Shown here: one piece after another, positions 1 through 64,000 of the stretch
Layout of the letters: every line of letters starts with the position of its first letter
Numbering within the stretch: the first letter of the stretch is position 1
IMG/VR virus record: IMGVR_UViG_3300036851_000411
Location: 18,134 to 82,133 of that record
DNA from: a virus
DNA length: 64,000 bases
Strand: one strand, 5' to 3'
The notes under the pieces: model-generated
Databases searched by the model: none
What the model was told of the DNA's origin: nothing
Seen by the model: the letters and a program-made list of their open reading frames with translations, nothing else
Translations under genes and position numbers: made by a program

Positions 1-792
1 AAGCGATGGCGCGATCGCTCGCAGCGCTGGCGCGCGCCGGGCGACGTGTTCGACCCGCGTCGCTTCGCGGTCGATGGGATCGCCGACGACACCCGGCCGA
101 AGGAATTCGTCGAGCAGCATCACTACGCGGCGAGTTATCCGGCGGCCGTCTTTCGCGTCGGGCTGTTCGGTCCGCGGGCCGCGCTCGTCGGCGTCGCGGT
201 ATTCAGCGTCCCGCCACAGCAGGCCGCGCTCCCGAAGTGGACCGGCGTCACGTTAGGCGAGGGCGCGGCGGAGCTCGGCCGCTTCGTGCTCCTCGACGAC
301 GTGGGCTACAACGCCGAGACGTGGTTCCTCTCGCGCGCGTTTCGCCTCCTCCGAACGCACAAGCACTATCGACGCATCCTCTCCTACGCGGATCCGCTCG
401 AGCGCCCGGAGATCGCGAAGCCCGCGCACTGGGGAACGGTCTATCAGGCGGCGAACGCAACGTTTGCGGGTCGATCGGAAGCCCGGTGGCAACACATTGC
501 GCCGACAGGCGAGGTCGTCAGCCGGCGGATGCTCAACAAGATCCGCCAGGGCCATCAGGGATGGCAGTATGGAGTCGACTGGCTGAGAGAGCGCGGCGCG
601 CCAGTGCAGGGAACTGCCGAGCCGTCCCGTGGATGGGTCGATCGGGTGCTCTCAGCGTGGCGACGTGTGTACCACCCCGGCAACCTCGCCTATGTGTTCG
701 GGCTCGACGATCGCGCGAAGTCGGCGCTCCGGACGCTCCACGCTGGTGGGTTACCCTACGTGCGCCCTGCGGCGGCTTGTGTGCAATGGTAG
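1..792 (+). CDS. Mom-family adenine-modification (GNAT-like) protein, 5' truncated
   Basis: Motifs FVEQHHY, ELGRFVLLD, ETWFLSR, SYADP, HWGTVYQAANATFAG; frame is open back to base 1. Confidence 0.75.
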   Translation, partial: KRWRDRSQRWRAPGDVFDPRRFAVDGIADDTRPKEFVEQHHYAASYPAAVFRVGLFGPRAALVGVAVFSVPPQQAALPKWTGVTLGEGAAELGRFVLLDDVGYNAETWFLSRAFRLLRTHKHYRRILSYADPLERPEIAKPAHWGTVYQAANATFAGRSEARWQHIAPTGEVVSRRMLNKIRQGHQGWQYGVDWLRERGAPVQGTAEPSRGWVDRVLSAWRRVYHPGNLAYVFGLDDRAKSALRTLHAGGLPYVRPAAACVQW

Positions 793-836
793 CATATGGT
801 ATTATTCGTGTGTCGTCAGCCAGTGAGTGTTATCAT

Positions 837-1043
837 ATGCGCCAGTCATCGACTGTGCCCCTCAGCGCCGAACAAGTGAACGCGATCCTCGCGCGCGCTG
901 CCGGCGATATCGATGTTTGCGAGAACCCGCCGGGGCGGAATACGTCCGCGGTGCTCGCGGTGTTTGGCTTTGCTGCGCATCGGAGCGTCGACCAGGCAGC
1001 CGACGCCGAGGCGATGCTCGACGCGCTGGAGAGCGACAGGTGA
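837..1043 (+). CDS. hypothetical protein
   Basis: ATG after AT-rich spacer; overlaps the next gene's start. Confidence 0.5.
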   Translation: MRQSSTVPLSAEQVNAILARAAGDIDVCENPPGRNTSAVLAVFGFAAHRSVDQAADAEAMLDALESDR

Positions 1044-1267
1044 GAATCGAGCCGATGGAGTGCGCTGGCGGGTCCGCCGTCGTCGTGCATGCCGCCGACG
1101 GCGAGCCAGCGCTCCTCATCGCCGAGCGCGATGGATTGCTCATGTGGATGGAGGTGCGGCGCGGCTATCGTCGGAGCGCCCACAGTCGACGCGCGGGGCT
1201 CGCGAGCGCGGCGGCGAAACGGAACCGCGCCAACCCCGACGCTGTGGCGACCTTGCCAACCCCATGA
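1040..1267 (+). CDS. hypothetical protein
   Basis: GTGA and ATGA overlaps with both neighbours. Confidence 0.45.
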   Translation: MRIEPMECAGGSAVVVHAADGEPALLIAERDGLLMWMEVRRGYRRSAHSRRAGLASAAAKRNRANPDAVATLPTP

Positions 1268-1737
1268 CACCGCGTAGAATGCCCGCGGTGCCCCGCAAGC
1301 CACTCGGCCCCAAGCCCAAGTTCCCGAAGCAGAACCTCGGTGCGCGCGACGCGCAGATCAGCGTGCGACGTGCGAACCTTCACGAGCCACTGCTCGCCCG
1401 CGAGCGCACGGGGCTCAAGCCGGTCGACATCATCCGGCGCGACCTCCTCCGCTTCTGGACGGCGGCCGACGACAGCGCCTCCCGGCTCGCCCTCTCACGC
1501 GAGGATCTCGAGAAGATCGGCAAGGCGATTGCGGGGGTGGCGTTCGACGATCCGAAGCACGCGCGCATGCTGCCGGCGTTCGTGGCGGCGGAGCTCGGCG
1601 ACGATGACCCAATCGTCGATCGACTCAAGGGCGCGGGAAGCGGGGCATGGCCGCTCGCGGTCCTGTACGGCGTGATCGATGCAGCCGATCGCGCGTGGAA
1701 CAATGGCATGGCGAGAGATGAGAAGGGCGATGCCTGA
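1264..1737 (+). CDS. hypothetical protein (possible DNA-binding)
   Basis: ATGA-coupled start, typical high-GC codon usage. Confidence 0.6.
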   Translation: MTPRRMPAVPRKPLGPKPKFPKQNLGARDAQISVRRANLHEPLLARERTGLKPVDIIRRDLLRFWTAADDSASRLALSREDLEKIGKAIAGVAFDDPKHARMLPAFVAAELGDDDPIVDRLKGAGSGAWPLAVLYGVIDAADRAWNNGMARDEKGDA

Positions 1738-2062
1738 CGATCGCGATGAAGAGCGCCGTCACCTCCGGCTCGAAAAGTCTGACGCCCGCGACGAGACCGA
1801 GCCGCGTCCAATTCGCGAACGGCCGCCGATCGTGACCATTGATCCGGCGACACTGCGCGGGTACTCGGAGATGCGTGCGATCGGGCTCAGGGTCACGCAG
1901 GCCGCGGAGCCCGGCGGTGGTCACGGTTGGGTCGGATGGGTCGCAACGTGCGATGCATTTCCGGGTCTGGAAGGTCTCGGTGATATGCCGGACTACGCAA
2001 TCGGCTCGCTCCTCTCCAAAGTGATCGATCGGTACCACGCGCTGGAGAATGAGCGTGGCTGA
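1730..2062 (+). CDS. HicB-like fold protein
   Basis: WVATCDAFPGLEGLGDMPDYAI resembles the HicB N-terminal motif. Confidence 0.45.
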   Translation: MPDDRDEERRHLRLEKSDARDETEPRPIRERPPIVTIDPATLRGYSEMRAIGLRVTQAAEPGGGHGWVGWVATCDAFPGLEGLGDMPDYAIGSLLSKVIDRYHALENERG

Positions 2063-2408
2063 GACCGTGGTGCCCAACGACCAACCGAGCCGCGATCTCG
2101 ACTTCGCCGTCGCTCGCGCGATGGGCATCGAGCTGCAGCAGCTGCCGGGCGAAAGCGAGCCGAGTGTCGTCGAGCGAACGGTCGCGGGTGCGGTGCGTTC
2201 GCTGGCGCGTGTTCGCGGCTACTCCGGAGACGAGCGCTATCTCGGGGATCTCCTGCGGTTCCTGGTGAACAAGGGATGGACGTTCTCGTTCGGTCGCGAG
2301 CTCGACGGATGGCACGCGGCCATCCCGCTCGTTCAGGTCCGGATGCGCGGCGATTCGCTATCGGTGCTGCTCTGCGCCGTGATCGTCGCCGTGACCGAAG
2401 CGCGATGA
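2049..2408 (+). CDS. hypothetical phage protein
   Basis: Coupled ORF, RDLDFAVARAMG motif. Confidence 0.55.
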   Translation: MSVAETVVPNDQPSRDLDFAVARAMGIELQQLPGESEPSVVERTVAGAVRSLARVRGYSGDERYLGDLLRFLVNKGWTFSFGRELDGWHAAIPLVQVRMRGDSLSVLLCAVIVAVTEAR

Positions 2409-2653
2409 CGATGGCCCCGCGGCTCTCGCCCGAGATGCACGCTCGGATCATCGCCGAATTGCGACGGCGGCTCCAGAGCGCGATCGAGCGAGCGGCGCGC
2501 GAGGGGTGCGACACGCCGGTGATCCACATGAGCGCCGAGCGGCGATGTGGCGCGGTGGGCGTCGACGAGGAAGGGCATTGCCTGCGGTGCGGCCTCGTGC
2601 CTCCCGAAGAGGACACCGAGACCGAGTGCCCACCGGGCTTCTTCGACAGTTAG
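2405..2653 (+). CDS. small Cys-rich hypothetical protein
   Basis: ATGA-coupled; CxxC. Confidence 0.5.
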   Translation: MTMAPRLSPEMHARIIAELRRRLQSAIERAAREGCDTPVIHMSAERRCGAVGVDEEGHCLRCGLVPPEEDTETECPPGFFDS

Positions 2654-2823
2654 AAGGCTGTGCGGCAACGCTCAGACGGCTGTGCGGCGACGGAACGGCA
2701 GCGCCACGAGTCAGAGCCGGCATGTACGGGCAATGCCAAGCCGTACAAGGCGTTACGCGAGGTGTGGTGTCACACGCTCGTACACTGTTGCAACACGTGT
2801 TGCACACAATGTTGCACAAAGTG

Positions 2824-2872
2824 ATGTGAAACATATTTCACATGCATGCAACACCGTGTATAATCAACGGTG
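2824..2872 (+). promoter_or_regulatory. Palindrome ATGTGAAA-CATA-TTTCACAT plus TATAAT inside the inverted repeat CACCGT..ACGGTG; putative plus-strand promoter
   Basis: TTCACA(2837)-16 bp-TATAAT(2859). Confidence 0.5.
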
Positions 2873-2905
2873 GGTGGCGGCCGAATCATTCAGTCGTCAC
2901 TCGGA

Positions 2906-3000
2906 AGGAGCGTGGGGGATTCGAACCCTCGGCCCGGTGCGCTAACACCGGACGCCTCATTGATAGTGAGGTGCTTTCAGCCAGACTCAGCCAACGCTCC
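2906..3000 (-). tRNA. tRNA with Ser-type body and anticodon ATC (reads Asp GAU)
   Basis: Acceptor GGAGCGT/ACGCTCC; D arm GCT..AGC; anticodon stem CCTCA/TGAGG with loop CTATCAA; long variable arm; T loop TTCGAAT; no encoded CCA. Confidence 0.85.
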
Positions 3001-3110
3001 GCCTTCAGGAACTCGGGCCGGTCGAGGGATCACTCCTTCGGCCGGTTCGTGCATCTACCACCGTCGCTCACGAACATTTGAAGGGCTGGGCGACAGGTGG
3101 CGGCACAAGC

Positions 3111-3139
3111 ATGCTAATACATAGTGTGGATCTTCGCAA
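3111..3139 (-). promoter_or_regulatory. Putative sigma70 promoter for the tRNA
   Basis: TTGCGA-17 bp-TAGCAT on the minus strand, about 110 bp upstream of the tRNA. Confidence 0.5.
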
Positions 3140-3359
3140 AGCGTACAAATGAACGGGTGACAAACCTAACCGTCATGAATGCAACGTGTTACAACCCATT
3201 CACCGGCCGGCGCTAGAAGTCGTTGTCACGCGTTGGGTTGTTTCATCTCGCCACCCCAGTATAGGTGCCGCCGCAAGCGCGCGGTATTGACGCTAGCGTC
3301 AGATAGATAGACTACTGGTGCGACGACGAGCCGCTTCTCTGAAGAAGTGGGCTTAGGCG

Positions 3360-3368
3360 TTATCCACA
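3360..3368 (+). promoter_or_regulatory. DnaA box
   Basis: Perfect TTATCCACA. Confidence 0.6.
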
Positions 3369-3369
3369 T

Positions 3370-3385
3370 TGTTTCACGTGAAACG
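3370..3385. promoter_or_regulatory. parS site
   Basis: TGTTTCACGTGAAACG, 15/16 match to consensus TGTTTCACGTGAAACA. Confidence 0.75.
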
Positions 3386-3427
3386 TTCATAACTCCACGC
3401 TGGAGACCCGGCGGATCTATTGCGGAT

Positions 3428-3444
3428 TATGCTTTAATCACATA
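3428..3444. promoter_or_regulatory. 17-bp palindromic operator, copy 1
   Basis: TATGCTTTAATCACATA within TTGCGG-17-TAATCT. Confidence 0.65.
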
Positions 3445-3588
3445 ATCTGAGCGCGCACCTGGCGACCGCCACGGTGCGCGCGCTGCGTTCGGGCACCTCG
3501 CCGAGGCAGTGCGCTCCGGACACGACGCCCCCGGCTCCCACGAGTGCGGGGGCGTCGATGGCCTCTACTCGGTCTGGTGGAGCGGCGC

Positions 3589-4275
3589 GTGCCACGGCGA
3601 CATCCTGCACCTCGTCCTATCCGACGAAGCCAGCGAGCGAAGCGCACGGCGCTCGATGCGATACGACGCAGGCCTGCCGTTCCGCTGGAGCTCTGCGAGG
3701 CGGGTGGGAGTGAGTTTGCCCCGGCGCTCGATGTGGCCACGTGGCTCCGCGACACGTTCGTCACCGAAGGCTCGCCGCTCTACAACGAGGACCACAAGCA
3801 CCTCGCCTTCGCGGCGATCGGCGTGCTGTGGACCAACGTTGCGAACTCAGGGCAGCAGCGCACGGTGCTCGCGACCGCGGAGATGCCGACGCCCAAGGGT
3901 GCGCGGTGGACGATCGCGCGCGCCAAGTATCAGCTGGCGCAATGGTTCGGCGACGTGCCGGACTTCGTCATCACGCTGTCGGCGCCGCTCCTCTCGGACG
4001 TGGATGACGCAACGTTCTGTGCGGTCCTCGAGCACGAGCTCTATCACTGCAGCCAGGCGCGGAATGAGTTCGGCGCGCCGAAGTGGCATCTCGATGGCTC
4101 GCCGGTCTTCGGGATCCGTGGTCACGATGTCGAGGAGTTCGTGTCGATCGTCGCGCGCTACGGTGCTGGAGCGACGCGGGTCGGTGCCCTCGTCCAGGCC
4201 GCCCAGCAACGACCGCTCGTCCAGGCGGCATCGATCGTTGGTGCCTGCGGGACGTGCATCGCGAGGGCCGCATGA
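3589..4275 (+). CDS. Putative phage metallopeptidase
   Basis: HELYH zinc motif, HDVEEF, PDFVITL; GGAG before GTG. Confidence 0.85.
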   Translation: MPRRHPAPRPIRRSQRAKRTALDAIRRRPAVPLELCEAGGSEFAPALDVATWLRDTFVTEGSPLYNEDHKHLAFAAIGVLWTNVANSGQQRTVLATAEMPTPKGARWTIARAKYQLAQWFGDVPDFVITLSAPLLSDVDDATFCAVLEHELYHCSQARNEFGAPKWHLDGSPVFGIRGHDVEEFVSIVARYGAGATRVGALVQAAQQRPLVQAASIVGACGTCIARAA

Positions 4276-4409
4276 GGCGTCGGTCACCCGAGGAGTCGCT
4301 CGACCGGGCCTTGAAGTGGTTGATCGCCGCGTTGGTGGTCAACGCTGTCGCAGCGGTCGTTAAAGCGGTGATCGCGGTGGGCGTCCTGTTCGGCTGGTGG
4401 GGCCGATGA
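4272..4409 (+). CDS. small membrane protein
   Basis: Hydrophobic stretch, ATGA overlap. Confidence 0.45.
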   Translation: MRRRSPEESLDRALKWLIAALVVNAVAAVVKAVIAVGVLFGWWGR

Positions 4410-4476
4410 GGCCCTGCCGTGCTGGCATCTCCACGCTGCCGCTGCGGCGTGACCTGGGCGCGACGGGCCGCGGCTG

Positions 4477-5034
4477 ATGGCGACACTCGTGGACGAAGTC
4501 AAAGCCTTCATCGTGCAGCGACTTGCGTGTTGGGATAGCCCGAAGCAGGTCGCCGCGGCCGTCACCGAAGAATTCCGCATCAAGATGGACCGGCGTCAGG
4601 TCGAGAAGTACGACGCCACTCGGGCGGGGAAGAAGCCGGCGAAGAAGTGGGTCGCACTGTTCACGGCGACTCGCAACCGATTCGAGGACACGATCGACGA
4701 GATCCCCGCGGCGAAGAAGGCGGTCCGCGTTCGCCGGCTCGATCGCATGGCGCTCAAGGCGGAAGAGTCGGGGAACTTCCCGCTCGCGAAGGAGCTCCTC
4801 GAGACGGTCGCGAAGGAGGTTGGCGGGGCGTTCACCAACCGGCGCGAGCTGACGGGCGCTGGTGGCGGACCAATTCAGGCGAAGGTCGATGGCGTGTTGT
4901 CGGCCGAGGAGATGGCGGCGCGGCTTCGCACGCTGCTCGATCGCACGACCGCGGTGGTGCACTCGGCGCCGGCCGTGGTCGCGCCACCCATCGCCCAACC
5001 TCCATCGATTCCTCCAGCGGCGGTGTCGCCATGA
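4477..5034 (+). CDS. DUF2280-family protein (probable terminase small subunit)
   Basis: VKAFIVQRLACWDSP..VAAAVTEEF..QVEKYD; AKEVGGAFTN; ELTGAGGGPIQ. Confidence 0.8.
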   Translation: MATLVDEVKAFIVQRLACWDSPKQVAAAVTEEFRIKMDRRQVEKYDATRAGKKPAKKWVALFTATRNRFEDTIDEIPAAKKAVRVRRLDRMALKAEESGNFPLAKELLETVAKEVGGAFTNRRELTGAGGGPIQAKVDGVLSAEEMAARLRTLLDRTTAVVHSAPAVVAPPIAQPPSIPPAAVSP

Positions 5035-5040
5035 CCCGCG

Positions 5041-5688
5041 ATGCGAGGCGTTGACGTATGCGCACTTCGCTGCGAAGGGCCGATCGCCGGCCGGTTCGCC
5101 GGCTTCGACTGGTGTGCTGCTCACCTCGACCGCGTCCGCGCCATCGCGGCCGACGCTGGAGTTATTGAGATGCCGGAGATCCGCGTGCCCATCGAGCGCG
5201 TGTACCAGATGAAGCCGTGCGAGAAGTGCGAGCGGCTCTTTCAGCCGAGTGGGCCGCGGTCGACCGAGTGTAAGCGCGAGAACTGCGCGTCGGCTACTGC
5301 AGCCCTGCACGCGGCGATCGAGCGCAACACGAGCAGCAACGGCGAGACGCCAACCATCACGGAGGATCTGCCGGATGCGCCCAAGCCAAAACGGAAGCGA
5401 CCCGCGGCAAAGGCGAAGGCTGCGCGATCGGTGAGGCGACCGGTGAAACGGTCGGTGAAGCGAACGAAGGTTGTCGTTAGGCCGCGCCGCGCTAAGCCGT
5501 CGATCGGTCTGACGAGCGTGGGCCCCGTGCTCGGTCTCATCGAGCAGTTCGGGCTGGACTACTATCTCGGCACGGCGGTGTGTCGCGTCCTCGAGAGGGA
5601 TGACGGCGACGAGATCGAGAACCTCATGGACGCGCGGTTCTACCTCGACCGCGCGATCGAGCTGCGCCAAGCGGAAGCGAACGCGTGA
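5041..5688 (+). CDS. Cys-rich protein with DUF3310-like C-terminus
   Basis: GLDYYLGTAV..ENLMDARFYLDRAI. Confidence 0.55.
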   Translation: MRGVDVCALRCEGPIAGRFAGFDWCAAHLDRVRAIAADAGVIEMPEIRVPIERVYQMKPCEKCERLFQPSGPRSTECKRENCASATAALHAAIERNTSSNGETPTITEDLPDAPKPKRKRPAAKAKAARSVRRPVKRSVKRTKVVVRPRRAKPSIGLTSVGPVLGLIEQFGLDYYLGTAVCRVLERDDGDEIENLMDARFYLDRAIELRQAEANA

Positions 5689-5885
5689 AGCCATCCATCG
5701 GCACCGCGGGGGATCACCCGCCCGGCTCACACGCGGCGAAGCGGCAGGGATGCACGTGCCCGATGCCGGAGAACCAATACGGGCACGGGACGCGGCCGAC
5801 GTACCTGTCACGGCCAGAGCAGGCGGTGTTCGTCGTCGCGCCCGACTGCCCGATCACCGCGCATCAGGAACTGGCGACCCGATGA
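5685..5885 (+). CDS. small Cys-containing phage protein
   Basis: PGSHAAKRQGCTCP..DCPI; coupled on both sides. Confidence 0.6.
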   Translation: MKPSIGTAGDHPPGSHAAKRQGCTCPMPENQYGHGTRPTYLSRPEQAVFVVAPDCPITAHQELATR

Positions 5886-6442
5886 GCGTCGATCCCAACG
5901 ACCACATGGGCCTCCTCTACTGGGAAGCGGCGCAGATGGCGCGCACCTACGGGCGGCCAGTGTCGGAGCTCGTGGGCTCGGGCTATCTCGGCCTCGCGCG
6001 CGCGGCGCGGCGGTTCGATCCGTCGTTAGGCCTCGCGTTCGCGACGTTCGCCGTCCCGCACATCCGCGGCGCGATCCTCGACGGGCTTCGTGCTGAGCAG
6101 CCGAGAGGGAAGCGCTACGGCCGTCGTGCGCACATCTCCCTCGAGTCGCTCCTGACGTTGCCGCCGGCCGCGATGCCTCCGCGCCTCGCCGACGCACTGA
6201 CGACGAACCCCGACTATGGGGCAGCGGTGGACCGTGAGCGGCGCGCCTCACGCGTGCGCCGCGCCGTCGACGCGCTCAAGCCCCGACCACGCGCAGCGAT
6301 CCATGCGCATTTCTGGGGCGATGGGCCGTCGGCGCTCGCGGCGCGCTGGGGATGCACGATCGCCAACATCTCACACATGAAGCGCCGGGCGCTTGCGCGC
6401 CTCGCCCGCATGCTGGCGCCGCTCGCGCCGGAGGGTGCCTAA
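5882..6442 (+). CDS. sigma-70 family (FliA/WhiG-like) sigma factor
   Basis: Region 2: GYLGLARAARRFDPSLGLAFATFAVPHIRGAILDGLR; region-4-like C-terminus. Confidence 0.85.
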   Translation: MSVDPNDHMGLLYWEAAQMARTYGRPVSELVGSGYLGLARAARRFDPSLGLAFATFAVPHIRGAILDGLRAEQPRGKRYGRRAHISLESLLTLPPAAMPPRLADALTTNPDYGAAVDRERRASRVRRAVDALKPRPRAAIHAHFWGDGPSALAARWGCTIANISHMKRRALARLARMLAPLAPEGA

Positions 6443-6445
6443 ACC

Positions 6446-6847
6446 ATGCACGACAGCATGCACGACGCTGACGACCGTTTTACGAAACCGTTCGGGCACG
6501 TGCCGCTGCCCCTGCGCTCGCCCGATCAGGCGCGCACGGTCGTGATCCGCAACCTTGGAGGCACGCCGCTCGCCCCGCTCCAGAGCATCGCGATCGACGG
6601 GCGGGAGCTTCACGGTGTGCACGACGTGCGGGTCCACATCACGCACGATCGTCGGCCCCGCGTCGAGCTCCGCACGTGGTGGGCGATCGACATGGACGCG
6701 CTCGTCGGCCTCGGTGTCGTCGCCGTGCACGAGGAGGGCGAGACGTACCGGAGGGGCCGCATCCGGTGGGTGACCGCGTTCGCGTGGGGCACGTTCGTTG
6801 GTTCGATGGCGATGTGGACGGTGCTCAGCCTAACGGGGCGGCTGTGA
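6446..6847 (+). CDS. hypothetical protein with C-terminal TM helix
   Basis: ORF in operon. Confidence 0.55.
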   Translation: MHDSMHDADDRFTKPFGHVPLPLRSPDQARTVVIRNLGGTPLAPLQSIAIDGRELHGVHDVRVHITHDRRPRVELRTWWAIDMDALVGLGVVAVHEEGETYRRGRIRWVTAFAWGTFVGSMAMWTVLSLTGRL

Positions 6848-7290
6848 TCAACCACGACGAAGCGAGCGAGCCGGTCGGGCCCGCGGTCGCAATCAACCCA
6901 GGCGATCTCTTCGAAGCGCTGACGCCGATTCCGCGCTACGGCTGGATCGGCGTCGACCTCGATGGGACGCTGGCCAAGCACCCTCGCGGTCCGTTCGAAC
7001 CGACGGAGATCGGGGCCCCGATTCCTCGCATGGTCGAGCGCGTGCAGCTCGCGATCACGCGCGGGTACACCGTGAAGATTGTCACCGCGCGCATGTGCGA
7101 ACAGGACGACGACACCCGGCGCGCGGTACAACAGGCGATCGGCGACTGGACGGGCGAGCACATCGGGCAGCGCCTCATCGCCGTGTTCTACAAAGACTAT
7201 TCGATGTTGGAGCTGTGGGACGATCGCGCGGTGCAGGTGATCTGCGACACGGGCGAGTTCGTCGGACAATCGGCGTTAGGTATCGACTGA
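6844..7290 (+). CDS. HAD-superfamily phosphatase (polynucleotide kinase-phosphatase-like)
   Basis: WIGVDLDGTLA, IVTAR, LWDDRAVQV. Confidence 0.8.
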   Translation: MINHDEASEPVGPAVAINPGDLFEALTPIPRYGWIGVDLDGTLAKHPRGPFEPTEIGAPIPRMVERVQLAITRGYTVKIVTARMCEQDDDTRRAVQQAIGDWTGEHIGQRLIAVFYKDYSMLELWDDRAVQVICDTGEFVGQSALGID

Positions 7291-7303
7291 TGAGGGGGGC
7301 GCA

Positions 7304-7798
7304 ATGAGCGAGACGAACGCGGCAGCGGTCAATCTGCCAAAGTGGATCCCGACACAGGTAGCCACCGCCTGCGCCGATGGGATGGTGGCCGAACCCTCCA
7401 TCGTGCACGAGTGGTGTCCTGGCCTCGCCGTCACGATGCATGACTTCGGAATCTTTCGCGTCACACACATCGCGTCAGGCATGGCGCTGGGCGGCCGATA
7501 CGAGCGCGTTGGGAGTGCGTGTCGCGAGCTCGCTGAATGGGCGGCGGTGGGACGGGCGATCGGAATGGCGTTCGCGCTGGCCGATGCCGTGGTGGTGCGC
7601 GACACCTTGATGGCCCACCTCGACGATGCGGTCCCGTTCCCCGGAGCGACCACGACCGAGAAGGGTGTCACGCGCCCGTCGACCGTCCGTGAGTGGTACC
7701 AGCTCATCCGGACATCGGACTTGGTCGATGAATTTCCATGGGAGTCTGAGTCGCCTATGGATCGGTGCGACGAGTTGCTCAAGACGCTCGCCCCGTGA
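7304..7798 (+). CDS. hypothetical protein
   Basis: RBS GAGGGG, operonic. Confidence 0.6.
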   Translation: MSETNAAAVNLPKWIPTQVATACADGMVAEPSIVHEWCPGLAVTMHDFGIFRVTHIASGMALGGRYERVGSACRELAEWAAVGRAIGMAFALADAVVVRDTLMAHLDDAVPFPGATTTEKGVTRPSTVREWYQLIRTSDLVDEFPWESESPMDRCDELLKTLAP

Positions 7799-7995
7799 CG
7801 ATCGCCGACAAGCTCGCGACCATACCGCTTCTGAGAGGCGAGGGGAGGCGTAGACGCGTTGACCGCCTTCGCGGCGAGGCCACGCTCGCATCTCTGGATT
7901 ACACCGTGCACGTCATGCGGGAGCGAAAGAAGTGGCTGTTCGCGTGGGCCACCTCACGACGCGCGTTCCCGCGGCTGCACGAGCGCCGCCGATGA
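7795..7995 (+). CDS. hypothetical protein
   Basis: GTGA-coupled. Confidence 0.4.
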   Translation: MTIADKLATIPLLRGEGRRRRVDRLRGEATLASLDYTVHVMRERKKWLFAWATSRRAFPRLHERRR

Positions 7996-8037
7996 AACCG
8001 TGTCCGCAGTGACGCAAAGCTCGCGAGCTCGCGAAGC

Positions 8038-8355
8038 ATGAAAAAGCGGCCACCCGTTAGGCGGCTGATGACCGATGAGGAGCGGCGGATGGCGCTGGCC
8101 ATCGCGCCGCCGCACGTCACGTACGTCCCGGGCATCGGCACGAAGCGCTTCGCGCGCGAGATCGCGCAGGAAGCCGAGCGCGCGGACGCGGAGATCACCG
8201 AGGGGCAGGCGAGCTACCTGCGCGAGGTGGTCGTACGGTTCCGACGCCAGATACCACGCGAGGTCGTCACACTCGCGCTTGACGGCCGTGTCGTGCCCCT
8301 CTATGCCGACCACGGCGCGTCGAACGCCGACGTGCCGCGCGACCGCCGCGCCTAA
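8038..8355 (+). CDS. hypothetical protein
   Basis: ORF just before terL. Confidence 0.6.
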   Translation: MKKRPPVRRLMTDEERRMALAIAPPHVTYVPGIGTKRFAREIAQEAERADAEITEGQASYLREVVVRFRRQIPREVVTLALDGRVVPLYADHGASNADVPRDRRA

Positions 8356-8367
8356 CGGCGCCGCCCC

Positions 8368-9981
8368 ATGCTTACCGCCGCCGAGATCGAAGGGCTCCTC
8401 GAGCGGGTCCGGTCCGGCACCCTGACGCTCGATCAGCAACGCGAGCTCTCGTTCCTCCTCTGTGATGTGCCGCCGGCGCCGCCGGCCATCCCGTTCACGG
8501 ACTTCGTTGCCGAGGCGAAGCCCGACTATCGGTGGTGGGAGTGGAACACCCGACTCGCCGCGCGGCTGCAGGACGTGGCAGATGGGAAGATCCGTCGCCT
8601 CATGGTGTTCTGCCCGCCGCGCTATGGAAAGTCCGAGCTCACATCGAAGCTGTTCCCGGCCTACTACCAGTACCGCTTCCCAATACGGCGCGTCGGGCTC
8701 AGTGCGTACGGCGAGGACCGCGCGCACGAGTATCTGAGCCACGCGCAGGAATACTATCTCCGCGTCGGCGGCAAGCTCCGCTCGTTGCGCGATGCGGGGC
8801 TCCGTCGTGGGTTCGAGGTCGAAGGCCGAGGCGGCATGTGGGCCGCGGGTCTCAATGGCGCGTTGCCTGGCCTCGGCTTCCACCTTGGCATTATCGACGA
8901 TCCGCTGAAGAACATGGCGGAGGCGGCCAGTAAGGTCATCCAGTCGCGGAACATCAAGTGGTACAACACGACGTACTACAGCCGCCGGGAACCGAACGAC
9001 GCGATCATTCTCATCACCACGCGGTGGCACCCGCGGGACCTCGCCGGGCAGATCCTCGAGCAGGAGCGCATCAACAAGGACGACGAGGGCGCGCTCGAAA
9101 ACTGGCACATCGTCATCTACGACGAGACCCGCGACGAGAAGGAGCCCTACGACCTGCCGGACAATTGCTCGCTGGAGCCCGACTGGCGTAAGCACGGGGA
9201 GCTGCTGTGCCCCGAGCGATGGCCGGAGTCGGAGGTCAAGAAGAACCGCGCCAAGGGGACGTACAGCTATAGCACGGTCTACCAGCAGCGCCCGAAGACT
9301 TCGGAGGGCACGCGGTTCAAGGCTGAGTGGTTCCCCACGGTCGACGCCATGCCGGTGGATGTCACGGCGCGCGTGAGGTATTGGGATCTGGCGGGCACCG
9401 ACGAGCCGAGCGACGAAGACTCGGATCCCGACTGGACGGTCGGCTTCCGCGTGTCACGCGGGCGGCAGGACCAGATCATCTATTTCGAGAAGATGAAGCG
9501 GTTCCGGAAGAAACCCGGCGGCCGCAATGCCACCATGCGTGAGACAGCGGAGGCCGACGCGCGGGAATTCGGATCGGAGGAGCAACCCAATCGGCACGCG
9601 GTCGTGCAGTGGTGGGAAGGCGAGTCGGGGGTCGATGGCGGTGATCGCAATAAGGCGCTCGGCGCGGCGCTCGCCGGCCACATCTGCAAATTCGATCGAC
9701 CCATCGCGAGTAAGGAAATGCGTCACGAGGTCCTCGCGGGGCAGGCGGAGGTCGGGAATGTGCGGCTAGTGGAGCCCAAGCGCGATGCGCATGGCAACCT
9801 GCTCGATGGGGAAGAGGACTGGATTCCAACGTTCCTCGACGAGATGACGAGCGTGCCGTTCGGGGCGCACGACGACATCGCGGACGCGGCGAGCGATGGC
9901 ACGGCCAAAGTGCTCGACGCGCCCGAGCCCATTCTCGCCGAGATCGTGACGGTGGAGCTCAAGAGTCCCTTCGCGCTCTAG
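8368..9981 (+). CDS. terL: Terminase large subunit
   Basis: Walker A PPRYGKS, Walker B IIDDP, TRWH, nuclease motifs WDLA and HDDIADA. Confidence 0.95.
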   Translation: MLTAAEIEGLLERVRSGTLTLDQQRELSFLLCDVPPAPPAIPFTDFVAEAKPDYRWWEWNTRLAARLQDVADGKIRRLMVFCPPRYGKSELTSKLFPAYYQYRFPIRRVGLSAYGEDRAHEYLSHAQEYYLRVGGKLRSLRDAGLRRGFEVEGRGGMWAAGLNGALPGLGFHLGIIDDPLKNMAEAASKVIQSRNIKWYNTTYYSRREPNDAIILITTRWHPRDLAGQILEQERINKDDEGALENWHIVIYDETRDEKEPYDLPDNCSLEPDWRKHGELLCPERWPESEVKKNRAKGTYSYSTVYQQRPKTSEGTRFKAEWFPTVDAMPVDVTARVRYWDLAGTDEPSDEDSDPDWTVGFRVSRGRQDQIIYFEKMKRFRKKPGGRNATMRETAEADAREFGSEEQPNRHAVVQWWEGESGVDGGDRNKALGAALAGHICKFDRPIASKEMRHEVLAGQAEVGNVRLVEPKRDAHGNLLDGEEDWIPTFLDEMTSVPFGAHDDIADAASDGTAKVLDAPEPILAEIVTVELKSPFAL

Positions 9982-10015
9982 CGACTCCGGCTAAGGCTGT
10001 CGCGGATTTTCGATC

Positions 10016-10032
10016 TATGCTATTATCACATA
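10016..10032. promoter_or_regulatory. 17-bp palindromic operator, copy 2
   Basis: TATGCTATTATCACATA upstream of the portal gene. Confidence 0.7.
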
Positions 10033-10074
10033 ACTCGCGGTCTCCTCTCCACGGCCCCACCCGGAGTGCATCGG

Positions 10075-11520
10075 ATGTCCAAACGGCGGCGCGGCGGCAC
10101 TGCCCTCGACGCACTCGCCGGGTCGCCCGGCCCATCCGGTGGTCGGTCGAGCCCCTATGTCGAGCTGGGCTCCACCGGCCTCTCCAACGTCGGCGGGTTC
10201 GTTCGCGCGGATTTCCTCCCGCAGCTCGTCGGCCGGCAGGGGATCCTCGCTTATCAGGAGATGGAGAACAACGATGCGCTGATCGGCGGCATCCTCTACG
10301 CCATGCAGATGCTGATCCGCTCGGGCGAGTGGACGATCGAGCCCAACGAGCTGGCGACGAAAGCGGCCGGACCGGGCGGGAAGATCAGCCCCGCGGCGCA
10401 GAACGCGGTCGACTTCATGCGCGATGCGTTGTTCGAAAGCATGGATCACCCGTTCGATGAGCTGATCACCGACGCGCTCACGATGCTGCCCTACGGGTTC
10501 GCGCCCTGCGAGTCCGTGCTCAAGAAGCTTCCGGCGTCCAACCTCGGGCCCGCGCGCATCGGCTTCAAGTCAGTCCGGCTCCGCGCCCAGGATACGCTCT
10601 ACAAGTGGGAGTTCGATCCGGAGTCCGGTGACCTGTTAGGCATGTGGCAACAGGACTTCCAGAACCCGGTCGCCTACATCCCGTACGACCGGTTGGCGTT
10701 GTTCCGCACCAACTCGAGCCGTGGCAATCCCGAGGGACGCTCGGTTCTCCGCAACTCGTACAAGTATTACAAGCGCAAAGGGGCGATCGAGGAGGCCGAA
10801 GGTCGCGCCGCACTCCGATCGGCTGGTCTCGTGGTGATGCGGGTGCCGTGGAGCATCATGAACCCGACCGCCGGCCAGATCGAGCGAAACATCTTCGCGC
10901 AGCTCAAGACCGCGCTCGCCAGCATCGCCGAGGACCGGCAGGGCGCGGTCATCCTGCCGAGTGATCCGTACGAGGGTCAGCAGGGCAAGCGTGGCGGCTA
11001 TCAGTACGACATCGACTACAAAGTCGCCGATGGCCGGCGATCGGCCGACATGAGCACGCTGGTCGAGCGCATGGACAAGCGCATCGCCGGATCCGTGCTC
11101 GCCGACTTTATCCTCATCGGGCAGCAGGCTGCCGGTTCGTACGCCATGCACGGCGACAAGACCGAGATGTTCACGAACGCGTTAGGTGGGTACAACCGCG
11201 TCATCGAGGCGGAGCTCAACCGCCGGACGATCCGACGATGGTGGCACCTCAACGGCCTGCCGGACGAGCTGCGTCCGCGACTCAAGCCGAAGAAGCTGTC
11301 GAAAGAGCAGCTCGAGAAGATCGGCGCGTTCGTCGGGCAACTGGCGGCTGCCGGCATGCTCCCGCCGGACAAGGCGTTGTCGAACAGACTGCTGGGGATG
11401 GCCGAGCTGCCACCGTCCGAGGTCCCGCTTCCGCCGCCGAGGAGCGCGACGCCCCCACCGGGGCGGCCTAACGCGCTCACAGGGACGGATCCCGACGACG
11501 AGGAGCACGCTGATGCCTGA
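10075..11520 (+). CDS. Portal protein (DUF935-like)
   Basis: ELGSTGL, MLPYGFAPCE, GNPEGRSVLR, AGSYA; follows terL. Confidence 0.9.
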   Translation: MSKRRRGGTALDALAGSPGPSGGRSSPYVELGSTGLSNVGGFVRADFLPQLVGRQGILAYQEMENNDALIGGILYAMQMLIRSGEWTIEPNELATKAAGPGGKISPAAQNAVDFMRDALFESMDHPFDELITDALTMLPYGFAPCESVLKKLPASNLGPARIGFKSVRLRAQDTLYKWEFDPESGDLLGMWQQDFQNPVAYIPYDRLALFRTNSSRGNPEGRSVLRNSYKYYKRKGAIEEAEGRAALRSAGLVVMRVPWSIMNPTAGQIERNIFAQLKTALASIAEDRQGAVILPSDPYEGQQGKRGGYQYDIDYKVADGRRSADMSTLVERMDKRIAGSVLADFILIGQQAAGSYAMHGDKTEMFTNALGGYNRVIEAELNRRTIRRWWHLNGLPDELRPRLKPKKLSKEQLEKIGAFVGQLAAAGMLPPDKALSNRLLGMAELPPSEVPLPPPRSATPPPGRPNALTGTDPDDEEHADA

Positions 11521-11734
11521 TTTCGGCCGGCACGTCACGTCGATCACCCCGAACCACGAGGGGCTCGACGAGGACGACATCGCGCTCACCCGCCGGCATG
11601 CGCGCATCGCCGCCGAGTTCGCGGCGGAGCTGGAGCGGCAGGGCATGGACGAGAGTCGCGTCACCTTCATCACCGGTGACTACATCGCGAGCCTTGCGGC
11701 GAACGATGACCCCAAACAGCCGTGGGCATCGTGA
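11513..11734 (+). CDS. hypothetical protein
   Basis: Overlapping start with RBS GGAG. Confidence 0.5.
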   Translation: MPDFGRHVTSITPNHEGLDEDDIALTRRHARIAAEFAAELERQGMDESRVTFITGDYIASLAANDDPKQPWAS

Positions 11735-11925
11735 GCGACGCCGCCGTGCGCTGCCACTACGTGTGGGTGATGGCCACCACAGTCCGCGTGCAGACCGTGT
11801 GTGAGGACGACTCGTTCACGTTCGGCGTAGTCCACCCGGGTCAGGCCTTCCATGGCGTGCCGTACGAGGCGCTGCAGGCCGGGAAGTATGACGCGGCGAT
11901 GCAGTTCGTCCCGTTCGGCACCTAA
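11731..11925 (+). CDS. hypothetical protein
   Basis: GTGA-coupled. Confidence 0.5.
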   Translation: MSDAAVRCHYVWVMATTVRVQTVCEDDSFTFGVVHPGQAFHGVPYEALQAGKYDAAMQFVPFGT

Positions 11926-11929
11926 CGCG

Positions 11930-14542
11930 GTGGCGACGCTCTTCGCGGCGCTCCGGGCCGAGGCGCAGTCGGCAGTCGCCAAGGGCGCGGCGATGTACGT
12001 CGGCCGCCGGCTGCTGAACGAGCGCGCGCTCCGCACCTGGTGGGTGGCGAACAGAAAGGCGGGTGAGCCTGACCTCGATCCGAACCCGCACATCACCGTT
12101 GCCTACTCGCGCACCGCGGTGCATCTGGCGCCCGACGATGACCTGGTCGTCGTGCCGCCGGCCGCCATGATCGGCTTTCGCGTGTTAGGCACGGATCGCG
12201 CGGTCGTCCTGGAGATCGATGGCGCGCTCGCCCTGCGCGTCATGCACAGCGGCGATCCTGCCGGTCACGCTGGCAACGACGGCGAGGCCGGCGTCCTCAA
12301 TGCGCGCTTTGCCCAGTATCGCGAGGCGGGCGCGACGTGGGACCATGGGTCGTATACGCCGCATCTGACGCTGTTCTACCTGCCCGCTGGCTACGACTCG
12401 ACCGACTGGCGCGACGGCCCCGACCAGTGGCCGCCGTTGCCGGACTTCCCGCTGGTGTTCGGCCGGGAGCTGCGCGCGAACGGCGACGACGATGCGTTCG
12501 ACCAGCCGGGCGCAGAGGCGGGCGTCGAGAAGCTGCTGCGCATGCTGTTCGGCGGTGAGCAGATCGCGAAGGCCACGACGGTCGCCGCGCCGATCCTTCG
12601 CGCGACATGGCTGGCGTGGCCTGATGCCGAGTCTCTCGCGGACACGTCGGACGAGTGGCTGTACCACGTCACCAGCGCGGCCAACGCCGACGCGATCCTG
12701 ACTGAGGGCTTCGCGCCCGACGATTGTGAGCGGACCATCACCGGTGGTGTGGACGAGGCGCAGTCGGTCGGGCGCTCGTTCTTCACCGACCGGGGCGGCG
12801 TCGCCTACTGGGCCGAGCGCATCGGGACTGCGTTAGGCGGCGTTCCGTTGGCCGTGGTTGCCATTCCGAAGCGAAGCGTCCCGCACGCCGAGCACGACGC
12901 GTTAGGCACGCAGCAGGCCGGCGGGCACGCCGCGTTTTGCGTTGAGGGTCCGATTCTGCCGCGTGGCGTCGGGCGGTCGACGTGGGGCGAGCTGGTTGAC
13001 CGTGTTGTTGGCAAGCGCGAGACGAAGGTCCCAAGCCCGCCGCTCCGGCGCGGGTTGCAATGGCTCACAGCCGCCGGCCAGCGGCGCGCGCAGTCCGCCG
13101 CCGACCGCTACGCCGCAGATCTCCGCGCCGGGCGCGCCACGGTGTTCGATCGCGTTCTGCGCGACGAGCGACGGGATCGCCAGCTGCAGCGCATGCGGCG
13201 CGAGGACGAGCCGCCGCCGCCGACGCTCATCGACACACTCGCGGCGACGTACCGCCGACGCCTCGAGCGGCATTACCACAACGTCGAGCACCAGTACGCC
13301 GACGTAGTGGAAGAGGCACGCCGGGACCGCGCGGAGTGGGATGGGATGATGGAGTCCTATGTCCGCGACGGTGGCAGTCGCTACCTCGTGACGAAAGAGT
13401 GGGTGACCGCCGAGGATGAGCGGGTGCGTCACGCCCACGCCGCGCTCCACGGCCGCACCATTCCGTACGACGCGCTCTTTCAGGGTCAGCACGGACCGGT
13501 CTGGGGGACGCCCGACGGACTCGGATGTCGGTGCCGACTTCGCGTTGCGTTCCCGACAATCGACGGCGACGCGCTCGAGGAGTCAGCCGAGAAGTCGTTG
13601 ACACGCTCCGTCGGTGCCTGGCTCGTGGCCAAATTCCGCCCCGCGCAACACCGCGTGCCGGGCGGTCTGCCGCGTGGTGGTCGGTGGGCAGGCTCGGCGT
13701 CGGCGCGAGCGCACCAGACGCTCGCCGTGTTGCCGTCGGCGGACGATGCGGGGCATTACGTGGCGGTGCCATTCCCGCTGCATCAGCGGTTCGAGCATGA
13801 GCGGGCGTATGGACGTGCGATTTCGATGCGTGCCCGCCCGACGGTCGAGTCGGTGCCGCTGTCGGAGCTCCACGCCACGCAAGCACTCGTGCACCGCGCT
13901 GGCGTCGCACGGTGGATCGACGGCAGGGACGAGGCCGATGCGCAACCCGCGCGCCTGATGCGTGATCCGAGCGGACGCGTGCTCATCCAGCAGGGCCATC
14001 ATGAGGCGACCGCAGCGCGGCTCCGAGGGGACACGCACCTCGACGCCGAGGTCTACGATCTCGCGTCCGAGGCGCTCTGGAAGGAATGGGCACCGACCGA
14101 CGTACCTGAGCACATCCAGAAAGCGCTCGACGCCAGACTCGGGATTTCGGATATCGAAAAGTCGGAAGACGAGCAACGGCTCGTTACCGGATGGGCGCTC
14201 GTCTGCACGGAGCCCGACGGCACGCCGCTGGTCGATCGACAGAATGACATCGTCGATATCCGCGAGCTCGAGCAGGCCGCGCACCGTTTCATGGTGGAGT
14301 ATGCCGACGGTGGGATTGTGCATCTGCGCGACGCGGACGGCGAGCCCATTGTCGCTGGCCGGATCGTCGAGTCCATGGTGGTGACGCCCGAGCTCAAGGC
14401 GGCGTTAGGCCTGCCGGGGGACACGCCACTCGGCTGGCTCGTGACCTTCCATGTCACGAGTGACGAGGTGTGGGCGCGCGTGAAAGCGGGCGAGCTCCGC
14501 ATGTTTTCGATCGGCGGGAAGGCGGACCGCGTACCGGTTTGA
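11930..14542 (+). CDS. Head polyprotein: Acb1-like 2H phosphoesterase + ART-like + MuF + ParB-like + XkdF-like prohead protease
   Basis: PHITV/PHLTL; LYHVT..ILTEG..SFFT; KEWVT..RVRHAH..GCRC; QGHHE; DRQNDIV..H..IVES..FSIGG. Confidence 0.8.
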   Translation: MATLFAALRAEAQSAVAKGAAMYVGRRLLNERALRTWWVANRKAGEPDLDPNPHITVAYSRTAVHLAPDDDLVVVPPAAMIGFRVLGTDRAVVLEIDGALALRVMHSGDPAGHAGNDGEAGVLNARFAQYREAGATWDHGSYTPHLTLFYLPAGYDSTDWRDGPDQWPPLPDFPLVFGRELRANGDDDAFDQPGAEAGVEKLLRMLFGGEQIAKATTVAAPILRATWLAWPDAESLADTSDEWLYHVTSAANADAILTEGFAPDDCERTITGGVDEAQSVGRSFFTDRGGVAYWAERIGTALGGVPLAVVAIPKRSVPHAEHDALGTQQAGGHAAFCVEGPILPRGVGRSTWGELVDRVVGKRETKVPSPPLRRGLQWLTAAGQRRAQSAADRYAADLRAGRATVFDRVLRDERRDRQLQRMRREDEPPPPTLIDTLAATYRRRLERHYHNVEHQYADVVEEARRDRAEWDGMMESYVRDGGSRYLVTKEWVTAEDERVRHAHAALHGRTIPYDALFQGQHGPVWGTPDGLGCRCRLRVAFPTIDGDALEESAEKSLTRSVGAWLVAKFRPAQHRVPGGLPRGGRWAGSASARAHQTLAVLPSADDAGHYVAVPFPLHQRFEHERAYGRAISMRARPTVESVPLSELHATQALVHRAGVARWIDGRDEADAQPARLMRDPSGRVLIQQGHHEATAARLRGDTHLDAEVYDLASEALWKEWAPTDVPEHIQKALDARLGISDIEKSEDEQRLVTGWALVCTEPDGTPLVDRQNDIVDIRELEQAAHRFMVEYADGGIVHLRDADGEPIVAGRIVESMVVTPELKAALGLPGDTPLGWLVTFHVTSDEVWARVKAGELRMFSIGGKADRVPV

Positions 14543-14596
14543 GCATAGCTCGAGCGGGGTAGATTCGTCCGGGTTCCGTGGCACGACGCTTGACTC

Positions 14597-14613
14597 TATG
14601 TGATAATCGCATA
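14597..14613. promoter_or_regulatory. 17-bp palindromic operator, copy 3, within a promoter
   Basis: TATGTGATAATCGCATA within TTGACT-16-TAAGTT. Confidence 0.8.
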
Positions 14614-14683
14614 AGTTGCGCGACGTGAAGACACCAGCCGCCCTCGCCGAGCGCCCCATGGGCCTGTCGTAAGGCTCGATGCG

Positions 14684-15658
14684 ATGCCGAGCGACGCCTC
14701 GACTCCGACGTTCCTCCGGCGGCTCCGCCTCCGTGAGGTGTCGCTGGTCCCGCGCGGCGCGAACCAGCGGGCGGACGTGCTCATCGTCAAATCCGACGCC
14801 GACCCCGGTCCCGCCTCCGCGGAGCGCTCCATGAGAAACCCGATCGTGAAGTTCCTCGGTGGCCTCAAGCACGCGGTCCTCGCCATGGCCACGACCGACG
14901 CCCAGAGGGCCGCGGTCGCGAAGGGTTTTGGCGACGCCGAGGCCGCGCTCGCCGAACCGGTCACCGATGGTGGCGCCGACAACGGGGATGGGAATGGTGC
15001 GGCTGCGGTCGACGTAGCCGCGATCGCCGATGCCGTGGCCGAGAAGATGGCGGCGCGCTGCGCGAAGGCGGGCTGTGGTGGGATGATCGAGAAGGGCAAG
15101 TGCGCCAAGTGCGGCGCCATGACCAAGGCCGACAACTCGGGAGATGCCGCGATGGATCAGGAAGCGATCAACAAGGCGATCGGCGACGCGGTCGGCGCGG
15201 TCCGGACCGAGTTCACCACGGCGATCACGAAAGCGCAGGCCGACATCACGAAGGCGAACGAGCGCGCTGACGCCGCCGAGGCCAAGGTCGCCACGCTCGA
15301 GAAGGCGCAGAGCGAGCAGACGAACATCGCGAAGGCGCAGGAGCTGCTCGGCGAGCTGCCGGGCGATGCCAAGCCGATCGCGAGCCTCCTCGCGAAGGCC
15401 AGCCCGGAAGAGCGCGCCGAGTTCGAGAAGATCGCGAAGGCCGGGAACGCCGCGACGCAGAGCGCCCGCCTGTTCGTGCCCGCCGGCCGCGATGTCGCGA
15501 TGAGCGGCAGTGCGCTTGCCGAGATCGAGTCGAAGGCCGCCCAGGTGGCCAAGGACCAGAAGATCACGAAGGAGCAGGCGTTCGACGTGGTCGTCAAGGC
15601 GGATCCGTCGCTCTACACGCGCTACCGCGCGGAGAACGAGATCCGTCCGCAGAGCTGA
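14684..15658 (+). CDS. Scaffold protein with N-terminal protease segment
   Basis: LREVSLVPRGAN, then Ala/Lys-rich coiled coil; precedes capsid genes. Confidence 0.75.
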   Translation: MPSDASTPTFLRRLRLREVSLVPRGANQRADVLIVKSDADPGPASAERSMRNPIVKFLGGLKHAVLAMATTDAQRAAVAKGFGDAEAALAEPVTDGGADNGDGNGAAAVDVAAIADAVAEKMAARCAKAGCGGMIEKGKCAKCGAMTKADNSGDAAMDQEAINKAIGDAVGAVRTEFTTAITKAQADITKANERADAAEAKVATLEKAQSEQTNIAKAQELLGELPGDAKPIASLLAKASPEERAEFEKIAKAGNAATQSARLFVPAGRDVAMSGSALAEIESKAAQVAKDQKITKEQAFDVVVKADPSLYTRYRAENEIRPQS

Positions 15659-15734
15659 GTCCCGGTCCGACCTCGCGTTCCCCGTGTTCCAACTCGCGTT
15701 TCTCCTGTCACCGCGTTAGGCGAGGACCGATCCT

Positions 15735-16172
15735 ATGGCAACCGAAGGCGGCAACACCCGATCGACGCTCGCAGGCGTGGCCGGCGAGGACCTCAGCGCC
15801 AAGGCCGGCTACATCGCGAAGATGAATTCGAGCGGTGTCTGGGTGCTCGCCAGCACCGGTGAGATGGGCTTTCCGATCATCGTCGGCGCGGCCAGCGGTG
15901 GCGCCATCACGCTCGCGACCCCGGGCTATGTCGCCTGCGTGGTGGCCGGCGCGGCGATCGCCACGCCGTTCACGACGCTCAAGGCCGACTCGGCGGGCAA
16001 GGTGCAGGCCGCCGTCAAGGGCCGCACCGATACGTCCGATGCGGGCGCCGCGGTGGATCCGCTTCTCGGCTCCAACGTGCTCGGTTTCAATCTCACGGCC
16101 GCCGCGGGTGACCTCTCGGTCATCGAGATGCTGGTCTGTCCCGTCGGCGCTGTGCCCACGACTGCCGCCTAA
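15735..16172 (+). CDS. Capsid decoration/cement protein
   Basis: Ala/Gly-rich, between scaffold and major capsid gene. Confidence 0.65.
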   Translation: MATEGGNTRSTLAGVAGEDLSAKAGYIAKMNSSGVWVLASTGEMGFPIIVGAASGGAITLATPGYVACVVAGAAIATPFTTLKADSAGKVQAAVKGRTDTSDAGAAVDPLLGSNVLGFNLTAAAGDLSVIEMLVCPVGAVPTTAA

Positions 16173-16234
16173 CGGCGGACGGCGCTCACCCTCCCGACTT
16201 CTTCCATCCCGGTTTCGCTCAGGAGACGCCAGCT

Positions 16235-17233
16235 ATGCCGTTCGCCCCGACCCGCGGTCAGATCCACGTCGACCGCCTGCTGACGAACATCACGATCGGC
16301 TTCTTGCAGGATGCGCGAGCGTTCGTCGCACCGCGCGTCTTCCAGCGCGTTCCTGTCCTCAAGCAGAGCGACCGGTACGCCGTGTATGACCGCGGCTTCT
16401 TCTTCCGGAACCAGATGAAGAAGCGGGCGCCGGGCACCGAAGCGGCACGTGTCCACTACGCGATCGACAACACGCCGACGTACTACGCCGACGTGTGGGC
16501 GCTCGCCAAGGACATCGCTGACCAGGACCGCGCCAACTACGACCAGCCGCTGCTCGGCCCGGACCGTGAGGCGTCGCTGTTCCTCGGTCAGCAGGCGCTC
16601 CTGAACCAGGAGACGGAGTTCGTCACCAACTGGTTCAAGACGGGCGTCTGGACGACCGAATACACCGGCGTCGCGTCGAGCCCGAGTGGCCCGCAGTTCC
16701 TCCAGTGGAACGACGCGGCGTCGAATCCGATCGAGGACATCCGTGCGCGGAAGCGCGCGGCCCGCGAGCTCACCGGGTACGAACTCAACATCCTCACGCT
16801 CGGCCGCGCGGTCTACGACGCGCTGCTCGATCACCCCGACATCATCGACCGCATCAAGTACGGCCAGACGCCTGGCCAGCCGGCGATGGCGAACGAGCAG
16901 ATCCTCGCGCAGCTGTTCGAAGTCGACGAGGTGAATGTCATGAACGGCATTCAGACGACTTCGAACGAAGGCGCGACCAACACGTTCGCCTTCATCGGCG
17001 GCAAGCACGCGATGCTCACGTACCGCCCACCGGCCCCGGGGCTCTTCGTCCCAGCAGCTGGCTACACGTTCGTGTGGACGGGCTACCAGGGCAGCGCGGG
17101 CGAGCTCGGCACGGAAGTCAGCCAGTACCGGATGCCGGAGCTCAAGAGCGACCGCACCGAGATCGAGGCCGCGTACGACCAGAAGCTCGTGTCGGCCGAC
17201 CTCGGCGTGTTCTTCGCCAGCGCCGTCGCGTAA
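16235..17233 (+). CDS. Major capsid protein
   Basis: HVDRLLTNITIGF, FQRVPVLKQSDRY, LLDHPDIIDRIKY; size and position. Confidence 0.9.
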   Translation: MPFAPTRGQIHVDRLLTNITIGFLQDARAFVAPRVFQRVPVLKQSDRYAVYDRGFFFRNQMKKRAPGTEAARVHYAIDNTPTYYADVWALAKDIADQDRANYDQPLLGPDREASLFLGQQALLNQETEFVTNWFKTGVWTTEYTGVASSPSGPQFLQWNDAASNPIEDIRARKRAARELTGYELNILTLGRAVYDALLDHPDIIDRIKYGQTPGQPAMANEQILAQLFEVDEVNVMNGIQTTSNEGATNTFAFIGGKHAMLTYRPPAPGLFVPAAGYTFVWTGYQGSAGELGTEVSQYRMPELKSDRTEIEAAYDQKLVSADLGVFFASAVA

Positions 17234-17240
17234 CGCAAGC

Positions 17241-17948
17241 GTGCGACGCGGCCGGGTCTTCCCGCCTTTCGATCCCGCCGGGCCCTTCGTGGCTCGGCGG
17301 GAAGGCCTCACGCTAGGCGGGACGGCGTACCATGCTGGTGCGGTGGTCGATGTCAGCGGCGTCAATGCACGCCGCGTGCGGCAGCTGTTCGACTGGCGGT
17401 GGATCGCGCATCCGGCGAAAGCCACGACCGACGAGTCGACCGCGACTCAGCCGCCAGTCGGCAGCAGCTCCACCGAGACGCCATCGACCGATGATGGCCG
17501 CTTAGCCCGCGAGGCCGCGGTTGCACTGCTCGCTTACGAGGCGCCGGCCATTCGCCGGATCCTCGCTGAGCATTTCGTGAATCCTGAGCACCTCGCGGGT
17601 GCAAAGCTGATGCTTGGGCTCGCGCGTGATATCGAGGGATCTGAGCGACAGCGCGCCGAAGTCATCGACGCGATCACCGCACAACTCGCCGCGTATGACG
17701 GGAGCGCTGCGATCAGCGGCGACGGCATCGGCGAAGCATTGCCGCCGTTCGAACTCCGACCGACCGAGTTGGGACTGCGGGTCGGGCTCGGAGGTGCTGG
17801 GGACGAGGAGCCTAACGAGGATTCTACAACCCCGCCCAGCGGGGTCAGCGATGACCCCGAGACGAATGCGCCCAGCACGTCCCCGTCTGAGGACGCGTCG
17901 CCGTCCGCGGGGCAGGGCACACCGCGCCCACCGAAGCGGAAGCGCTAG
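17241..17948 (+). CDS. hypothetical head-associated protein
   Basis: Follows the major capsid gene. Confidence 0.55.
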   Translation: MRRGRVFPPFDPAGPFVARREGLTLGGTAYHAGAVVDVSGVNARRVRQLFDWRWIAHPAKATTDESTATQPPVGSSSTETPSTDDGRLAREAAVALLAYEAPAIRRILAEHFVNPEHLAGAKLMLGLARDIEGSERQRAEVIDAITAQLAAYDGSAAISGDGIGEALPPFELRPTELGLRVGLGGAGDEEPNEDSTTPPSGVSDDPETNAPSTSPSEDASPSAGQGTPRPPKRKR

Positions 17949-17981
17949 CGCCCGCGTCACCCTGCATCCAGGAGTCCGCGC

Positions 17982-18596
17982 GTGGCGTTTACCGTCGAAG
18001 ACGGTTCCGGGTTAGCCAACGCCACCGCGCTTGTTGCCGTGGCGACGGTCGATGCGTTCTGGGCCGACCGCGGTGGCAACGCCACGTGGGATGCGATCGC
18101 CGACATTCCCTCCGGCGCGACCGAGGAGGAACAGAAGCAAGCGGCGATTGTAAAGGCGAGCGACTACGTCCGCTCGCATCCCGGCTATCGCTGGCGCGGA
18201 TCGAAGAAGACGGCCGCGCAGCGCATGCCATGGCCGCGCACCGGGGCGCAGGAACGCGACGGTGCCGAGGCGCTGCCTGACGACGCGGTGCCGTGGCAAG
18301 TCGTTGACGCCGTGTGCGTGCTCGCGCCTCGCGCCGCGGCCGGCGAGAACCTCTTCCCGGATCTCACGCGCGGCGGGCAGATCGCGTCGCAGACGGTTGG
18401 GCCCATCTCGACGAGCTACTTCAAGAATGCGCCGGTCGGGAAGGTCCTCCAGGCGGTCGACGGGCTGGTTGCGCCGCTCCTCCGCCTCGGCCTGAGCGAC
18501 GACCCGATCGACCCGTTCTTCTCGATCCTCTCGGTGCCTGACGTGTTCGTGGAGTCGAACTACTCCAACCTGACCGGTGGAGCGGGTGCTCCGTGA
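17982..18596 (+). CDS. Head-tail adaptor (DnaT-like phage family)
   Basis: MAFTVEDGSGLANA, QRMPWPRTG, VGPISTSY. Confidence 0.8.
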   Translation: MAFTVEDGSGLANATALVAVATVDAFWADRGGNATWDAIADIPSGATEEEQKQAAIVKASDYVRSHPGYRWRGSKKTAAQRMPWPRTGAQERDGAEALPDDAVPWQVVDAVCVLAPRAAAGENLFPDLTRGGQIASQTVGPISTSYFKNAPVGKVLQAVDGLVAPLLRLGLSDDPIDPFFSILSVPDVFVESNYSNLTGGAGAP

Positions 18597-18620
18597 GCGG
18601 CGACGTATGAGTAGCGCCGT

Positions 18621-19019
18621 ATGAATTCCGCCGAGATGCGCGAGATGGCGCAGACGAACCTCCGCGAGGCGCTCGAGCTCACGAGCCCGAACCTCACGCT
18701 TACGAAGCGTGCGACGGGCATACTCGCTCCCATCACGGACACGACGACGCCGTCGACGCGCACGCCGACGAGCTACGCGGCGTACGGGGTCGTGTTGCCG
18801 AAGAAGCCACGTCGGTTCGAGCCGGGGAGCACGGCGACTGGCATGGCCGAGCAGGTTCTTATCGCCGCGGCGGAGCTGCCGGACGGGATCGCGCCCGAGC
18901 CGAACGACCTCGTCACGATGAGTGGCGGTCGCCAGATCGTCATCGGCCCAGTCGACACGCTTCGGCCGGACGGCGTCACGCCGGTGCTGTACACCTGCGA
19001 CGCGACAGGAGGGCGTTAG
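18621..19019 (+). CDS. Head closure protein
   Basis: Position; PEPNDLV..LRPDGVTPVLY. Confidence 0.65.
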   Translation: MNSAEMREMAQTNLREALELTSPNLTLTKRATGILAPITDTTTPSTRTPTSYAAYGVVLPKKPRRFEPGSTATGMAEQVLIAAAELPDGIAPEPNDLVTMSGGRQIVIGPVDTLRPDGVTPVLYTCDATGGR

Positions 19020-19022
19020 GCG

Positions 19023-19475
19023 ATGGCTGACGACCTCAACGCCTTCATCGAGGAGCTTGCGCGCGCGGGGAGCCAGGTGCTCCACGCGGTCGACCGCATC
19101 GCCAAGGAGGCGACGAACGACCTCGCGCGGGAGATCGTCATCGGCGGCTCGTATTCGCCCGGCACGCCAGTCGCGAGCGGTGCGGCACGCGGGCACTGGG
19201 GCGCGTCGATCGATGGGAACGGTGGACCGCCGCCCTTCCTGCCATCGCACGTCGACCCCGCAGGCGACGCAACGTTAGGCGCGATCCACCAGAGTGTCCT
19301 CGGCGCGCCGCTCTTCGCCGAGGTCGGGCTGACGAACAGCGCGCCCTACATCGAGAACCTGGAGAACGGGCTGTCGGGGCAGGCACCCGAGGGCATGGTG
19401 CGGCTTGCCGTTGCCCAGTGGGAGCCGATCGCCACCGCCGCGGCCGAGCGCGTGATCCGACAGGAGCTGGTCTAG
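19023..19475 (+). CDS. HK97 gp10-like neck/tail completion protein
   Basis: TPVASGAARGHW, NSAPYIENLENGLSGQAPEGMVR. Confidence 0.8.
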   Translation: MADDLNAFIEELARAGSQVLHAVDRIAKEATNDLAREIVIGGSYSPGTPVASGAARGHWGASIDGNGGPPPFLPSHVDPAGDATLGAIHQSVLGAPLFAEVGLTNSAPYIENLENGLSGQAPEGMVRLAVAQWEPIATAAAERVIRQELV

Positions 19476-19930
19476 TGCCGCTCTCGACCGATGTCGCGGC
19501 CTTCGAAGGCAAGGTGCGGAGCGCCCTCGTGACCGCGCTGCTCGGGGTGAGTGGCTTCCCCACCAACCCGGCGCATCAGGGCTGGGAAAACCGGCCGTTC
19601 ACGCCGCCGGCGCAGACGACGCACTTCCGCTTCCGCCTGGTGATGGGTGAGCCGACGCAGATGAACATCGGCCGGCAGCCGCGGCTCCTCCGCTACCGCG
19701 GGACGGCGGCCGTCGATCTGTACTTCCCGGCGGGTGACGGCACTGTGCCGGCCTCGACGCTCGGCGGCGCCATCGTGGCCGCGTTCCCGCCCGGGCACGA
19801 GCTCACGTACAGCGACCAGCGCGTGCGGATCACGAAGGCCGTGAAAGAAACCGGGAAGCCCGGCAGCGAGTGGTTCCACGTCCCCGTCACGATCACGTGG
19901 TGGGCCGACGTGCTCGACACGTCCGCCTAA
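19475..19930 (+). CDS. Tail terminator-like protein
   Basis: WENRPFTPP, PAGDGT, WFHVPVTI. Confidence 0.7.
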   Translation: MPLSTDVAAFEGKVRSALVTALLGVSGFPTNPAHQGWENRPFTPPAQTTHFRFRLVMGEPTQMNIGRQPRLLRYRGTAAVDLYFPAGDGTVPASTLGGAIVAAFPPGHELTYSDQRVRITKAVKETGKPGSEWFHVPVTITWWADVLDTSA

Positions 19931-19989
19931 CGCACCGTTCAACCCGCGTTCTCACCGCGCTCACCGAACACCTAACGAGGGACTGACCC

Positions 19990-21459
19990 ATGGCACAAGC
20001 CACCACCGATCGCGTCCGACTCGCCTACGTCCCCGAGGTGACGTTCAAGACGACGCCCGCGAGCCCGCTCTTCCGGCTCTGGCGCAACAAGTCGCAGGGA
20101 CTGGGTGGGACGCCCAAGTCCGTCGTCTCCGAGGAGATCATCTCCTCGCGCGAGATCGCCGATTTCATCCTCGTCGGCAAGGATGTCGCGGGCGATGTCG
20201 GCGGCGAGCTGATTCACGATGCGTACGAAGAGCAGATGGCCGGCGCGTACGCCAACGCGTGGGTCGGCGGGCCGCGTCGGTGGAATGCCTTCGCCGGGCA
20301 GATCACCGCGGTGTCGAGCTCCCAGTACACGGTCCTCGCGGTCACCGGCGAGGCGTTCGCCGAGGGCATGCTCGTCCGAGCGACCGGATTCACCAACGCC
20401 GGCAACAACCGAATCTTCCGCGCGGCGGCCACGTCGAGTGGCACGGCGGTCGTCGTCTCCGGCGGAACCACCGAAGCCTCACCGCCTGTGACGGCGCGGC
20501 TCCAGGTGATCGGCTTCGCGGGCGCATCGGGCGATGTCACCGCCACGACCACGGGCCTCGCCTCGACGGTGCTGGACCTAACGACGCTCGGACTCACCGT
20601 GGGCCAGTGGTTGTACGCGCCGGGCACCGCCGACGCGTTCGGCACCGCGGCGGGCAACAAGTTCGCGGGGATTCCCGGCGGGTTCCTCCGGATCAGTGCC
20701 ATCGCCGCCGCGGCGATCACGTGTGACATCCGACCGGCGGGGTGGACGACCGACGCCGGTGCGTCGAAGACGATCCACGTCTACGGCGGGAAGTTCCTCA
20801 AGAATGGAACGACACGCACGTCGTTCACGATCGAGCGCGCGTTCCTCGATACCGACGCGGTCACGTATGAGTACTTCACCGGGTCGATCATGGACAAGAT
20901 GTCCGTGAGCGCCAAGCCGCAGGCGATCATGGAGATCGGCTTCTCGGTGCTGTCGGCGGTGCACACGCTGACGGAGACGGAAGCCTCGGGCGCCACCCGC
21001 ACGACGATCTCGAGCGACGACGTGATGAACACGTCGAGCAACGTCGTGGAGCTCATGGAGGGCGGCTCGTCGATTCTGGCCGGGCCGAACTTCGTGCTCG
21101 GGATGGATTTCCAGATCAACAACAACGTCCGTCAGGGCCCGGGCATCGGCACGCTCAACTACGTCGTCGTGAACCTCGGCACGTTCGAGGTCTCAGGGAA
21201 GGTCGAGACCTACTTCGCGAGCAAGGCGTTGCTCGACAAACTGCTCTCGCAGTCGGAGACGCAGCTCATGCAAGCGGTGATCGACGGCGATCACCATGGC
21301 CTGCTGTTCGACTTCCCGAACGTGAAATACGGGTCGGGCTCGCCGGCTGTCCCGGGGCGCAACGAAGACGTGAAGGTCACGCTCGACTTTCGTGCCAAGC
21401 GCGACCCGACGCTGCTCTACACGGCGAGCGTCACCCAGTTCGAATCGATCGGCAGCTAA
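19990..21459 (+). CDS. Tail tube (major tail) protein
   Basis: LAYVPEVTFKTTP, SEEI, SFTIER, FPNVKY. Confidence 0.85.
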   Translation: MAQATTDRVRLAYVPEVTFKTTPASPLFRLWRNKSQGLGGTPKSVVSEEIISSREIADFILVGKDVAGDVGGELIHDAYEEQMAGAYANAWVGGPRRWNAFAGQITAVSSSQYTVLAVTGEAFAEGMLVRATGFTNAGNNRIFRAAATSSGTAVVVSGGTTEASPPVTARLQVIGFAGASGDVTATTTGLASTVLDLTTLGLTVGQWLYAPGTADAFGTAAGNKFAGIPGGFLRISAIAAAAITCDIRPAGWTTDAGASKTIHVYGGKFLKNGTTRTSFTIERAFLDTDAVTYEYFTGSIMDKMSVSAKPQAIMEIGFSVLSAVHTLTETEASGATRTTISSDDVMNTSSNVVELMEGGSSILAGPNFVLGMDFQINNNVRQGPGIGTLNYVVVNLGTFEVSGKVETYFASKALLDKLLSQSETQLMQAVIDGDHHGLLFDFPNVKYGSGSPAVPGRNEDVKVTLDFRAKRDPTLLYTASVTQFESIGS

Positions 21460-21580
21460 TCGGCAGCTCACAGGAGGGTAACCGGAAACTCCATCACCTG
21501 CGCTGCACCAGCACACTCTCATAGATACTGAGCCTGGCGCGGTGGCGTGGGTGCTCTGCAAGACCGGTTACCCGATCCAT

Positions 21581-21621
21581 GCACGTTAGGGCACGTTAGG
21601 GCACGTTAGGAGTCGTTAGGC
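21581..21621 (+). repeat. Tandem 10-bp repeat (GCACGTTAGG)x3 + AGTCGTTAGGC
   Basis: Read directly from the sequence. Confidence 0.95.
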
Positions 21622-21755
21622 ATGGCCTCGGCGGCGTTCATGCCGTCGTCGGGGAGCGGAGCGGAGGGGGACTCACAGCCCCAAACCGGGCGCGGCTCGC
21701 GAGAGCCGGCATGACGCCCGGGGAGGGGCATCCGCGTTTACCGGAGAGACTCGTT

Positions 21756-22259
21756 ATGGAAGGCGACACATCGAACACCACCGTGAACCCGCTCGCCCGT
21801 CAGGAGATCGCGACCACGCAGCCCGACAACCCGCGCCCAGTGCCGGCGCTCTGGGACCGCTACGCGCAATCGGAAGAGGCGATCGAATCAGGCGCGTGGG
21901 TGGATCTCGGCGACGGCATCCGCGTCAAGGTCCGGTCGGTCCACTCGACGCGCGTGCGGAAGAAGAACGCCGAGACGCTGCGGAAGGACCGGGCGAAGTA
22001 TGCCGCGCGCGGGTTCGTCCTCGATCCGGCCGAGCAGGATGCAAAGGAGATCGCCGACGCCGTCGAGGTGTTGGTCGACTGGGAGGGCGTGACCGATGCG
22101 TTTGGCGAGGTCCTCGTCCCATCGCGCGAGAACAAGGAGGAGATTTTCAAGGCGCTCCCGCCGTTCCGTCGCGATGTGCTTGCGGCGGCGGGGATGGACG
22201 AGACGTACCGGGCCACCGCGCTCGCCGGTATCGCGGGAAACTCACGGCGACCCGCTTAG
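21756..22259 (+). CDS. Tail assembly chaperone (gpG-like)
   Basis: GAWVDLG, LVDWEGV; ends just after a slippery site. Confidence 0.8.
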   Translation: MEGDTSNTTVNPLARQEIATTQPDNPRPVPALWDRYAQSEEAIESGAWVDLGDGIRVKVRSVHSTRVRKKNAETLRKDRAKYAARGFVLDPAEQDAKEIADAVEVLVDWEGVTDAFGEVLVPSRENKEEIFKALPPFRRDVLAAAGMDETYRATALAGIAGNSRRPA

Positions 22260-22648
22260 CGCTCTTTCGCTACGGCGGGATGGCGAGCGCGCTCGAGATC
22301 GCCGAGCGTGCGCTGCGAAAGGGTCTGGCCATTCCGGAAGGTGTGGAAGCGGTACTCTCGATTCCGGAGCCGCTGCAGCCCTACTGGGACGCGTGGGACG
22401 TGCTCCACGCGGGGCGCCACTACGCGGCGGGTATGGCGGGTGCGCTGCCCATGGGGCTCGCGGTGAGTGAAATGCTGGCGTACGCGCACGCGTTCGGCTT
22501 CGCGGAGAGTGACGAGGATCTCGCGGAATTCTTCGACTATATGCGCGCGCAGGACAGCGGATTCTTCCAGGCGTTCTCGGAGCTCCACGGCGCGCCCGGG
22601 TCGGATGGTGGGCACGCGCAGAAACGACTCGGATCGCCGGAAGGGTAG
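22235..22648 (+). CDS. Tail assembly chaperone -1 frameshift extension (gpGT-like)
   Basis: G GGA AAC slippery heptamer at 22235-22241; -1 frame open to 22648 with WDAW..L...R and MRAQD motifs. Confidence 0.8.
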   Translation, partial: GKLTATRLALFRYGGMASALEIAERALRKGLAIPEGVEAVLSIPEPLQPYWDAWDVLHAGRHYAAGMAGALPMGLAVSEMLAYAHAFGFAESDEDLAEFFDYMRAQDSGFFQAFSELHGAPGSDGGHAQKRLGSPEG

Positions 22649-22793
22649 TGCCGGAGTGAGCAAGTCTGGCGAAAGGGTCCGCCGTTAAGCGGGCCACCCT
22701 GATCCAGGTACTACGCGCTCCGGTGCATCCGGCCGCTTGCGCAACCGCGCGGGCGGCGCCAGCCTTCCCGGGAAGCTCATCCGGGAGCGATGT

Positions 22794-23180
22794 ATGTGGG
22801 CATGGTTGGCGATCTTCGCGGGCGGGGTGCTCGCGGGCTATTTCGTCTGGCGCTTTACGACACGGAGCGGGAAAGCCCATAGCGCGCGACTCCTCGAGCG
22901 ATCACAGCGCGCCGTCGGTTCCCTCCAGGACATCCGAGTTACTCAGGAACTGCGTCGGCGCGCACTGGAGAACGAGGCGCTCACGCGTAATGCTGGCGAG
23001 TCGCTCATCTGCCCGAAATGCGGATCCGAATCGGTCGGCGTCGGACGCCGCGGGTTCAGTGCCGGGAAGGCCGCTTTAGGCGCCCTGACCGCGGGTGGCG
23101 TGCTGTTAGGCGCCGTGGGCGCGGGGAAGGTCGAGAACGCGTGCGGCCACTGCGGTCACCGGTGGAGCCCATCCAGCTGA
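22794..23180 (+). CDS. Membrane-anchored Zn-ribbon moron protein
   Basis: N-terminal TM helix, CPKCGS, RGFSAGKA, CGHCGHRW. Confidence 0.65.
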   Translation: MWAWLAIFAGGVLAGYFVWRFTTRSGKAHSARLLERSQRAVGSLQDIRVTQELRRRALENEALTRNAGESLICPKCGSESVGVGRRGFSAGKAALGALTAGGVLLGAVGAGKVENACGHCGHRWSPSS

Positions 23181-23270
23181 GAGACAGTCGGTTCGCCGGG
23201 TAAGTTTGCACTGTCGTACCGCGCGCCGTAGGATTGTGTGTCTCTCACATTCAAACGGGACCGACGACCT

Positions 23271-23705
23271 GTGAACGTGACATTTGCCCATCTGTGCGAC
23301 TACGCGACAGTTTCGCGAGAGGGAAAGTTAAGCATGATGGGCATTTTTGACCGGATTGGGGTTCAGTCCCTTCCGGCCATGCACCCGCTCTTTTATCTGG
23401 CGTTCGAACTGGAGCTATTCCCGGCCGAGTTGGGCCGGCCATTCAAGCTTGCGATTCGACTTGCCGATGCTGATGGGGGGAAGGTCCTCGAGACCGAAGC
23501 TGACGCAAAGATAGAGGGGCAGGCCAAGCCCGGTGATATGGTTCGCAGTCCGCAAGTGATTGCCTTCGCCGGACTTCCATTCCGGAAGGCCGGTCGGTAC
23601 AGCGTCGATATCTTTCTCAACGGCGACCGCAAGTCAGGCGCGACATTCGAGGTCATCGCTGGCGCTACCCAAGCCGACGTTTCACCGCCCGACTTACCGA
23701 AGTGA
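23271..23705 (+). CDS. DUF6941-like protein
   Basis: HLCDYAT..GKLSMMGIFD..GRYSV; lower GC. Confidence 0.65.
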   Translation: MNVTFAHLCDYATVSREGKLSMMGIFDRIGVQSLPAMHPLFYLAFELELFPAELGRPFKLAIRLADADGGKVLETEADAKIEGQAKPGDMVRSPQVIAFAGLPFRKAGRYSVDIFLNGDRKSGATFEVIAGATQADVSPPDLPK

Positions 23706-23968
23706 GCCGTTACGCGTCTGCTATCAATACGCTGACGGCGTGGCAATCCGATCCAGCCGGAGCTACGACGGAGGCGGTGCGGCAACTCCTTCACGATATC
23801 GGGTATACAGAGGAGACGGCTGCCGATTACCGGACCGTTCTGTTGTTCTACCGGAAGGGATGGTGTCGTTGGACGCTCGTTGCGGGAACGCCTTTCGTTC
23901 CGGTGGGCTATTTGCAAGAGATTGCGAGCACGATGATTCCAATTCTTTCAGCTGAGAGTGATACATGA
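23702..23968 (+). CDS. Possible HicA-like toxin
   Basis: Small gene coupled directly upstream of a HicB-like gene. Confidence 0.45.
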   Translation: MSRYASAINTLTAWQSDPAGATTEAVRQLLHDIGYTEETAADYRTVLLFYRKGWCRWTLVAGTPFVPVGYLQEIASTMIPILSAESDT

Positions 23969-24333
23969 CTACCTCCGGCATCCTTGGGGCGGCTCAACAG
24001 CCGATCATACCGGGCATGTTTGTACTCGGGGGATACAGGGTGGAAACGCGCGATGACGCGTATCCCGATGGAACGGGGTGCGTGGTGGCAAAGCATCCGG
24101 ACCTACCGGGTTGCGTTGGCTACGGGGCTGATCATTCGGAAGCCCTCCAATCGCTTGAGGCAGCGCGGTGCGCCTACATCACCAGTTTGCGCACACACGG
24201 GGAAGAAGTCCCCGCATCGCTGATCCTTTCAATTTCGGGTTCCGCGCATTGGCAGCTTACTGCGGCGCCGATGTGGACCAAGACCACGGTTAACCCGACG
24301 CTAGGGGCTCAGCCCGCGCTGCAGACCGCGTAG
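23965..24333 (+). CDS. hicB: HicB-family antitoxin
   Basis: VAKHPDLPGCVGYGADHSEALQSLEAAR..GEEVP. Confidence 0.75.
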   Translation: MTTSGILGAAQQPIIPGMFVLGGYRVETRDDAYPDGTGCVVAKHPDLPGCVGYGADHSEALQSLEAARCAYITSLRTHGEEVPASLILSISGSAHWQLTAAPMWTKTTVNPTLGAQPALQTA

Positions 24334-24351
24334 CAGCTGTCCCACGAAGGT

Positions 24352-24390
24352 GCGGCGGCGTCCCGAGCGGGGCGCCGCCGCTCGTTGTTT
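24352..24390 (+). terminator. Intrinsic terminator
   Basis: GCGGCGGCGTCCCG/CGGGGCGCCGCCGC hairpin followed by TCGTTGTTT. Confidence 0.6.
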
Positions 24391-24409
24391 CCATCTCGGG
24401 CGTTGAGTA

Positions 24410-24426
24410 TATGTGATAATCGCATA
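24410..24426. promoter_or_regulatory. 17-bp palindromic operator, copy 4, within a promoter
   Basis: TATGTGATAATCGCATA within TTGAGT-16-TAGATT. Confidence 0.8.
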
Positions 24427-24460
24427 GATTCCCCGGCATGCCTCGGCCGGAGCGCGCGCC

Positions 24461-27400
24461 CTGAGCACCTACACGCTCAATATTGCGATCAACGCTGGGC
24501 CGGCCCAAGCGGGCGGCCAGCTGGTCGTCCGCACGCTCGAGGAGATCAAGGCCGCAGCACAGCAGACCGTCGCGGCGGTCTCGCAGTCGAACCAACTGCT
24601 CGGCCAGATCCTCGGTGCCGTGCAGACTGGTGCACAGCAAGGGGCCAACGGTGTCAAGCAGCTCAGCGCCCAGGTCTCCGCGCTCCAGCGGACGATGCAG
24701 AGCGCATGGGCGGTCGCCAAGCAGTGGCTCGCGTTCGCGGGGATCGGGCTCGGCGTCAAGCAACTCATCGACTACGCCGACGGCTACCGGCTCGTCGAAG
24801 GGCGCATCAAGCTCACGACGAAGTCGACCGACGAGCTGCGCGCCGTCGAGGCGAAGCTGTTCGAGGTCGCCAACGCGACGCGCACGAGCTACGCGGCGAC
24901 GGCCGATCTCTATTCGAAGGTCGCGCGATCGTCCGGTGAGCTCGGGATCAGCCAGCGGCAGGTCGTCACACTGACGCAGGCCGTCGGCCAAGCCCTGCAG
25001 ATCTCCGGTGCGAGCACCGGGGAGGCGACGGCGGCGACGCTCCAGCTCGGGCAGGCGTTCAGCTCCGCGCGCCTCAGCGGCGACGAGCTGCGGTCCGTGC
25101 TTGAAAATGCGCCGCGCCTCGCCAAGGCAGTCGCCGACGGCATGGGCGTCACGGTGGGCCAGCTCCGCACGTTAGGCTCGCAGGGGAAGCTCACTGGCGA
25201 AGCCGTCGCGAAAGCGATTCTCAGCCAGGCCGACGCGCTCAACCGGGAATTCAAGAGCGTCCCGCTCACGATCGGCCAGAGCTTTACGGTTCTGGGCAAC
25301 TACATCCAGCGGTACGTCGGCTGGTCGGACCGCGCGACGGGTGCCAGTGCGCTGCTGGCGCGCACGATCATCCTGCTCGCGCATAACGTCGACCTCCTCG
25401 CCAACTTCGCGATCTACGCCGGGGTCGTATTCCTGCTGTATCGGAACCTGACACTCCTCACCGCCGGCATGGCGATCGCCCGGGTGGCGGTGCTTGCGCT
25501 CGCGGCGGGGAACTGGGCGGGCGTCGCGTCCACGTTAGGCCTCACCGCCGCGGTCAATGGGCTCAAGGCGGCCATCGCCTCGACCGGCATCGGGCTCCTC
25601 CTCATCGCGATCGGCGCCATCGCCGTGGCGCTCTACACGTGGTACCAGCGCACGAAGCAGCAGAAGGAGGCGCTCCGCGAGCTCTCGGACGAGATCAAGA
25701 AGCAGAAGCAGGCGTCCGACAGCGCGCGCGCCAGTGTGCTCAACGAGGCCGCGGCCGATCAGATCCGGCAGCAGCAGCAGCTCGAGGCGCTCCGCCGCAG
25801 TGGGCCCAAGGCACTGGAGCGCGTGCAGAACGTGCAGTCCGATGAGAACGCCGCGCTCGAGGAGGGGAAACGTCTCTACGGCGAGTATGTGAAGAAGTCC
25901 GAAGAGGCGGCGCAAGCCCGCGGCAAAGCTATCACCGTCGAGAGGGATTTCACGAAAGCGCTCGCCGGTGGCAACAAGGAGGCGCAGGCCTTCCTCCTTA
26001 TCGCTGCCGAGACGGCGCTCCGGAAGCGTGCGGTCACCACCGAGACGGAGCTCGTCACGAAGGCAATCGAGATCCAGAACGACCGCCTCGAGAAGGAAGC
26101 CGACGCGTGGGCGACGGTGGGGCAGGCCGTGCGTCAGGCACAGCGCGACGGCGCTGGGCTCAAGACGCTCACCACGGCGTATCAGAACGCGGAGACGCGG
26201 GCGCGCGCCGCGGCTGGGGCCTCTGGTGGCTACGCGCTCGCGTTAGGGAACGAGCTGCGCGCGATCGAGAACTACGTCAAGGAGGCCGAGCGCGCGACGG
26301 AGATCGGGGAGGCGATCAACGGGCTGTCGTTCGACGCCGCGGCGATCGTGACGAAAGAGATGAACGCGCGCTACAAGCTCGCCGACGCCCTCGACGAGCA
26401 GACGCGGAAGACAAAGGACCTCGCCCGACTCCAGGCCGAGGCGCAGAACCGACAGCTCAAGGCGACGCTCCCGTCCACCCCGCCCAAGAGCGCCTTTGCG
26501 CAGGCGAACGACGCCGAGGAGGGGGACATCGCGGCCCGCATTCAGGCGCGGGCGCAGGAGATGAAACTCATCGTCGAGAACGTGTTCCGCGGCATGCAGG
26601 AGTCGGCGGCGCAGTTCTTCCTCAACGTCTTCACGCAGGGTATCCGCTCGTTTCGCGATCTGTTCAACAGCATCCGGCTGCTCTTCCTCCAGATGCTGGC
26701 GCAACTGGCCGCCGCGAAGCTCGTGACGAAGCTGCGCGACACGATCCGCGCGCAGGTCGGCGGGGTGAGCGAAGACGGCCTGACGAAGATCGCGCCCACT
26801 TCGCCCGGGTACGGGACCGCTGCATCGAAGCTCGGGGCGGCGGGCCAGGTGGCCGGCGCCGTGGGATTCGTCGCCTCCATCATCACGGGCTTCGGCAACA
26901 CCCTCGCCAAGAGCCGCGACCAGGCGAAATACGGCGGGGCGGCGTTAGGCTTCGCCGCGTTCGGCCCGGTCGGGGCACTGGCCGGCGCCGCGCTCTCGCT
27001 CGCGGGGTTCGACAAGAAAGCGAAGGCCGCGGCGAAGGCAATGGCTGAGGCGCAGAAGGAGTTCGCGCGCAACCTCGACAGCTTCGTGGCGACGGCGTTC
27101 GGCACCGGCTCGGGGCTCGCCGACGCGTTGCGCGCGAATCAGCAGGCGCGGGACGAGCTCCGGAAAGAAGCCAACGTGGCGCTCTCGGGCAAGAAAAACG
27201 AGAAGGTCCGTAACCAGCAACTCGAGGAGATCGACACCGCGACGAAAGCCAATGCCGCTCGGCTGGCGAAGGAGTTCACCGACGGCATCGAGGCGCAGAT
27301 CAACGCCCTCACCGGGAAGAGCGACCTCAACGCGCGGGCCGCGCTGGAAAAGGAGTACGCCGAGAACCTCCGCAACGCCGCCGCGGCGGGCTCCGACGCT

Positions 27401-28846
27401 GCCAGGGTGACGGAACTCTACAACCTCAAGCTCAAGGCCCTCAACGACGAGGTGGCGCGCGCCGCGGCCAGCATCGGGGCCAACGTTGGCGCACGCGAAG
27501 CGTTGTTAGGCGGGCGGGGCGACGAGGCGCAGGGGATCGCTGCCAGGGAGACGGCCGCCGCCGCGCTGTTCGAAGCGCAAAAGCTCTATCAGGCCGGCAC
27601 CATCAGCGAGGAGCTGTTCAAGCGACTCGCCGCCGTCATCGAGGGCGAGCTCAATCGCTCGCTCGATCAGATCGCGCAGGAGGCGAAGCAGCGCGCTGGC
27701 GATCTCGAGGCGCGTCGGCTCACGGCGGCTGGCCAGACGCAGGAAGCCGACGCGCTCCGGTTCAAGCTCGCACAGGAGAAGGAACTCAACGACGCCGTCG
27801 CAGCCGGCACCTCGGCGGCGGAGATCGCCACGCTCCGATACGTGCAGGCGCTGGAGGCCGAGGCGTTCGCCAAGGCGCAGGCGCAGCAGAAAGCTGACGC
27901 CGCGGGCGAGTTCCAGGTGCGCGCACTGCTCGCGCAGGGCCGCACGCAGGAGGCCGACGCCATGCGGATCCAGCTCGCCAACGAGAAGGAGCTGCGCGAC
28001 GCGCGCGAGCTCGGCATCGAGTCGCTGGTGAAGGAGACGCAGGCGCTGGAAGCCGCCACGCGCGCTCGCGAGGCTGCTGCTGCCGCCGCCAACGCGCTGG
28101 CCGATCTCGAGATACGGAAGCTCCAGGCGGAGGGCCGAACCGCCGACGCCGATGCGCGACGGCTCGATCTGCAGCAGGCGCAGGAGCGCGAGCAGTTCGC
28201 GAAACAGTTCGGCGAAGACTCGCCGGTCTTCAAGCAGCTGCTGGAAGTGCAGCGGTTGGAGAAGGAGCGAAAGACCGCCGAAGCCGCCAGCGCCCTTGCG
28301 GGGAGCACCAGCGCCGCTCCAGGCCCGAGTAATGGTGCCGTGGTGTCGAGTGGGTTCCAGGCGATCTCGCGCGAGGCGGGCGATCGGTTGGCCGACTACG
28401 GGCGGACCGCGCTCATCGTGTTCCGCGAAATCCGGCAGGATACGGCGACGCTCCCGAAACTGCTGGACGCGTTCCGCGCCGGCCAGTTCCCGTTAGGGGG
28501 AGCGTTAGGCGGTCCGACGGCGGCACCCGCGGCGATCGCGCCGTCACCAGCTGCCAGTGCGTTCGCCCAGACTGCCACGACCGCCAGCCCGGGTTTTGTG
28601 TCCGCGTTCGGCGCGGGATCGACCGGAAGCACCGCTCCGCCGAGCACCGGCACGCACGGCCCGCTCATCGGGCAGATCACATTCGACGTGGTGGTCGCCG
28701 CCGATGTGCCCGACGCGAAGGCGAAAGGGCAGGAGATCGCGGACGCCGCGCTGGAGCGCTTCATGGAGCGCATCGACGAAGGGCTCTTCGACCGTCTCGC
28801 TCGCCAGGACGCGGCGCGCGGTAGCACCACGCTGAGCATCCAATGA
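24461..28846 (+). CDS. Tape measure protein (probable CTG start)
   Basis: Tape-measure domain QLGQAFSSARLSGDELRSVLENAP; long Ala-rich helical body; GGAG 8 nt before the in-frame CTG. Confidence 0.92.
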   Translation: MSTYTLNIAINAGPAQAGGQLVVRTLEEIKAAAQQTVAAVSQSNQLLGQILGAVQTGAQQGANGVKQLSAQVSALQRTMQSAWAVAKQWLAFAGIGLGVKQLIDYADGYRLVEGRIKLTTKSTDELRAVEAKLFEVANATRTSYAATADLYSKVARSSGELGISQRQVVTLTQAVGQALQISGASTGEATAATLQLGQAFSSARLSGDELRSVLENAPRLAKAVADGMGVTVGQLRTLGSQGKLTGEAVAKAILSQADALNREFKSVPLTIGQSFTVLGNYIQRYVGWSDRATGASALLARTIILLAHNVDLLANFAIYAGVVFLLYRNLTLLTAGMAIARVAVLALAAGNWAGVASTLGLTAAVNGLKAAIASTGIGLLLIAIGAIAVALYTWYQRTKQQKEALRELSDEIKKQKQASDSARASVLNEAAADQIRQQQQLEALRRSGPKALERVQNVQSDENAALEEGKRLYGEYVKKSEEAAQARGKAITVERDFTKALAGGNKEAQAFLLIAAETALRKRAVTTETELVTKAIEIQNDRLEKEADAWATVGQAVRQAQRDGAGLKTLTTAYQNAETRARAAAGASGGYALALGNELRAIENYVKEAERATEIGEAINGLSFDAAAIVTKEMNARYKLADALDEQTRKTKDLARLQAEAQNRQLKATLPSTPPKSAFAQANDAEEGDIAARIQARAQEMKLIVENVFRGMQESAAQFFLNVFTQGIRSFRDLFNSIRLLFLQMLAQLAAAKLVTKLRDTIRAQVGGVSEDGLTKIAPTSPGYGTAASKLGAAGQVAGAVGFVASIITGFGNTLAKSRDQAKYGGAALGFAAFGPVGALAGAALSLAGFDKKAKAAAKAMAEAQKEFARNLDSFVATAFGTGSGLADALRANQQARDELRKEANVALSGKKNEKVRNQQLEEIDTATKANAARLAKEFTDGIEAQINALTGKSDLNARAALEKEYAENLRNAAAAGSDAARVTELYNLKLKALNDEVARAAASIGANVGAREALLGGRGDEAQGIAARETAAAALFEAQKLYQAGTISEELFKRLAAVIEGELNRSLDQIAQEAKQRAGDLEARRLTAAGQTQEADALRFKLAQEKELNDAVAAGTSAAEIATLRYVQALEAEAFAKAQAQQKADAAGEFQVRALLAQGRTQEADAMRIQLANEKELRDARELGIESLVKETQALEAATRAREAAAAAANALADLEIRKLQAEGRTADADARRLDLQQAQEREQFAKQFGEDSPVFKQLLEVQRLEKERKTAEAASALAGSTSAAPGPSNGAVVSSGFQAISREAGDRLADYGRTALIVFREIRQDTATLPKLLDAFRAGQFPLGGALGGPTAAPAAIAPSPAASAFAQTATTASPGFVSAFGAGSTGSTAPPSTGTHGPLIGQITFDVVVAADVPDAKAKGQEIADAALERFMERIDEGLFDRLARQDAARGSTTLSIQ

Positions 28847-28966
28847 ACGGCGATCACGTGCTAGTCATCCCGCCGATCGTACCTGCCGGCACGTCGATGG
28901 TCATCGCCATGGTGCACGACGGCACCGTCCTGTACGTCTACATCAACGGCAAGGAGGTGTTAGGCC

Positions 28967-29764
28967 ATGGCTGACCTCCTGCTGAGTGACGTGGATGTGG
29001 CGAGCTTCGGCGTCACCGTCTCGGAGTGGGATGGTGTACTGCCGCCTCCCGACATTTCGTACGCGACCGTTGCGATCCCGGGCGTGGAAGGGACCGTGCT
29101 CGAAAGCGATGAGCCGATCGTCGCAGCGCGCTCATTCCGGGTGAAGGGCGCGGTGGAAGCGGCGTCCGTCGCGGCGCTTGAGACCGCGGTGCGTGTGCTC
29201 CTGCGGTGGATCCACCATAAGCGGCTCGTCGGGATCCGCACTGGGCACGATGCGACGAAGGTTGCCTACGGCCGGCTCACCAAGTGCGACTTTCCGAACT
29301 ATCCGCACCAGCTCGTGCAGCCACTCGTGAAGGTCGACCTCACGCTGGAGTGCCACGACCCGCTCTGGTACGCGGTGACGCCGACGGCACTCGCGTTCAC
29401 AACGGCCACGCAGGTGCCGTTAGGCAGCTGGCGCGTGCGGAAAGGCGTGGTCCGACTGACGGGCGTCCAGAACACGCCGACCGTGAGCATCACGGACTGG
29501 AATGACGTGGCCGTCTCGAGCTTCACCGTAGCGGACAGCGTGCCAGGCGCGAGCGACTACATCGAGGTCGACGGCGGCGCGCAGAGCTGCATCAAGAGCG
29601 TGAGCAGCGTCATCACGAACATCATCGATAAGTTCTCGGGCGCGATGCCGGTGATCGACATCGCGAACGCCAAGGACGATTTCAGCGTGTGGCCGAAGAT
29701 CGCGCGGACGGCCGTCTCGGGCACGCCGGCCGGGCTGTTTACGTACGCGCCGACCTGGCTCTAA
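28967..29764 (+). CDS. Distal tail protein (Dit-like)
   Basis: Follows the tape measure gene; IPGVEG, LECHDPLWY. Confidence 0.75.
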   Translation: MADLLLSDVDVASFGVTVSEWDGVLPPPDISYATVAIPGVEGTVLESDEPIVAARSFRVKGAVEAASVAALETAVRVLLRWIHHKRLVGIRTGHDATKVAYGRLTKCDFPNYPHQLVQPLVKVDLTLECHDPLWYAVTPTALAFTTATQVPLGSWRVRKGVVRLTGVQNTPTVSITDWNDVAVSSFTVADSVPGASDYIEVDGGAQSCIKSVSSVITNIIDKFSGAMPVIDIANAKDDFSVWPKIARTAVSGTPAGLFTYAPTWL

Positions 29765-29778
29765 TGAGCGCGCGTTAG

Positions 29779-32700
29779 GTGCCAGCCGCTACGTCGAAGT
29801 TTCTGCACCTTGCCATCCGCGACAACCCGCGGTGCGTGAGCGGCTCGCTGCAGCTCGGGATCGACCAACATCCTATCTCACTTCTCGAGGTCGAGCGCGA
29901 CACCGACGAGGACGCGCTCACCTTTGAGCTCGCGTCGGACAGTCCGCTCCTCACGCTCGTTCGGGAGCGGCGCGTGGCGTCGGTCCACTATGCGGGCAAT
30001 CCCGCGACCGATTTCGACGAGTGGCGCATCATCCAGCCAGCGCGCCAGCGGAAGGGCCCCGGCCGCCGCTGGGAAGTCGTCTGCGCGCCGATGGTGTGGG
30101 ATCTGGCGCTCCCCGGCGTGCTCGTCGACCCGACGCTCTTTGGCGAGCAGCGGCAGGTCATCCGCTTCGCCGGAGCCACCGTCGAGGAAGCCTACGACGA
30201 GTTTGTCGCGCCGTTTCTCATCGACAAGGGCTACACGTGGATCGGGAAGGGGCTCATCGTCCCAACCACGCCGCTCACGGACGCGCGCGCCTCCTTCGCC
30301 ACGCCGCTCGAGTTCCTGCGGTTCTGTGCCGGTGCAGTCTCGACGCCAGAGATCACCTATATCGTGAGGCTCCGCCGGAACGGCGTCACGAACTATCTGG
30401 TCGACATCGTCGAGCGCGGCACCGATGCGGCCGGCGATCCGCTGCCGATCGCCGACGTGCGCTACGGGAAGAATCTGATCGACGCGCGCATCGAATCGGA
30501 CGGCCGGGAAGTCGCGACCGATCTCGAGGCGAAGGGCACGGAGATCCCGATCACGGGCGGGTTCTACACGATCGCGCGCACGGGCTTCAAGATCACCGCG
30601 AAGTCAACCGACGTGTTGACGGTGGCGGACCCGGACCCCGATGGCGGGCCGATGATCCGCGAGGACGACCAACTCGTCGGCCGCTATCTGCAGCCGACGA
30701 GCGCGGCGGTCCCGCCCAAGCTCATCACCGACTCCGACGCTACGGCGCAAACGCTCACGATGGCGAGTGGCGCGGGCGCATCGTTCGCGGTGAACGACAT
30801 CGTCGAGCTGCGGGCCGATACGAGCGGCACCCTGGTCACGAGCCTCTCAAGCCCGGCCGCGCGCGCGCGGTATGCCGGCAGCATCATCACGCGCGTCGTC
30901 GAGCGATCGGACCTCACGGGCGAGCGGAACCTTCACCCGAACGCGTTTCTCCGCGACTACGCGAACTCGTCGAGCGTGGCGGACGGCTTCACCCTCACGA
31001 GGATCGACGCCGGGGGGGCCAACGGGACGATCGTGCGCGACAGCGACCCGACGTATGCCATGTTCGGGCCGTACACGATGCGGATGCGCAACAATTTCAA
31101 GGGCCTTGGCATCCAGGGGATTCCGTTCGGGGTCGCGGGGGCGCCTGGTGCGGATCGGATGAGCGTGATGGTGCGCGTCGCGTTCCGATCATGGCAAAAG
31201 CCGAGCTGGATGCGGGTGACGCTCCTGCAGACCGTCCCGCTCGTGCTGGGGCTGCCGGTGGTGCTCGCGACGATCCTGCTGCAAACCCCGGATAATGCCT
31301 TTGGCGGCGTGTCGGTCATTCAGGGGTCGTTCAAGGACATCATCCTGCAGGACATCCCCATCCCCACGAGCCCGATCACCTGCCGGGTCGATGTCGAGGC
31401 GGTGACGCCGAGCGACGAGCTCACGTTAGGCGCGTGGTACGATCTCCATGTCGGCCCGTACATGGTCGTGCAGTATGCGCGGGGGCCGGAGAGCTATAGC
31501 GAGTTCGGGAACGCGAACAAGCTGTATGCCGCGGTGCAAAAGGCGTTCGAGGCGGTGGTGCTGCCGATCGACACGTACCGCGTGGGCGCGGTCGATTTCA
31601 CGCGATTGGATGGCACCGCGTACCCGTACGATGCGCTCGTGCGGCATGCGCAACTCCGGGTCACCGATGCGGGGCTCCTCGTGCCCAATGGGGAGCTGCT
31701 GCGCATCGCGGGCCTTGAGCGCGACAAGCTGGTCGAGACGAGCACGACACTCGTCCTCGCGTCGCGGCGGAAGACGCTCACCGAGACGCTCCGCGACTCC
31801 GTCGGTGGCGCGGGCACCATCACCATCACGAGCGCGACCGGCTCGGCGGCCACACCACCGCCGACCTCGACGCCGCCTCCGACGACGACGCCGCCCCCGG
31901 GCAGCGGCACGCCAGGCGGCGGCACGCCCGTCACGCCCGGCCCGTTGCCGGACCCGGGCGGTGTGGTCACCGGCGCCCCGGGCAATTTCAGCCTAACGAT
32001 TGTCGGCGGGCCCGCGCTCGTCATCGATCCGGTCCCGGCCGTAGCGACGCGACCGCCGGAATGGGATGTCTCGCCCAAGGCGCACAATTTCAAGAACGTG
32101 AAGTCCATCCGTGTCCAGGTGCCCGTGTTGTCGGCCGGCCCGGCGGACTCGCGGGTGGCGGTGCGCGCGTTGCTGTTTGATGGGGGCGCCTGGCGCTACT
32201 TCAATACCATCGAGTCGGCGCCGTGGGCACCCATCGACGCCGTCATCGAGGCGGACGGCGTCATCCTGCCGTCAACCGGCGCGTGGTTCACCCTGGACCC
32301 GGCGTTGCAAGTCGAGAACGTCATCCTCGAGCCGGTCACGGTCGGGGGCGATGACGCGTCGCCGGCCACGTTAGGCAACGTCTACGTCGATTGCAGTTCG
32401 ATCCTCATGCCGCCGTCGGGCGAGCTGGCCACGCCGGAAATCCCGACCGATGGACTCATCGCCTATTGGGAGCTCACGGAAGGCAGCGGGTCGTCGGTGG
32501 CGTCGAAAGACCCGGCGCCATCGGGCCCATCGCTCACGCTCGGGTTCACGACGGGCACCGAGTCAGATCCGCGATTCGATCCGTCGTGGCAGACTGGCCC
32601 ACGGCGTTTGCGGCCTGCTGGGTTCGACCTCGTGTATTCGGCATTTAGCCATCTCGCGAATATCCCATCGTACGCTGCCGGCTCCGCGTGCTTCATGTAC

Positions 32701-33162
32701 GTCGATGTCACGACCTTTGGAGGCTTGGCGAAATTCTTCATGGGCACGGGCAACTCGCCCTACGTCTATCGGATGGGGGTCGACGGGTCGAATAAACTGT
32801 TCGCGCAAATTACCGAGGATTCGGGCGGGACACCGACACGCACGGCGACCGGCACGACGACCATTTCCAACGGATCGAAGCATCTCGTCGGATTCATTCA
32901 CGACGGCACCAATCTCAAGGTTTACGTCGATCCCGTTGACGGACTACCCGAAGGCACTGTGGCGTGTGCGGCGGCGCTGTTCGACGCGACGACGGACCTC
33001 ATCATCGGCGGTGGCGCCTATCCGCCAGGCGCCGGTCAGCCTGACAACTTCGATCATGGCGATGTGGTATACGCATCGGGCGCGGCGGTCGCGAACCTAA
33101 CGCCCGATAAGATCGCGGAGCTCTACGCGAAGATGAAGCTCACCTACACGGCGCTCCCATGA
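29779..33162 (+). CDS. Tail tip/central fibre protein with C-terminal LamG-like domain
   Basis: VRYGKNL tail-protein motif, Pro/Thr linker, GLIAYWELTEGSG..HDGTNLKVYVD. Confidence 0.75.
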   Translation: MPAATSKFLHLAIRDNPRCVSGSLQLGIDQHPISLLEVERDTDEDALTFELASDSPLLTLVRERRVASVHYAGNPATDFDEWRIIQPARQRKGPGRRWEVVCAPMVWDLALPGVLVDPTLFGEQRQVIRFAGATVEEAYDEFVAPFLIDKGYTWIGKGLIVPTTPLTDARASFATPLEFLRFCAGAVSTPEITYIVRLRRNGVTNYLVDIVERGTDAAGDPLPIADVRYGKNLIDARIESDGREVATDLEAKGTEIPITGGFYTIARTGFKITAKSTDVLTVADPDPDGGPMIREDDQLVGRYLQPTSAAVPPKLITDSDATAQTLTMASGAGASFAVNDIVELRADTSGTLVTSLSSPAARARYAGSIITRVVERSDLTGERNLHPNAFLRDYANSSSVADGFTLTRIDAGGANGTIVRDSDPTYAMFGPYTMRMRNNFKGLGIQGIPFGVAGAPGADRMSVMVRVAFRSWQKPSWMRVTLLQTVPLVLGLPVVLATILLQTPDNAFGGVSVIQGSFKDIILQDIPIPTSPITCRVDVEAVTPSDELTLGAWYDLHVGPYMVVQYARGPESYSEFGNANKLYAAVQKAFEAVVLPIDTYRVGAVDFTRLDGTAYPYDALVRHAQLRVTDAGLLVPNGELLRIAGLERDKLVETSTTLVLASRRKTLTETLRDSVGGAGTITITSATGSAATPPPTSTPPPTTTPPPGSGTPGGGTPVTPGPLPDPGGVVTGAPGNFSLTIVGGPALVIDPVPAVATRPPEWDVSPKAHNFKNVKSIRVQVPVLSAGPADSRVAVRALLFDGGAWRYFNTIESAPWAPIDAVIEADGVILPSTGAWFTLDPALQVENVILEPVTVGGDDASPATLGNVYVDCSSILMPPSGELATPEIPTDGLIAYWELTEGSGSSVASKDPAPSGPSLTLGFTTGTESDPRFDPSWQTGPRRLRPAGFDLVYSAFSHLANIPSYAAGSACFMYVDVTTFGGLAKFFMGTGNSPYVYRMGVDGSNKLFAQITEDSGGTPTRTATGTTTISNGSKHLVGFIHDGTNLKVYVDPVDGLPEGTVACAAALFDATTDLIIGGGAYPPGAGQPDNFDHGDVVYASGAAVANLTPDKIAELYAKMKLTYTALP

Positions 33163-33467
33163 GCAATCGCGCTCGCCTGCTCGGGATCGAAAGCGCACCA
33201 ACGGGCCAGCTCGAGGGCTGGGGCCAGTTGGCGAGCGGCGTGTGGGTGAAGGCGAGCGGCACGCCGAGCGCCGGCAAAGCGGTCGTGGTCAACGCGACCG
33301 GCGATGGCTTCGTGTGGGGCGCCGCCAGCGGGGGTAGCAGCGCAACGTCCGCTGCGCTCACGGCCGCGCTCCAGGTCGACGGGGATGCCCGGGTCCGAGA
33401 GTCGGCAGGCGGCGGCACCATCAACGAAGAACAAGTGGTCTTGCTCGCTCAATTCTACGGAGCCTAA
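33159..33467 (+). CDS. Small tail-associated protein
   Basis: Coupled, Gly/Ala-rich. Confidence 0.55.
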   Translation: MSNRARLLGIESAPTGQLEGWGQLASGVWVKASGTPSAGKAVVVNATGDGFVWGAASGGSSATSAALTAALQVDGDARVRESAGGGTINEEQVVLLAQFYGA

Positions 33468-33470
33468 CGC

Positions 33471-33827
33471 ATGGCACTCGCGAAGCTGAAACTCTCAGGG
33501 TCCACGGATGGGAAGCCGATCAAGGTCGCGGCCACCGCGATCGGGTCCGGCACGACCATTCACACCGCGCAGTCGGGCACCTCGTTCCTCGATGAAATCT
33601 GGCTGTGGGTGTCGAATACCGACTCGGTTGAGCGCACGCTCACCATCGGGCACGGCGGCACGACGGACCCGGATGACCTAACGCTCAAAGCCGTCACGAT
33701 CGCCGCGAACTCTGGCCCACAATGCATCTCGCCAGGGCTCCCCCTGCAGAACTCCCTCATCGTGAAAGCCGCGGCGAGTGTGGCGAACGTGCTCACGATC
33801 ACCGGCCACGTCAACCGGCAGAGCTAA
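33471..33827 (+). CDS. Virion structural protein
   Basis: LSGSTDGKPIKV..DEIWLW..GHVNR phage family. Confidence 0.65.
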   Translation: MALAKLKLSGSTDGKPIKVAATAIGSGTTIHTAQSGTSFLDEIWLWVSNTDSVERTLTIGHGGTTDPDDLTLKAVTIAANSGPQCISPGLPLQNSLIVKAAASVANVLTITGHVNRQS

Positions 33828-34933
33828 TGACCGGGCGTCGTGGGACTCCGTGGGATGAGCACCGACTGACGAACGTCGGGGCTGGTGCGGGCGTGTTCAA
33901 GCGAAAGACGGCCGGTGCGCTCGAGCTGCGCACGATCACCGGCGGGGTCGGCATCACCGTCACGGAGAACGCGAACGAGATCACGCTCGACACTGGTGGC
34001 GGCGGCGGCGGGACGTTCGACCCGAATTACACCGTCGCCGATGGCATCCGCCAATCGCCGTGGATTCCCGAGTTGCGCCGCATGGTGGTCGCGCGCCGTA
34101 ACTCCGGCCTGATGGTGTTCGTTGATCCCGTCTTGAAAACGACGGAGGAACGCACCGCGCACGGCGCGACGACCGATGCAACGCCGACCTGTGCATACGA
34201 CCCGACGAACTTCCAACTCTTTGTCAGCAACTACATCAACGGCGGAGGGACGAAGGTCCACGTCCTCGATCTCACCACGCTACAACGCATTGCCGAAATA
34301 ACCGTTGGCACTGGCCCGCTCGGCATCGCCTGGTGCCCGACGAACGACTGCATCTACGTCGTCAACGTTTTTAGCAACTCTGTTTCGGTCATCAGCACAT
34401 CGTCGCTCACAGTCGTGGCGACCGTAACAGTCGGGACGCTGCCCATTGGGATCTGTTATTGCCCCTCGAATGACTCGATGTACGTCGGGAACCGCACATC
34501 GAATTCTGTCTCGGTGATCGCCTGCTCGAGCAACACGGTCACGGCGACCATCACGTCGATGGGCGCGGCGGATTGCCCGTTCTACGTGCCGAGTAGTGAC
34601 GAAGTCATCGTCACCGCAACAACGGCGAACGTTCACAAGTGGATCAATCCATCAACAAACGTCGCCACGTCGCTCACGACGAACGGATTTAGCAATTGTC
34701 GTGGTGGCACCTACGTCCCGCCGACGGACGAATACTGGATGGCTGCCGGGAACGGTCGCTTTGAGGTCTACGATGCCGCGACCAATAATGCCGTCACGAC
34801 CATCACGACGGCGGGGGTGGGCGCGCCTGCCTATTGTCCGATCACCGAGCAAGTCATCTATCGCGATGAAGGGGAAAGCTATTGGGCGATTATTGATCCG
34901 GCGACTCGGAATATTGCCTACATGGGATTCTAA
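33827..34933 (+). CDS. YncE/YVTN beta-propeller protein (putative receptor-binding)
   Basis: Repeats YVVNVFSNSVSVI and YVGNRTSNSVSVI. Confidence 0.75.
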   Translation: MTGRRGTPWDEHRLTNVGAGAGVFKRKTAGALELRTITGGVGITVTENANEITLDTGGGGGGTFDPNYTVADGIRQSPWIPELRRMVVARRNSGLMVFVDPVLKTTEERTAHGATTDATPTCAYDPTNFQLFVSNYINGGGTKVHVLDLTTLQRIAEITVGTGPLGIAWCPTNDCIYVVNVFSNSVSVISTSSLTVVATVTVGTLPIGICYCPSNDSMYVGNRTSNSVSVIACSSNTVTATITSMGAADCPFYVPSSDEVIVTATTANVHKWINPSTNVATSLTTNGFSNCRGGTYVPPTDEYWMAAGNGRFEVYDAATNNAVTTITTAGVGAPAYCPITEQVIYRDEGESYWAIIDPATRNIAYMGF

Positions 34934-34952
34934 CCATCCAACCGCCACCGCA

Positions 34953-35411
34953 ATGAACCCGACCAATCTTGAGCTCGTGAGGTGGGTGCTCGGAGTCGCC
35001 GGGACGCTCGTTGTCACGGCGATCACCCTAGCGTGGCGCTTCCATCGTCACAGCATGAGCGAGGTACGGCGATCGACGGAGGAAGCCGGGAAGCAAACCG
35101 CCGCCATCACGAAGATTTCGACCTTTCTCGAGGAGACGCTCCCTCTCAAGCTGGGTGAGGCGCAGAGCAACGTCGTAGACCGCGTCACGAAGAACTCGGA
35201 CTTGGGATTCGAGCGAGTGAACGGCCGGATCGACGGCATCGATTCGATGTACCGAGGCCTCACCCGCGAGCTGGACGGCGCGAAGGGCGACATCAAGCGG
35301 CACGACGCGCAGCTCGACGACCACGCCCAACGGATCGAGCGCCTCGAGGAAACGCCCCTCAATCGCGTGCTGGGCTGGCCAGGCACGCAGGCGCCGCCGA
35401 AAGCCGACTGA
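34953..35411 (+). CDS. Single-TM coiled-coil protein (holin-like)
   Basis: N-terminal TM helix, ends RIERLEE; precedes lysis genes. Confidence 0.55.
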   Translation: MNPTNLELVRWVLGVAGTLVVTAITLAWRFHRHSMSEVRRSTEEAGKQTAAITKISTFLEETLPLKLGEAQSNVVDRVTKNSDLGFERVNGRIDGIDSMYRGLTRELDGAKGDIKRHDAQLDDHAQRIERLEETPLNRVLGWPGTQAPPKAD

Positions 35412-35448
35412 TCGCCGACTGGCGCCCCAAAGAACATACCGTTGTGTC

Positions 35449-35465
35449 TATGTGATTATCGCATA
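35449..35465. promoter_or_regulatory. 17-bp palindromic operator, copy 5, within a promoter
   Basis: TATGTGATTATCGCATA within TTGTGT-16-TAGATT. Confidence 0.8.
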
Positions 35466-35476
35466 GATTCAGCGGC

Positions 35477-35899
35477 ATGGTTCCCGAGAGCACGACCGTG
35501 CCGCGGGGGTGGCCAGACCCGCACAACACCCCGTGGGGCTACTTCATCGGCCATCCGAAGACGGAGTGGCTCTTCGGTGACGACGGGGACCGGATGCGGC
35601 TCTGTCAGGACTTCGCGTACTGGGACCGCCGGTCGATCCGCTGGGTCGCGCGCGAAGGGCTGGAATTCGACGGCGCCAGCAAGCCGCGGTTCTTGTGGTG
35701 GGGCGGGGGACCGTACGAGGGCCGCTATCGTCGTGCGGCGATCATCCACGACGCGCTCTATCACGACCGCCGCGTCGATCGCGCCACGGCGGACCGCGTC
35801 TTCTACGAGGGCATGCGCGCGGATGGCGTGAGCGCGACGCGCGCGCTCCTCTACTACTGGGCCGTCCGCTGGTTCGGCCCGCGGTGGGAGCCCGAGTGA
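35477..35899 (+). CDS. DUF1353 protein
   Basis: FDGASKPR, AAIIHDALY, ADRVF, WAVRWFG. Confidence 0.85.
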   Translation: MVPESTTVPRGWPDPHNTPWGYFIGHPKTEWLFGDDGDRMRLCQDFAYWDRRSIRWVAREGLEFDGASKPRFLWWGGGPYEGRYRRAAIIHDALYHDRRVDRATADRVFYEGMRADGVSATRALLYYWAVRWFGPRWEPE

Positions 35900-36576
35900 C
35901 GACGGCGCATGCGTTCCCGACCTTTCGCGTGCTCGCGCCGGAGCTCCGGCCGCGGCGGTTGCAGCTGGCGTCGCGCCACTGGCCGGTGCCAGGGCGATGG
36001 CTCCGACCGCAAGGGCAGGGGCTGCCCGACCCGAACTGCACGCAGCTCCAGAAGAACATCGTGCTGCGCATGCACGTCGATCTGGACGAGCTGGAGCAAC
36101 CGTTAGGCAGCAATTGCTCGCCGTACGTCAACGAGCTGAAAGTCTGGGCGGGGTTCGGCGCCACGGAGGACGTGCCGTGGTGCGCGATCTGGGTCGCGCG
36201 GGTGTGGGTCGACGCCGGAGCGACGGTGCCACGCGACTTCGCGTCAGTCGACAACTGGCTGCCGTACCTGGTGCCGTTCGACAGCCTCTCGCCGCGCCAG
36301 CGCGTTGGTTGTGCGATCGCCTACGGGAAACGCGGAGCCGGTGACCCGAGCGCGGACGTGGCGGACATGCGGCGGCGCGGGTGGGACGGCAAGCACCTCG
36401 AGCTCATCAAGCGCGAGCACCCGGAGCTGACACTCGTGCAGGGCGGGAACCGCGGGTACGCGGGCCTCGTCGGCAAGCTCGATCTCGGTCCGAACACCAA
36501 CAACGGGTTCGCGATCGATTCGGCGCCGCTCGTCCGCACCGACGTGCTCGGGCTGATCATCCCGGCGGCGGCCTAA
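35896..36576 (+). CDS. CHAP/NlpC-like endolysin
   Basis: EQPLGSN, PWCAIWV, HLEL, QGGN. Confidence 0.65.
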   Translation: MTTAHAFPTFRVLAPELRPRRLQLASRHWPVPGRWLRPQGQGLPDPNCTQLQKNIVLRMHVDLDELEQPLGSNCSPYVNELKVWAGFGATEDVPWCAIWVARVWVDAGATVPRDFASVDNWLPYLVPFDSLSPRQRVGCAIAYGKRGAGDPSADVADMRRRGWDGKHLELIKREHPELTLVQGGNRGYAGLVGKLDLGPNTNNGFAIDSAPLVRTDVLGLIIPAAA

Positions 36577-36578
36577 CG

Positions 36579-37292
36579 ATGGCCGCCCCGATTCCCGTGT
36601 TCTGGCTGGAGCTGAGCGACCAGCAGCGCGTGTGGCTGCGCCGCCATCGCACCGGGCCCTGTGGCGATCGCGGTGAGCATTCCTACCACAACGCGATGGC
36701 GCTCAAGTATGACGTGATCGGTGCCCACATCACGCTACGGGGCGATGTGAATGGTGCCGGCGCTGAGGCGAAGCCCGGTGGCGGGCTCGATCTCATCAGC
36801 GCTGATGATCCGCTCTGGCCAACGCACTGCGAGCACTGCGGCTGTGCGTTCCACCCAACCGACGATCCTAAACAGATCTTCGCGCATGCGCTCTACAGGG
36901 GGGCGCCCGACGGGAACCTCTACACGCTGGTGGACGCGCCGGTCGGCGCGATGTGGAACGCGGACTGGTTGGCGGATCTCGCATCGGGATGGGGCACCGG
37001 GCCGGATGGGTTGTCGCTGCACGTGAAGACCCCCGGTGGCGATTGGTGCCCCGATAACGAGGCGTCGAACTGCGACCGTACCCAGTACGGCCCGAAAGAG
37101 ATCGACGGCGTCCTGCACAACAAGGTGTGGCTCGGCCGCACTCACTACTGCTGGGTGCGACACGGCGATCCACGTCAGCCGTCGACGCTTCATATCGACA
37201 AGAACGGCACCACGTGCGGAGCCGGCGCCGGTTCGATAGCGCAGGAGACCTGGCATGGGTTCCTCCATCACGGCCACCTCGTGACGGCCTAA
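36579..37292 (+). CDS. Cys/His-rich protein with DUF6527-like C-terminus
   Basis: GPDGLSL, HYCWVRHG, GSI..WHGFLHHG. Confidence 0.6.
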   Translation: MAAPIPVFWLELSDQQRVWLRRHRTGPCGDRGEHSYHNAMALKYDVIGAHITLRGDVNGAGAEAKPGGGLDLISADDPLWPTHCEHCGCAFHPTDDPKQIFAHALYRGAPDGNLYTLVDAPVGAMWNADWLADLASGWGTGPDGLSLHVKTPGGDWCPDNEASNCDRTQYGPKEIDGVLHNKVWLGRTHYCWVRHGDPRQPSTLHIDKNGTTCGAGAGSIAQETWHGFLHHGHLVTA

Positions 37293-37294
37293 CG

Positions 37295-37672
37295 ATGAGC
37301 GTGCGCGCGAAGATCGTTCGTGACGGTGAAGGCCGGTTGTACGGCATCCGCGTCAATTGCCCCGGCTGCGAGTCCGGCGCGCATGTGCTTCCGGTGTCGT
37401 GGCTGCCAGAGAGCGAGTCGATCGAGTCGCCGCACAGCGCCGGGAAGCCGCACTGGACTTTCAACGGCGACTTCGAGCGCCCGACGTTCGGCCCGTCCGT
37501 GCTATCACGAGGTACGTACGGCGAAGCCAACGAGGCGCGAGTTTGCCACTCCTTCGTGCGCGACGGACGCATCGAGTTCCTGAGCGATTGCACGCACGCG
37601 CTCGCAGGCCAGACCGTGGATCTCCCCGAGATCGCTGACACGGACAGTGAGGCCGATTGCCACGATGCCTAA
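37295..37672 (+). CDS. DUF6527-family protein
   Basis: CPGC, WTFNGDFERPTFGPSV, CHSFVRDGRIEFLSDCTH. Confidence 0.8.
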   Translation: MSVRAKIVRDGEGRLYGIRVNCPGCESGAHVLPVSWLPESESIESPHSAGKPHWTFNGDFERPTFGPSVLSRGTYGEANEARVCHSFVRDGRIEFLSDCTHALAGQTVDLPEIADTDSEADCHDA

Positions 37673-37793
37673 CGCACCTTCGACATCACCGTCGAGGCGA
37701 TTGACCGCCCGCACCGCCCGCTTGACGACGTTGACCTGTGACGCCGCTCGTCACGCCAGTCGAGCGCATCCCACTGCCTAACGGACCCGACCA

Positions 37794-38312
37794 ATGCCAA
37801 TGACGAACGCTCTCCTGACCAACGCACTCCGCTCCGCCTCGCTCGCGATTGCCATCACCCTCGCACTCGCCATCGCCGCCTGCACGTCTCCGACGGCGCC
37901 ACACGCCACGGCGCTACCGCACTCGCCGGCGTTCGGGATCTACGACGCCACCCGTCCGGCTCCGGTGATCATCAGTGCTGTGCGTGTGGACGCGTCCACG
38001 GTTCAGCTCACGTTCGTCGATAACGCCGAAGACGAGACGTTCGCGTCGGCCTACTTCACCAGCGCTGGGGATACTGGGCCGACCTCCACATCAAATCCGA
38101 TCTTCACTCCGATGGGGACGGGTGAGCGCGTCGTGGATGTGTATGCGCCGGCGGATAAGGTCTACGTGCGCTTGGATTTCGCGTGGGGGCCATTCCCGAC
38201 GACTGATACGAGCCTGCGCATCTGGGGGCCGTTCTCGGAGAGGGCGGAGGTCACGGCAGCAATCATCACCACCGCGACCGCGTGCAAGGCACACGGGAAG
38301 TGCAAGCCGTGA
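37794..38312 (+). CDS. Putative lipoprotein
   Basis: Hydrophobic signal ending IAAC (lipobox-like). Confidence 0.6.
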   Translation: MPMTNALLTNALRSASLAIAITLALAIAACTSPTAPHATALPHSPAFGIYDATRPAPVIISAVRVDASTVQLTFVDNAEDETFASAYFTSAGDTGPTSTSNPIFTPMGTGERVVDVYAPADKVYVRLDFAWGPFPTTDTSLRIWGPFSERAEVTAAIITTATACKAHGKCKP

Positions 38313-40489
38313 GCTGCCGAACGCTGACGCTCCGCCTGATGCTGGTCGCCGCCGCCTCATGCGGCGGCGGGCTGATTCCGGTCGCGGCGCAGGGCACGAG
38401 GGCGGACACGACGCTCGCGAACAACGCCCGTTCGCGCGTCACGGATTCGCTCCGCCTCGAGGCCGCCCGGAAGCAGGGCATCCGCAAGACCGTGATCACG
38501 CGGCTTGCGACGCGTGCGGACTCGCTGCTCCGCGATCACCTCAGGCCGATCGCTCCACCGCCACCTCCACCGCCTGTTACGCCGGCCGCGCCGGTTGCGT
38601 CGTTCGAGGTCGTGTGTGCGCAGCTCCAGTGTGCGTTCAACGCTGGCGCCAGTACCGGCGCGCGCCTGAGTCTCGCGTGGGACTGCGGTGCCTTTCCGAA
38701 CTGCACCAGCACCGCCTCGAGCTTCTCCTTCTCGTACCCGCACGAGGGTCCTCGCGTCGCTGCGCTGACTGTCCGTGACTCGTTAGGCCGGACGGCGAGC
38801 AAGAGCCAGACGTTCACCGTGCCTGGCATCCCGGTGCCAGTCGATACTGGCCCGCCGCTGCCTCCGCCTCCCCCGCCACCACCACCGCCAGTCGATACGA
38901 TCGTTGCGAACGTAACGGCGACGCCGCCGGCTGCTCCCGCGCCCGTGACTCCGTTCAATCTCACCAGCACGCGCATCGTTCGCGTCGCGCCGCCTATGGA
39001 CCTGCAGGCGGCGCTCAATGGTGCCACGCCGGGCACGGAGTTTCGTCTCGCGGCTGGCGCGACCTTCACGGGTGTGTTCACGCTTCCCGTTGTGTGCGGC
39101 GTTGGCGCGGTCACGCTCCGCACGGACATCAATGTGGATTCGCTGGTGCCACCGGACGCGCGGATGACGCCGACGAAGGCCGTGCCGCTCGCGAAGCTCG
39201 TCAACACCACCTACCAAGCGACGCTCAACATCGACGGCCCGAGCTGCAACATCCATCTCCTCGGGCTCGAGATCGCGTACACACCGCCGCCGAATTATCC
39301 ATCGATCAACTACGGGCTGTTGCTCCTGGGCAACGGCGGCTGGAAGGACGGCGGCGAGACACAGCTCACGGTCGACCGTGTGCCACGCAACATCCGCATC
39401 GACCGCAGCTATATCCATGGCTCGTCGATCAGCGAGCTGCGCCGCTGTGTAGCGCTGAACAGCGCGAACACGGCGATTGTGAACAGCTGGATCGACGAGT
39501 GTCACACGAGCGGCTTCGACGCGCAGGCGATCGCCGGGTGGAACGGGCCCGGGCCGTTCTTGATCGCGAACAACTACCTCGCTGGCAGCGGCGAGAACGT
39601 CATGTTCGGCGGCGCGGACCCCGCGATCCCGGCGCTCATTCCCGCCGACATCACGATCGACGGCAATCACATCACGAAGCCCAGCAGCTGGCTGGGTAAA
39701 TGGGCGCTGAAGAACCTCTTCGAGTTGAAGGACGCCCGCCGGGTGCTGTTCACCCGCAACGTGGTGCGCTACTCGCCGCCGTCAGGGCAGGAAGGCATGG
39801 CGATCGTGATCAAGTCGAGCATCGGCGGCGACCCGAGCAAGACATGGCAGGGCACGACCGATCTGGATATGAGCTGGAACATCGTCGACGAAGACGCCGT
39901 GGGTCTCAATCTGCAGGCGGTCGACTGCTCGGGTCAGGCGTGCACCGACGTGCATCTGGCCCGCGTCCGAGCCACGAACAACCTCTTCACCGGCGTAGGG
40001 ACGTTTCCCAACCGCAATTCGCTAATGCTGTTCGGCGGCGATCTGCGTGACGTGCTCATCGCCAACAACACGATGGTGCACGCGGCCACTGCGACCTACG
40101 GGCTGCCGATGACGTTGGCCTACGGCGGCGGGCTCGCGCGGAACATGGTGTGGCGCGACAACGTGCTCACCGCGCCGTCGGCGTATCTCGCGCACTTCAG
40201 CGACTCGGGCGTGGAGAGTCAGGTGAACCGCCGGGCGCTCGCGGCGTTCGTCAACGACGGCAGCTGGAGCTTTCAGCGCAACGTCGTTGGCGGCATCGAC
40301 CCGCAGTACCTGGGCAACCTTCCGAGCACGAGCTGGTATCCGTCGACCGTCGCAGCTATCGGCTTGGCGGCCGACTACTCGCTGCTCGCGACCTCGCCAT
40401 TCAAGGGCAAGGGCTTGAACGGCACGGATCCGGGGGCGGACATCGCCGAGCTCACGCGCCGGACCGCGGGCGTCGTGGTCGCGCCCTAA
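38309..40489 (+). CDS. Secreted PKD + right-handed beta-helix protein
   Basis: Signal-like N-terminus, poly-Pro linkers, PKD-like LTVRDSLG, NGPGPFLIANNYL, KNLFELK. Confidence 0.7.
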   Translation: MSCRTLTLRLMLVAAASCGGGLIPVAAQGTRADTTLANNARSRVTDSLRLEAARKQGIRKTVITRLATRADSLLRDHLRPIAPPPPPPPVTPAAPVASFEVVCAQLQCAFNAGASTGARLSLAWDCGAFPNCTSTASSFSFSYPHEGPRVAALTVRDSLGRTASKSQTFTVPGIPVPVDTGPPLPPPPPPPPPPVDTIVANVTATPPAAPAPVTPFNLTSTRIVRVAPPMDLQAALNGATPGTEFRLAAGATFTGVFTLPVVCGVGAVTLRTDINVDSLVPPDARMTPTKAVPLAKLVNTTYQATLNIDGPSCNIHLLGLEIAYTPPPNYPSINYGLLLLGNGGWKDGGETQLTVDRVPRNIRIDRSYIHGSSISELRRCVALNSANTAIVNSWIDECHTSGFDAQAIAGWNGPGPFLIANNYLAGSGENVMFGGADPAIPALIPADITIDGNHITKPSSWLGKWALKNLFELKDARRVLFTRNVVRYSPPSGQEGMAIVIKSSIGGDPSKTWQGTTDLDMSWNIVDEDAVGLNLQAVDCSGQACTDVHLARVRATNNLFTGVGTFPNRNSLMLFGGDLRDVLIANNTMVHAATATYGLPMTLAYGGGLARNMVWRDNVLTAPSAYLAHFSDSGVESQVNRRALAAFVNDGSWSFQRNVVGGIDPQYLGNLPSTSWYPSTVAAIGLAADYSLLATSPFKGKGLNGTDPGADIAELTRRTAGVVVAP

Positions 40490-40658
40490 CAGGACGTTAA
40501 CGCTCGGATATAATGTGCGCTTGTTGGATGGCGGCTGCAATGAAACGATGACGCTCGGGCGCTGCGCTGCGCCCATCCATGTCCGGCATGAGCCTCTTCG
40601 AATGGTGGGACCTGCCGGGCTTTACGTCGATTGGGCTCGCGTTCCTACGCCCGGCGGG

Positions 40659-40895
40659 TCATCCCCGCAAGTCCCGTCGACGCCGGTCGATCGCCCGCCG
40701 GAGGTCGCCTAACGACGCGCGCTCCCAAGCCGCGAAGGTGCGCTCTTCGAAAGACGCCAGCTCGTCGGGCCCCATCGAGGCCACGCGCTCGCACCAGAGC
40801 CTCACCGTCTCCGACGGGGCAGGGCCCACACCGCCCGAATCGGCGCTCGGTGTGTCGTCAGTCACGGGACGCGAACCGGAAGCGAAGTGACGCAC
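40659..40895 (-). CDS. small hypothetical protein
   Basis: Amphipathic helical C-terminus; start uncertain. Confidence 0.45.
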   Translation of the reverse strand: MRHFASGSRPVTDDTPSADSGGVGPAPSETVRLWCERVASMGPDELASFEERTFAAWERASLGDLRRAIDRRRRDLRG

Positions 40896-41167
40896 CGAGT
40901 GACCAGCCGGGTCTGTAACACGCCGGGGTCATCATCAGCGAGAGGCTAAGAGAACCGCCCAAGGCGGTCACAGGGGTTGGATTCGGCCATTTTGGCCCGT
41001 GCGTCAGTCAATGCGTCCACTGCATGCAAATAGACTCTCGCCACATAGCGCCAAGCAGTCCGATATTGCGGGGCCCGCCGCATCGCGTTACCGTAGCCCG
41101 CCCAACCGAACTGACCAGAAACTAACCGCAGTGCCCGCCACCCTGTTCCCGCCCTGGTCACCGCTCA

Positions 41168-41569
41168 GTGATTTCTCTCTGCGAGAGCTCCACCTCCGCT
41201 GCCCCAGCGCTCGACGCCGCGGCCGATCCCGCCGTTGCGGATCACACCGATTCGCTCCCGACCGACCCGTCCGTGCGCGTTCCCGCCGGCCCGCTGCTCC
41301 CCGCTGGTGCGGAGATCGCGATCCTCATGACCGGCGCGAAGATGAACGGGACCACCGCGCTGTCGATCGGCGACCCGGCTCACGAGCACGAGTATGCGTA
41401 CATCCGGCTCGACAACCGGGTCTACGATGCCGAGACCTATTGCATTCTGCAGACGCTGGCCTCTCACATTGCGGATCTCGGCCTCGTGAGTGCGCTCGCG
41501 AGCGTTGCGAAGCCGAGCCTCGCGCTCGTTGACGACCCATCACCATCGGCACCAGTAGCAACGGGATAA
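41168..41569 (+). CDS. hypothetical protein
   Basis: ORF ending at a terminator hairpin. Confidence 0.5.
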   Translation: MISLCESSTSAAPALDAAADPAVADHTDSLPTDPSVRVPAGPLLPAGAEIAILMTGAKMNGTTALSIGDPAHEHEYAYIRLDNRVYDAETYCILQTLASHIADLGLVSALASVAKPSLALVDDPSPSAPVATG

Positions 41570-41576
41570 AACGAGA

Positions 41577-41600
41577 GCGGGCCCCGACCCCGGGGCCCGC
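41577..41600. terminator. Hairpin between convergent genes
   Basis: GCGGGCCCCG-ACCC-CGGGGCCCGC, perfect 10-bp stem. Confidence 0.65.
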
Positions 41601-41659
41601 ATCCACCGTCGCATCCACACGACTGCCCATCGCTTCGCTCGTGCAGCTGGTGACGCTGA

Positions 41660-42253
41660 CTACCGTTTCCTGCCCGACCTGCGACTGCCGGCGGCTTTCT
41701 TCGCCGGTTGTTCACGCCCCGCGGTGGGCGGTGCCGGTGCCGGTCGGTAGCTGACCCTCGGCAACCCCTCGGCGACTGCTGGGGCCTCCACCCGATACGC
41801 GCGCAGCACCTCGAGCTCGGCGGCCTCGCCACCGACCACGTACGCGAGCGTCCGCCCAGACAGCGCGGCGACGGCGACGTTCTCGTCGTTGTAGAGGTCC
41901 AGCACGCCGAGCTCCGCCCGCGAGATGCGGGACTGGTCGACGACCAGTCCGGTCATCGACGCGATCAGGTCCGCGAAATCCCCCTGCGACATCGCCACCG
42001 GCGGCTGCATGCGGGCGCCGGCCTCGAGCCGGCACCGCTTGAGCCGCCGTCCTCGTTCGACCTTCGCCTGCTTCCCGACTTCGGTCGGCGGGAGTACCGC
42101 CCCCGCGGCCGACCGGCCCCCTGTGCCTCCGGCCACAACCTTCCTCCAGAATGAGGTCGATCCGAACCCGGCTGGCGACCCGGTTGCCAGCCCTGGTGTC
42201 CTGGTCGGTCTCGTGCTCCTACCTGTGCGCGTGCTTGTGCTCGGTACAGTCAT
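41660..42253 (-). CDS. XRE-family HTH repressor (CI-like)
   Basis: GRRLKRCR..MSQGDFADLI..VDQSRISRAELG; divergent from the early operon; start uncertain. Confidence 0.7.
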   Translation of the reverse strand: MTVPSTSTRTGRSTRPTRTPGLATGSPAGFGSTSFWRKVVAGGTGGRSAAGAVLPPTEVGKQAKVERGRRLKRCRLEAGARMQPPVAMSQGDFADLIASMTGLVVDQSRISRAELGVLDLYNDENVAVAALSGRTLAYVVGGEAAELEVLRAYRVEAPAVAEGLPRVSYRPAPAPPTAGREQPAKKAAGSRRSGRKR

Positions 42254-42330
42254 CGGTCTCGATCCCCCCGCCGGAGAAGCCGTCCCCGCCGCACTGCGAA
42301 CGTCGTTGCGTACAACTATGCGATCGGGGC

Positions 42331-42358
42331 TTGACGGGATGTGATTAGTGCATAAGTT
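42331..42358 (+). promoter_or_regulatory. Early promoter with operator copy 6 (42338-42354)
   Basis: TTGACG-16-TAAGTT enclosing GATGTGATTAGTGCATA. Confidence 0.7.
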
Positions 42359-42364
42359 ATGCTC

Positions 42365-42766
42365 ATGCACGAGCGACATAATACACCCGACAGGGCGCGG
42401 CGCGCAATCGAGCGTCGCATCCGCGCCACAGATATCCGGGTGCTCCGTCTCGGGGGCGACTCCGAGGATCGGCGTCGCAAGTTCACGCGGTTCATCGCGA
42501 GCCGCACCGGCTACTCCGAGGGCTACGTCAGTAACCATCTGTGGGGTCATCGAGGGAAGGGTGGGCGTCCACGGTTCGCGCTGTATCTCGAGATCTACCT
42601 CGCCGGGTTCTTTGGCGATCGGATGGATCTCAAAGCATTGCCGCCTGCAGCGAAAGACGTGGTGGTGTACGCGGAACCGGTCGAGGATGCCGGCGATGTC
42701 GAGACGTTGATCGATGTGCGCGACGCGGCGCACGCGGCCACGCAAAAACCCAGCCAGGGTGCGTGA
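42365..42766 (+). CDS. Cro-like HTH protein
   Basis: IASRTGYSEGYVSNHLWG HTH-like; first gene of the rightward operon. Confidence 0.55.
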   Translation: MHERHNTPDRARRAIERRIRATDIRVLRLGGDSEDRRRKFTRFIASRTGYSEGYVSNHLWGHRGKGGRPRFALYLEIYLAGFFGDRMDLKALPPAAKDVVVYAEPVEDAGDVETLIDVRDAAHAATQKPSQGA

Positions 42767-42866
42767 ACACCACTGGCTGGGGGCAAGGAGGCGACTGCAG
42801 GCGATACGGGCTGCCTGAGTCGACCGCACGATAGACGAAGCCTGGGGCGCAAGGCAAGAGGCAGAC

Positions 42867-43517
42867 ATGGAACACCCCGAGACAGTTTCACCGCCGGTGA
42901 TGCTGTACGCCGGCTCCGACGGAGCGCCGGGCGACAGTGCGAACAAGGGCACATCACCGACGCCCAATCTTGTATTCCCAACCAAACCCGAACGGCCAGC
43001 GCCGGGCACGGTCTTGCCGTGCGAGAGCTGCAACGGCGGCACGTGGCGCGACCCGTTAGGCGCTGACGACGCCCTCTGCGCGCGATGCCAGGGCTCCGGC
43101 AGTGTCACCGTTCGGAGCCAGGCGGACCTGACCGCGCTGATGCACGCGTGGGAGGCCGAGGGCGCTGTGTGGGCGCTCCAGGAGGTCGAGGGCTTCGGTT
43201 ACCACTACGACGAGCTCAAGGCATACGCCGTGGCTCGCGGGCGGACACTAGCGAAGGCGGCCGAGAGTCGCGCACGCCAGAAAAAACAGCAGGAACATCA
43301 GCGCCTCCAGCAGCTTGCCGAGTCGCTCGATCTCATTCCCGATTCGGAGGCTGACCACGAAGAGCGCATGCGCGTGCGCACGGTGTTTCGGGCGCTGGTG
43401 ATCGACCGGTTCGACCGATTGATCGGTGCCATCGATCGACTCGGCTCGACCATCGCGCACACGAGTGCCGAGCAGATCGACCAGATGGTGCACGAGAGCC
43501 GGAGGAGCGAGCGATGA
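42867..43517 (+). CDS. Zn-finger hypothetical protein
   Basis: CESCNG..CARCQGSG. Confidence 0.6.
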   Translation: MEHPETVSPPVMLYAGSDGAPGDSANKGTSPTPNLVFPTKPERPAPGTVLPCESCNGGTWRDPLGADDALCARCQGSGSVTVRSQADLTALMHAWEAEGAVWALQEVEGFGYHYDELKAYAVARGRTLAKAAESRARQKKQQEHQRLQQLAESLDLIPDSEADHEERMRVRTVFRALVIDRFDRLIGAIDRLGSTIAHTSAEQIDQMVHESRRSER

Positions 43518-44464
43518 CCGCCGCCGCGCTCGTCCGCCCCTCTCCGCGCAACGTGGCCGCCATCCTCGATGCACTCGCCGCGCCGTTCGCGGCCGAGCAT
43601 GTCGGATGGATGCTGCGCGATGGGAAGCTCGACAACAACGTGCCGAAATCGGTGGCGGTGCCGTTCATCGACATCTGCGCCGTGATGGACCGGCTCGACC
43701 AGGTGCTCGGACCGGAGAACTGGAAGGACGACTACCGTCCGGTGCCGAATTCCACGACGGGCTTGCTCTGCGAGCTCTCGATCCGGATCTGGCGTGAGGA
43801 CGAGGGCTACACGTGGCTCACGAAGGTCGATGGTGCCGACCCGACGGCGATCGAGCGCACGAAAGGGGGGATTTCGAGCGCGATGAAGCGCGCCGCGGTG
43901 CGGTTCGGCATCGGTCGCTATCTGCACCGGCTGCCCAAGATGTACGCGTCGTTCGTGCTCGACCGGAGGCGACAGGGCCCGGGGAGGTACTTCGGCTATG
44001 TCAAGGCGTCGAAGGACGACAAGCGCGGTGTTGGCTTTGCGTGGAACCCGCCGACGTTGCCGTCGTGGGCACTGCCTAACGGCAGCGGATGGCCGGGGCC
44101 GACGCGCACGAGCGAAGGAGACAAAAAGGGAGACACAAAGACTGACCGGACCCGAGGCGGCCAGAGCAACGCTGCCGCCGCCTCACATACCGCTGGGGCG
44201 GCAGGAGTCCCTGCCGGCGGGGTGTCTGAGTCAGGGTCGTCGTCCGAAGGCGCCCCCATCGACCCATGCCGCATCGAGCTTCCAAAGCTGATCGGCTTCA
44301 CCGACCTGCGCGGCGTGCCGTTAGGCAAGATCCCGGTCGCCGATCTCCGACGTATCCACCGGCACGTCGAGAAGCGGAAGCCGCACTTGGCGGAGAAGGT
44401 TGCGCACGTGATCGCTGCGTGCGAACAGGCCCCCGGAGGGCGCATCGATGACCTGCCGTTCTGA
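43514..44464 (+). CDS. Rad52/22-family single-strand annealing protein
   Basis: VMDRLDQVLGPENW, KGGISSAMKRAAVRFGIGRYL; acidic tail DDLPF. Confidence 0.9.
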   Translation: MTAAALVRPSPRNVAAILDALAAPFAAEHVGWMLRDGKLDNNVPKSVAVPFIDICAVMDRLDQVLGPENWKDDYRPVPNSTTGLLCELSIRIWREDEGYTWLTKVDGADPTAIERTKGGISSAMKRAAVRFGIGRYLHRLPKMYASFVLDRRRQGPGRYFGYVKASKDDKRGVGFAWNPPTLPSWALPNGSGWPGPTRTSEGDKKGDTKTDRTRGGQSNAAAASHTAGAAGVPAGGVSESGSSSEGAPIDPCRIELPKLIGFTDLRGVPLGKIPVADLRRIHRHVEKRKPHLAEKVAHVIAACEQAPGGRIDDLPF

Positions 44465-44475
44465 GGGCGTCGGCC

Positions 44476-44832
44476 ATGGCGATCACCGAGAAGAGTGCTC
44501 GGTGCCGCAAGTGCGGATGGTTCCTCCCGGAACCGCCCGCCGAGCAGGCCTGCGGCATGTGTGGCAGTGGAGCGGGCGACCCGATCGAGCTGACGGCGCT
44601 CGACCGCATCTACCTCCTGGTGCGGGCGGCGCAGCGGTTGCGGGCGAAGCTGGAATCCGAGGCCGGGCTCGACGATCGGACGTACTGGGACCGGAAGCTG
44701 TTCAACCACTACATCGACCAGGACCAGCAGCCGTCCCCGGAAGGGTTCACGGTGCAGACGCCGATCGCCGACATGGCCAGGAAGATCAAGGAGGAGTCGG
44801 GGGTCTGGCGTCAGGCGGGGTGCCCGGTATGA
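44476..44832 (+). CDS. Zn-ribbon hypothetical protein
   Basis: CRKC..CGMC. Confidence 0.55.
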   Translation: MAITEKSARCRKCGWFLPEPPAEQACGMCGSGAGDPIELTALDRIYLLVRAAQRLRAKLESEAGLDDRTYWDRKLFNHYIDQDQQPSPEGFTVQTPIADMARKIKEESGVWRQAGCPV

Positions 44833-45128
44833 CGCGCCCGAAACCACGATGCGAATGGTGCGGTGCCGTGATTCCCGCCCGGCGATTGGAGCGGGTGAGT
44901 TCCATGCGTGGCGCGTGGAGCTTCTGCTCGGATCACTGCGAGCGCGATGAGCGCGTCGCGAACGCTGGCGGCGGGGATGGCGAAGTGGCTGACGTTAGGC
45001 AACCGCGCTGCTCCGCGGAGTCCTGCGCTTGTGGCGCGTATCGCCCGCGGGACGACGGCGAGGAGGCATGCCACTGCGGGTGCCGGTGGTGCGACAACTC
45101 TCTCTTTCAGCCAGAGCGGATCGACTGA
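44829..45128 (+). CDS. Cys-rich hypothetical protein
   Basis: CEWCG..FCSDHC; coupled. Confidence 0.5.
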   Translation: MTRPKPRCEWCGAVIPARRLERVSSMRGAWSFCSDHCERDERVANAGGGDGEVADVRQPRCSAESCACGAYRPRDDGEEACHCGCRWCDNSLFQPERID

Positions 45129-45517
45129 TGCAGATCCTCGCGGACAAGGTGGAGACGTTCATCGGCACGCTCGAGTCGCGCGCTACCCAGCGAGAGAAGG
45201 AGGGCGCGAACACTGCGCTCGCCTACCGCAGCATCGCGGCGGAGCTGCGGACGAAGCTCGACGAGTGGATGCACACGGCCCTCAAGATCAGCGAGGCCGT
45301 CGAGGTGAGCGGGTACAGCAAGGCGCAGCTCAACAACCTGCGCCGGCAGGGGCTCACGACGTTCTGTTTGTGCGACCTCCCGATCAAGCCGCGCCCGCGG
45401 AAGCCGGCGCTCGTTACCCGGGCGCGTGTGTCGAAGGGGAAGGGAAGCGGAAAGGGTGCACCGCGCCGGAAAGGCCCCGAGCTCGCCGCGTCGATGCTCC
45501 GACGGAGGCACGGATGA
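45128..45517 (+). CDS. Excisionase-like HTH protein
   Basis: LKISEAVEVSGYSKAQLNNLRRQG; resembles 53626-54009. Confidence 0.55.
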   Translation: MQILADKVETFIGTLESRATQREKEGANTALAYRSIAAELRTKLDEWMHTALKISEAVEVSGYSKAQLNNLRRQGLTTFCLCDLPIKPRPRKPALVTRARVSKGKGSGKGAPRRKGPELAASMLRRRHG

Positions 45518-46023
45518 CGGTGCTCCGTGTCGTCACCATGAGCGCCGAACGGGTGGCGGAGTACCGGCCAGCGCCGGGCGACATCTGCATCTCGATCACG
45601 AGCGACGCCAACCGGCCGGCGCAGTTGGCTTACGGATTCGCCGACGTGCTCCGACTCACGTTCATCGATGACCCGTTCCCGAATCCGAATCGGCCGCCGC
45701 AAGGCATCCAGCCGGTGCACGCCGATGGGATTGCGGCGCTCATTGCGAAACACATCGATCAGCCAGTGACGTGTGTCGTGCACTGCATGGTCGGCACGTC
45801 GCGCTCTCCGGCGATCGCGCTCGCGCTTGAAGACGCGGGGCTCGTTCGGTACGAGCGACCATGGTGGTGGACTCGTCTCGCCGAGGAGGAGCACCGCGCT
45901 CACATCACGCTGTCGGCGGTCTACCGCGAGGTGACCGAGGCGGTGCATCGCTACGGCGAGCAGCACGACCTGATGTGGCCCGTGATGGAAGAGATCGCGC
46001 GCCGGCAGCGAGGTGCCGAGTGA
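45514..46023 (+). CDS. Protein-tyrosine/dual-specificity phosphatase-like protein
   Basis: CX5R loop VVHCMVGTSRS; ISIT, LRLTFID. Confidence 0.8.
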   Translation: MTVLRVVTMSAERVAEYRPAPGDICISITSDANRPAQLAYGFADVLRLTFIDDPFPNPNRPPQGIQPVHADGIAALIAKHIDQPVTCVVHCMVGTSRSPAIALALEDAGLVRYERPWWWTRLAEEEHRAHITLSAVYREVTEAVHRYGEQHDLMWPVMEEIARRQRGAE

Positions 46024-46607
46024 CGACCGCGATGCACATGCTCCATCCGCCGACGACCGCGCGCCGTGGGTCCGTCACTCGATGCGAGCACTGTGGCGCG
46101 ATGCGACCCGTGATCACCCCGGTCACCATCGAGGACGAGGCGCTGCGTGCGTTGGCGGTCGACCTCGACGGCGCCACTGACGGCGCCTGGCGGTTCTTCC
46201 GCACGCTGTTCGATGTCGCCGAGCCACCCACGACGGTCGACGAGCTCGTGTACGCGCTGGCCGTCGACCGTACGATGCTGTGCGCCCGGTTCCACCGCGC
46301 GGGACTGGGGCCGGTGGGGAACTACGTGCGGATGGCGCTCCTCATCCGTGCCGCCCGCGCCCTCGAGCTGTCGACCGCACGGCTGCCGGTCGTCGCCACG
46401 ACGCTAGGCTGGGCCACGGCCGGCTCGTTCGCCAAGTCGGTGCAGGGAACACTCGGTATCTCGATGCGTCTCTTTCGCAGCTACTACACGGGCCGCGTCA
46501 TGCTTGACCGGTTCCGCATGGAGCTCGTGGTGCCGCACGCCGATCTGTTTCGTGGGATGGACCCGTTGGCCGCCGGCGCGCGACGGAGGGACCGCCGACG
46601 TGCCTAA
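46020..46607 (+). CDS. AraC-like HTH regulator
   Basis: TVDELVYALAVDRTMLCARF..VATTLGWATAGSFAKSV..FR. Confidence 0.65.
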   Translation: MTTAMHMLHPPTTARRGSVTRCEHCGAMRPVITPVTIEDEALRALAVDLDGATDGAWRFFRTLFDVAEPPTTVDELVYALAVDRTMLCARFHRAGLGPVGNYVRMALLIRAARALELSTARLPVVATTLGWATAGSFAKSVQGTLGISMRLFRSYYTGRVMLDRFRMELVVPHADLFRGMDPLAAGARRRDRRRA

Positions 46608-46884
46608 CCACACTCGTAACACGACGCCCAAGGTCTTCATCTTCGCGGCGAATAGCGGTGTCGCGCATCTCGTCGCGCGAGAGATCGGGATCCCCGCCGG
46701 AGCGTTCTGGGTGCTCGACCATCCGCGCCAGCTCGATGGAGTGTCGAGGGGCCGGCTCGTCATCGAGGAGGAGGGAGCGGTGGACCGGCGCGACTACGCC
46801 GACATGCACGACGAGATGCAGGTGCATGAGTGCCAGATAGCGCGGGTCAGTCTCGACAAGCTGATGGGCGTGGTGCGTCGATGA
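46600..46884 (+). CDS. hypothetical protein
   Basis: Coupled ORF. Confidence 0.5.
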   Translation: MPNHTRNTTPKVFIFAANSGVAHLVAREIGIPAGAFWVLDHPRQLDGVSRGRLVIEEEGAVDRRDYADMHDEMQVHECQIARVSLDKLMGVVRR

Positions 46885-48329
46885 CGCCGAAGCGAAAGCG
46901 ACCCGCATGCTGGTATCAGACCGCCGGTGAGGCGCCGTTCACCGTTGCCGTGCGCGAGAAAACGCTGGGCGGCATGCTCTACGGCGGCGCCTACGACCAC
47001 GATCTCGGTCGCTACACGTGGAGCTCGCTCGGCCACCGCGATCGCGCCGAGGCACTGACGTGGGCGCAGAAACAGGCCGAGGCGTTAGGGGCCGGTGGCC
47101 GGGCGTTGGAGCTCCCCAAGGGCGGCCCCACGGTCGCGGGTGTGCTCGCGCTCTACGCCGCCAACGCGCTCGGTCAGAACGCGGCGAGCGTGCAGCGCGA
47201 CGACCGGCGTCGCGTCGCGATGTGGTCGCGCCTCTTTGGCCCCACGTCGCACTGGCGCGGGCCCAAGGATGACGCGGAGCGGCGGGTGGCAATGGTCACC
47301 GCGGCGGACCACGCGCGGTTCCTGCGCGAGCGGATGGCGGGCGCGATCGACGCCGACGGCGTGTTCGTCCCGCCGGAAGGTCGGACCATCGAGCGGCAGC
47401 GCCCGCGCGCGCGTGTCGAGCCGACGACCCGCTTCGCCAGGGCGGCACGCGGCCATGGCAGGAGCGGGTCAGCGAAGCGCGTGATGGTCACCGTGTCAGA
47501 GCACGAGGACCGCAGACCGAAGCGAGCGCGGACGGCGAACGCCGACGTGATCTTCCTGACGACGGCGCTCAACTGGGCGTGCGGGTTCCTTGTGAACGGC
47601 CGGCCGCTGCTCGACCGCAACCCATGGGGCGCGGTCTCCCCGGGCGTGCCCAAAGCGATCCGTCCCGCGGCCGAGCACAGCGTGCGACGGCCGACGATCA
47701 CTTACGACCAGTACCTGGCGCTCCGCGCGCACGCGCCCCGGGTAATGACGCGCGTGCCTGGCGAGGGCATGGTCCCCAGTCACCTGCCGGCGCTGGTCGA
47801 CCTCGTCGAGGACGTGGGTCGCCGCATTACGTCGATCTGCCGCCTCTTGACGGACGACCTCCGATGGGGAACACGTCGCGACACGGGGGCCCATGGGATC
47901 GTTGCCGTGCGGTGGCCACCACTCAAGCGGGAACGAGCCGAGTGGATCCCGGTCGGGATGAACGGCCGGACGGCCGACGTGCTGGAAGCCGAGGTGCGGA
48001 AGCGTCCTGGCATGGGGGCACGTCCGGTATTCCCCGCGCCGAAGGACCCGGCCGCGCCGATCACGCGATACCTCGCGGACGACTGGCTGCGACGCTGCTA
48101 CGTGCTCGCAGACGTGGCGCCGCTCGAGGGAGGGCTCTGGCATCCGTTCCGCCGGAAGTGGGCGACGGAGCGGAAGCATCTGCCGGCGGCGGACGTGATG
48201 AAGGCGGCCGGATGGAAGGACCGGCGGAGCCTGGAGACGGCGTACCAACAGCCTGACGACGAGACGACGTTGGCCGTGGTGGACGAGCCGCGGAAGCTGC
48301 GCGACCGAAAGCACAGCCGGGAGGCCTAA
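46881..48329 (+). CDS. int: Tyrosine recombinase/integrase (prophage)
   Basis: GRR, LKR, HPFRR, AGW, AYQ catalytic set. Confidence 0.85.
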   Translation: MTPKRKRPACWYQTAGEAPFTVAVREKTLGGMLYGGAYDHDLGRYTWSSLGHRDRAEALTWAQKQAEALGAGGRALELPKGGPTVAGVLALYAANALGQNAASVQRDDRRRVAMWSRLFGPTSHWRGPKDDAERRVAMVTAADHARFLRERMAGAIDADGVFVPPEGRTIERQRPRARVEPTTRFARAARGHGRSGSAKRVMVTVSEHEDRRPKRARTANADVIFLTTALNWACGFLVNGRPLLDRNPWGAVSPGVPKAIRPAAEHSVRRPTITYDQYLALRAHAPRVMTRVPGEGMVPSHLPALVDLVEDVGRRITSICRLLTDDLRWGTRRDTGAHGIVAVRWPPLKRERAEWIPVGMNGRTADVLEAEVRKRPGMGARPVFPAPKDPAAPITRYLADDWLRRCYVLADVAPLEGGLWHPFRRKWATERKHLPAADVMKAAGWKDRRSLETAYQQPDDETTLAVVDEPRKLRDRKHSREA

Positions 48330-48331
48330 CG

Positions 48332-48694
48332 ATGCCTGCCGTCTACATTCGAGATATCGTGCCCCCATCAGGGCTTCGCCATCATGATCACTTCTTTTCG
48401 TGTCAAATCTGCCAACGGACCTTTGAGCGTGGCGGGCGGCGCGAGGGCTTCGTGAAGTCCGGCGCAAGCAATCACGCGCTTACGTGCCGGGAGATCGTCG
48501 CATTCCTCCGTGGCTTCGTGTTGGGTGGATACGACGCGGGCCGCGGTGCACAGACCGCACTCCCGGCAGCCGAGGCCGATCCGTACACACGGCGCCGCAT
48601 CCAGGCGAACATCGCGAGGCGTAAGCGTGAATCGCCGATCGAGTGGCAGACGCTTGAGCGCTACTGCGCGTCTTTGCCACCCATCTCACCCTAA
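48332..48694 (+). CDS. hypothetical protein
   Basis: RBS GGAGG, CQIC. Confidence 0.5.
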   Translation: MPAVYIRDIVPPSGLRHHDHFFSCQICQRTFERGGRREGFVKSGASNHALTCREIVAFLRGFVLGGYDAGRGAQTALPAAEADPYTRRRIQANIARRKRESPIEWQTLERYCASLPPISP

Positions 48695-48713
48695 CGACGG
48701 AGCCCGACTCCCT

Positions 48714-49124
48714 ATGGCACCCGGTAGCGCCATCGCGAACACCCCCGTGAAGTTCTCCGAGCGGATCCGCACGCTCGGCATGGGGACGCTCGACCATGAA
48801 GCCACCACGAAGCTCGACGAGCTCACCGCCGAGATGGTGAAGCTCGCCAAGGCAACGGGCGGCAAACCCAAGGGCCAGCTCGTCGTCAAGCTCGACTTCA
48901 AGCTGAACGGCGACGTGTTCGACATCGACTACGACATCGTGATGAAGTGGCCGAAGCCGGCGCGCCATCGCGCCATCCTGTTCGCCGCGCCCGACGGCAC
49001 GCTCTCCGACCACAGCCACACGCAAACGTCGCTCGAGCTGCCGTCCCCGGTCCGGTCGATCGAGGCGATGCCCGAGCCCGTGCGCGACATGCACGCGGGA
49101 GACCGCGTGTTGCGATCGCTCTAA
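48714..49124 (+). CDS. Conserved phage protein (usual partner of DUF2303)
   Basis: Position and GQLVVKLDF..FAAPDGTL. Confidence 0.6.
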   Translation: MAPGSAIANTPVKFSERIRTLGMGTLDHEATTKLDELTAEMVKLAKATGGKPKGQLVVKLDFKLNGDVFDIDYDIVMKWPKPARHRAILFAAPDGTLSDHSHTQTSLELPSPVRSIEAMPEPVRDMHAGDRVLRSL

Positions 49125-49160
49125 ACGGTTCCCTCACTCTCTCACTTTCAACGAGCCATC

Positions 49161-50117
49161 ATGGCACCGCCTAACAACCAAGGTCCCGTCCGCGGGCGTT
49201 CGTCCGAGGATGCGCCGCGCAATTCCGAAACGCTCGACATGGCGAACGTGTTCGCCGAGATGTGGGGTACCAAGTTCGCGAAACTCGAGGCTATCGAGCA
49301 GCGCACCGCCTCCCTCGCGATCGTCCCGAAGGGCACGGAGCTGCAGAGCGTCAAGCGGTTCTACGACGAGTTCGCGGCGAAGCCGGATCGTCGGAAGGGC
49401 ACCGCGCAGATCCGCGACAAGGAGTCATTCGTCGCCCACGTCAACCGTCACAAGAGCGATCCCACGACGGTCATCTTCGCGGTGCCCGATCGGACCGCGC
49501 CCAAGCTCCTCGCCGTGTACGACTACAACCCGGCGTCCGGCGAGCTCAGCGACGCGCGGTTCATGCAGCATCGCGCCGAATACCAGGTGCCCACGTCCGA
49601 CGAGTGGAAGGCGTGGATGGGCATCAACGGCCGTCCGCTCGACCCGCACACGTTCTCGGCCTTCCTCGAGGACCGTATCGCCGACGTGATGAGCTCGGGG
49701 GAAGGGGACGCCAAGCTCGACGCGCTCGCCGATCTCCTGCGCGGCACGTGGGCCTCGGCGCCCATGCTCATGGGGCTGTCGCGTGGCATCGAGGTGAACG
49801 TTGCCAGCAAGGTGAAGCAGGCCCAGACACTGGCCACTGGCGAGATCAGCGTCACCTTCGACGAGGTGCACACCGACGGCTCAGGGCAGCCGATCAAGGT
49901 GCCGAATCTCTTCCTCATCGGCATCCCCGTGTTCTATCGCGGGGACCGCTTCCCGATCGTCGCCAAGCTTCGCTACCGGGTGCAGGGCGGTGGCATCCAG
50001 TGGTCGATCGTGTTGCACCAACCCGAGATCGCCTTCGACACGGCGTTCGACGAGCTGTGCAAGGATGTGGCGGGCGTCACGGAGCGGCTGGTGATCCGCG
50101 GGACGCCGGAGGCCTAA
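49161..50117 (+). CDS. DUF2303/YfdQ family protein
   Basis: RRKGTA..ESFVAHVNRHK, SDEWKAW, FLEDRI, IPVF, AKLRYR. Confidence 0.85.
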   Translation: MAPPNNQGPVRGRSSEDAPRNSETLDMANVFAEMWGTKFAKLEAIEQRTASLAIVPKGTELQSVKRFYDEFAAKPDRRKGTAQIRDKESFVAHVNRHKSDPTTVIFAVPDRTAPKLLAVYDYNPASGELSDARFMQHRAEYQVPTSDEWKAWMGINGRPLDPHTFSAFLEDRIADVMSSGEGDAKLDALADLLRGTWASAPMLMGLSRGIEVNVASKVKQAQTLATGEISVTFDEVHTDGSGQPIKVPNLFLIGIPVFYRGDRFPIVAKLRYRVQGGGIQWSIVLHQPEIAFDTAFDELCKDVAGVTERLVIRGTPEA

Positions 50118-50119
50118 CG

Positions 50120-50311
50120 ATGAGGCGCGCCCGGACCGCAACCCTCGCCGACATCGGCTTCGTGATCGTGCTGCTCATCGTGGGCGCGCTCGCGATCGCC
50201 GCGGGGGTGAGCATCGTCGGCGATCAGCGGGCGTGCCGGGCATTGGGCGGCCAGCCGATGACGGATCGGTTCGGCAACACGGTGTGTTTCAACGTGCCGG
50301 CGCCCAGGTAG
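50120..50311 (+). CDS. small membrane protein
   Basis: TM helix plus C..LGG..C. Confidence 0.5.
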   Translation: MRRARTATLADIGFVIVLLIVGALAIAAGVSIVGDQRACRALGGQPMTDRFGNTVCFNVPAPR

Positions 50312-50325
50312 CGCTAGCAACACGT

Positions 50326-50778
50326 ATGACCACTCACCCGGAGGTGCCCATCGGTAGCCTAACGCACGAAATCGACCGTTTCGTGGGGCGCGTCGTCCGC
50401 GCGCTCTTGCGACCGCTGCTCGAAGAAGTCGAGCAGAACATTCTCAGCGAGGTTGGGATCATGGTAAACGAGAAGGTGACCGCGGCCCTGGGCCGTCTCA
50501 GCACGAAGATCGGCGAGGCGCAGACGAACATCATCGCCGCCGGCGCGAGGGAGGCCGGCGAGATCAAGACCAATCTGCAGGCGGTGGCCAAGCAGATTCG
50601 CGATGGCTCGGCTGGTACGCCCGAGGAGATCGCGACCGCGATCGACGAGCAGGCGAACAGCGTCGGCGCGCTGGGGGAAGCCATCGTGACGGGCATCGAT
50701 GCGTTGTCCACCGGGGTGACGATCGAGAACAGCAACCCGGATGAAACGCCGCCGGCCGGCACGCCGCCGGAAGGGTAG
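50326..50778 (+). CDS. hypothetical coiled-coil protein
   Basis: Last gene before att. Confidence 0.55.
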   Translation: MTTHPEVPIGSLTHEIDRFVGRVVRALLRPLLEEVEQNILSEVGIMVNEKVTAALGRLSTKIGEAQTNIIAAGAREAGEIKTNLQAVAKQIRDGSAGTPEEIATAIDEQANSVGALGEAIVTGIDALSTGVTIENSNPDETPPAGTPPEG

Positions 50779-50846
50779 GGCGGGGGTAGCAACCGAACTG
50801 GCAAACTAGGCGGCTTACTGTAAGCCGGTTCGGGCTCGGTTCGGAT

Positions 50847-50863
50847 TATGTGTTTATCGCTTA
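50847..50863. promoter_or_regulatory. 17-bp operator, copy 7 (degenerate), next to att
   Basis: TATGTGTTTATCGCTTA. Confidence 0.55.
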
Positions 50864-50912
50864 CTCATTTCGAGGATTGACTATAGGCGGCTTCGGCGTT
50901 TGACTTTCATGC

Positions 50913-50954
50913 ATGGGGTTCAGGGGGTCGCGGGTTCAAATCCCGCCGTCCCGA
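50913..50954 (+). repeat. att core: 3' half of tRNA-Pro(GGG)
   Basis: ATGGGGT-TCAGG-GGGTC-GCGGG-TTCAAAT-CCCGC-CGTCCCG-A; the 5' half is absent. Confidence 0.85.
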
Positions 50955-50957
50955 TAT

Positions 50958-50992
50958 GAAGGCCTGACAACGACTTACGTTGTCTGGCCTTC
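50958..50992 (+). terminator. Hairpin after the tRNA fragment
   Basis: GAAGGCC-T-GACAACG..CGTTGTC-T-GGCCTTC. Confidence 0.65.
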
Positions 50993-51010
50993 GTCGTTTT
51001 CGCTGCTACG

Positions 51011-51033
51011 TGGTATGGTTTCTGGTATGGTTT
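51011..51033 (+). repeat. Direct repeat TGGTATGGTTT x2 (putative integrase arm sites)
   Basis: Read directly; about 60 bp from the att core. Confidence 0.55.
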
Positions 51034-51255
51034 GCGTGCGATTGACCCAGCTTTCGCCTCTGGAAGTAAACGCTGAGCCCTATCGTTGGGCAGCAACGCA
51101 CAGTGGAACCAGTGGTCCGCGACTGTAGATATTGAGATTTGAATATCTTGACAGGCCACGCCAGATAGGTGAGGCGCTGCAGGCGAGGCCTCTCGAAGTA
51201 TTGCGTTAAGTAATAACAATCGTCATACTTCAGTCGATGCTTTCTAGGAGATACT

Positions 51256-51567
51256 ATGGCACGGCGAGCAATAGCCGGTTACGCGATTCCCAAGCGTCGG
51301 CGCCGGTTCAGCGAGGCTCCGCGAGAACGGACGTCGCTTTCCCTCCGCGCTGACGTGGTTGACGCCGCCAAGCAGGTTGTCCAGGCTGGTGAGGCGGAAA
51401 ACCTCAGTGCGTTCGTCGAAGCTGCTCTAGAAGAGAAGCTTTTGCGTTCCAAGCGCGCAGCGTTGTATTCCGCCTACGACGAAGCGCTGACTGACCCTCT
51501 GTTCACCGCCGACATGAACGCGATCACGAAGTCGTTCACGCCGGCCGATAGCGACGGACTGGAGTGA
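51256..51567 (+). CDS. RHH-type antitoxin (MazE-like)
   Basis: RTSLSL..NLSAFVEAAL; upstream of mazF. Confidence 0.7.
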   Translation: MARRAIAGYAIPKRRRRFSEAPRERTSLSLRADVVDAAKQVVQAGEAENLSAFVEAALEEKLLRSKRAALYSAYDEALTDPLFTADMNAITKSFTPADSDGLE

Positions 51568-51588
51568 TCCCAAGGGAGGGATCTACGA

Positions 51589-51975
51589 GTGGCGATTCTT
51601 GGAAATGTTGACCAGTGGGGTACTTACTGGGCTGACTTGGACCCCGCAGTGGGTAGTGAGCAGGGCGGCGAGAGTCGCCCTGTTCTTGTTGTGTCGAACG
51701 ATGGATTCAACGCTCGATTCACGGTCGTAACGGTTCTGCCGATTACGAAAGCCACCGGCAAGAGCCGAAAGGTCTATCCGTTCGAAGTTCCACTTCCGGC
51801 GTCAGTCGCCGGAAACCCTGAGGACAGCATCATCATGCCTCAGCAAATCCGGACGATTTCTAAGACTCGACTGACCGACCGCATGGGGGCAGTGGCCGAC
51901 TTAGAACTGCGGCGCGTGATCGAGGACAAGATCCTCGATCATCTGGGGATCAGTTTGGACGAGGCCGAGGATTAG
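51589..51975 (+). CDS. mazF: MazF/PemK endoribonuclease toxin
   Basis: WADLDPAVGSEQGG.SRPVLVVSND, QIRTISKTRL. Confidence 0.92.
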   Translation: MAILGNVDQWGTYWADLDPAVGSEQGGESRPVLVVSNDGFNARFTVVTVLPITKATGKSRKVYPFEVPLPASVAGNPEDSIIMPQQIRTISKTRLTDRMGAVADLELRRVIEDKILDHLGISLDEAED

Positions 51976-52018
51976 TTCTGTCGACTCGATTCGAGAAGTT
52001 CACGCATAGGAGGCAGGC

Positions 52019-52330
52019 ATGGCGTACGACAACAGCGGACTTCGACGGCTCCAGGACAACCTCCGCGGGCTTTCCCAAACAGGCAGCGTCCCGCTGACCG
52101 AAGTGTTGTCGCCGGCATTCATGCGGTCGCACACGCGTTTCGCATCCTTCGAGGCCATGGTGGAGGCGAGCCCGTTCGCCGTTCAGTCGGCCGAGGACTT
52201 CGCGGCAATTCCTAACGACGAACGGGACGCCTTCGTTCGGAGCGCGACGACCTTTCAGTCCTGGGAAGCGATGCAGCAAGCGGGTGGCGCCGCTTGGGCG
52301 AAGGAACGACTTCTCAAAGGGCTGGGTTGA
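52019..52330 (+). CDS. conserved hypothetical protein
   Basis: Internal repeat FMRSHTRFASFEAM / FVRSATTFQSWEAM; RBS GGAGG. Confidence 0.7.
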   Translation: MAYDNSGLRRLQDNLRGLSQTGSVPLTEVLSPAFMRSHTRFASFEAMVEASPFAVQSAEDFAAIPNDERDAFVRSATTFQSWEAMQQAGGAAWAKERLLKGLG

Positions 52331-52390
52331 GAGAAGGAATCGCCGGAGCGATTCGGCCGCGTCCGCCCGGCGATTCCCTCGACACGCTGT

Positions 52391-53629
52391 TCAATGACCT
52401 TGGGCGTCCCGGAGCTTCCGCGGCTCCGTGACGACCGCGAGCAGAGTCGCATCGTCGACGCGCTGGTAGCTCCGCTCGAGCGATCGGAGGTCGCGCCATC
52501 CGCCGACGTGAGCGACATCTGCAGATGGGAGATGCTTCCGCGACGTCGCCCAGGCGCGGCGATACGCGTGGAAGTCGCCGCCGTCGAGCGGGTCGAGTTC
52601 CGCGGCCGTCTCGGCGCGCTCAAGTAAGTCGCGTGCATGGAAACGGCTCCACGGCGATGCAGCGTGACCGCGTCGGGCCTTCGGGGCAGGGAACAGCGGC
52701 CGCTGTCCGATGACAGGGTTCGTTCGCAACACTGTGTCTATCGCCGTGCGCGCCGATTCTGAGAGCGGCACCCACATGTCGACGCCCTCCTTGTCGATCT
52801 CGCCTCGCTTGCGGATACGGCCGAACGGCGCCGATGCTGAGGTCACGCGGTCGACGTCCGAGGCCAGCAACTCGCAAACCGCTGTGACCCGCCAGCCTAA
52901 CGCCTCGATCAACTCGAGGAAGGCGCCGAACAGCTGCTGCGGATCCACCGCGTCGGCGTGCTCCCGCACCGCGAGATATCGATCGTAGCTCGCGACGGGC
53001 CGCTTCGGGTTCTTGCTCTTGGGGATTGGATAGCCGCGCAGCGGGTTGTCGGCGAGCAGACGCTTTCCCTCGGGCGTCCGCACCTTGCATGCCCAGTTCA
53101 TGACGCTGTTGAGAAAGACGACGTCGCCGCCGATGGTCGTGTCGCTCGGCTTCTTCTTGAGTTTCAGCGGTTCGCCGTCGTCGCCTAGCACGACAACACG
53201 GCCGGCGCGCCGATCGCGAATAAACCGATCGAGCGTCGGGGTGTCGATGGCGCTGACGTCGCGAACGTCCCGAAGCACCGCGGTCCAGAGCGCGATCCGC
53301 CGTCGATCCTCGGCCGGCTGGACGCCCTTCTTGTGCGCCGAGACTTCTCGCTCGTAGCGCGCAAAGAGCTCAGTCGGTGAGAGTCGTCCGGTCCGTGCGG
53401 AATCGATCGCGGCCAGCAACTGTCCTGCGAGCTGACGCGCAGCCTTCTCGCCCGCGACGCGGTCGGTGTGCCGGAGCGATCGCTTGGCGTAATTCCCGGC
53501 TGGCGGCATCGACGGATCCCACCATCGGAGATATAGCGGGCCGCCTGGTTCGCGCTCAAGAACATTGACGGTGTGACCGTGACCTCCAACCGTCACTTTC
53601 CAGCAGGCAGGTTTCCGCGCCATGCTCAC
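52391..53629 (-). CDS. int: Tyrosine recombinase/integrase (satellite)
   Basis: GWR, DK, HAYRR, GGW, SYQ; homolog of 46881-48329. Confidence 0.88.
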   Translation of the reverse strand: MSMARKPACWKVTVGGHGHTVNVLEREPGGPLYLRWWDPSMPPAGNYAKRSLRHTDRVAGEKAARQLAGQLLAAIDSARTGRLSPTELFARYEREVSAHKKGVQPAEDRRRIALWTAVLRDVRDVSAIDTPTLDRFIRDRRAGRVVVLGDDGEPLKLKKKPSDTTIGGDVVFLNSVMNWACKVRTPEGKRLLADNPLRGYPIPKSKNPKRPVASYDRYLAVREHADAVDPQQLFGAFLELIEALGWRVTAVCELLASDVDRVTSASAPFGRIRKRGEIDKEGVDMWVPLSESARTAIDTVLRTNPVIGQRPLFPAPKARRGHAASPWSRFHARDLLERAETAAELDPLDGGDFHAYRRAWATSRKHLPSADVAHVGGWRDLRSLERSYQRVDDATLLAVVTEPRKLRDAQGH

Positions 53630-54009
53630 CCCCGCGTGATCCTCGGCAACTTTCCCGCGATAGCGTCGCGGGCGATCGCCGGCAACGATGGAGCACTCGG
53701 CGAATTCGCGCCAGTCCGGCGTCGTGAGGTCAGCGCGTCGAGGTCGCCACGCCGTACCCGCGGCGCGTTAGGCCGACCGGCGTTGCGGATGCGGCCCTGG
53801 CGGATCGCTCGGCCGATCGAGTCCGGGTGCAGCTGCTTTTCTCGTGCGGCGTCGGTGAGCGACAGCAATTCGTCGGCGTCGGCGCCCGCGAGCTGGTCGA
53901 GTCCCGCGAGCACTTCTTCGGCGAGCCTCGCGCCGTCGACCTGGACGCCCAGCTTCCGCCACTCGTCGCGGCGATGGGTCCAAGTACTCCGGAGCTCGTC
54001 AAAGGTCAT
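53626..54009 (-). CDS. Excisionase-like HTH protein
   Basis: LLSLTDAAREKQLHPDSIGRAIRQGRI; coupled to int. Confidence 0.7.
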   Translation of the reverse strand: MTFDELRSTWTHRRDEWRKLGVQVDGARLAEEVLAGLDQLAGADADELLSLTDAAREKQLHPDSIGRAIRQGRIRNAGRPNAPRVRRGDLDALTSRRRTGANSPSAPSLPAIARDAIAGKLPRITRG

Positions 54010-54018
54010 CGTCCGGGC

Positions 54019-54963
54019 TCAATCGTCCGGGGGCTGGTTCAGCATTCGATAGTCGACCTGCGGTTCGTCAGGTTCGAGGTACCGATCGATTCGCTCGGCA
54101 AAGTTCTGGAACGAGCACCACGGTTCGCCTTTATGCTGCTCGGCATAGCTCCGATAGGCCTCCCTAACGACGTCCTCGCCATGCAGCCGGACCAGCGTCT
54201 TGAGATCATGCCCACAACGGTTGTGGTACAGGATCGAGCCGAACAGCTCGGAGTGCAGCGCGACGAACCGGTCGATGTAGGTCTCGGTCCGCGGCTTCCG
54301 TGGCTTTGTCTCGTGCGGTGATCGCCGCTCGGTCGGCGCGACCGCCGCCTCGGGCGCGCGGCGTGAGTTCTGAAGATCAAGATCAACCGCGGCGCTTCGG
54401 TGGTGCGTGTTGTTGATGTTCAGGTTCATCGCGCCGCTCCGGGGTCCGTCGCCAGACGGATCCACGGTAAGCTCTTGATCTTTCGACTCCGACTCCGACT
54501 CCGACTCCGACTCCGACTCCGAAGTGCAAGCCACGTTAGTTGCACTGGGCGAGCCGTGTGCTTGCACCGTGTTGACACGAGGCGAGCCCTGTGCTTGCAC
54601 GGTGCTCGGGTTTCCGGAGCAATCGTCGGGCGGCGGGGGCAACTTCGACGGCTGCTCTCTGATGTGCGGCGTCTGATGACGCCGAAAGCCCGGGATCACG
54701 CCGTAGCGGCGGTCATCAACCATGTAGCTGACGATGAAGCCGCCCGCCTCGAGCGCCGCCAGCACCGCAGAGAAGTCGACCTGATCCCAGGGTAGCGCTC
54801 CAAGTTGTAGTCTCGGCGGAACCCATTCGAACCGCCCTTCCCGGTCTGCCGCACACCAGAGTGCAATGAACGCCAGCCTGACGGGCAGCGCCGAGCGTTG
54901 CTCCGTTTCGAACAACCCGCGGTGGGTGAACAACTCGGGCTTCACCATGCGCATCCGAGCCAT
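54019..54963 (-). CDS. Phage-type replication initiator
   Basis: MARMRMVKPELF..LWCAADREGRF..FRRHQ..SKLP. Confidence 0.8.
   Translation of the reverse strand: MARMRMVKPELFTHRGLFETEQRSALPVRLAFIALWCAADREGRFEWVPPRLQLGALPWDQVDFSAVLAALEAGGFIVSYMVDDRRYGVIPGFRRHQTPHIREQPSKLPPPPDDCSGNPSTVQAQGSPRVNTVQAHGSPSATNVACTSESESESESESESKDQELTVDPSGDGPRSGAMNLNINNTHHRSAAVDLDLQNSRRAPEAAVAPTERRSPHETKPRKPRTETYIDRFVALHSELFGSILYHNRCGHDLKTLVRLHGEDVVREAYRSYAEQHKGEPWCSFQNFAERIDRYLEPDEPQVDYRMLNQPPDD
54485..54604. repeat. (GACTCC)x6 plus two 24-bp iteron-like repeats inside rep
   Basis: GGCGAGCCSTGTGCTTGCACSGTG at 54548 and 54581. Confidence 0.8.
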
Positions 54964-55353
54964 CTACGCCGAGCTCCCGCGTGCCGCGCTGTCGGTCCCG
55001 TGCGCAGCTGCCAGATCGCCAGCGGATTCGAGTGCGGCGATGACCTGGTCGAGTTCCGATAGCCGAATGCTCATGCCCTTCTTGGTGGGGAACCAGTCAC
55101 CGAGGCTCGACTGCCTGAATACGCGCGCCGAGATGTACAGGTGTCCATCGTACGTCGCCAACGTTAGGCGAAACAGCTCACCCCGGCCACGTGGTACGAG
55201 CGCGAGCAGAGTCTCGTCCAGTGCGAGGGGCGGCGGCGCGTCGTCGGTGGTGGCTCGATCGATCGGTTGCCGTGTTCGCTTCTGGCCTCCCGGCTTGCGA
55301 TCGCCGAATTCTCGGTGTACCGTACGTTTGTCTGTCATCATCATCCTCATCAT
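54964..55353 (-). CDS. PC4/YdbC-like ssDNA-binding protein
   Basis: YDGHLYISARVF..WFPTKKGMSIR. Confidence 0.8.
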   Translation of the reverse strand: MMRMMMTDKRTVHREFGDRKPGGQKRTRQPIDRATTDDAPPPLALDETLLALVPRGRGELFRLTLATYDGHLYISARVFRQSSLGDWFPTKKGMSIRLSELDQVIAALESAGDLAAAHGTDSAARGSSA

Positions 55354-55430
55354 TGGTTGTCGCGAAGCCGCTTCCTGCCGGGGCGGCTTTCGCGCGTTAG
55401 GTGGCCGACCGCTCGTAGCGCGCGCCGCTG

Positions 55431-55652
55431 CTAGGCGACCGACGCATTGCCAGCGGCCTCAGAGGTGTTTCCCGCGCCGACCTTGGTTGCGGCGATCCGC
55501 TCGAGCTCGGCCGAGTCGACCAGCACCCACCATCGGCCGTCGCGTTGCTCGCCCTGGACCTCTCCGGTCATCACGCGACGCAGCATCCGGCCGTATGAGT
55601 CCCGAGCCACCAGCGCCGCGGTCGTCAGACGCATCCACTGCTTTTCCGACAT
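55431..55652 (-). CDS. small HTH/Xis-like regulator
   Basis: LTTAAL..GEVQGEQRDGRWWV. Confidence 0.6.
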   Translation of the reverse strand: MSEKQWMRLTTAALVARDSYGRMLRRVMTGEVQGEQRDGRWWVLVDSAELERIAATKVGAGNTSEAAGNASVA

Positions 55653-55759
55653 GATGCACTCGCGAAAAAAGAGAGAGTTGAAAAAACGAACCCGACGAGG
55701 TAATCTTAGTCTGTCACATTGGCATTAGGCAAGAGCCTAAACCTGTCAAATAGCCTAAT

Positions 55760-56851
55760 ATGCGGGGTGAGTCAGTGGCCGAACGCAACAGTTACCGGGT
55801 TCGGGATGGACAGGCGGAACGCTTCCGATCATTCGTGGAGGGCGCGATTGAGCGTCATGGTGGCAACGCTCGAGCGGCAGCGGTCGCGTACGTGAGCCAG
55901 CAGCGGATCGGCGCCAAGGCGCGGCCACGCGCGATCGCGGCGGCTCACCAACGACTCTATCATCTCGTGAAAGGGAAGCTCCCGCAGCGCGCTCCCGAGC
56001 AGACCGTGGCCACGCTGCGCTGGCTCGCGCCAGATCTGCCGTGGGAAGACGTGTTGGTCCTGCGGAGCGAGGCGTCAGCCTACGAGTCGACCCTCGCTTG
56101 GCTGACGGCCGAATACGAGAGCACCATCCGCTCTCATGGGACGCTCTGGATAGAGCAGCCCAATGGTGAACTGGTGCCCGTCGGTCCAGTCGACGAGAAC
56201 GGCGATCTAGTTAAGCTGCGCGAGCTCGAGGCGCTGAAGGCCGAAATGCGCGCTCTCTATCCAGAACAATTCGGCCGCCTCGACACTCTCGCTAGGCAGC
56301 GGGGGCACAGCGACCGGCGCCTCGAGCTTGCGCATACCAGGGTCGTGAAGCCCTTGCTCGACGCGAAAGAGACGGGCGGCATCGAGCGGCACTGGCGCAC
56401 GCTGAGTGACGAGGAGCTGGCACGCTTCATCGCGTGCGGCGTGGACCGCGAGCTGATCATGCTTGATCGTCCAGGCGACATGACCGAGGCGCGCAGGTCG
56501 CACGAAGCGCAGCGTTCGGCGGCTTTGGCAGACCTCCAGCGAGCCGATGCGGAGCGGCGGGCGGGACATGCGCGCAAGCGTCAGGCTGCTACAGCTGCAT
56601 GGATCGCCAACGAGAAGCTGACTCCGCGGCCCCGACGCGCGATAGCGGACGAACTCGACGAAGGCCGGGCGTTCGCCGAGGCGGAGCGCGCGAAGTCGAG
56701 ACCTAACGCCGATCGCGCGCCGGAGGCGCAGCCATCGGGACAGCTTGTGCCGCCACCTTTGGCAATCGCTCCACGAGCACGGAAGTCGCAGCGAACCGGA
56801 TCAGCTACGAAGAAGCCATCACGCGGCAACACGCGTCGCCCGAAGGGGTAG
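55760..56851 (+). CDS. hypothetical protein (possible regulator)
   Basis: Divergent from the HTH gene across an AT-rich, operator-like spacer. Confidence 0.55.
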   Translation: MRGESVAERNSYRVRDGQAERFRSFVEGAIERHGGNARAAAVAYVSQQRIGAKARPRAIAAAHQRLYHLVKGKLPQRAPEQTVATLRWLAPDLPWEDVLVLRSEASAYESTLAWLTAEYESTIRSHGTLWIEQPNGELVPVGPVDENGDLVKLRELEALKAEMRALYPEQFGRLDTLARQRGHSDRRLELAHTRVVKPLLDAKETGGIERHWRTLSDEELARFIACGVDRELIMLDRPGDMTEARRSHEAQRSAALADLQRADAERRAGHARKRQAATAAWIANEKLTPRPRRAIADELDEGRAFAEAERAKSRPNADRAPEAQPSGQLVPPPLAIAPRARKSQRTGSATKKPSRGNTRRPKG

Positions 56852-56946
56852 AAGTTCCAGGCAGACCGATCCCACACCTAACGATCTCTAGCCATGACGT
56901 CCTACAACCTGCCTCAGTACGATCGCGGTCCCGGCGCGCTGGCATC
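56842..56946 (+). repeat. Duplicated leader + N-terminal coding segment, copy 1
   Basis: Diverged match to 58115-58221; encodes MTSYNLPQYDRGPGA. Confidence 0.85.
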
Positions 56947-57077
56947 GCGATGGCGACCAACTTTCCGCTGAAGTTTCCAGACGGCCAACGTCTCGGCGAG
57001 GACCAGCTCGACGCGGACATGGCCGGACGACGAACTTCAATCTTGCAGCTGCATCACACCCCTCACGAGCCGTAACC

Positions 57078-58109
57078 ATGGCCCTTCTCTTTTGTGACTC
57101 ATTCGACCACTACTCCACCGCGCAAATGACGCGCAAGTGGAGCACGGTAAGCGGGGCCGCAACGGCCATCGGCGCGTACGGCCGCAATGGGACCAACGGC
57201 TTGCGGGTCGGTCAGTCGGGCAGCGCCGGTAGTGTCACGTGGAACCTGCCGTCGAACGTGGCCACCGTCATCGTGGGCGTCGCCGCGAAGTTCACGCAAC
57301 CGGGGGTCGCCACCGCGTTCTTGTACTTGATGGACGCCGGGACGATTCAGGTCTACCTCCAGTTCAACACCGACGCGTCGATCTCCGTGTACAACGGCAA
57401 CGGCACGCTGCTCGGGACGACCGCGGCGGGCATCCTGCCGTCGTATACGGCGGCCCACAACTACATCGAAGTGAAGGTGTTGTTTCACAACTCCGCGGGC
57501 ACTGTTGAGATTCGGATCAACGGCTCGCCGACCGCGGCGCTATCGCTCACCGGCAAGGACACGACGAACACGGCGAACGCCTACATCACGCAGGTCCAGC
57601 TCATCAACAGCGCGCCCGCCGCGTCGCAGGAGAGCTACTACGACGACTTCTATATCTGCGACACGACCGGGAGTGAGGCCAACAACTTCCTCGGTGACGT
57701 CCGTATCGAATATCTCGCGCCGAGCGGTGCTGGCACGACGACCAACCTGACGCCGACCGCCGGCAGCAATTACCAGTGCGTCGACGACAACCCCGCAAAC
57801 GATGACACGGACTACGTGTCGTCCTCCACCCCCGGCGACAAGGACACCTACGCGATGGGCAACCTCTCATCGACGCTGGGGACGGTCGTCGCGGTCGCCG
57901 TAGTCACGACCGACCGGAAGGACGATGCGGGCACGCGTACGCACTCACATCGCGTTCGACTGAGCGGCACCGAGAGCGTGAGCTCGGCCTTTTCGCCGAC
58001 AACGAGCTACTTGATCCATCAGTCGTTCTTCCACACGAAGCCTGGCGGCGGCGCATGGTCGATCGCTGATGTGAATAGCGTCGAGGCCGGCGTCGAGCTG
58101 ACGACCTAG
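57078..58109 (+). CDS. Virion-structural-like lectin/LamG-type protein
   Basis: MALLFCDSFDHY..YIEVKV..GTVEIRING..DDFYICD, Thr/Ser-rich. Confidence 0.6.
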   Translation: MALLFCDSFDHYSTAQMTRKWSTVSGAATAIGAYGRNGTNGLRVGQSGSAGSVTWNLPSNVATVIVGVAAKFTQPGVATAFLYLMDAGTIQVYLQFNTDASISVYNGNGTLLGTTAAGILPSYTAAHNYIEVKVLFHNSAGTVEIRINGSPTAALSLTGKDTTNTANAYITQVQLINSAPAASQESYYDDFYICDTTGSEANNFLGDVRIEYLAPSGAGTTTNLTPTAGSNYQCVDDNPANDDTDYVSSSTPGDKDTYAMGNLSSTLGTVVAVAVVTTDRKDDAGTRTHSHRVRLSGTESVSSAFSPTTSYLIHQSFFHTKPGGGAWSIADVNSVEAGVELTT

Positions 58110-58114
58110 CCGCT

Positions 58115-58221
58115 GAAGGGGTAGAAATCCCCACGGCAGAACGATCCCACACCTGACGATAGCTACCCATGCCGTCCTACAACCTGCAGCAATACGACCG
58201 CGGGCCGGGCGCGTTCGCATC
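58115..58221 (+). repeat. Duplicated leader + N-terminal coding segment, copy 2
   Basis: Encodes MPSYNLQQYDRGPGA, the start of 58169-59608. Confidence 0.85.
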
Positions 58222-59608
58222 CCTCGTCGGTGGGCTCATCGGCGGCGCGGAGACCGGCTATAGCGCGCGCCGCCGGATGACGACGGACAAGCAGGCCGAC
58301 GCCGACGCCGAGCGGAAGCGTCTGATGGACGCCATCCGGCTGCGCATCGAGCTCGAGGACAAGGGCTACAACCCCGACGATCTCAGTGCCGGCGAGAGCC
58401 CAGCGAAAGAAGGAGGCACGTTCGCTCCGGCCTCGCCGCGCTCGCAGGGCCCGAAGCTCGGGGGGACGCCACCGTTCGTCGACCCCCGCAACTACGGCGA
58501 CGCATCGCCAGAGCTTCCCGGGTTCGCTGGGCTGGATCCGTACCAGGCACCGAAAGCCGAGGAGGTTGCGGACCCGTTCCGGCGATCGACGCAAGACCCC
58601 GGCATGGCGCAGGGCGCGGCGCGTTCGCAAGACCCTCGGTCCCGCGTGGCCGATATTCTGTTTCAGGGCGTCCCGAAGATGCAGCGGGGCGAGTCTGCCG
58701 CCGAGCGGGCTGCGCGTGTGAGCGATGAGCGGATTGGTGCCCGCGAGTCGTCGCGCGATTCCGCGTTCATGGACCGCGAGCGCTACCAGCAGGGGGAGCA
58801 CGGGCGTCGCCAAGGTGAGCAGCTTGGCGCGCAGGAGCGCATGAACGACGCGGACAACCGCGCGAACCTTGACGTCGCGCGGATCAATTCCTCGAGCCGC
58901 TACGACGTCGCTTCACTCCGCGGGCCCAGTGCGGCCGCCGATCCGCAGCAGCGCGCGATGCAGCGCGCATTGGGTCTCGTGAAGGAACGCGTCGGGAGCC
59001 TCGACAAGGCCATCCGCATGGCGCGGGCGACGATCCCGAAGATGACGCCGATGGAGGAGATCTCACCGAGGGATCGCGAAGCGTACGACGAACGTTATGC
59101 CGGCACGACGCAGCGAATCACTGAGCTCGAGGCTCAGCGCGCGGATGTGGAGCGGGTCCGGATGCAGATGATCGATCGGCAGCTGCATGGGATCACCGAA
59201 TTCCGCGATTTGCTCTCGCCGTCCGGCGCCAGGGCGTCGGCTGGCGAGCCTCGGGTCGACATGCGCGGTCGGCCGGTCGGTGGGTCGAGCCCGATGGCCG
59301 CGCCAAGCGATACCGGGAACATCGACCTCCGCAATCTGCCGCCCGGCGGTGCACGTGAGCAGGCGCCGATGGGCGTACGCCGCGCGCCGTCCGAACTTGG
59401 TGGCGGCGGCCGGCCTAACGTCGCGCCAATGATGCCGACACCAGCACCGGGCCAGCCCACCGTGCAGCGGCCAGCGGCGCCGATGCCCCAGGCTGGCGCT
59501 CGTCGTCGTCCTCTCAGTGCGGCCGAGAAGGCCGCCGCCCAGCGAGACCCGGAGTTCGCCGCGTGGTTGCAACAGCGGTACGGTTATTCGGTCGTGGACT
59601 GGAGGTAG
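58169..59608 (+). CDS. Low-complexity coiled-coil protein (ejection/internal virion-like)
   Basis: Gly-rich amphipathic N-terminus, charged helices. Confidence 0.55.
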   Translation: MPSYNLQQYDRGPGAFASLVGGLIGGAETGYSARRRMTTDKQADADAERKRLMDAIRLRIELEDKGYNPDDLSAGESPAKEGGTFAPASPRSQGPKLGGTPPFVDPRNYGDASPELPGFAGLDPYQAPKAEEVADPFRRSTQDPGMAQGAARSQDPRSRVADILFQGVPKMQRGESAAERAARVSDERIGARESSRDSAFMDRERYQQGEHGRRQGEQLGAQERMNDADNRANLDVARINSSSRYDVASLRGPSAAADPQQRAMQRALGLVKERVGSLDKAIRMARATIPKMTPMEEISPRDREAYDERYAGTTQRITELEAQRADVERVRMQMIDRQLHGITEFRDLLSPSGARASAGEPRVDMRGRPVGGSSPMAAPSDTGNIDLRNLPPGGAREQAPMGVRRAPSELGGGGRPNVAPMMPTPAPGQPTVQRPAAPMPQAGARRRPLSAAEKAAAQRDPEFAAWLQQRYGYSVVDWR

Positions 59609-59610
59609 CA

Positions 59611-60039
59611 ATGTCCGACGAGGACTTCATCGCTGACTACAAGCGCCTTCTGCAGGGGCCAGCACGCCGCCGCCAAGGGCGCCACCATGCCACCGACGCC
59701 ACTGAGATGAGTGAGCTGGAGGCCGAGCTCGCGCCCGATCCGAGGACGAGCCCGCACCTCATGTACTGGACGGCAGAAGGCCCACTGGCCAACAGTCTTG
59801 TCGTCGTGCGGAAGGGCTGCAGCAGGAAGTACCTCGGCCACTACGCGAGCACACCGGTCACCGAGGATACCGCCGACAACACGCTCCCGGACTTCGCGAT
59901 CGGCGTCGCGATCGAAGGCTACTACGAGGTTCAGGAACCCGAGGTTGAACGCAACCTTCGATGGGTTCCGATGCCGACGAACCCTCGAGTCGTAGCGCGC
60001 GCGACGGGCAAGCGATCCGATCGCCCACCTCTCGCCTAA
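59611..60039 (+). CDS. hypothetical protein
   Basis: RBS GGAGGT. Confidence 0.55.
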   Translation: MSDEDFIADYKRLLQGPARRRQGRHHATDATEMSELEAELAPDPRTSPHLMYWTAEGPLANSLVVVRKGCSRKYLGHYASTPVTEDTADNTLPDFAIGVAIEGYYEVQEPEVERNLRWVPMPTNPRVVARATGKRSDRPPLA

Positions 60040-60120
60040 CGGCTCTCGAATGCGAATCGCGCCGACCCTGAGTAGGAGTCGGCGCGGTGATCGGCCTCGA
60101 TCTTGGAAACGCAGGTCGAT

Positions 60121-60411
60121 CTACGCCGCCGCTCGGCCTCGGGCCGTCGCGAACGCTGCCACGGCCGGGGCGAAGATCTCGTCGGCGCACGTCGCGTGAA
60201 GGAGTCGTCCGCCGACCGGAACGATCTGGGGATCGGACTCGCGCGTGAAGTCGGTTCCACACCGATGACAGAAACGCTCACCCGCAATGGCCAGCTGTAG
60301 TACGGCGAATGTGCGTTCGCCGTGGCTCGCCCGGGTTGCCGAGAGGAAGGAATTGGCGAGCTGCTGCGCGATGACGGCGTGGGCTGCGACCGCTGTGCGT
60401 GTGGTGGCCAT
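60121..60411 (-). CDS. Zn-binding hypothetical protein
   Basis: CHRCG..HATC; RBS GAGG. Confidence 0.55.
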   Translation of the reverse strand: MATTRTAVAAHAVIAQQLANSFLSATRASHGERTFAVLQLAIAGERFCHRCGTDFTRESDPQIVPVGGRLLHATCADEIFAPAVAAFATARGRAAA

Positions 60412-60667
60412 GGTCAGTTCCTCGATGTTGTCCGGACCAAGCCGCGGCGGTAGTTTCCGACCGCGAGCCCTCTCCGGAGGGTGAGTGATTCGGGGCGTCC
60501 GGTTTCGTTCCTAGGCGAGCACCGGCGCCCCTTTCTCGCGCGTCCATATTACGCGCTAGCGTAACGTGTGTCAATAGTGCCATCTGCCGCAGTTGCAGCG
60601 CTTTACAGGGAGAAATTGAAAAGTATTCATCGCGACTGAATTGACAGGCGTACCGAGTAAGCGTAAC

Positions 60668-60913
60668 ATGACTCGCATGTCACCGCTTTCGATTCGGGTA
60701 CGCGAGCTCCGGGACGCGCGCGGATGGACGCAGCAGCAATTGGCAGACGCGGCCGGCGTTCGCATCGCGACGATCAGTCGGTTGGAGAACCACCATCCGA
60801 CGTCGATCGATCTTCGCGTGCTCGACAAGCTGGCGTCGGCACTGAAGGTTGAGCCGGGCTTCCTGATCGTGCGGGAGCCAGTACCCCGCCGGACGCCGAG
60901 CGCTGGGCGCTGA
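60668..60913 (+). CDS. XRE-family HTH regulator
   Basis: VRELRDARGWTQQQLADAAGVRIATISRLEN. Confidence 0.9.
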   Translation: MTRMSPLSIRVRELRDARGWTQQQLADAAGVRIATISRLENHHPTSIDLRVLDKLASALKVEPGFLIVREPVPRRTPSAGR

Positions 60914-61230
60914 GCGTGTCCGACTGCGATCTGCCCGGACTTGATCACAGACTGATCGAGCTGCGGTCGACGACCTTCGACGTCTCGAGTCAACCCGACA
61001 GTCGACAGGGGTAGGGCAGGGTACCGAGGAGGGTGAATGCCCCCGGGTCACTTGAGAAGGCACTCTGTCGCCCGATTTTTGGGCGTTCTATACGAGACTC
61101 GTTAGGCGCCGTGGTGCCAGAGACGAGCGGCATGCCGGGCCCAGAGCGGTCCTCGCCACTGCGTCGTTGGTTTGATAGCTTCGTGGGCGGATTCTACCCG
61201 TGTCGATGGACCTCAACCCGCGAGCGCACC

Positions 61231-61566
61231 ATGCTACGAGCCGTCCTGGCCGGCGCTGTTGTGTTGTTGCAGGCCTCTGCCCTCACGCCCGACAAGGCGA
61301 AGGATCACGTCGGCGAGCGGGCAACGGTGGTCGGCGTGGTCACGCAAGTGAGCGTGTCGCGCGGCGGGACGACGTTCCTCAACTTCGGCGCCAAGTTCCC
61401 GAACCATGTTTTCACCGCCGTGATCTTCAAGTCGGCCGCCTCGCAGTTCCCCGAACCGCAGCAGTGGGATGGCAAACGAGTCAACGTCTCGGGAGCGATT
61501 CAGCTGTATCGAGGCAAGCCCGAGATCGTGCTCAACACGGCGTCGCAGCTTCGCCTGGTCGAGTGA
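61231..61566 (+). CDS. Secreted OB-fold protein
   Basis: AKDHVGERATVVG..FLNFG..FTAVIF..YRGKPEI. Confidence 0.75.
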   Translation: MLRAVLAGAVVLLQASALTPDKAKDHVGERATVVGVVTQVSVSRGGTTFLNFGAKFPNHVFTAVIFKSAASQFPEPQQWDGKRVNVSGAIQLYRGKPEIVLNTASQLRLVE

Positions 61567-61859
61567 CCAAACGCCCGCGCCCGAAGCCAGCCGGGTTGTC
61601 TGACCGATCCAACGAGACGCTCCGACAAACGGCCCTTGAACGGCTCCGTCCGACGACACCGGTCGATGCGCCAGCGAAGGCAGTTGCAGATCCTCGACCC
61701 GTCGATTGGACCGCCCGATGGTACGCGCTGCTGACGGCTCAGCACGTCCGCGAGCTGATGATCGAATGGCGGGACTACCTTCACCCGATCGAGCAATATC
61801 CGGGAATCGACGAGCCGGCAGCGACAGATGTGCGGCTCGACGACGATGATGGCTCCTGA
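61563..61859 (+). CDS. hypothetical protein
   Basis: GTGA-coupled. Confidence 0.4.
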   Translation: MTKRPRPKPAGLSDRSNETLRQTALERLRPTTPVDAPAKAVADPRPVDWTARWYALLTAQHVRELMIEWRDYLHPIEQYPGIDEPAATDVRLDDDDGS

Positions 61860-61865
61860 CGCTCC

Positions 61866-62363
61866 TCAGGCTCCGCAGAGCCCTCGAATCCAGCCGCGAA
61901 GCTCTGGCGTTGGTGGCCCGTCCGTTCGGGCTGTGCTGACCGTTAGGCGGCCGTAATAGCGCCCTTTGTCGTCGACGATCACCGGCGGGTCCGATGCGTA
62001 GGGATTGCACGCGCTCGAGTCGCCGTATTTCGAGCCATAGTCACCGTACTTGTTGTGCACGCTGCTGGTGCTGTAGGCTGAGCCGAAGTCGCCGTAGGCG
62101 TTGAGGACTGACTCGGTGTCGTATTTCGAGCAGGTCAGGCACCCGAGATAGACCTTATGCCCGCGACCGCCGAAGACCATCATCTTCTCACCGCCCGGCA
62201 GCGTTACACCAGCGGCTTGCGCGCCGGCCGCGTAGCCCTGTGCCACGCTCTGCCAGAACGCCGGGGCGCACCCAGCCACGGCAATCCCGAGGATGCAACT
62301 CGACAACAATCGCTGGATCCTACGGCGCTGCGCGGTACAAATCGATCGGCCAAGCGAGCGCAT
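61866..62363 (-). CDS. Conserved lipoprotein-like protein
   Basis: VAGC lipobox; repeats N.YG.(F/Y)GS.YS; NPYASDPPVIVD. Confidence 0.65.
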   Translation of the reverse strand: MRSLGRSICTAQRRRIQRLLSSCILGIAVAGCAPAFWQSVAQGYAAGAQAAGVTLPGGEKMMVFGGRGHKVYLGCLTCSKYDTESVLNAYGDFGSAYSTSSVHNKYGDYGSKYGDSSACNPYASDPPVIVDDKGRYYGRLTVSTARTDGPPTPELRGWIRGLCGA

Positions 62364-62662
62364 TCAACAAGCCTCACGGCGAAGCGAGCGGAACCAGCGA
62401 TGCCGTCGTCGGCGCTCATCTGTACGCCCGCCTCTCCAACGGCGCAAGGCCACTACGCCGACGTGTCGCATAACGTCGCTCGGTGTCGGCGCGCGTCGCC
62501 ATCCGGGTTCAGCGCTCTATAGTCGTCGTGAACCGGAAGGGTGACTGCGTCGCCAGAGATGGATGATGTCGCGCACGAAGTAATCGCCGTAACGCGTTTT
62601 CGTTGATATGGTTGCAGCGTTCTGTTCACGCGACGTCTTCACGACTATCGGGTGAGCCGGAC

Positions 62663-63247
62663 CTACTGAACCGATGCCGGTGATGGCGACACGATCTCGC
62701 GGCTCGATGCGGCGGCGATCTCGCGAAGCGGCGAGGGATGAATCTCTGGAACGGGTGTGCGAAGTCGCTGCAGCCGCTGGAGACTCTCGATCAACGCATC
62801 GGCGAGCTGACCGCCAGTGAGCTGGGGTCGGTTCTCGGGCGGCGTGATGTCCTTGGTGACATTGACGAAGAAGCCCGCGGCGCGGCCGGCGAGCTCGATC
62901 AGCTTCGCGTCGGCCAACGCATCGCCCTTCTGGCCTCGGTCTCGATAGAACTGCGCGCGCTCGAGACAGAGCTCGATATAGGTCTTCGCCGTGAGGCCAC
63001 CTTCAATCCGGACGCCCATCTTGACCCGTTCGATCGCGGCCTGGCAGTCAGGATCTCTGAGCCAGCGCGCCGCGGTGTCGCGCGCGGTCTTCCGATCGGT
63101 GAGCGTCGGCCGGATGGCCAACATGCTCGCGGCGCGATCGTCGTAGGTCAGCGATGCCGGGTCGGCGAACGCAACGGCGAACCGCTGGTAATCCTGCTCG
63201 AGCTTCGAGGCGGGCTTCTCGGCCTTCTCACTACGCGGCTGACTCAT
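62663..63247 (-). CDS. Terminase small subunit-like protein
   Basis: RKTARDTAARWLRDPDCQAAI..LT....IE..AKLIELAGRAAGFF. Confidence 0.6.
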   Translation of the reverse strand: MSQPRSEKAEKPASKLEQDYQRFAVAFADPASLTYDDRAASMLAIRPTLTDRKTARDTAARWLRDPDCQAAIERVKMGVRIEGGLTAKTYIELCLERAQFYRDRGQKGDALADAKLIELAGRAAGFFVNVTKDITPPENRPQLTGGQLADALIESLQRLQRLRTPVPEIHPSPLREIAAASSREIVSPSPASVQ

Positions 63248-63378
63248 CGCGGAATCACATCCTGTGTGTTCGAATACAGACGCAACTTATGAGCTGAGGC
63301 GAACTTCCGGGCCAATGGTAAGTTAATACGAGCCGGCGACCGGGCACGTTCCTTCCTGTGCGCTGCAATCCGCGAAAC

Positions 63379-63936
63379 ATGGAAATCGAATCGCTTCTCT
63401 GGATGACTGCCTATCACGAGGCCGGGCATGCCGTGGCGGCGTACTGCCATCGACGCGGCGTCGTGAGCGTGTCGATCGTGCCCGATCTCGAAGCCAATCG
63501 CGCAGGCTGTTGCGAGTTCACGCGCCTCGGTTTCATGGACCGCTACTACGTCGGTCCCTTCCGCCTTCCCGATCACGCGGCGGATGTGTGGGAGCGCTGG
63601 GCCCCTCGTGGTCGGGCGCGGTTTCTTCGGACTCAAGGCCTCCATGCGCTGATCGCGCTGGCGGGACCGGCGGCGCAGCTTCGCTACTCGTCGAACGTGG
63701 CGGATACGAACGCCGGGTGGGGAAGTGATATCGACATCGTGACGGAAGCGACTCACTGGCTCTTCCCAAAGTGCCCTGAACTCGTCGAGACGTACCTGCG
63801 CGACATGTCGGCGCGCGCGGCCGAACTGGTCAATGACTCGCGAAACTGGGTGTGCATCGAGCGGCTCGCCGGAGCGCTCATGCGACGGAGAACGCTGAGT
63901 GGTCGCCGGTTGCGGTCCCTGCTCGCGGCGGCCTAA
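63379..63936 (+). CDS. Peptidase M41-like zinc metalloprotease domain
   Basis: TAYHEAGHAVAA, LAGPAA, GSD, IERLAGALMRRRTLSG. Confidence 0.75.
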   Translation: MEIESLLWMTAYHEAGHAVAAYCHRRGVVSVSIVPDLEANRAGCCEFTRLGFMDRYYVGPFRLPDHAADVWERWAPRGRARFLRTQGLHALIALAGPAAQLRYSSNVADTNAGWGSDIDIVTEATHWLFPKCPELVETYLRDMSARAAELVNDSRNWVCIERLAGALMRRRTLSGRRLRSLLAAA

Positions 63937-64000
63937 CGGCGACTCGGAGGAGTTGGCAGGGCGCTGACGCCGGCACTATTGTCGGTTCGCTGAATGATCT

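What the first reader, a model, noticed from the sequence alone, without database searches (positions are those of the whole stretch)
2906..3000. Serine-bodied tRNA with an Asp (AUC) anticodon: candidate mistranslating or decoy tRNA
Seen: a full cloverleaf with its own putative promoter and anticodon loop CU-AUC-AA. It carries known SerRS identity elements: G1:C72, G2:C71, A3:U70, C11:G24 and a long, about 8-bp, variable arm. Established: SerRS ignores the anticodon; bacterial tRNA-Asp uses GUC, G73 and a short variable loop; A34 tRNA-Asp is essentially absent from bacteria. AUC is three substitutions from the standard Ser anticodons GCU/UGA/CGA/GGA, so it is not a single decay mutation. Inference: it could insert Ser at GAU codons (programmed Asp-to-Ser mistranslation, or proteotoxic defence), or act as a decoy for anticodon nucleases. 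Caveats: U73, one A-C mismatch in the T stem, no encoded CCA.
Basis: partly seen in the sequence, partly recalled or inferred. Interest (0 to 1): 0.85.

Follow-up and report, generated by a model that had tools for sequence, protein, structure and literature searches.

The report
Serine-shaped prophage tRNA, aspartate anticodon
A soil prophage carries an intact tRNA built like a serine tRNA but with an anticodon for the aspartate codon GAU, faced by a strong opposing promoter, so it may be a restrained mistranslating tRNA, though nothing here shows it is made or charged.

Summary
Window 2906-3000 (-) is a full 7/5 cloverleaf tRNA (Rfam 48.6 bits, ARAGORN) with loop CU-AUC-AA, a 22-nt variable arm, U73, one A50·C64 mismatch and no CCA.

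- **Body type:** closest to serine tRNAs. All full-length BLAST neighbours are tRNA-Ser, and home-made isotype models give Ser 35 bits against Leu and Tyr 23.
- **Not an allo-tRNA:** it is 7/5, not 8/4 or 9/3. It is also unrelated to the class I Streptomyces tRNA-Asp-AUC.
- **No recoding:** the phage uses 373 GAT codons, including invariant catalytic Asp positions of its terminase.
- **Rarity:** pattern scans found no such tRNA in IMG/VR or in 185,579 species genomes. It has the same unusual architecture and 13 of 24 comparable pairs changed on both sides.
- **Expression signals:** no promoter was found for the tRNA. A near-consensus promoter on the opposite strand, followed by two hairpins that are stable only on that strand, predicts a ~185-nt antisense RNA.

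Best reading (about 0.4): a seryl-charged GAU missense tRNA held in check by a cis-antisense RNA. Expression and charging are untested. Earlier notes of this scan describe similar serine-bodied phage tRNAs with other wrong anticodons on other DNA.

The parts
2906..3000 (-). 95-nt class II (long variable arm) tRNA gene, 7/5 cloverleaf, U73, no encoded CCA
   Evidence: ARAGORN. Rfam RF00005 48.6 bits, full length. Ser-type by neighbours and isotype models.
2962..2964 (-). Anticodon AUC (reads GAU) in loop C32 U33 A U C A37 A38
   Evidence: Identical in the Logan contig of run X1.
2932..2953 (-). Variable arm: 8-bp stem with a U·G second pair and a 6-nt loop. The whole variable region 44-48 is 24 nt.
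   Evidence: This is longer than in all 105 sampled IMG/VR tRNA-Ser (13-20 nt) and the same as in L102.
2837..2864 (+). Sigma-70-like promoter TTCACA-16-TATAAT (11 of 12) pointing into the 3' end of the tRNA gene
   Evidence: the only promoter-like site in 2600-3560 on either strand; shuffles give a mean of 0.4.
2786..2819 (+). Three direct TGTTGCA(A/C)(A/C)(A/C) repeats at 12-bp spacing, upstream of the plus-strand promoter. Candidate regulator sites.
   Evidence: 6 matches in the window against 0.34 expected. Four of them lie here: three on the plus strand, and one is a palindrome also counted on the minus strand.
2871..2903 (+). Hairpin at the predicted 5' end of the plus-strand transcript, stable on the plus strand only
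   Evidence: -16.9 kcal/mol (z -2.9) on the plus strand against -7.8 (z -0.95) on the minus strand.
3014..3049 (+). 16-bp hairpin just past the tRNA complement, stable on the plus strand only. Candidate terminator without a U tract.
   Evidence: -29.7 kcal/mol (z -4.7, 0 of 200 shuffles) on the plus strand against -18.3 (z -0.8) on the minus strand. Not called by the terminator scan.
2871..3055 (+). Predicted cis-antisense RNA of about 185 nt covering the whole tRNA gene (inference, ends not measured)
   Evidence: the whole stretch folds at -90.4 kcal/mol, z -4.0.

Best explanation
This is an intact serine-type tRNA gene carried by a temperate phage of a high-GC soil bacterium, probably Gemmatimonadota. 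SerRS does not read the anticodon, so the host enzyme would most likely charge the tRNA with serine. With an unmodified A34 it would read only GAU and insert Ser for Asp. GAU still means Asp in the phage's own essential proteins, so the tRNA cannot act freely. A strong convergent promoter makes a structured RNA fully complementary to it. That RNA would block tRNA transcription or pair with the tRNA or its precursor. The pair would then behave like an RNA-only toxin/antidote or a timed switch. Shown: gene integrity, serine-type body, AUC anticodon, no recoding, a second family member, the promoter-like site and the strand-specific hairpins. Inferred: transcription of either strand, serylation, decoding, and the biological purpose.
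For: The cloverleaf is intact with all invariant nucleotides. All BLAST neighbours covering 80% or more of the tRNA that carry an annotation or were re-checked with ARAGORN are tRNA-Ser. The D arm differs at one base from that of Brevundimonas phage Bajun tRNA-Ser(GGA). Isotype HMMs give Ser 35.3, Leu 23.3 and Tyr 23.0 bits, with 60 of 62 hold-outs classed correctly. U73 occurs in real phage tRNA-Ser, whereas sampled Leu and Tyr tRNAs have A73 (97 of 98). Serine identity rests on the variable arm, G1:C72 and G2:C71 and not on the anticodon (PMC9976931). Serine-identity tRNAs with non-serine anticodons insert Ser in E. coli (PMC5389517). Known dedicated mistranslators of high-GC bacteria also carry A34 anticodons (AUU, AGU; PMC10404621). 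L102 shares the AUC anticodon, the 11-nt D loop and the 24-nt variable region, with 13 of 24 comparable pairs changed on both sides and none on one side. The opposing promoter scores 11 of 12 and both plus-strand-only hairpins flank the tRNA complement.
Against: No promoter or terminator was found for the tRNA strand. The Ser-model score is at the low end of real phage tRNA-Ser (median 60.6, minimum 30.8). G73, an in vivo determinant in E. coli, is replaced by U73. The A50·C64 mismatch lies in the T stem. The phage has 373 GAT codons (31% of Asp codons), including invariant D178 and D340 of its terminase, so activity would be self-harming. Only one relative was found, and that search required AUC, so conservation of the anticodon is not shown. 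The plus-strand promoter could serve another purpose.
Confidence: 0.4

Rival explanations
1. It is a neutral passenger or relic. A phage serine tRNA lost its meaning through an anticodon-loop change, possibly an inversion of the anticodon hairpin of a GAU-type class II tRNA. It is silent or harmless, and the plus-strand promoter and hairpins belong to an unrelated small RNA or operon leader.
For: No promoter was found on the tRNA strand. The T stem has a mismatch, the discriminator is U73 and the Ser-model score is low. No relative was found in IMG/VR or in 185,579 species genomes. The nearest of 224 sampled class II tRNAs, L178, has the same anticodon stem and a loop that is the reverse complement of ours at 6 of 7 positions.
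Against: Every invariant tertiary nucleotide is kept and only one pair is broken. C32, U33, A37 and A38 form a canonical loop. L102 keeps the same rare architecture with purely compensatory stem changes, which points to selection on the fold. A 5-bp inverted repeat is a poor substrate for inversion.
Confidence: 0.25
2. It is a non-decoding serine-type tRNA. It could act as a decoy or sponge for defence nucleases that recognise the tRNA-Ser body. It could also be a seryl donor kept off the ribosome for a phage transferase, with the Mom-like gene 2 kb upstream as a candidate.
For: A type I-A retron HNH nuclease depletes all four E. coli tRNA-Ser, so it does not depend on a single serine anticodon (PMC12475279). 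The prophage is rich in counter-defence genes: an Acb1-like domain, NADAR, MT-A70, Dam, Mom and RadC. The T-stem mismatch lies where EF-Tu binds (own knowledge).
Against: A replacement tRNA with a true serine anticodon would serve the phage better. No nuclease, ligase or aminoacyl-transferase partner was found among about 40 proteins scanned. This remains pure inference.
Confidence: 0.15
3. It is a true aspartate tRNA that gives Watson-Crick decoding of the phage's frequent GAU codons, like the Streptomyces tRNA-Asp-AUC.
For: GAT has the highest T-ending share of all codon pairs in the phage (31%). A bacterial tRNA with an AUC anticodon that improves GAU translation exists (PMC9262613). U35, C36 and G10 are present.
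Against: The tRNA has a class II body with a 22-nt variable arm. It has U73, A34 and A38 where bacterial AspRS uses G73, G34 and C38 (own knowledge of Asp identity). It shows no similarity to the 76-nt Streptomyces tRNA.
Confidence: 0.07

Closest known systems
Allo-tRNAs (Mukai et al. 2017, PMC5389517)
   Same: Long variable arm, G73 or U73, serine identity combined with non-serine anticodons (GUC for Asp is among the commonest). Shown to insert Ser at sense codons and to be toxic in E. coli. Found in soil bacteria and phages.
   Different: Allo-tRNAs have 8/4 or 9/3 acceptor/T branches, long D stems with tetraloops and longer anticodon stems. This tRNA is a canonical 7/5 cloverleaf with a normal serine-type D arm. 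Its anticodon is AUC, not GUC.
tRNA-ProX / tRNA-ProA with ProRSx of Streptomyces and Kitasatospora (PMC10404621)
   Same: Natural dual-identity tRNAs of high-GC bacteria whose anticodons start with A34 (AUU, AGU). They mistranslate sense codons and are toxic when expressed.
   Different: They have a proline body with a dedicated synthetase next door. Here the body is serine-type, no synthetase gene was found, and the gene sits on a prophage with an opposing promoter.
Streptomyces tRNA-Asp-AUC (PMC9262613)
   Same: Bacterial tRNA with anticodon AUC and unmodified A34, reading GAU.
   Different: It is a 76-nt class I tRNA with a short variable loop and shows no sequence relation. It is presumed to carry Asp.
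Ordinary phage tRNA-Ser, for example Brevundimonas phage Bajun and Caulobacter phage CcrBL9
   Same: Near-identical D arm, U73 in Bajun, same T loop, long variable arm.
   Different: They carry serine anticodons (CGA, GGA) and shorter variable arms, and they lie in tRNA clusters on the coding strand.

Membership tests
tRNA (Rfam RF00005) | Covariance-model score above the gathering threshold over the full model | tested here: met
   48.6 bits against 29, model positions 1-71. ARAGORN agrees.
Bacterial-type tRNA-Ser (SerRS substrate) | Long variable arm | tested here: met
   8-bp stem plus 6-nt loop; variable region 24 nt.
Bacterial-type tRNA-Ser (SerRS substrate) | G1:C72 and G2:C71 (plus A3:U70, C11:G24, G13·A22, G15/C48) | tested here: met
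   Read from the sequence and the Rfam alignment. Features as listed in PMC9976931.
Bacterial-type tRNA-Ser (SerRS substrate) | Discriminator G73 | tested here: not met
   It is U73. However, 5 of 105 sampled phage tRNA-Ser, and both Bajun tRNA-Ser, also have U73.
Bacterial-type tRNA-Ser (SerRS substrate) | Body scores best with a serine isotype model when the anticodon is masked | tested here: met
   Ser 35.3, Leu 23.3, Tyr 23.0 bits, but at the low end of true Ser (minimum 30.8, median 60.6). tRNAscan-SE was not available.
Bacterial-type tRNA-Ser (SerRS substrate) | Aminoacylation with serine | not testable with these tools
   Needs an in vitro or in vivo charging assay.
Allo-tRNA | 8/4 or 9/3 acceptor/T branch, long D stem with tetraloop | tested here: not met
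   7/5 branch, 3-4-bp D stem with an 11-nt loop.
tRNA-Asp | Class I body with G73, G34 and C38 | tested here: not met
   Class II body with U73, A34 and A38.
Streptomyces tRNA-Asp-AUC family | Sequence homology to the 76-nt SPC6 tRNA | tested here: not met
   The sequences in the supplement are class I and unrelated.
Sense-codon reassignment (GAU = Ser in the phage) | GAT codons fall at conserved Ser, not Asp, positions | tested here: not met
   In a 68-sequence terminase alignment, GAT sits at invariant D178 and D340. The mean share of Asp in homologues at GAT columns is 0.40, and of Ser 0.04.
Cis-antisense RNA pair (type I toxin-antitoxin-like) | Convergent promoter and a discrete, structured antisense transcript | tested here: inconclusive
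   A promoter-like site at 11 of 12 and two plus-strand-only hairpins are present. There are no transcript data.

The most novel reading that the evidence does not exclude
The tRNA(AUC) and its fully overlapping antisense RNA form an RNA-only toxin/antidote module on a prophage. When the antisense promoter is shut, for example by a regulator bound at the three TGTTGCA repeats, the tRNA puts serine at GAU codons across the proteome and stops the cell or a competing phage. This would be programmed mistranslation used as abortive infection or host takeover.
Probability: 0.12. Interest if true: 0.85.

Novelty: new variant of a known kind. Interest (0 to 1): 0.6.

Why it matters
Natural tRNAs whose charging identity and anticodon disagree are the clearest cases of built-in mistranslation, and few have been tested. 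This one combines three things:
- a canonical serine-type cloverleaf, not the odd allo-tRNA shape;
- an A34 anticodon that limits it to one codon;
- a predicted antisense brake on a prophage.

If it is charged with serine, it gives a simple, testable system for asking how a phage or lysogen uses and controls proteome-wide Asp-to-Ser errors. If it is not charged or not made, it shows how an intact-looking tRNA can persist without decoding.

Tried and rejected
- **GAU recoded to Ser in the phage:** rejected.
- **Attachment-site remnant:** rejected. The att repeats belong to tRNA-Pro(GGG), at genome 139-186 and 69043-69090, and no second copy of any 13-mer of the tRNA(AUC) exists in the genome.
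- **Leu or Tyr type:** rejected by the isotype models, U73 and G15/C48.
- **Allo-tRNA, tRNA-Sec, Streptomyces tRNA-Asp-AUC:** rejected.
- **Variable-arm loop as a second anticodon arm:** the loops (UUAGCG, and CGCCAA in L102) show no Asp anticodon.
- the Logan contig is identical, but it probably comes from the same sample.
- **Close relatives of the phage:** none. The best terminase hit in phage records is 33% identical, the best in the protein collection is 41-43%, and the search for related loci found nothing.
- **Exact-pattern scans of IMG/VR** for the anticodon arm, the 5' half, AUC and GUC gave only chance matches.
- **Genome scan:** two chance matches in coding sequence.
- **L102 neighbours:** no family hits. 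A tblastx call returned nothing, and blastn found no similarity to the phage beyond the tRNA.
- **Expression data:** no RNA holder was listed for the stretch.
- **Host:** inferred only from integrase homologues named Gemmatimonadaceae, at 61% and 49% identity.
- **Partner enzymes:** no synthetase, tRNA-modifying enzyme or RNA ligase among about 40 proteins scanned. About half of the 85 predicted genes were not scanned.

Full report
**What is there**

ARAGORN finds one tRNA in the window, at 2906-3000 on the minus strand, anticodon atc. Rfam's tRNA model matches the same 95 nt end to end at 48.6 bits (gathering score 29, E 2.4e-07) with a standard 7-bp acceptor and 5-bp T stem.

The sequence shows:
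- G1:C72, G2:C71, A3:U70, C11:G24, G13·A22, U8, A14, G18G19, G15 with C48, and T loop UUCGAAU;
- anticodon loop CUAUCAA;
- a variable arm with an 8-bp stem and a 6-nt loop;
- U73 followed by UCC, so no CCA is encoded;
- one A50·C64 mismatch.

ViennaRNA recovers the acceptor, anticodon, variable and part of the T arm. A Logan contig of the one run that holds the stretch is identical at depth about 11.6. That run is probably the source sample, so this is not independent support.

**Setting**

The window is bases 18134-82133 of an 82,133-bp, 66.5% GC virus record from a soil metagenome. Almost all genes run on the plus strand. They include:
- a Mom-like protein, a phage metallopeptidase, DUF2280 and a sigma-like protein;
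- a large terminase;
- a head protein with Acb1-like, MuF and protease domains, plus NADAR and MT-A70;
- a large DNA methyltransferase;
- Dam, RadC and Rad52.

A tRNA-Pro(GGG) at genome 110-183 shares about 45 nt, from its anticodon loop to its 3' end, with genome 69043-69090. This is a classic pair of att sites, and the tRNA(AUC) lies between them. A tyrosine integrase sits just outside the right repeat. Its named homologues are from Gemmatimonadaceae (61% and 49% identity), so the host is probably a Gemmatimonadota bacterium. This is an inference.

The tRNA lies in about 1.1 kb without a convincing ORF, and it is on the strand opposite to all its neighbours.

**Which kind of tRNA body**

In phage and plasmid records, every full-length BLAST neighbour that carries an annotation or was re-checked with ARAGORN is a tRNA-Ser. 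The D arm differs at one base from that of Brevundimonas phage Bajun tRNA-Ser(GGA).

I sampled class II tRNAs from IMG/VR with one D-arm/T-loop pattern: 105 distinct Ser, 63 Leu and 36 Tyr. I built nhmmer models with the anticodon masked; 60 of 62 hold-outs were classed correctly. The window's tRNA scores Ser 35.3, Leu 23.3 and Tyr 23.0 bits. True Ser hold-outs range from 30.8 to 75.4 (median 60.6), so this is serine-type but divergent.

Discriminators in the sample were G 96, U 5 and A 4 for Ser, and A in 97 of 98 Leu and Tyr tRNAs. Both Bajun tRNA-Ser have U73. U73 therefore argues against Leu or Tyr identity and does not exclude Ser.

[quoted passage not shown] G1:C72 and G2:C71 are conserved in bacterial tRNA-Ser, and G73 is a moderate in vivo determinant in E. 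coli.

**No recoding**

In 85 predicted genes, GAT is used 373 times against 827 GAC. At 31%, this is the highest T-ending share of any codon pair.

In an alignment of the terminase with 67 homologues, GAT codons sit at invariant Asp178 (Walker B) and Asp340 (nuclease). GAT and GAC columns look alike: the mean Asp share in homologues is 0.40 and 0.46, and the Ser share 0.04 and 0.02. GAU therefore means Asp for this phage, and a very active Ser-inserting tRNA would damage its own proteins.

**Relatives**

The phage has no close kin. The best terminase match is 33% identical in phage records and 41-43% in the protein collection.

Pattern scans for a serine-type D arm plus an AUC loop gave:
- IMG/VR: no true hit;
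- 185,579 species genomes: no true hit, only two chance matches in coding sequence;

The true hit is L102, a 1234-bp JGI contig. Rfam gives it 45.7 bits, and the contig end cuts it in the 3' acceptor strand.

L102 aligns to the window's tRNA without a single gap over 91 nt. It has the loop CUAUCAC, the same 11-nt D loop and the same 24-nt variable region. No tRNA-Ser among the 105 sampled has a variable region that long (range 13-20), and the metagenome pattern did not constrain it. Of 24 comparable pairs that are standard in both tRNAs, 13 differ on both sides, none on one side, and 11 are unchanged. Both are therefore folded tRNAs of one uncommon design. Because the search demanded AUC, the shared anticodon cannot itself be counted as conservation.

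**Background**

Odd anticodons on class II bodies are not rare in viral contigs. It also contained the stop-codon readers CUA (2) and UCA (1). A scan for GUC on this body type found none.

The nearest of 224 sampled tRNAs to ours is L178, a GAU type. It has the same anticodon stem, and its loop is the reverse complement of ours at 6 of 7 positions. This leaves open an origin by hairpin inversion. The loop as it stands (C32, U33, A37, A38) is fully canonical.

**Expression signals**

The sigma-70 scan finds nothing on the tRNA strand. On the plus strand it finds one site, TTCACA-16-TATAAT, matching 11 of 12 positions at 2837-2864. It points into the 3' end of the tRNA gene. Three TGTTGCA repeats at 12-bp spacing lie just upstream.

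Two hairpins flank the tRNA complement and are much more stable on the plus strand:

| Hairpin | Plus strand | Minus strand |
|---|---|---|
| 2871-2903 | -16.9 kcal/mol (z -2.9) | -7.8 kcal/mol (z -0.95) |
| 3014-3049 | -29.7 kcal/mol (z -4.7) | -18.3 kcal/mol (z -0.8) |

The whole 2871-3062 stretch folds at z -4.0. This predicts a discrete antisense RNA of about 185 nt.

Other first-stage notes on this genome proposed the same antisense RNA. I reached the promoter independently and tested the hairpins. Notes on other genomes describe odd tRNAs with antisense partners. Those are leads, not evidence. L102 also has a GC-rich hairpin next to the tRNA's 5' end, but it shows little strand asymmetry.

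**Most likely mechanism**

The tRNA would be charged with serine by the host SerRS and would read GAU through A34. It would be kept low or timed by the convergent antisense transcript.

The nearest experimentally tested parallels are:
- allo-tRNAs, which have serine identity with non-serine anticodons, insert Ser and are toxic in E. coli (PMC5389517);
- the tRNA-ProX family of Streptomyces, whose anticodons also begin with A34 (PMC10404621).

I put this reading at about 0.4. Against it stand the missing promoter, U73, the T-stem mismatch, the low Ser-model score and the self-harm argument.

The rivals are:
- a silent relic (0.25);
- a non-decoding role such as a sponge for nucleases that deplete every E. 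coli tRNA-Ser isoacceptor (PMC12475279) or a seryl donor (0.15);
- a true Asp tRNA like the class I Streptomyces tRNA-Asp-AUC of PMC9262613 (0.07), which the class II body, U73, A34 and A38 make unlikely.

**Comparison and novelty**

It works like an allo-tRNA or a ProX-type mistranslator, but it fails the structural definition of allo-tRNAs because it is 7/5. It has no dedicated synthetase and is unrelated to the Streptomyces tRNA-Asp-AUC. I class it as a new variant of a known kind. This scan has already noted serine-bodied phage tRNAs with CCG, CCA and proline anticodons on other DNA, which lowers the surprise. The AUC anticodon, the canonical cloverleaf and the fully overlapping antisense unit are the new elements.

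**Limits**

- Transcription, processing, CCA addition, charging and decoding are all untested.
- The family size is unknown because the metagenome scan was cut short.
- The host is inferred only from integrase homologues.

Noticed in passing
L018:139-186 and window 50910-50957 (genome 69043-69090); integrase at window 52391-53629 (-): A full tRNA-Pro(GGG) and a ~45-nt copy of its 3' part (anticodon loop to end) bound a ~69-kb element. The only recognisable tyrosine integrase and a replication-initiator gene lie just outside the right repeat. This suggests two elements in tandem at one tRNA-Pro, or an unusual layout.
   Followed up: partly
Loci L145, L167, L180, L185, L205, L211, L240, L241 (GUU); L178, L186, L238, L244 (GAU); L197, L233 (UAU); L202 (CUG): IMG/VR contigs, several from jumbo phages, carry class II (long variable arm) tRNAs with Asn, Ile or Gln anticodons. 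All seven distinct GUU ones have G73, and most score best with the serine model.
   Followed up: partly
L178:1413-1503 (+): A class II tRNA with anticodon GAU has the same anticodon stem as the window's tRNA, and its loop is the reverse complement at 6 of 7 positions. It is the nearest of 224 sampled class II tRNAs. Its first acceptor pairs are poor, and a clean terminator hairpin follows it.
   Followed up: partly
window 2786-2819 (+): Three TGTTGCA(A/C)(A/C)(A/C) direct repeats at 12-bp spacing lie upstream of the plus-strand promoter. The motif is otherwise almost absent from the window (6 matches against 0.34 expected).
   Followed up: partly
window 11852-14542 (+); L018:3448-4089, 4082-4726, 7617-9536, 14374-14913, 16125-16766; window 46-792: The prophage carries a heavy counter-defence and DNA-modification load: an Acb1-like domain fused to MuF and a prohead protease, NADAR, MT-A70, a 639-aa methyltransferase, Dam, RadC and a Mom-like protein.
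   Followed up: partly
window 3360-3385: A DnaA-box-like TTATCCACA next to a palindrome resembling chromosomal parS lies in the same 1.1-kb non-coding stretch as the tRNA. It was seen in the sequence and in another first-stage note, and was not tested.
   Followed up: no
L102:92-165: The second tRNA(AUC) also has a GC-rich hairpin directly upstream of its 5' end, and an AT-rich region with a near DnaA-box beyond it. The contig is too short to show what lies past the tRNA's 3' end.
   Followed up: partly

Follow-up and report, generated by a model that had tools for sequence, protein, structure and literature searches.

The locus at positions 11930 to 14542 of a 64,000-nucleotide stretch of DNA from an uncultured soil phage (positions 18,134 to 82,133 of the IMG/VR record IMGVR_UViG_3300036851_000411; hereafter, the window) raises the question of why an enzyme domain resembling the anti-CBASS protein Acb1, a MuF head morphogenesis domain, and a prohead protease should be encoded by a single gene, P0002. 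Our analysis suggests that P0002 is probably a polyvalent head protein, in which two adjacent head-module genes were joined in one frame and whose product would be packaged, processed, and injected.

We found that the gene is one unbroken, rightly framed open reading frame (ORF) between the portal gene and the scaffold gene. The open frame around it spans 11852-14542, and its start is most likely the GTG at 11930, since the GC3 signal switches frame there and a small upstream ORF stops at 11923-11925; the ATG at 11993 is a possible alternative. Internal starts preceded by a Shine-Dalgarno sequence were also scanned, and most genes of this phage have no clear Shine-Dalgarno sequence. Across the entire ORF, seams included, GC is high at codon position 3 and low at codon position 2, and the other two frames of the region contain 16-17 stops each. 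In addition, an independently assembled Logan contig (26.6 kb, depth 12.6, from a soil-metagenome run) has zero differences from the window over 11900-14600, and at this depth of about 12.6 the second assembler shows no variants in the P0002 region. The run is probably the source sample, and the match therefore checks the assembly, not the biology. It is also the sole run found to contain the P0002 architecture, and an identical 870-aa protein is already present in the protein collection.

The complete architecture was found in P0002 alone. A word-indexed homolog search with the whole protein returned only P0002 itself, and a tblastn search against 50,697 phage records gave matches confined to the XkdF part. 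No close relatives were found in viral and genome contigs with P0002, P0003, or the portal protein as queries, and no second protein with at least three of the P0002 domains occurred among the matches listed in an exhaustive protein search. Since the full architecture lacks a second example, conservation cannot vouch for the fusion.

The initial annotation had read the gene as a 2H domain with two HxT motifs like those of Acb1, an ADP-ribosyltransferase (ART)-like domain, a MuF domain, a short FRPAQHRVPGG..GGRW motif, a ParB/Srx-like GHH domain, and an XkdF-type protease. Its domain coordinates were right to within a few dozen bases, and every element of this list was recovered except the ART-like domain, which was not confirmed (Table 1).

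Table 1. Features of the P0002 gene and of the surrounding head module (window coordinates)
Feature	Position	Strand	Basis or remark
Mu-type portal gene	10066..11520	+	PF06074 6e-23; phrog_113 2e-51
Whole polyvalent head protein gene P0002 (probable)	11930..14542	+	870 aa plus stop; single open frame
Acb1-family 2H phosphoesterase domain, residues about 14-195	11969..12514	+	Pfam PF23474 above cut-off
First HxT motif (H54, T56)	12089-12097	+	H54-I-T56
Second HxT motif (H145, T147)	12362-12370	+	H145-L-T147
Orphan domain, residues 228-362, possibly ART fold of Arr/DarT/Tpt1 (H-Y-[ED]) type	12611..13015	+	ESM Atlas neighbours only
Candidate ART motifs, picked by eye	YHVT 12662 (residue 245), SFFT 12776 (283), EHDA 12890 (321)	+	
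MuF (SPP1 gp7/Mu gpF type) head morphogenesis domain, residues about 374-555	13049..13594	+	PF04233, phrog_3517
Linker peptide KFRPAQHRVPGGLPRGGRWAGSA, residues 568-590	13631..13699	+	Regex counts versus shuffles
ParB/sulfiredoxin-fold domain (model-based), residues 633-724	13826..14101	+	AF2 model, Foldseek/VIA, alignment
Degenerate active-site motif QGHHE, residues 688-692	13991-14005	+	
XkdF-type (Peptidase_S78_2, PF14550) assemblin-fold protease, residues 740-870	14147..14539	+	Pfam above cut-off
Invariant XkdF residues	His798 14321-14323; Ser860 14507-14509	+	
Promoter-like site with 17-bp palindromic operator (TATGTGATAATCGCATA at 14597)	14578..14613	+	In 141-bp gap before scaffold gene
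Scaffold-like gene P0152	14684..15658	+	PHROG matches, N-terminus LRLREVSLVPRGAN
Major capsid protein (E type)	16235..17233	+	phrog_1005 7e-84

At the N-terminus, the Pfam family PF23474 scores 42.8 bits against the whole of P0002 and 48.2 bits against the subregion, relative to a cut-off of 27. Both HxT motifs are kept: H54/T56 and H145/T147 are invariant or nearly so in an alignment of 16-17 relatives, and they align with the HTT and HIT of the Acb1 structure 7T26. In T4 Acb1, the catalytic tetrad consists of H44, T46, H113, and T115 (PMC9117128). When a profile of the Acb1-domain family was searched against solved structures, it matched Acb1 7T26 at 1.4e-21 and the C-terminal region of the Pam3 portal at 5e-27; P0002 alone matched 7T26 directly only at an E value of about 1. 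At the level of sequence, residues 14-195 are thus confirmed as an Acb1-family 2H phosphoesterase domain, the sole Acb1 domain in the 82-kb record, and it is this family membership that points to nucleotide-signalling immunity as the putative target of P0002.

At the C-terminus, the XkdF domain adopts the T4 gp21/herpesvirus assemblin fold in an AF2 model (pLDDT 81) and keeps both His798 and Ser860; its proteolytic activity is predicted from the family. It is the sole prohead-protease-type domain above cut-off in the 82-kb record (S77 is left out of this count, its search control having given no match), and, of 130 related proteins that were classed, 97 end in it, as P0002 does. The initial annotation had called fusion of the whole set to the maturation protease unusual. 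This view is not supported, since the best matches of P0002 in the exhaustive search are themselves Acb1-XkdF fusions and C-terminal assemblin-like peptidases have been known since 2017 (PMC5512222). Such Acb1-XkdF fusions recur, with three confirmed by Pfam and an Acb1 region detected by phmmer in 22 of the 150 matches listed, and XkdF is elsewhere fused to an ART, a Zeta toxin, NUDIX, a glutamine deamidase, PBECR1, or a histidine phosphatase. An Acb1-like domain is also carried by the portal proteins of cultured phages and by the deposited Pam3 portal sequence, and in other phages it is common to find MuF fused to a protease, or XkdF within a multi-domain protein. Uniqueness appears to be limited to the exact multi-domain combination.

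Between these two ends, the MuF domain scores 34.6-36.7 bits with PF04233 (cut-off 29.6) and matches phrog_3517 at 1.7e-13, and residues 374-548 are 40% identical to P0045. It is the sole MuF domain in the 82-kb record, and its gene adjoins the portal gene region. Directly after it lies the linker peptide, one variant of an inter-domain motif that recurs and can be written as KFNPYHDxxGRF[AT]S or FNxxHxPxGxxxGGxF. Regular-expression counts gave 45 copies of the motif, spread over 35 of 150 examined proteins, relative to fewer than one expected by chance from shuffled sequences, so that the short motif is real. Its placement relative to XkdF was recorded in 130 proteins. In P0021, P0055, and P0074, the motif lies at residues 16-18 and XkdF at the C-terminal end, and its N-terminal position there indicates that it marks the fusion seam in P0002.

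A literature search with the motif strings returned nothing relevant. We tentatively raise the idea, which we hold as possible but doubtful, that the linker peptide KFRPAQHRVPGGLPRGGRWAGS is a portable signal for XkdF-type head assembly; as such, it could be a site for protease cleavage or docking, or a capsid-targeting sequence like the N-terminal CTS of T4 internal proteins. If so, the signal would account for the loading and separation of cargo modules, and XkdF polyvalent proteins would gain a readable rule, in which the motif is the start of a packaged cargo unit. A general cleavage site for the structural proteins of this phage was rejected, since the P0002 linker is the single occurrence of the motif among the proteins of the window.

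For the region between the linker and the protease, the AF2 model that covers both the ParB/Srx and the assemblin folds (pLDDT 81) gave Foldseek and VIA matches to Srx, ParB, Noc, SbnI, and SerK. The model thus confirms a ParB/sulfiredoxin fold for residues 633-724, as the initial annotation had proposed from the GHH motif, and it is the conserved pocket arginine of the superfamily that did not stand up: in the alignment, P0002 has QGHHE where P0049, P0061, P0070, and P0081 have DGHHR and P0066 has DSHHR, and a sequence of QGHHE instead of D[GS]HHR means that this arginine is missing. Against Pfam at E<=10, the region matched no family except for a chance match to Sbi-IV; its homologs matched no ParB model, and two of them reached PF23719 (VapB-like) below cut-off. 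Nucleotide-dependent catalysis has probably been lost, and the domain may serve only for DNA binding or as a structural spacer.

The remaining region, residues 228-362, had been called an ART-like domain, and this assignment was unconfirmed, with neighbours in the ESM Atlas and no sequence, profile, or fold match. Searches of Pfam (E<=10), NCBIfam, PADLOC, PDB sequences (phmmer), and phage records (tblastn) gave no match to it, a word-indexed search of near-length and longer proteins gave no homolog, and BLAST against the ART-PolyVal domain of P0107 gave no similarity. Its AF2 single-sequence model has a pLDDT of 47, and Foldseek and VIA returned no significant fold match for this model; very short alignments to KptA and PARP (E 3-7) were discounted as evidence. 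In the ESM Atlas, 24 of the 30 named feature neighbours are Arr-ms, with a score of 0.93, and these share 143 features with the region, whereas true members typically share 170. By query-normalized TM score, the Atlas ESMFold model resembles DarT (0.65), a DarT/PARP cluster (0.60), DUF952 (0.56), and Tpt1 (0.52). The candidate SFFT motif has F where the H-Y-[EDQ] clade of ARTs would have Y. The coding frame of the region is sound by codon-position GC, and we treat the ADP-ribosyltransferase fold as a lead only, suggested by protein-language-model and ESMFold neighbours.

The neighbourhood of the gene is that of a head module. The portal gene ends 410 bp before P0002, with two small ORFs in between, and the promoter-like site downstream of P0002 is the sole sigma-70-like site in 11400-15800. 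Its 17-bp operator has four copies in the window versus none expected, one of which, at 10016, precedes the portal gene. In PHROG families labelled "head maturation protease", it is the scaffold halves that match the scaffold-like protein P0152, and the stretch 14714-14800 weakly matches the C-terminal end of S78. The N-terminus of P0152, LRLREVSLVPRGAN, is the peptide found directly after XkdF in XkdF-scaffold fusions such as P0082, and gp72 of Roseobacter phage RDJL Phi 1 shows this N-terminal pattern as well. The capsid protein and the RDJL Phi 1 major head protein share 50% identity.

These observations can be arranged in a model of how P0002 arose and would work. In this model, a MuF gene with N-terminal cargo, namely an Acb1-type 2H phosphodiesterase and an orphan, possibly ART-fold, domain, would have been joined to a normally adjacent gene that starts with the linker motif and continues with the ParB/Srx fold and XkdF. 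P0002 would be synthesized late, together with the portal transcription unit, and would dock on the portal inside the procapsid through its MuF domain. This would place XkdF beside the scaffold, whose N-terminal EVSLV..GAN peptide follows XkdF in the fused forms, and XkdF would process the scaffold and probably also cut P0002 at its linkers. The Acb1-type enzyme set free in this way and the other cargo would stay behind in the head in a few copies and pass into the next host alongside the DNA, where the 2H enzyme could hydrolyse cyclic oligonucleotide alarm signals. A model of head-packaged, protease-released, and injected cargo has already been published (PMC5512222; PMC5576092) and conflicts with none of our observations; packaging, self-processing, and injection are plausible for P0002. 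Because only a few copies would be bound to the portal, the dose of protease and of Acb1 per virion would be small.

The cargo could instead act in the producing cell after late cytoplasmic co-expression, in which case the fusion would serve regulation and stoichiometry, timed with the structural proteins that trigger abortive infection. The gene does lie in the late portal transcription unit, between the operator-bearing promoters at 10016 and 14597, T4 Acb1 works free in infected cells (PMC9117128), and an Acb1-like domain borne by several head proteins (XkdF, portal, and MuF) is what one would expect if timing outweighs the carrier. However, portal, MuF, and prohead protease all end up inside the procapsid, which argues for location and not only timing; low-copy head proteins are also a poor route to bulk enzyme, and the model published for MuF fusions is injection (PMC5512222; PMC5576092). 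We consider action in the producing cell unlikely.

A role for the 2H domain as an RNA-end or 2'-5'-oligonucleotide processing enzyme, with the cargo serving host takeover and not immune evasion, seems to us improbable. RNase-like and 2'-5' oligoadenylate-degrading roles have been listed for polyvalent 2H domains (PMC5512222), phrog_755 bears the label "RNA ligase", and P0002 has a lineage-specific insertion of about 24 residues between its HxT motifs that is absent from its relatives in the alignment. LigT_PEase and 2_5_RNA_ligase2 match the domain weakly, but these matches, like that of CPDase, fall below their thresholds, and the Acb1 Pfam model is the sole 2H model above cut-off. Moreover, the family profile at E<=1 retrieves no solved structures other than Acb1 entries and the tail of the Pam3 portal, LigT and CPDase being absent.

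Finally, it is very improbable that P0002 is an artefact or a recent non-functional read-through, in which a missing stop or an indel has wrongly joined an Acb1-ART-MuF gene to a ParB-XkdF gene: MuF and XkdF are separate genes in relatives, the full architecture has no second protein among the matches listed, high-GC DNA holds chance open frames, and the seam falls on a motif with an N-terminal position elsewhere, but the frame statistics (four independently recognised domains in one frame, codon-position GC continuous over the seams, and the 16-17 stops in each other frame) and the identical, variant-free second assembly largely reject this reading, and other phages commonly have MuF-protease fusions as well as XkdF proteins with several domains.

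If the packaging and injection model is true, the phage carries a ready-made signal-degrading enzyme of the Acb1 type, and perhaps a modifying enzyme, inside the capsid on two indispensable head proteins. P0002 would then be a compact natural test case for polyvalent packaging, for cutting by an assemblin-like protease, and for the positions of the cuts, with the recurrent linker motif as a concrete candidate for a cutting or loading signal. The broader point, predicted in 2017, is that Acb1-like anti-defence enzymes would often be delivered within head proteins and not as free early proteins.

The closest known counterparts of P0002 by sequence are two-domain Acb1-XkdF proteins from uncultured phages (P0003-P0013 and similar, 290-416 aa), which match it at 1.5e-39 to about 1e-31. 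Like P0002, these proteins run from Acb1 at the N-terminus to XkdF at the C-terminus and keep the same catalytic residues, but they are without its MuF, ParB-like, and ART-like parts; in no other protein among the matches listed do MuF and XkdF occur in the exact combination of P0002. T4 Acb1 (gene 57B; PDB 7T26) belongs to the 2H fold family, as does the N-terminal domain of P0002, and shares its HxT/HxT tetrad. However, it is a free-standing protein of 152 aa that acts as a free enzyme in the cytoplasm of the infected cell (Hobbs et al. 2022, PMC9117128), whereas in P0002 the domain forms the first module of a head protein and contains the 24-residue insertion.

The nearest cultured relative by capsid protein, RDJL Phi 1, shares with this phage the order of portal, MuF, XkdF, scaffold, small protein, and E-type major capsid protein, and its XkdF is 30% identical to that of P0002. 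In RDJL Phi 1, however, MuF (gp70), XkdF (gp71, 132 aa), scaffold (gp72), and major capsid protein (gp74) are separate, with no cargo domains and no fusion. MuF (SPP1 gp7) resides on the portal in 1-2 copies per capsid, and for the MuF polymorphic toxins of temperate phages, injection of the fused effectors together with the DNA has been proposed (Jamet et al. 2017, PMC5576092). P0002 resembles these toxins in that MuF is encoded shortly downstream of the portal gene and carries fused effector domains, which in the toxins include ARTs, and differs from them in its arrangement, since the toxins have the effector C-terminal to MuF and P0002 has enzymatic cargo N-terminal and the prohead protease C-terminal. 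Mycobacteriophages provide a case in which MuF and protease share a single polypeptide, a precedent for P0002 in architecture.

P0002 also resembles the phage polyvalent proteins, for which Iyer, Burroughs, Anand, de Souza, and Aravind (2017, J Bacteriol) described MuF, ART, and ParB as hub domains (PMC5512222), together with C-terminal assemblin-like peptidases and with 2H domains on MuF or portal proteins that were predicted to degrade defence nucleotides (PMC5512222). Like them, P0002 is multi-domain, is encoded among virion genes, and ends in an assemblin-like peptidase; polyvalent proteins have at least two unrelated domains, and P0002 has 2H, MuF, ParB/Srx-fold, and assemblin-like peptidase domains. 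It differs from the described class in its ParB-like domain, which gave no DdrB-ParB Pfam match at E<=10 and lacks the conserved arginine, and in its inter-domain motif, of which a term search of the 2017 paper (PMC5512222) found no mention. Altogether, P0002 is a new combination within the 2017 "polyvalent protein" class and not a new kind of system.

We found that the segment KFRPAQHRVPGGLPRGGRWAGS (residues 568-590 of P0002, the 870-aa protein of the long ORF) belongs to a recurrent motif and is no oddity of this protein. Among the best 150 database proteins, the pattern HxxxG[RK][FW] occurs in 40 copies in 31 proteins, compared with 0.7 in shuffled sequences. These copies take the form KFNPYHDxxGRF[AT]S almost throughout, and a longer variant, FNxxHxPxGxxxGGxF/W, is carried by P0002 and three related proteins (P0014, twice; P0020; P0021). 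The motif lies in inter-domain linkers: it follows the protease domain by 17-74 residues in 22 of the 33 proteins in which XkdF is followed by 100 or more residues, and it is found in just 4 of the 97 proteins ending with XkdF, in three of them at residues 16-18. In P0002, it sits about 20 residues past MuF, before the ParB-XkdF module, a site that would be the expected N-terminus of a formerly separate "motif-ParB-XkdF" protein. No mention of the motif was found in Iyer et al. (PMC5512222) or by full-text literature search, and we consider it, together with its positional tie to XkdF, the most useful new item of the analysis. One to two copies of the KFNPYHDxxGRF type also mark domain borders in each of four uncultured-phage polyvalent proteins, namely the large P0014 (1318 aa; Acb1-Zeta-ART), P0107 (748 aa; 2H-ART-XkdF, the ART being ART-PolyVal), P0151 (855 aa; NUDIX-XkdF-Zeta), and P0106 (970 aa; XkdF-Zeta).

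The IMG/VR virus record to which the window belongs (82 kb, about 90% complete, of soil-metagenome origin) has a head module of standard type flanking the long ORF, with every gene on the + strand. The two small ORFs of this module are candidate immunity or chaperone partners of the cargo domains. The record holds one MuF, one XkdF, and one Acb1 domain, all within the P0002 ORF, and family searches returned no S78/U35, ClpP, or S49 protease at cut-off elsewhere in the record. Therefore, the phage has to use the P0002 polypeptide in head assembly.

Genes of the head module around the long ORF (window coordinates)
Feature	Position	Strand
Large terminase	8368-9981	+
Mu-type portal	10066-11520	+
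Two small ORFs (~74 and 67 aa; good GC3 signal) between portal and polyprotein genes	~11510-11734 and 11722-11925	+
Scaffold-like gene (P0152)	14684-15658	+
Small virion protein	15735-16172	+
E-type major capsid protein	16235-17233	+
Ad1 adaptor	17982-18596	+

A 141-bp gap of lower GC between the polyprotein and scaffold genes contains the sole sigma-70-like site in 4.4 kb as well as a 17-bp palindromic operator. The operator (TATGTGATAATCGCATA and near variants) is intergenic at window positions 10016, 14597, 24410, and 35449, where it precedes the portal module, the scaffold/capsid module, and later ones (four matches in the window, none expected in shuffles). Given this promoter-like site and operator, the gene for the low-copy polyprotein and those for the high-copy scaffold and capsid proteins appear to lie in different transcription units.

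P0002 joins, within the head module, domains that are unique in the genome, and its 2H and XkdF catalytic motifs are intact. We propose that P0002 would be anchored by MuF on the portal within the procapsid, where XkdF, docked on the scaffold, would process the scaffold and cut the polyprotein at its linkers. The cargo would then be kept in the head and enter the next cell alongside the DNA, and the Acb1-type enzyme could destroy cyclic oligonucleotide signals there. The main alternative, in which the purpose of the fusion is co-expression late in the producing cell rather than delivery, seems to us unlikely.

Residues 14-195 form an Acb1-family 2H phosphoesterase domain (PF23474, 42.8-48.2 bits; cut-off, 27), on which the Pfam LigT, 2'-5' ligase, and CPDase models all stay under their own cut-offs. 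Acb1 catalysis is defined by an HxT/HxT tetrad (PMC9117128), which P0002 keeps as H54/T56 and H145/T147, invariant or nearly so across 17 relatives, in whose alignment an insertion of about 24 residues is private to P0002. When compared with the sequences of solved structures, the relatives' profile matched only the Acb1 entries 7T26 (1.4e-21), 9Q2G, and 9Q2Y and the Pam3 portal. That the domain instead acts on RNA ends or 2'-5' oligonucleotides is, in our estimate, a poorer prospect than the co-expression reading. As to the Pam3 match, the deposited portal gp3 of this cyanophage (PDB 8HDS chain A) ends in an Acb1-like 2H domain (residues 439-612; 5e-27 with the profile from our Acb1-family alignment, A4), so that a cultured, structurally studied phage bears such a domain on its own virion protein. 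Cultured phages of Rhizobium, Synechococcus, and Pseudomonas likewise have Acb1-like domains on their portal proteins.

Residues ~374-555 form the MuF domain (PF04233 above cut-off; phrog_3517, 1.7e-13), which shares 40% identity with a MuF protein of 362 aa, and residues 740-870 form the XkdF domain (PF14550, 4.8e-19), with His798 and Ser860 invariant in 56 sequences. Three calls of the initial annotation, an Acb1-like 2H phosphoesterase with two HxT motifs, a MuF domain, and an XkdF-type protease, are therefore confirmed. Its ParB/Srx-like GHH domain is borne out in fold (residues 633-724; AF2 model of residues 590-870, 56 sequences in the alignment, pLDDT 81), but the pocket is degenerate, reading QGHHE in P0002 versus D[GS]HHR in five homologous ParB-like+XkdF proteins. 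Since the arginine typical of the superfamily's active site (Iyer et al. 2017, PMC5512222) is lost, this copy is expected to be catalytically dead or repurposed.

For the proposed ADP-ribosyltransferase-like domain (residues 228-362), searches of Pfam (E ≤ 10), NCBIfam, PADLOC, PDB sequences, phage genomes, and the word-indexed protein collection were all negative, and AF2 without an alignment gave a pLDDT of 47 and no fold match. The single source of support is the ESM Atlas, in which Arr-ms accounts for 24 of the 30 named clusters nearest to the segment and the ESMFold model of the segment reaches TM scores (by query) of 0.65 with DarT, 0.52 with Tpt1, and 0.56 with DUF952. Because these neighbors are all ART-fold families of one clade, we lean slightly toward an ART fold.

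The long ORF is open from 11852, and the third-position GC signal enters its frame at ~11925, right behind the stop codon (TAA) of the preceding small ORF; GTG 11930 is therefore the likely start, giving 870 aa, and an identical protein is already in a public collection. Since wrong frames stay open in high-GC DNA, the fusion frame was checked directly. GC content is low at codon position 2 and high at position 3 along the entire ORF, homolog-free stretch included, the other two frames contain 17 and 16 stops, and four independently recognized domains share one frame. In addition, a contig from a second assembler (26.6 kb, depth 12.6) is identical across 11900-14600; as it comes from the sole public run that contains this sequence, probably the source sample, it rules out an assembler artefact, not a consensus error. 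Altogether, an artefactual fusion is highly improbable, and the multi-domain architecture first described is accurate, except that its ART domain is unproven and its ParB pocket degenerate.

An exhaustive phmmer search with P0002 gave 3,516 matches, the top ones being two-domain Acb1-XkdF proteins of 290-416 aa. None of the matches listed shares at least three domains with P0002, nor do they include a MuF + XkdF protein of comparable similarity, which would have outscored them all. XkdF is a hub, partnered with ADPrib_exo_Tox, ART-PolyVal plus 2H (P0107), Zeta toxin, NUDIX, glutamine deamidase, PBECR1, histidine phosphatase, and ChaB. Earlier work described polyvalent proteins built around MuF, ART, and ParB hubs, with an assemblin-like peptidase that is always C-terminal and with 2H fused to MuF or portal and proposed to degrade defence nucleotides (Iyer et al. 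2017, PMC5512222); injection of MuF-borne effectors has also been proposed (Jamet et al. 2017, PMC5576092). Calling the fusion to the protease unusual was thus an overstatement, and the packaging and injection interpretation of the initial annotation restates a model so far put forward in print as a hypothesis. Cluster B1 mycobacteriophages carry an annotated protease-MuF fusion.

Judged by capsid protein, the nearest cultured relative is Roseobacter phage RDJL Phi 1, whose major capsid protein counterpart is 50% identical. The N-terminus of the scaffold-like P0152, LRLREVSLVPRGAN (window 14684-14760), recurs directly behind XkdF in fused XkdF-scaffold proteins (P0082). It also shows a weak match to the S78 protease model, in the last strand region at the C-terminal end, so the scaffold may dock through its N-terminus onto the XkdF protease in trans; RDJL Phi 1 gp72 has the same N-terminal pattern (L004:6347-6420). 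RefSeq labels gp71 (L004:5947-6345), an XkdF-type protease domain of 132 aa, as "DNA methyltransferase"; this is likely a propagated misannotation, probably taken over from phrog_1530, in whose members XkdF is fused to other domains. In RDJL Phi 1, the portal gene is followed by two small genes and then by gp70 (MuF), gp71 (XkdF), gp72 (scaffold), gp73, and gp74 (MCP), each a gene of its own. Since MuF and XkdF are separate adjoining genes there, whereas they share one ORF here, the P0002 ORF is best read as these two neighbors run together, with N-terminal cargo added and a ParB-like module ahead of the protease.
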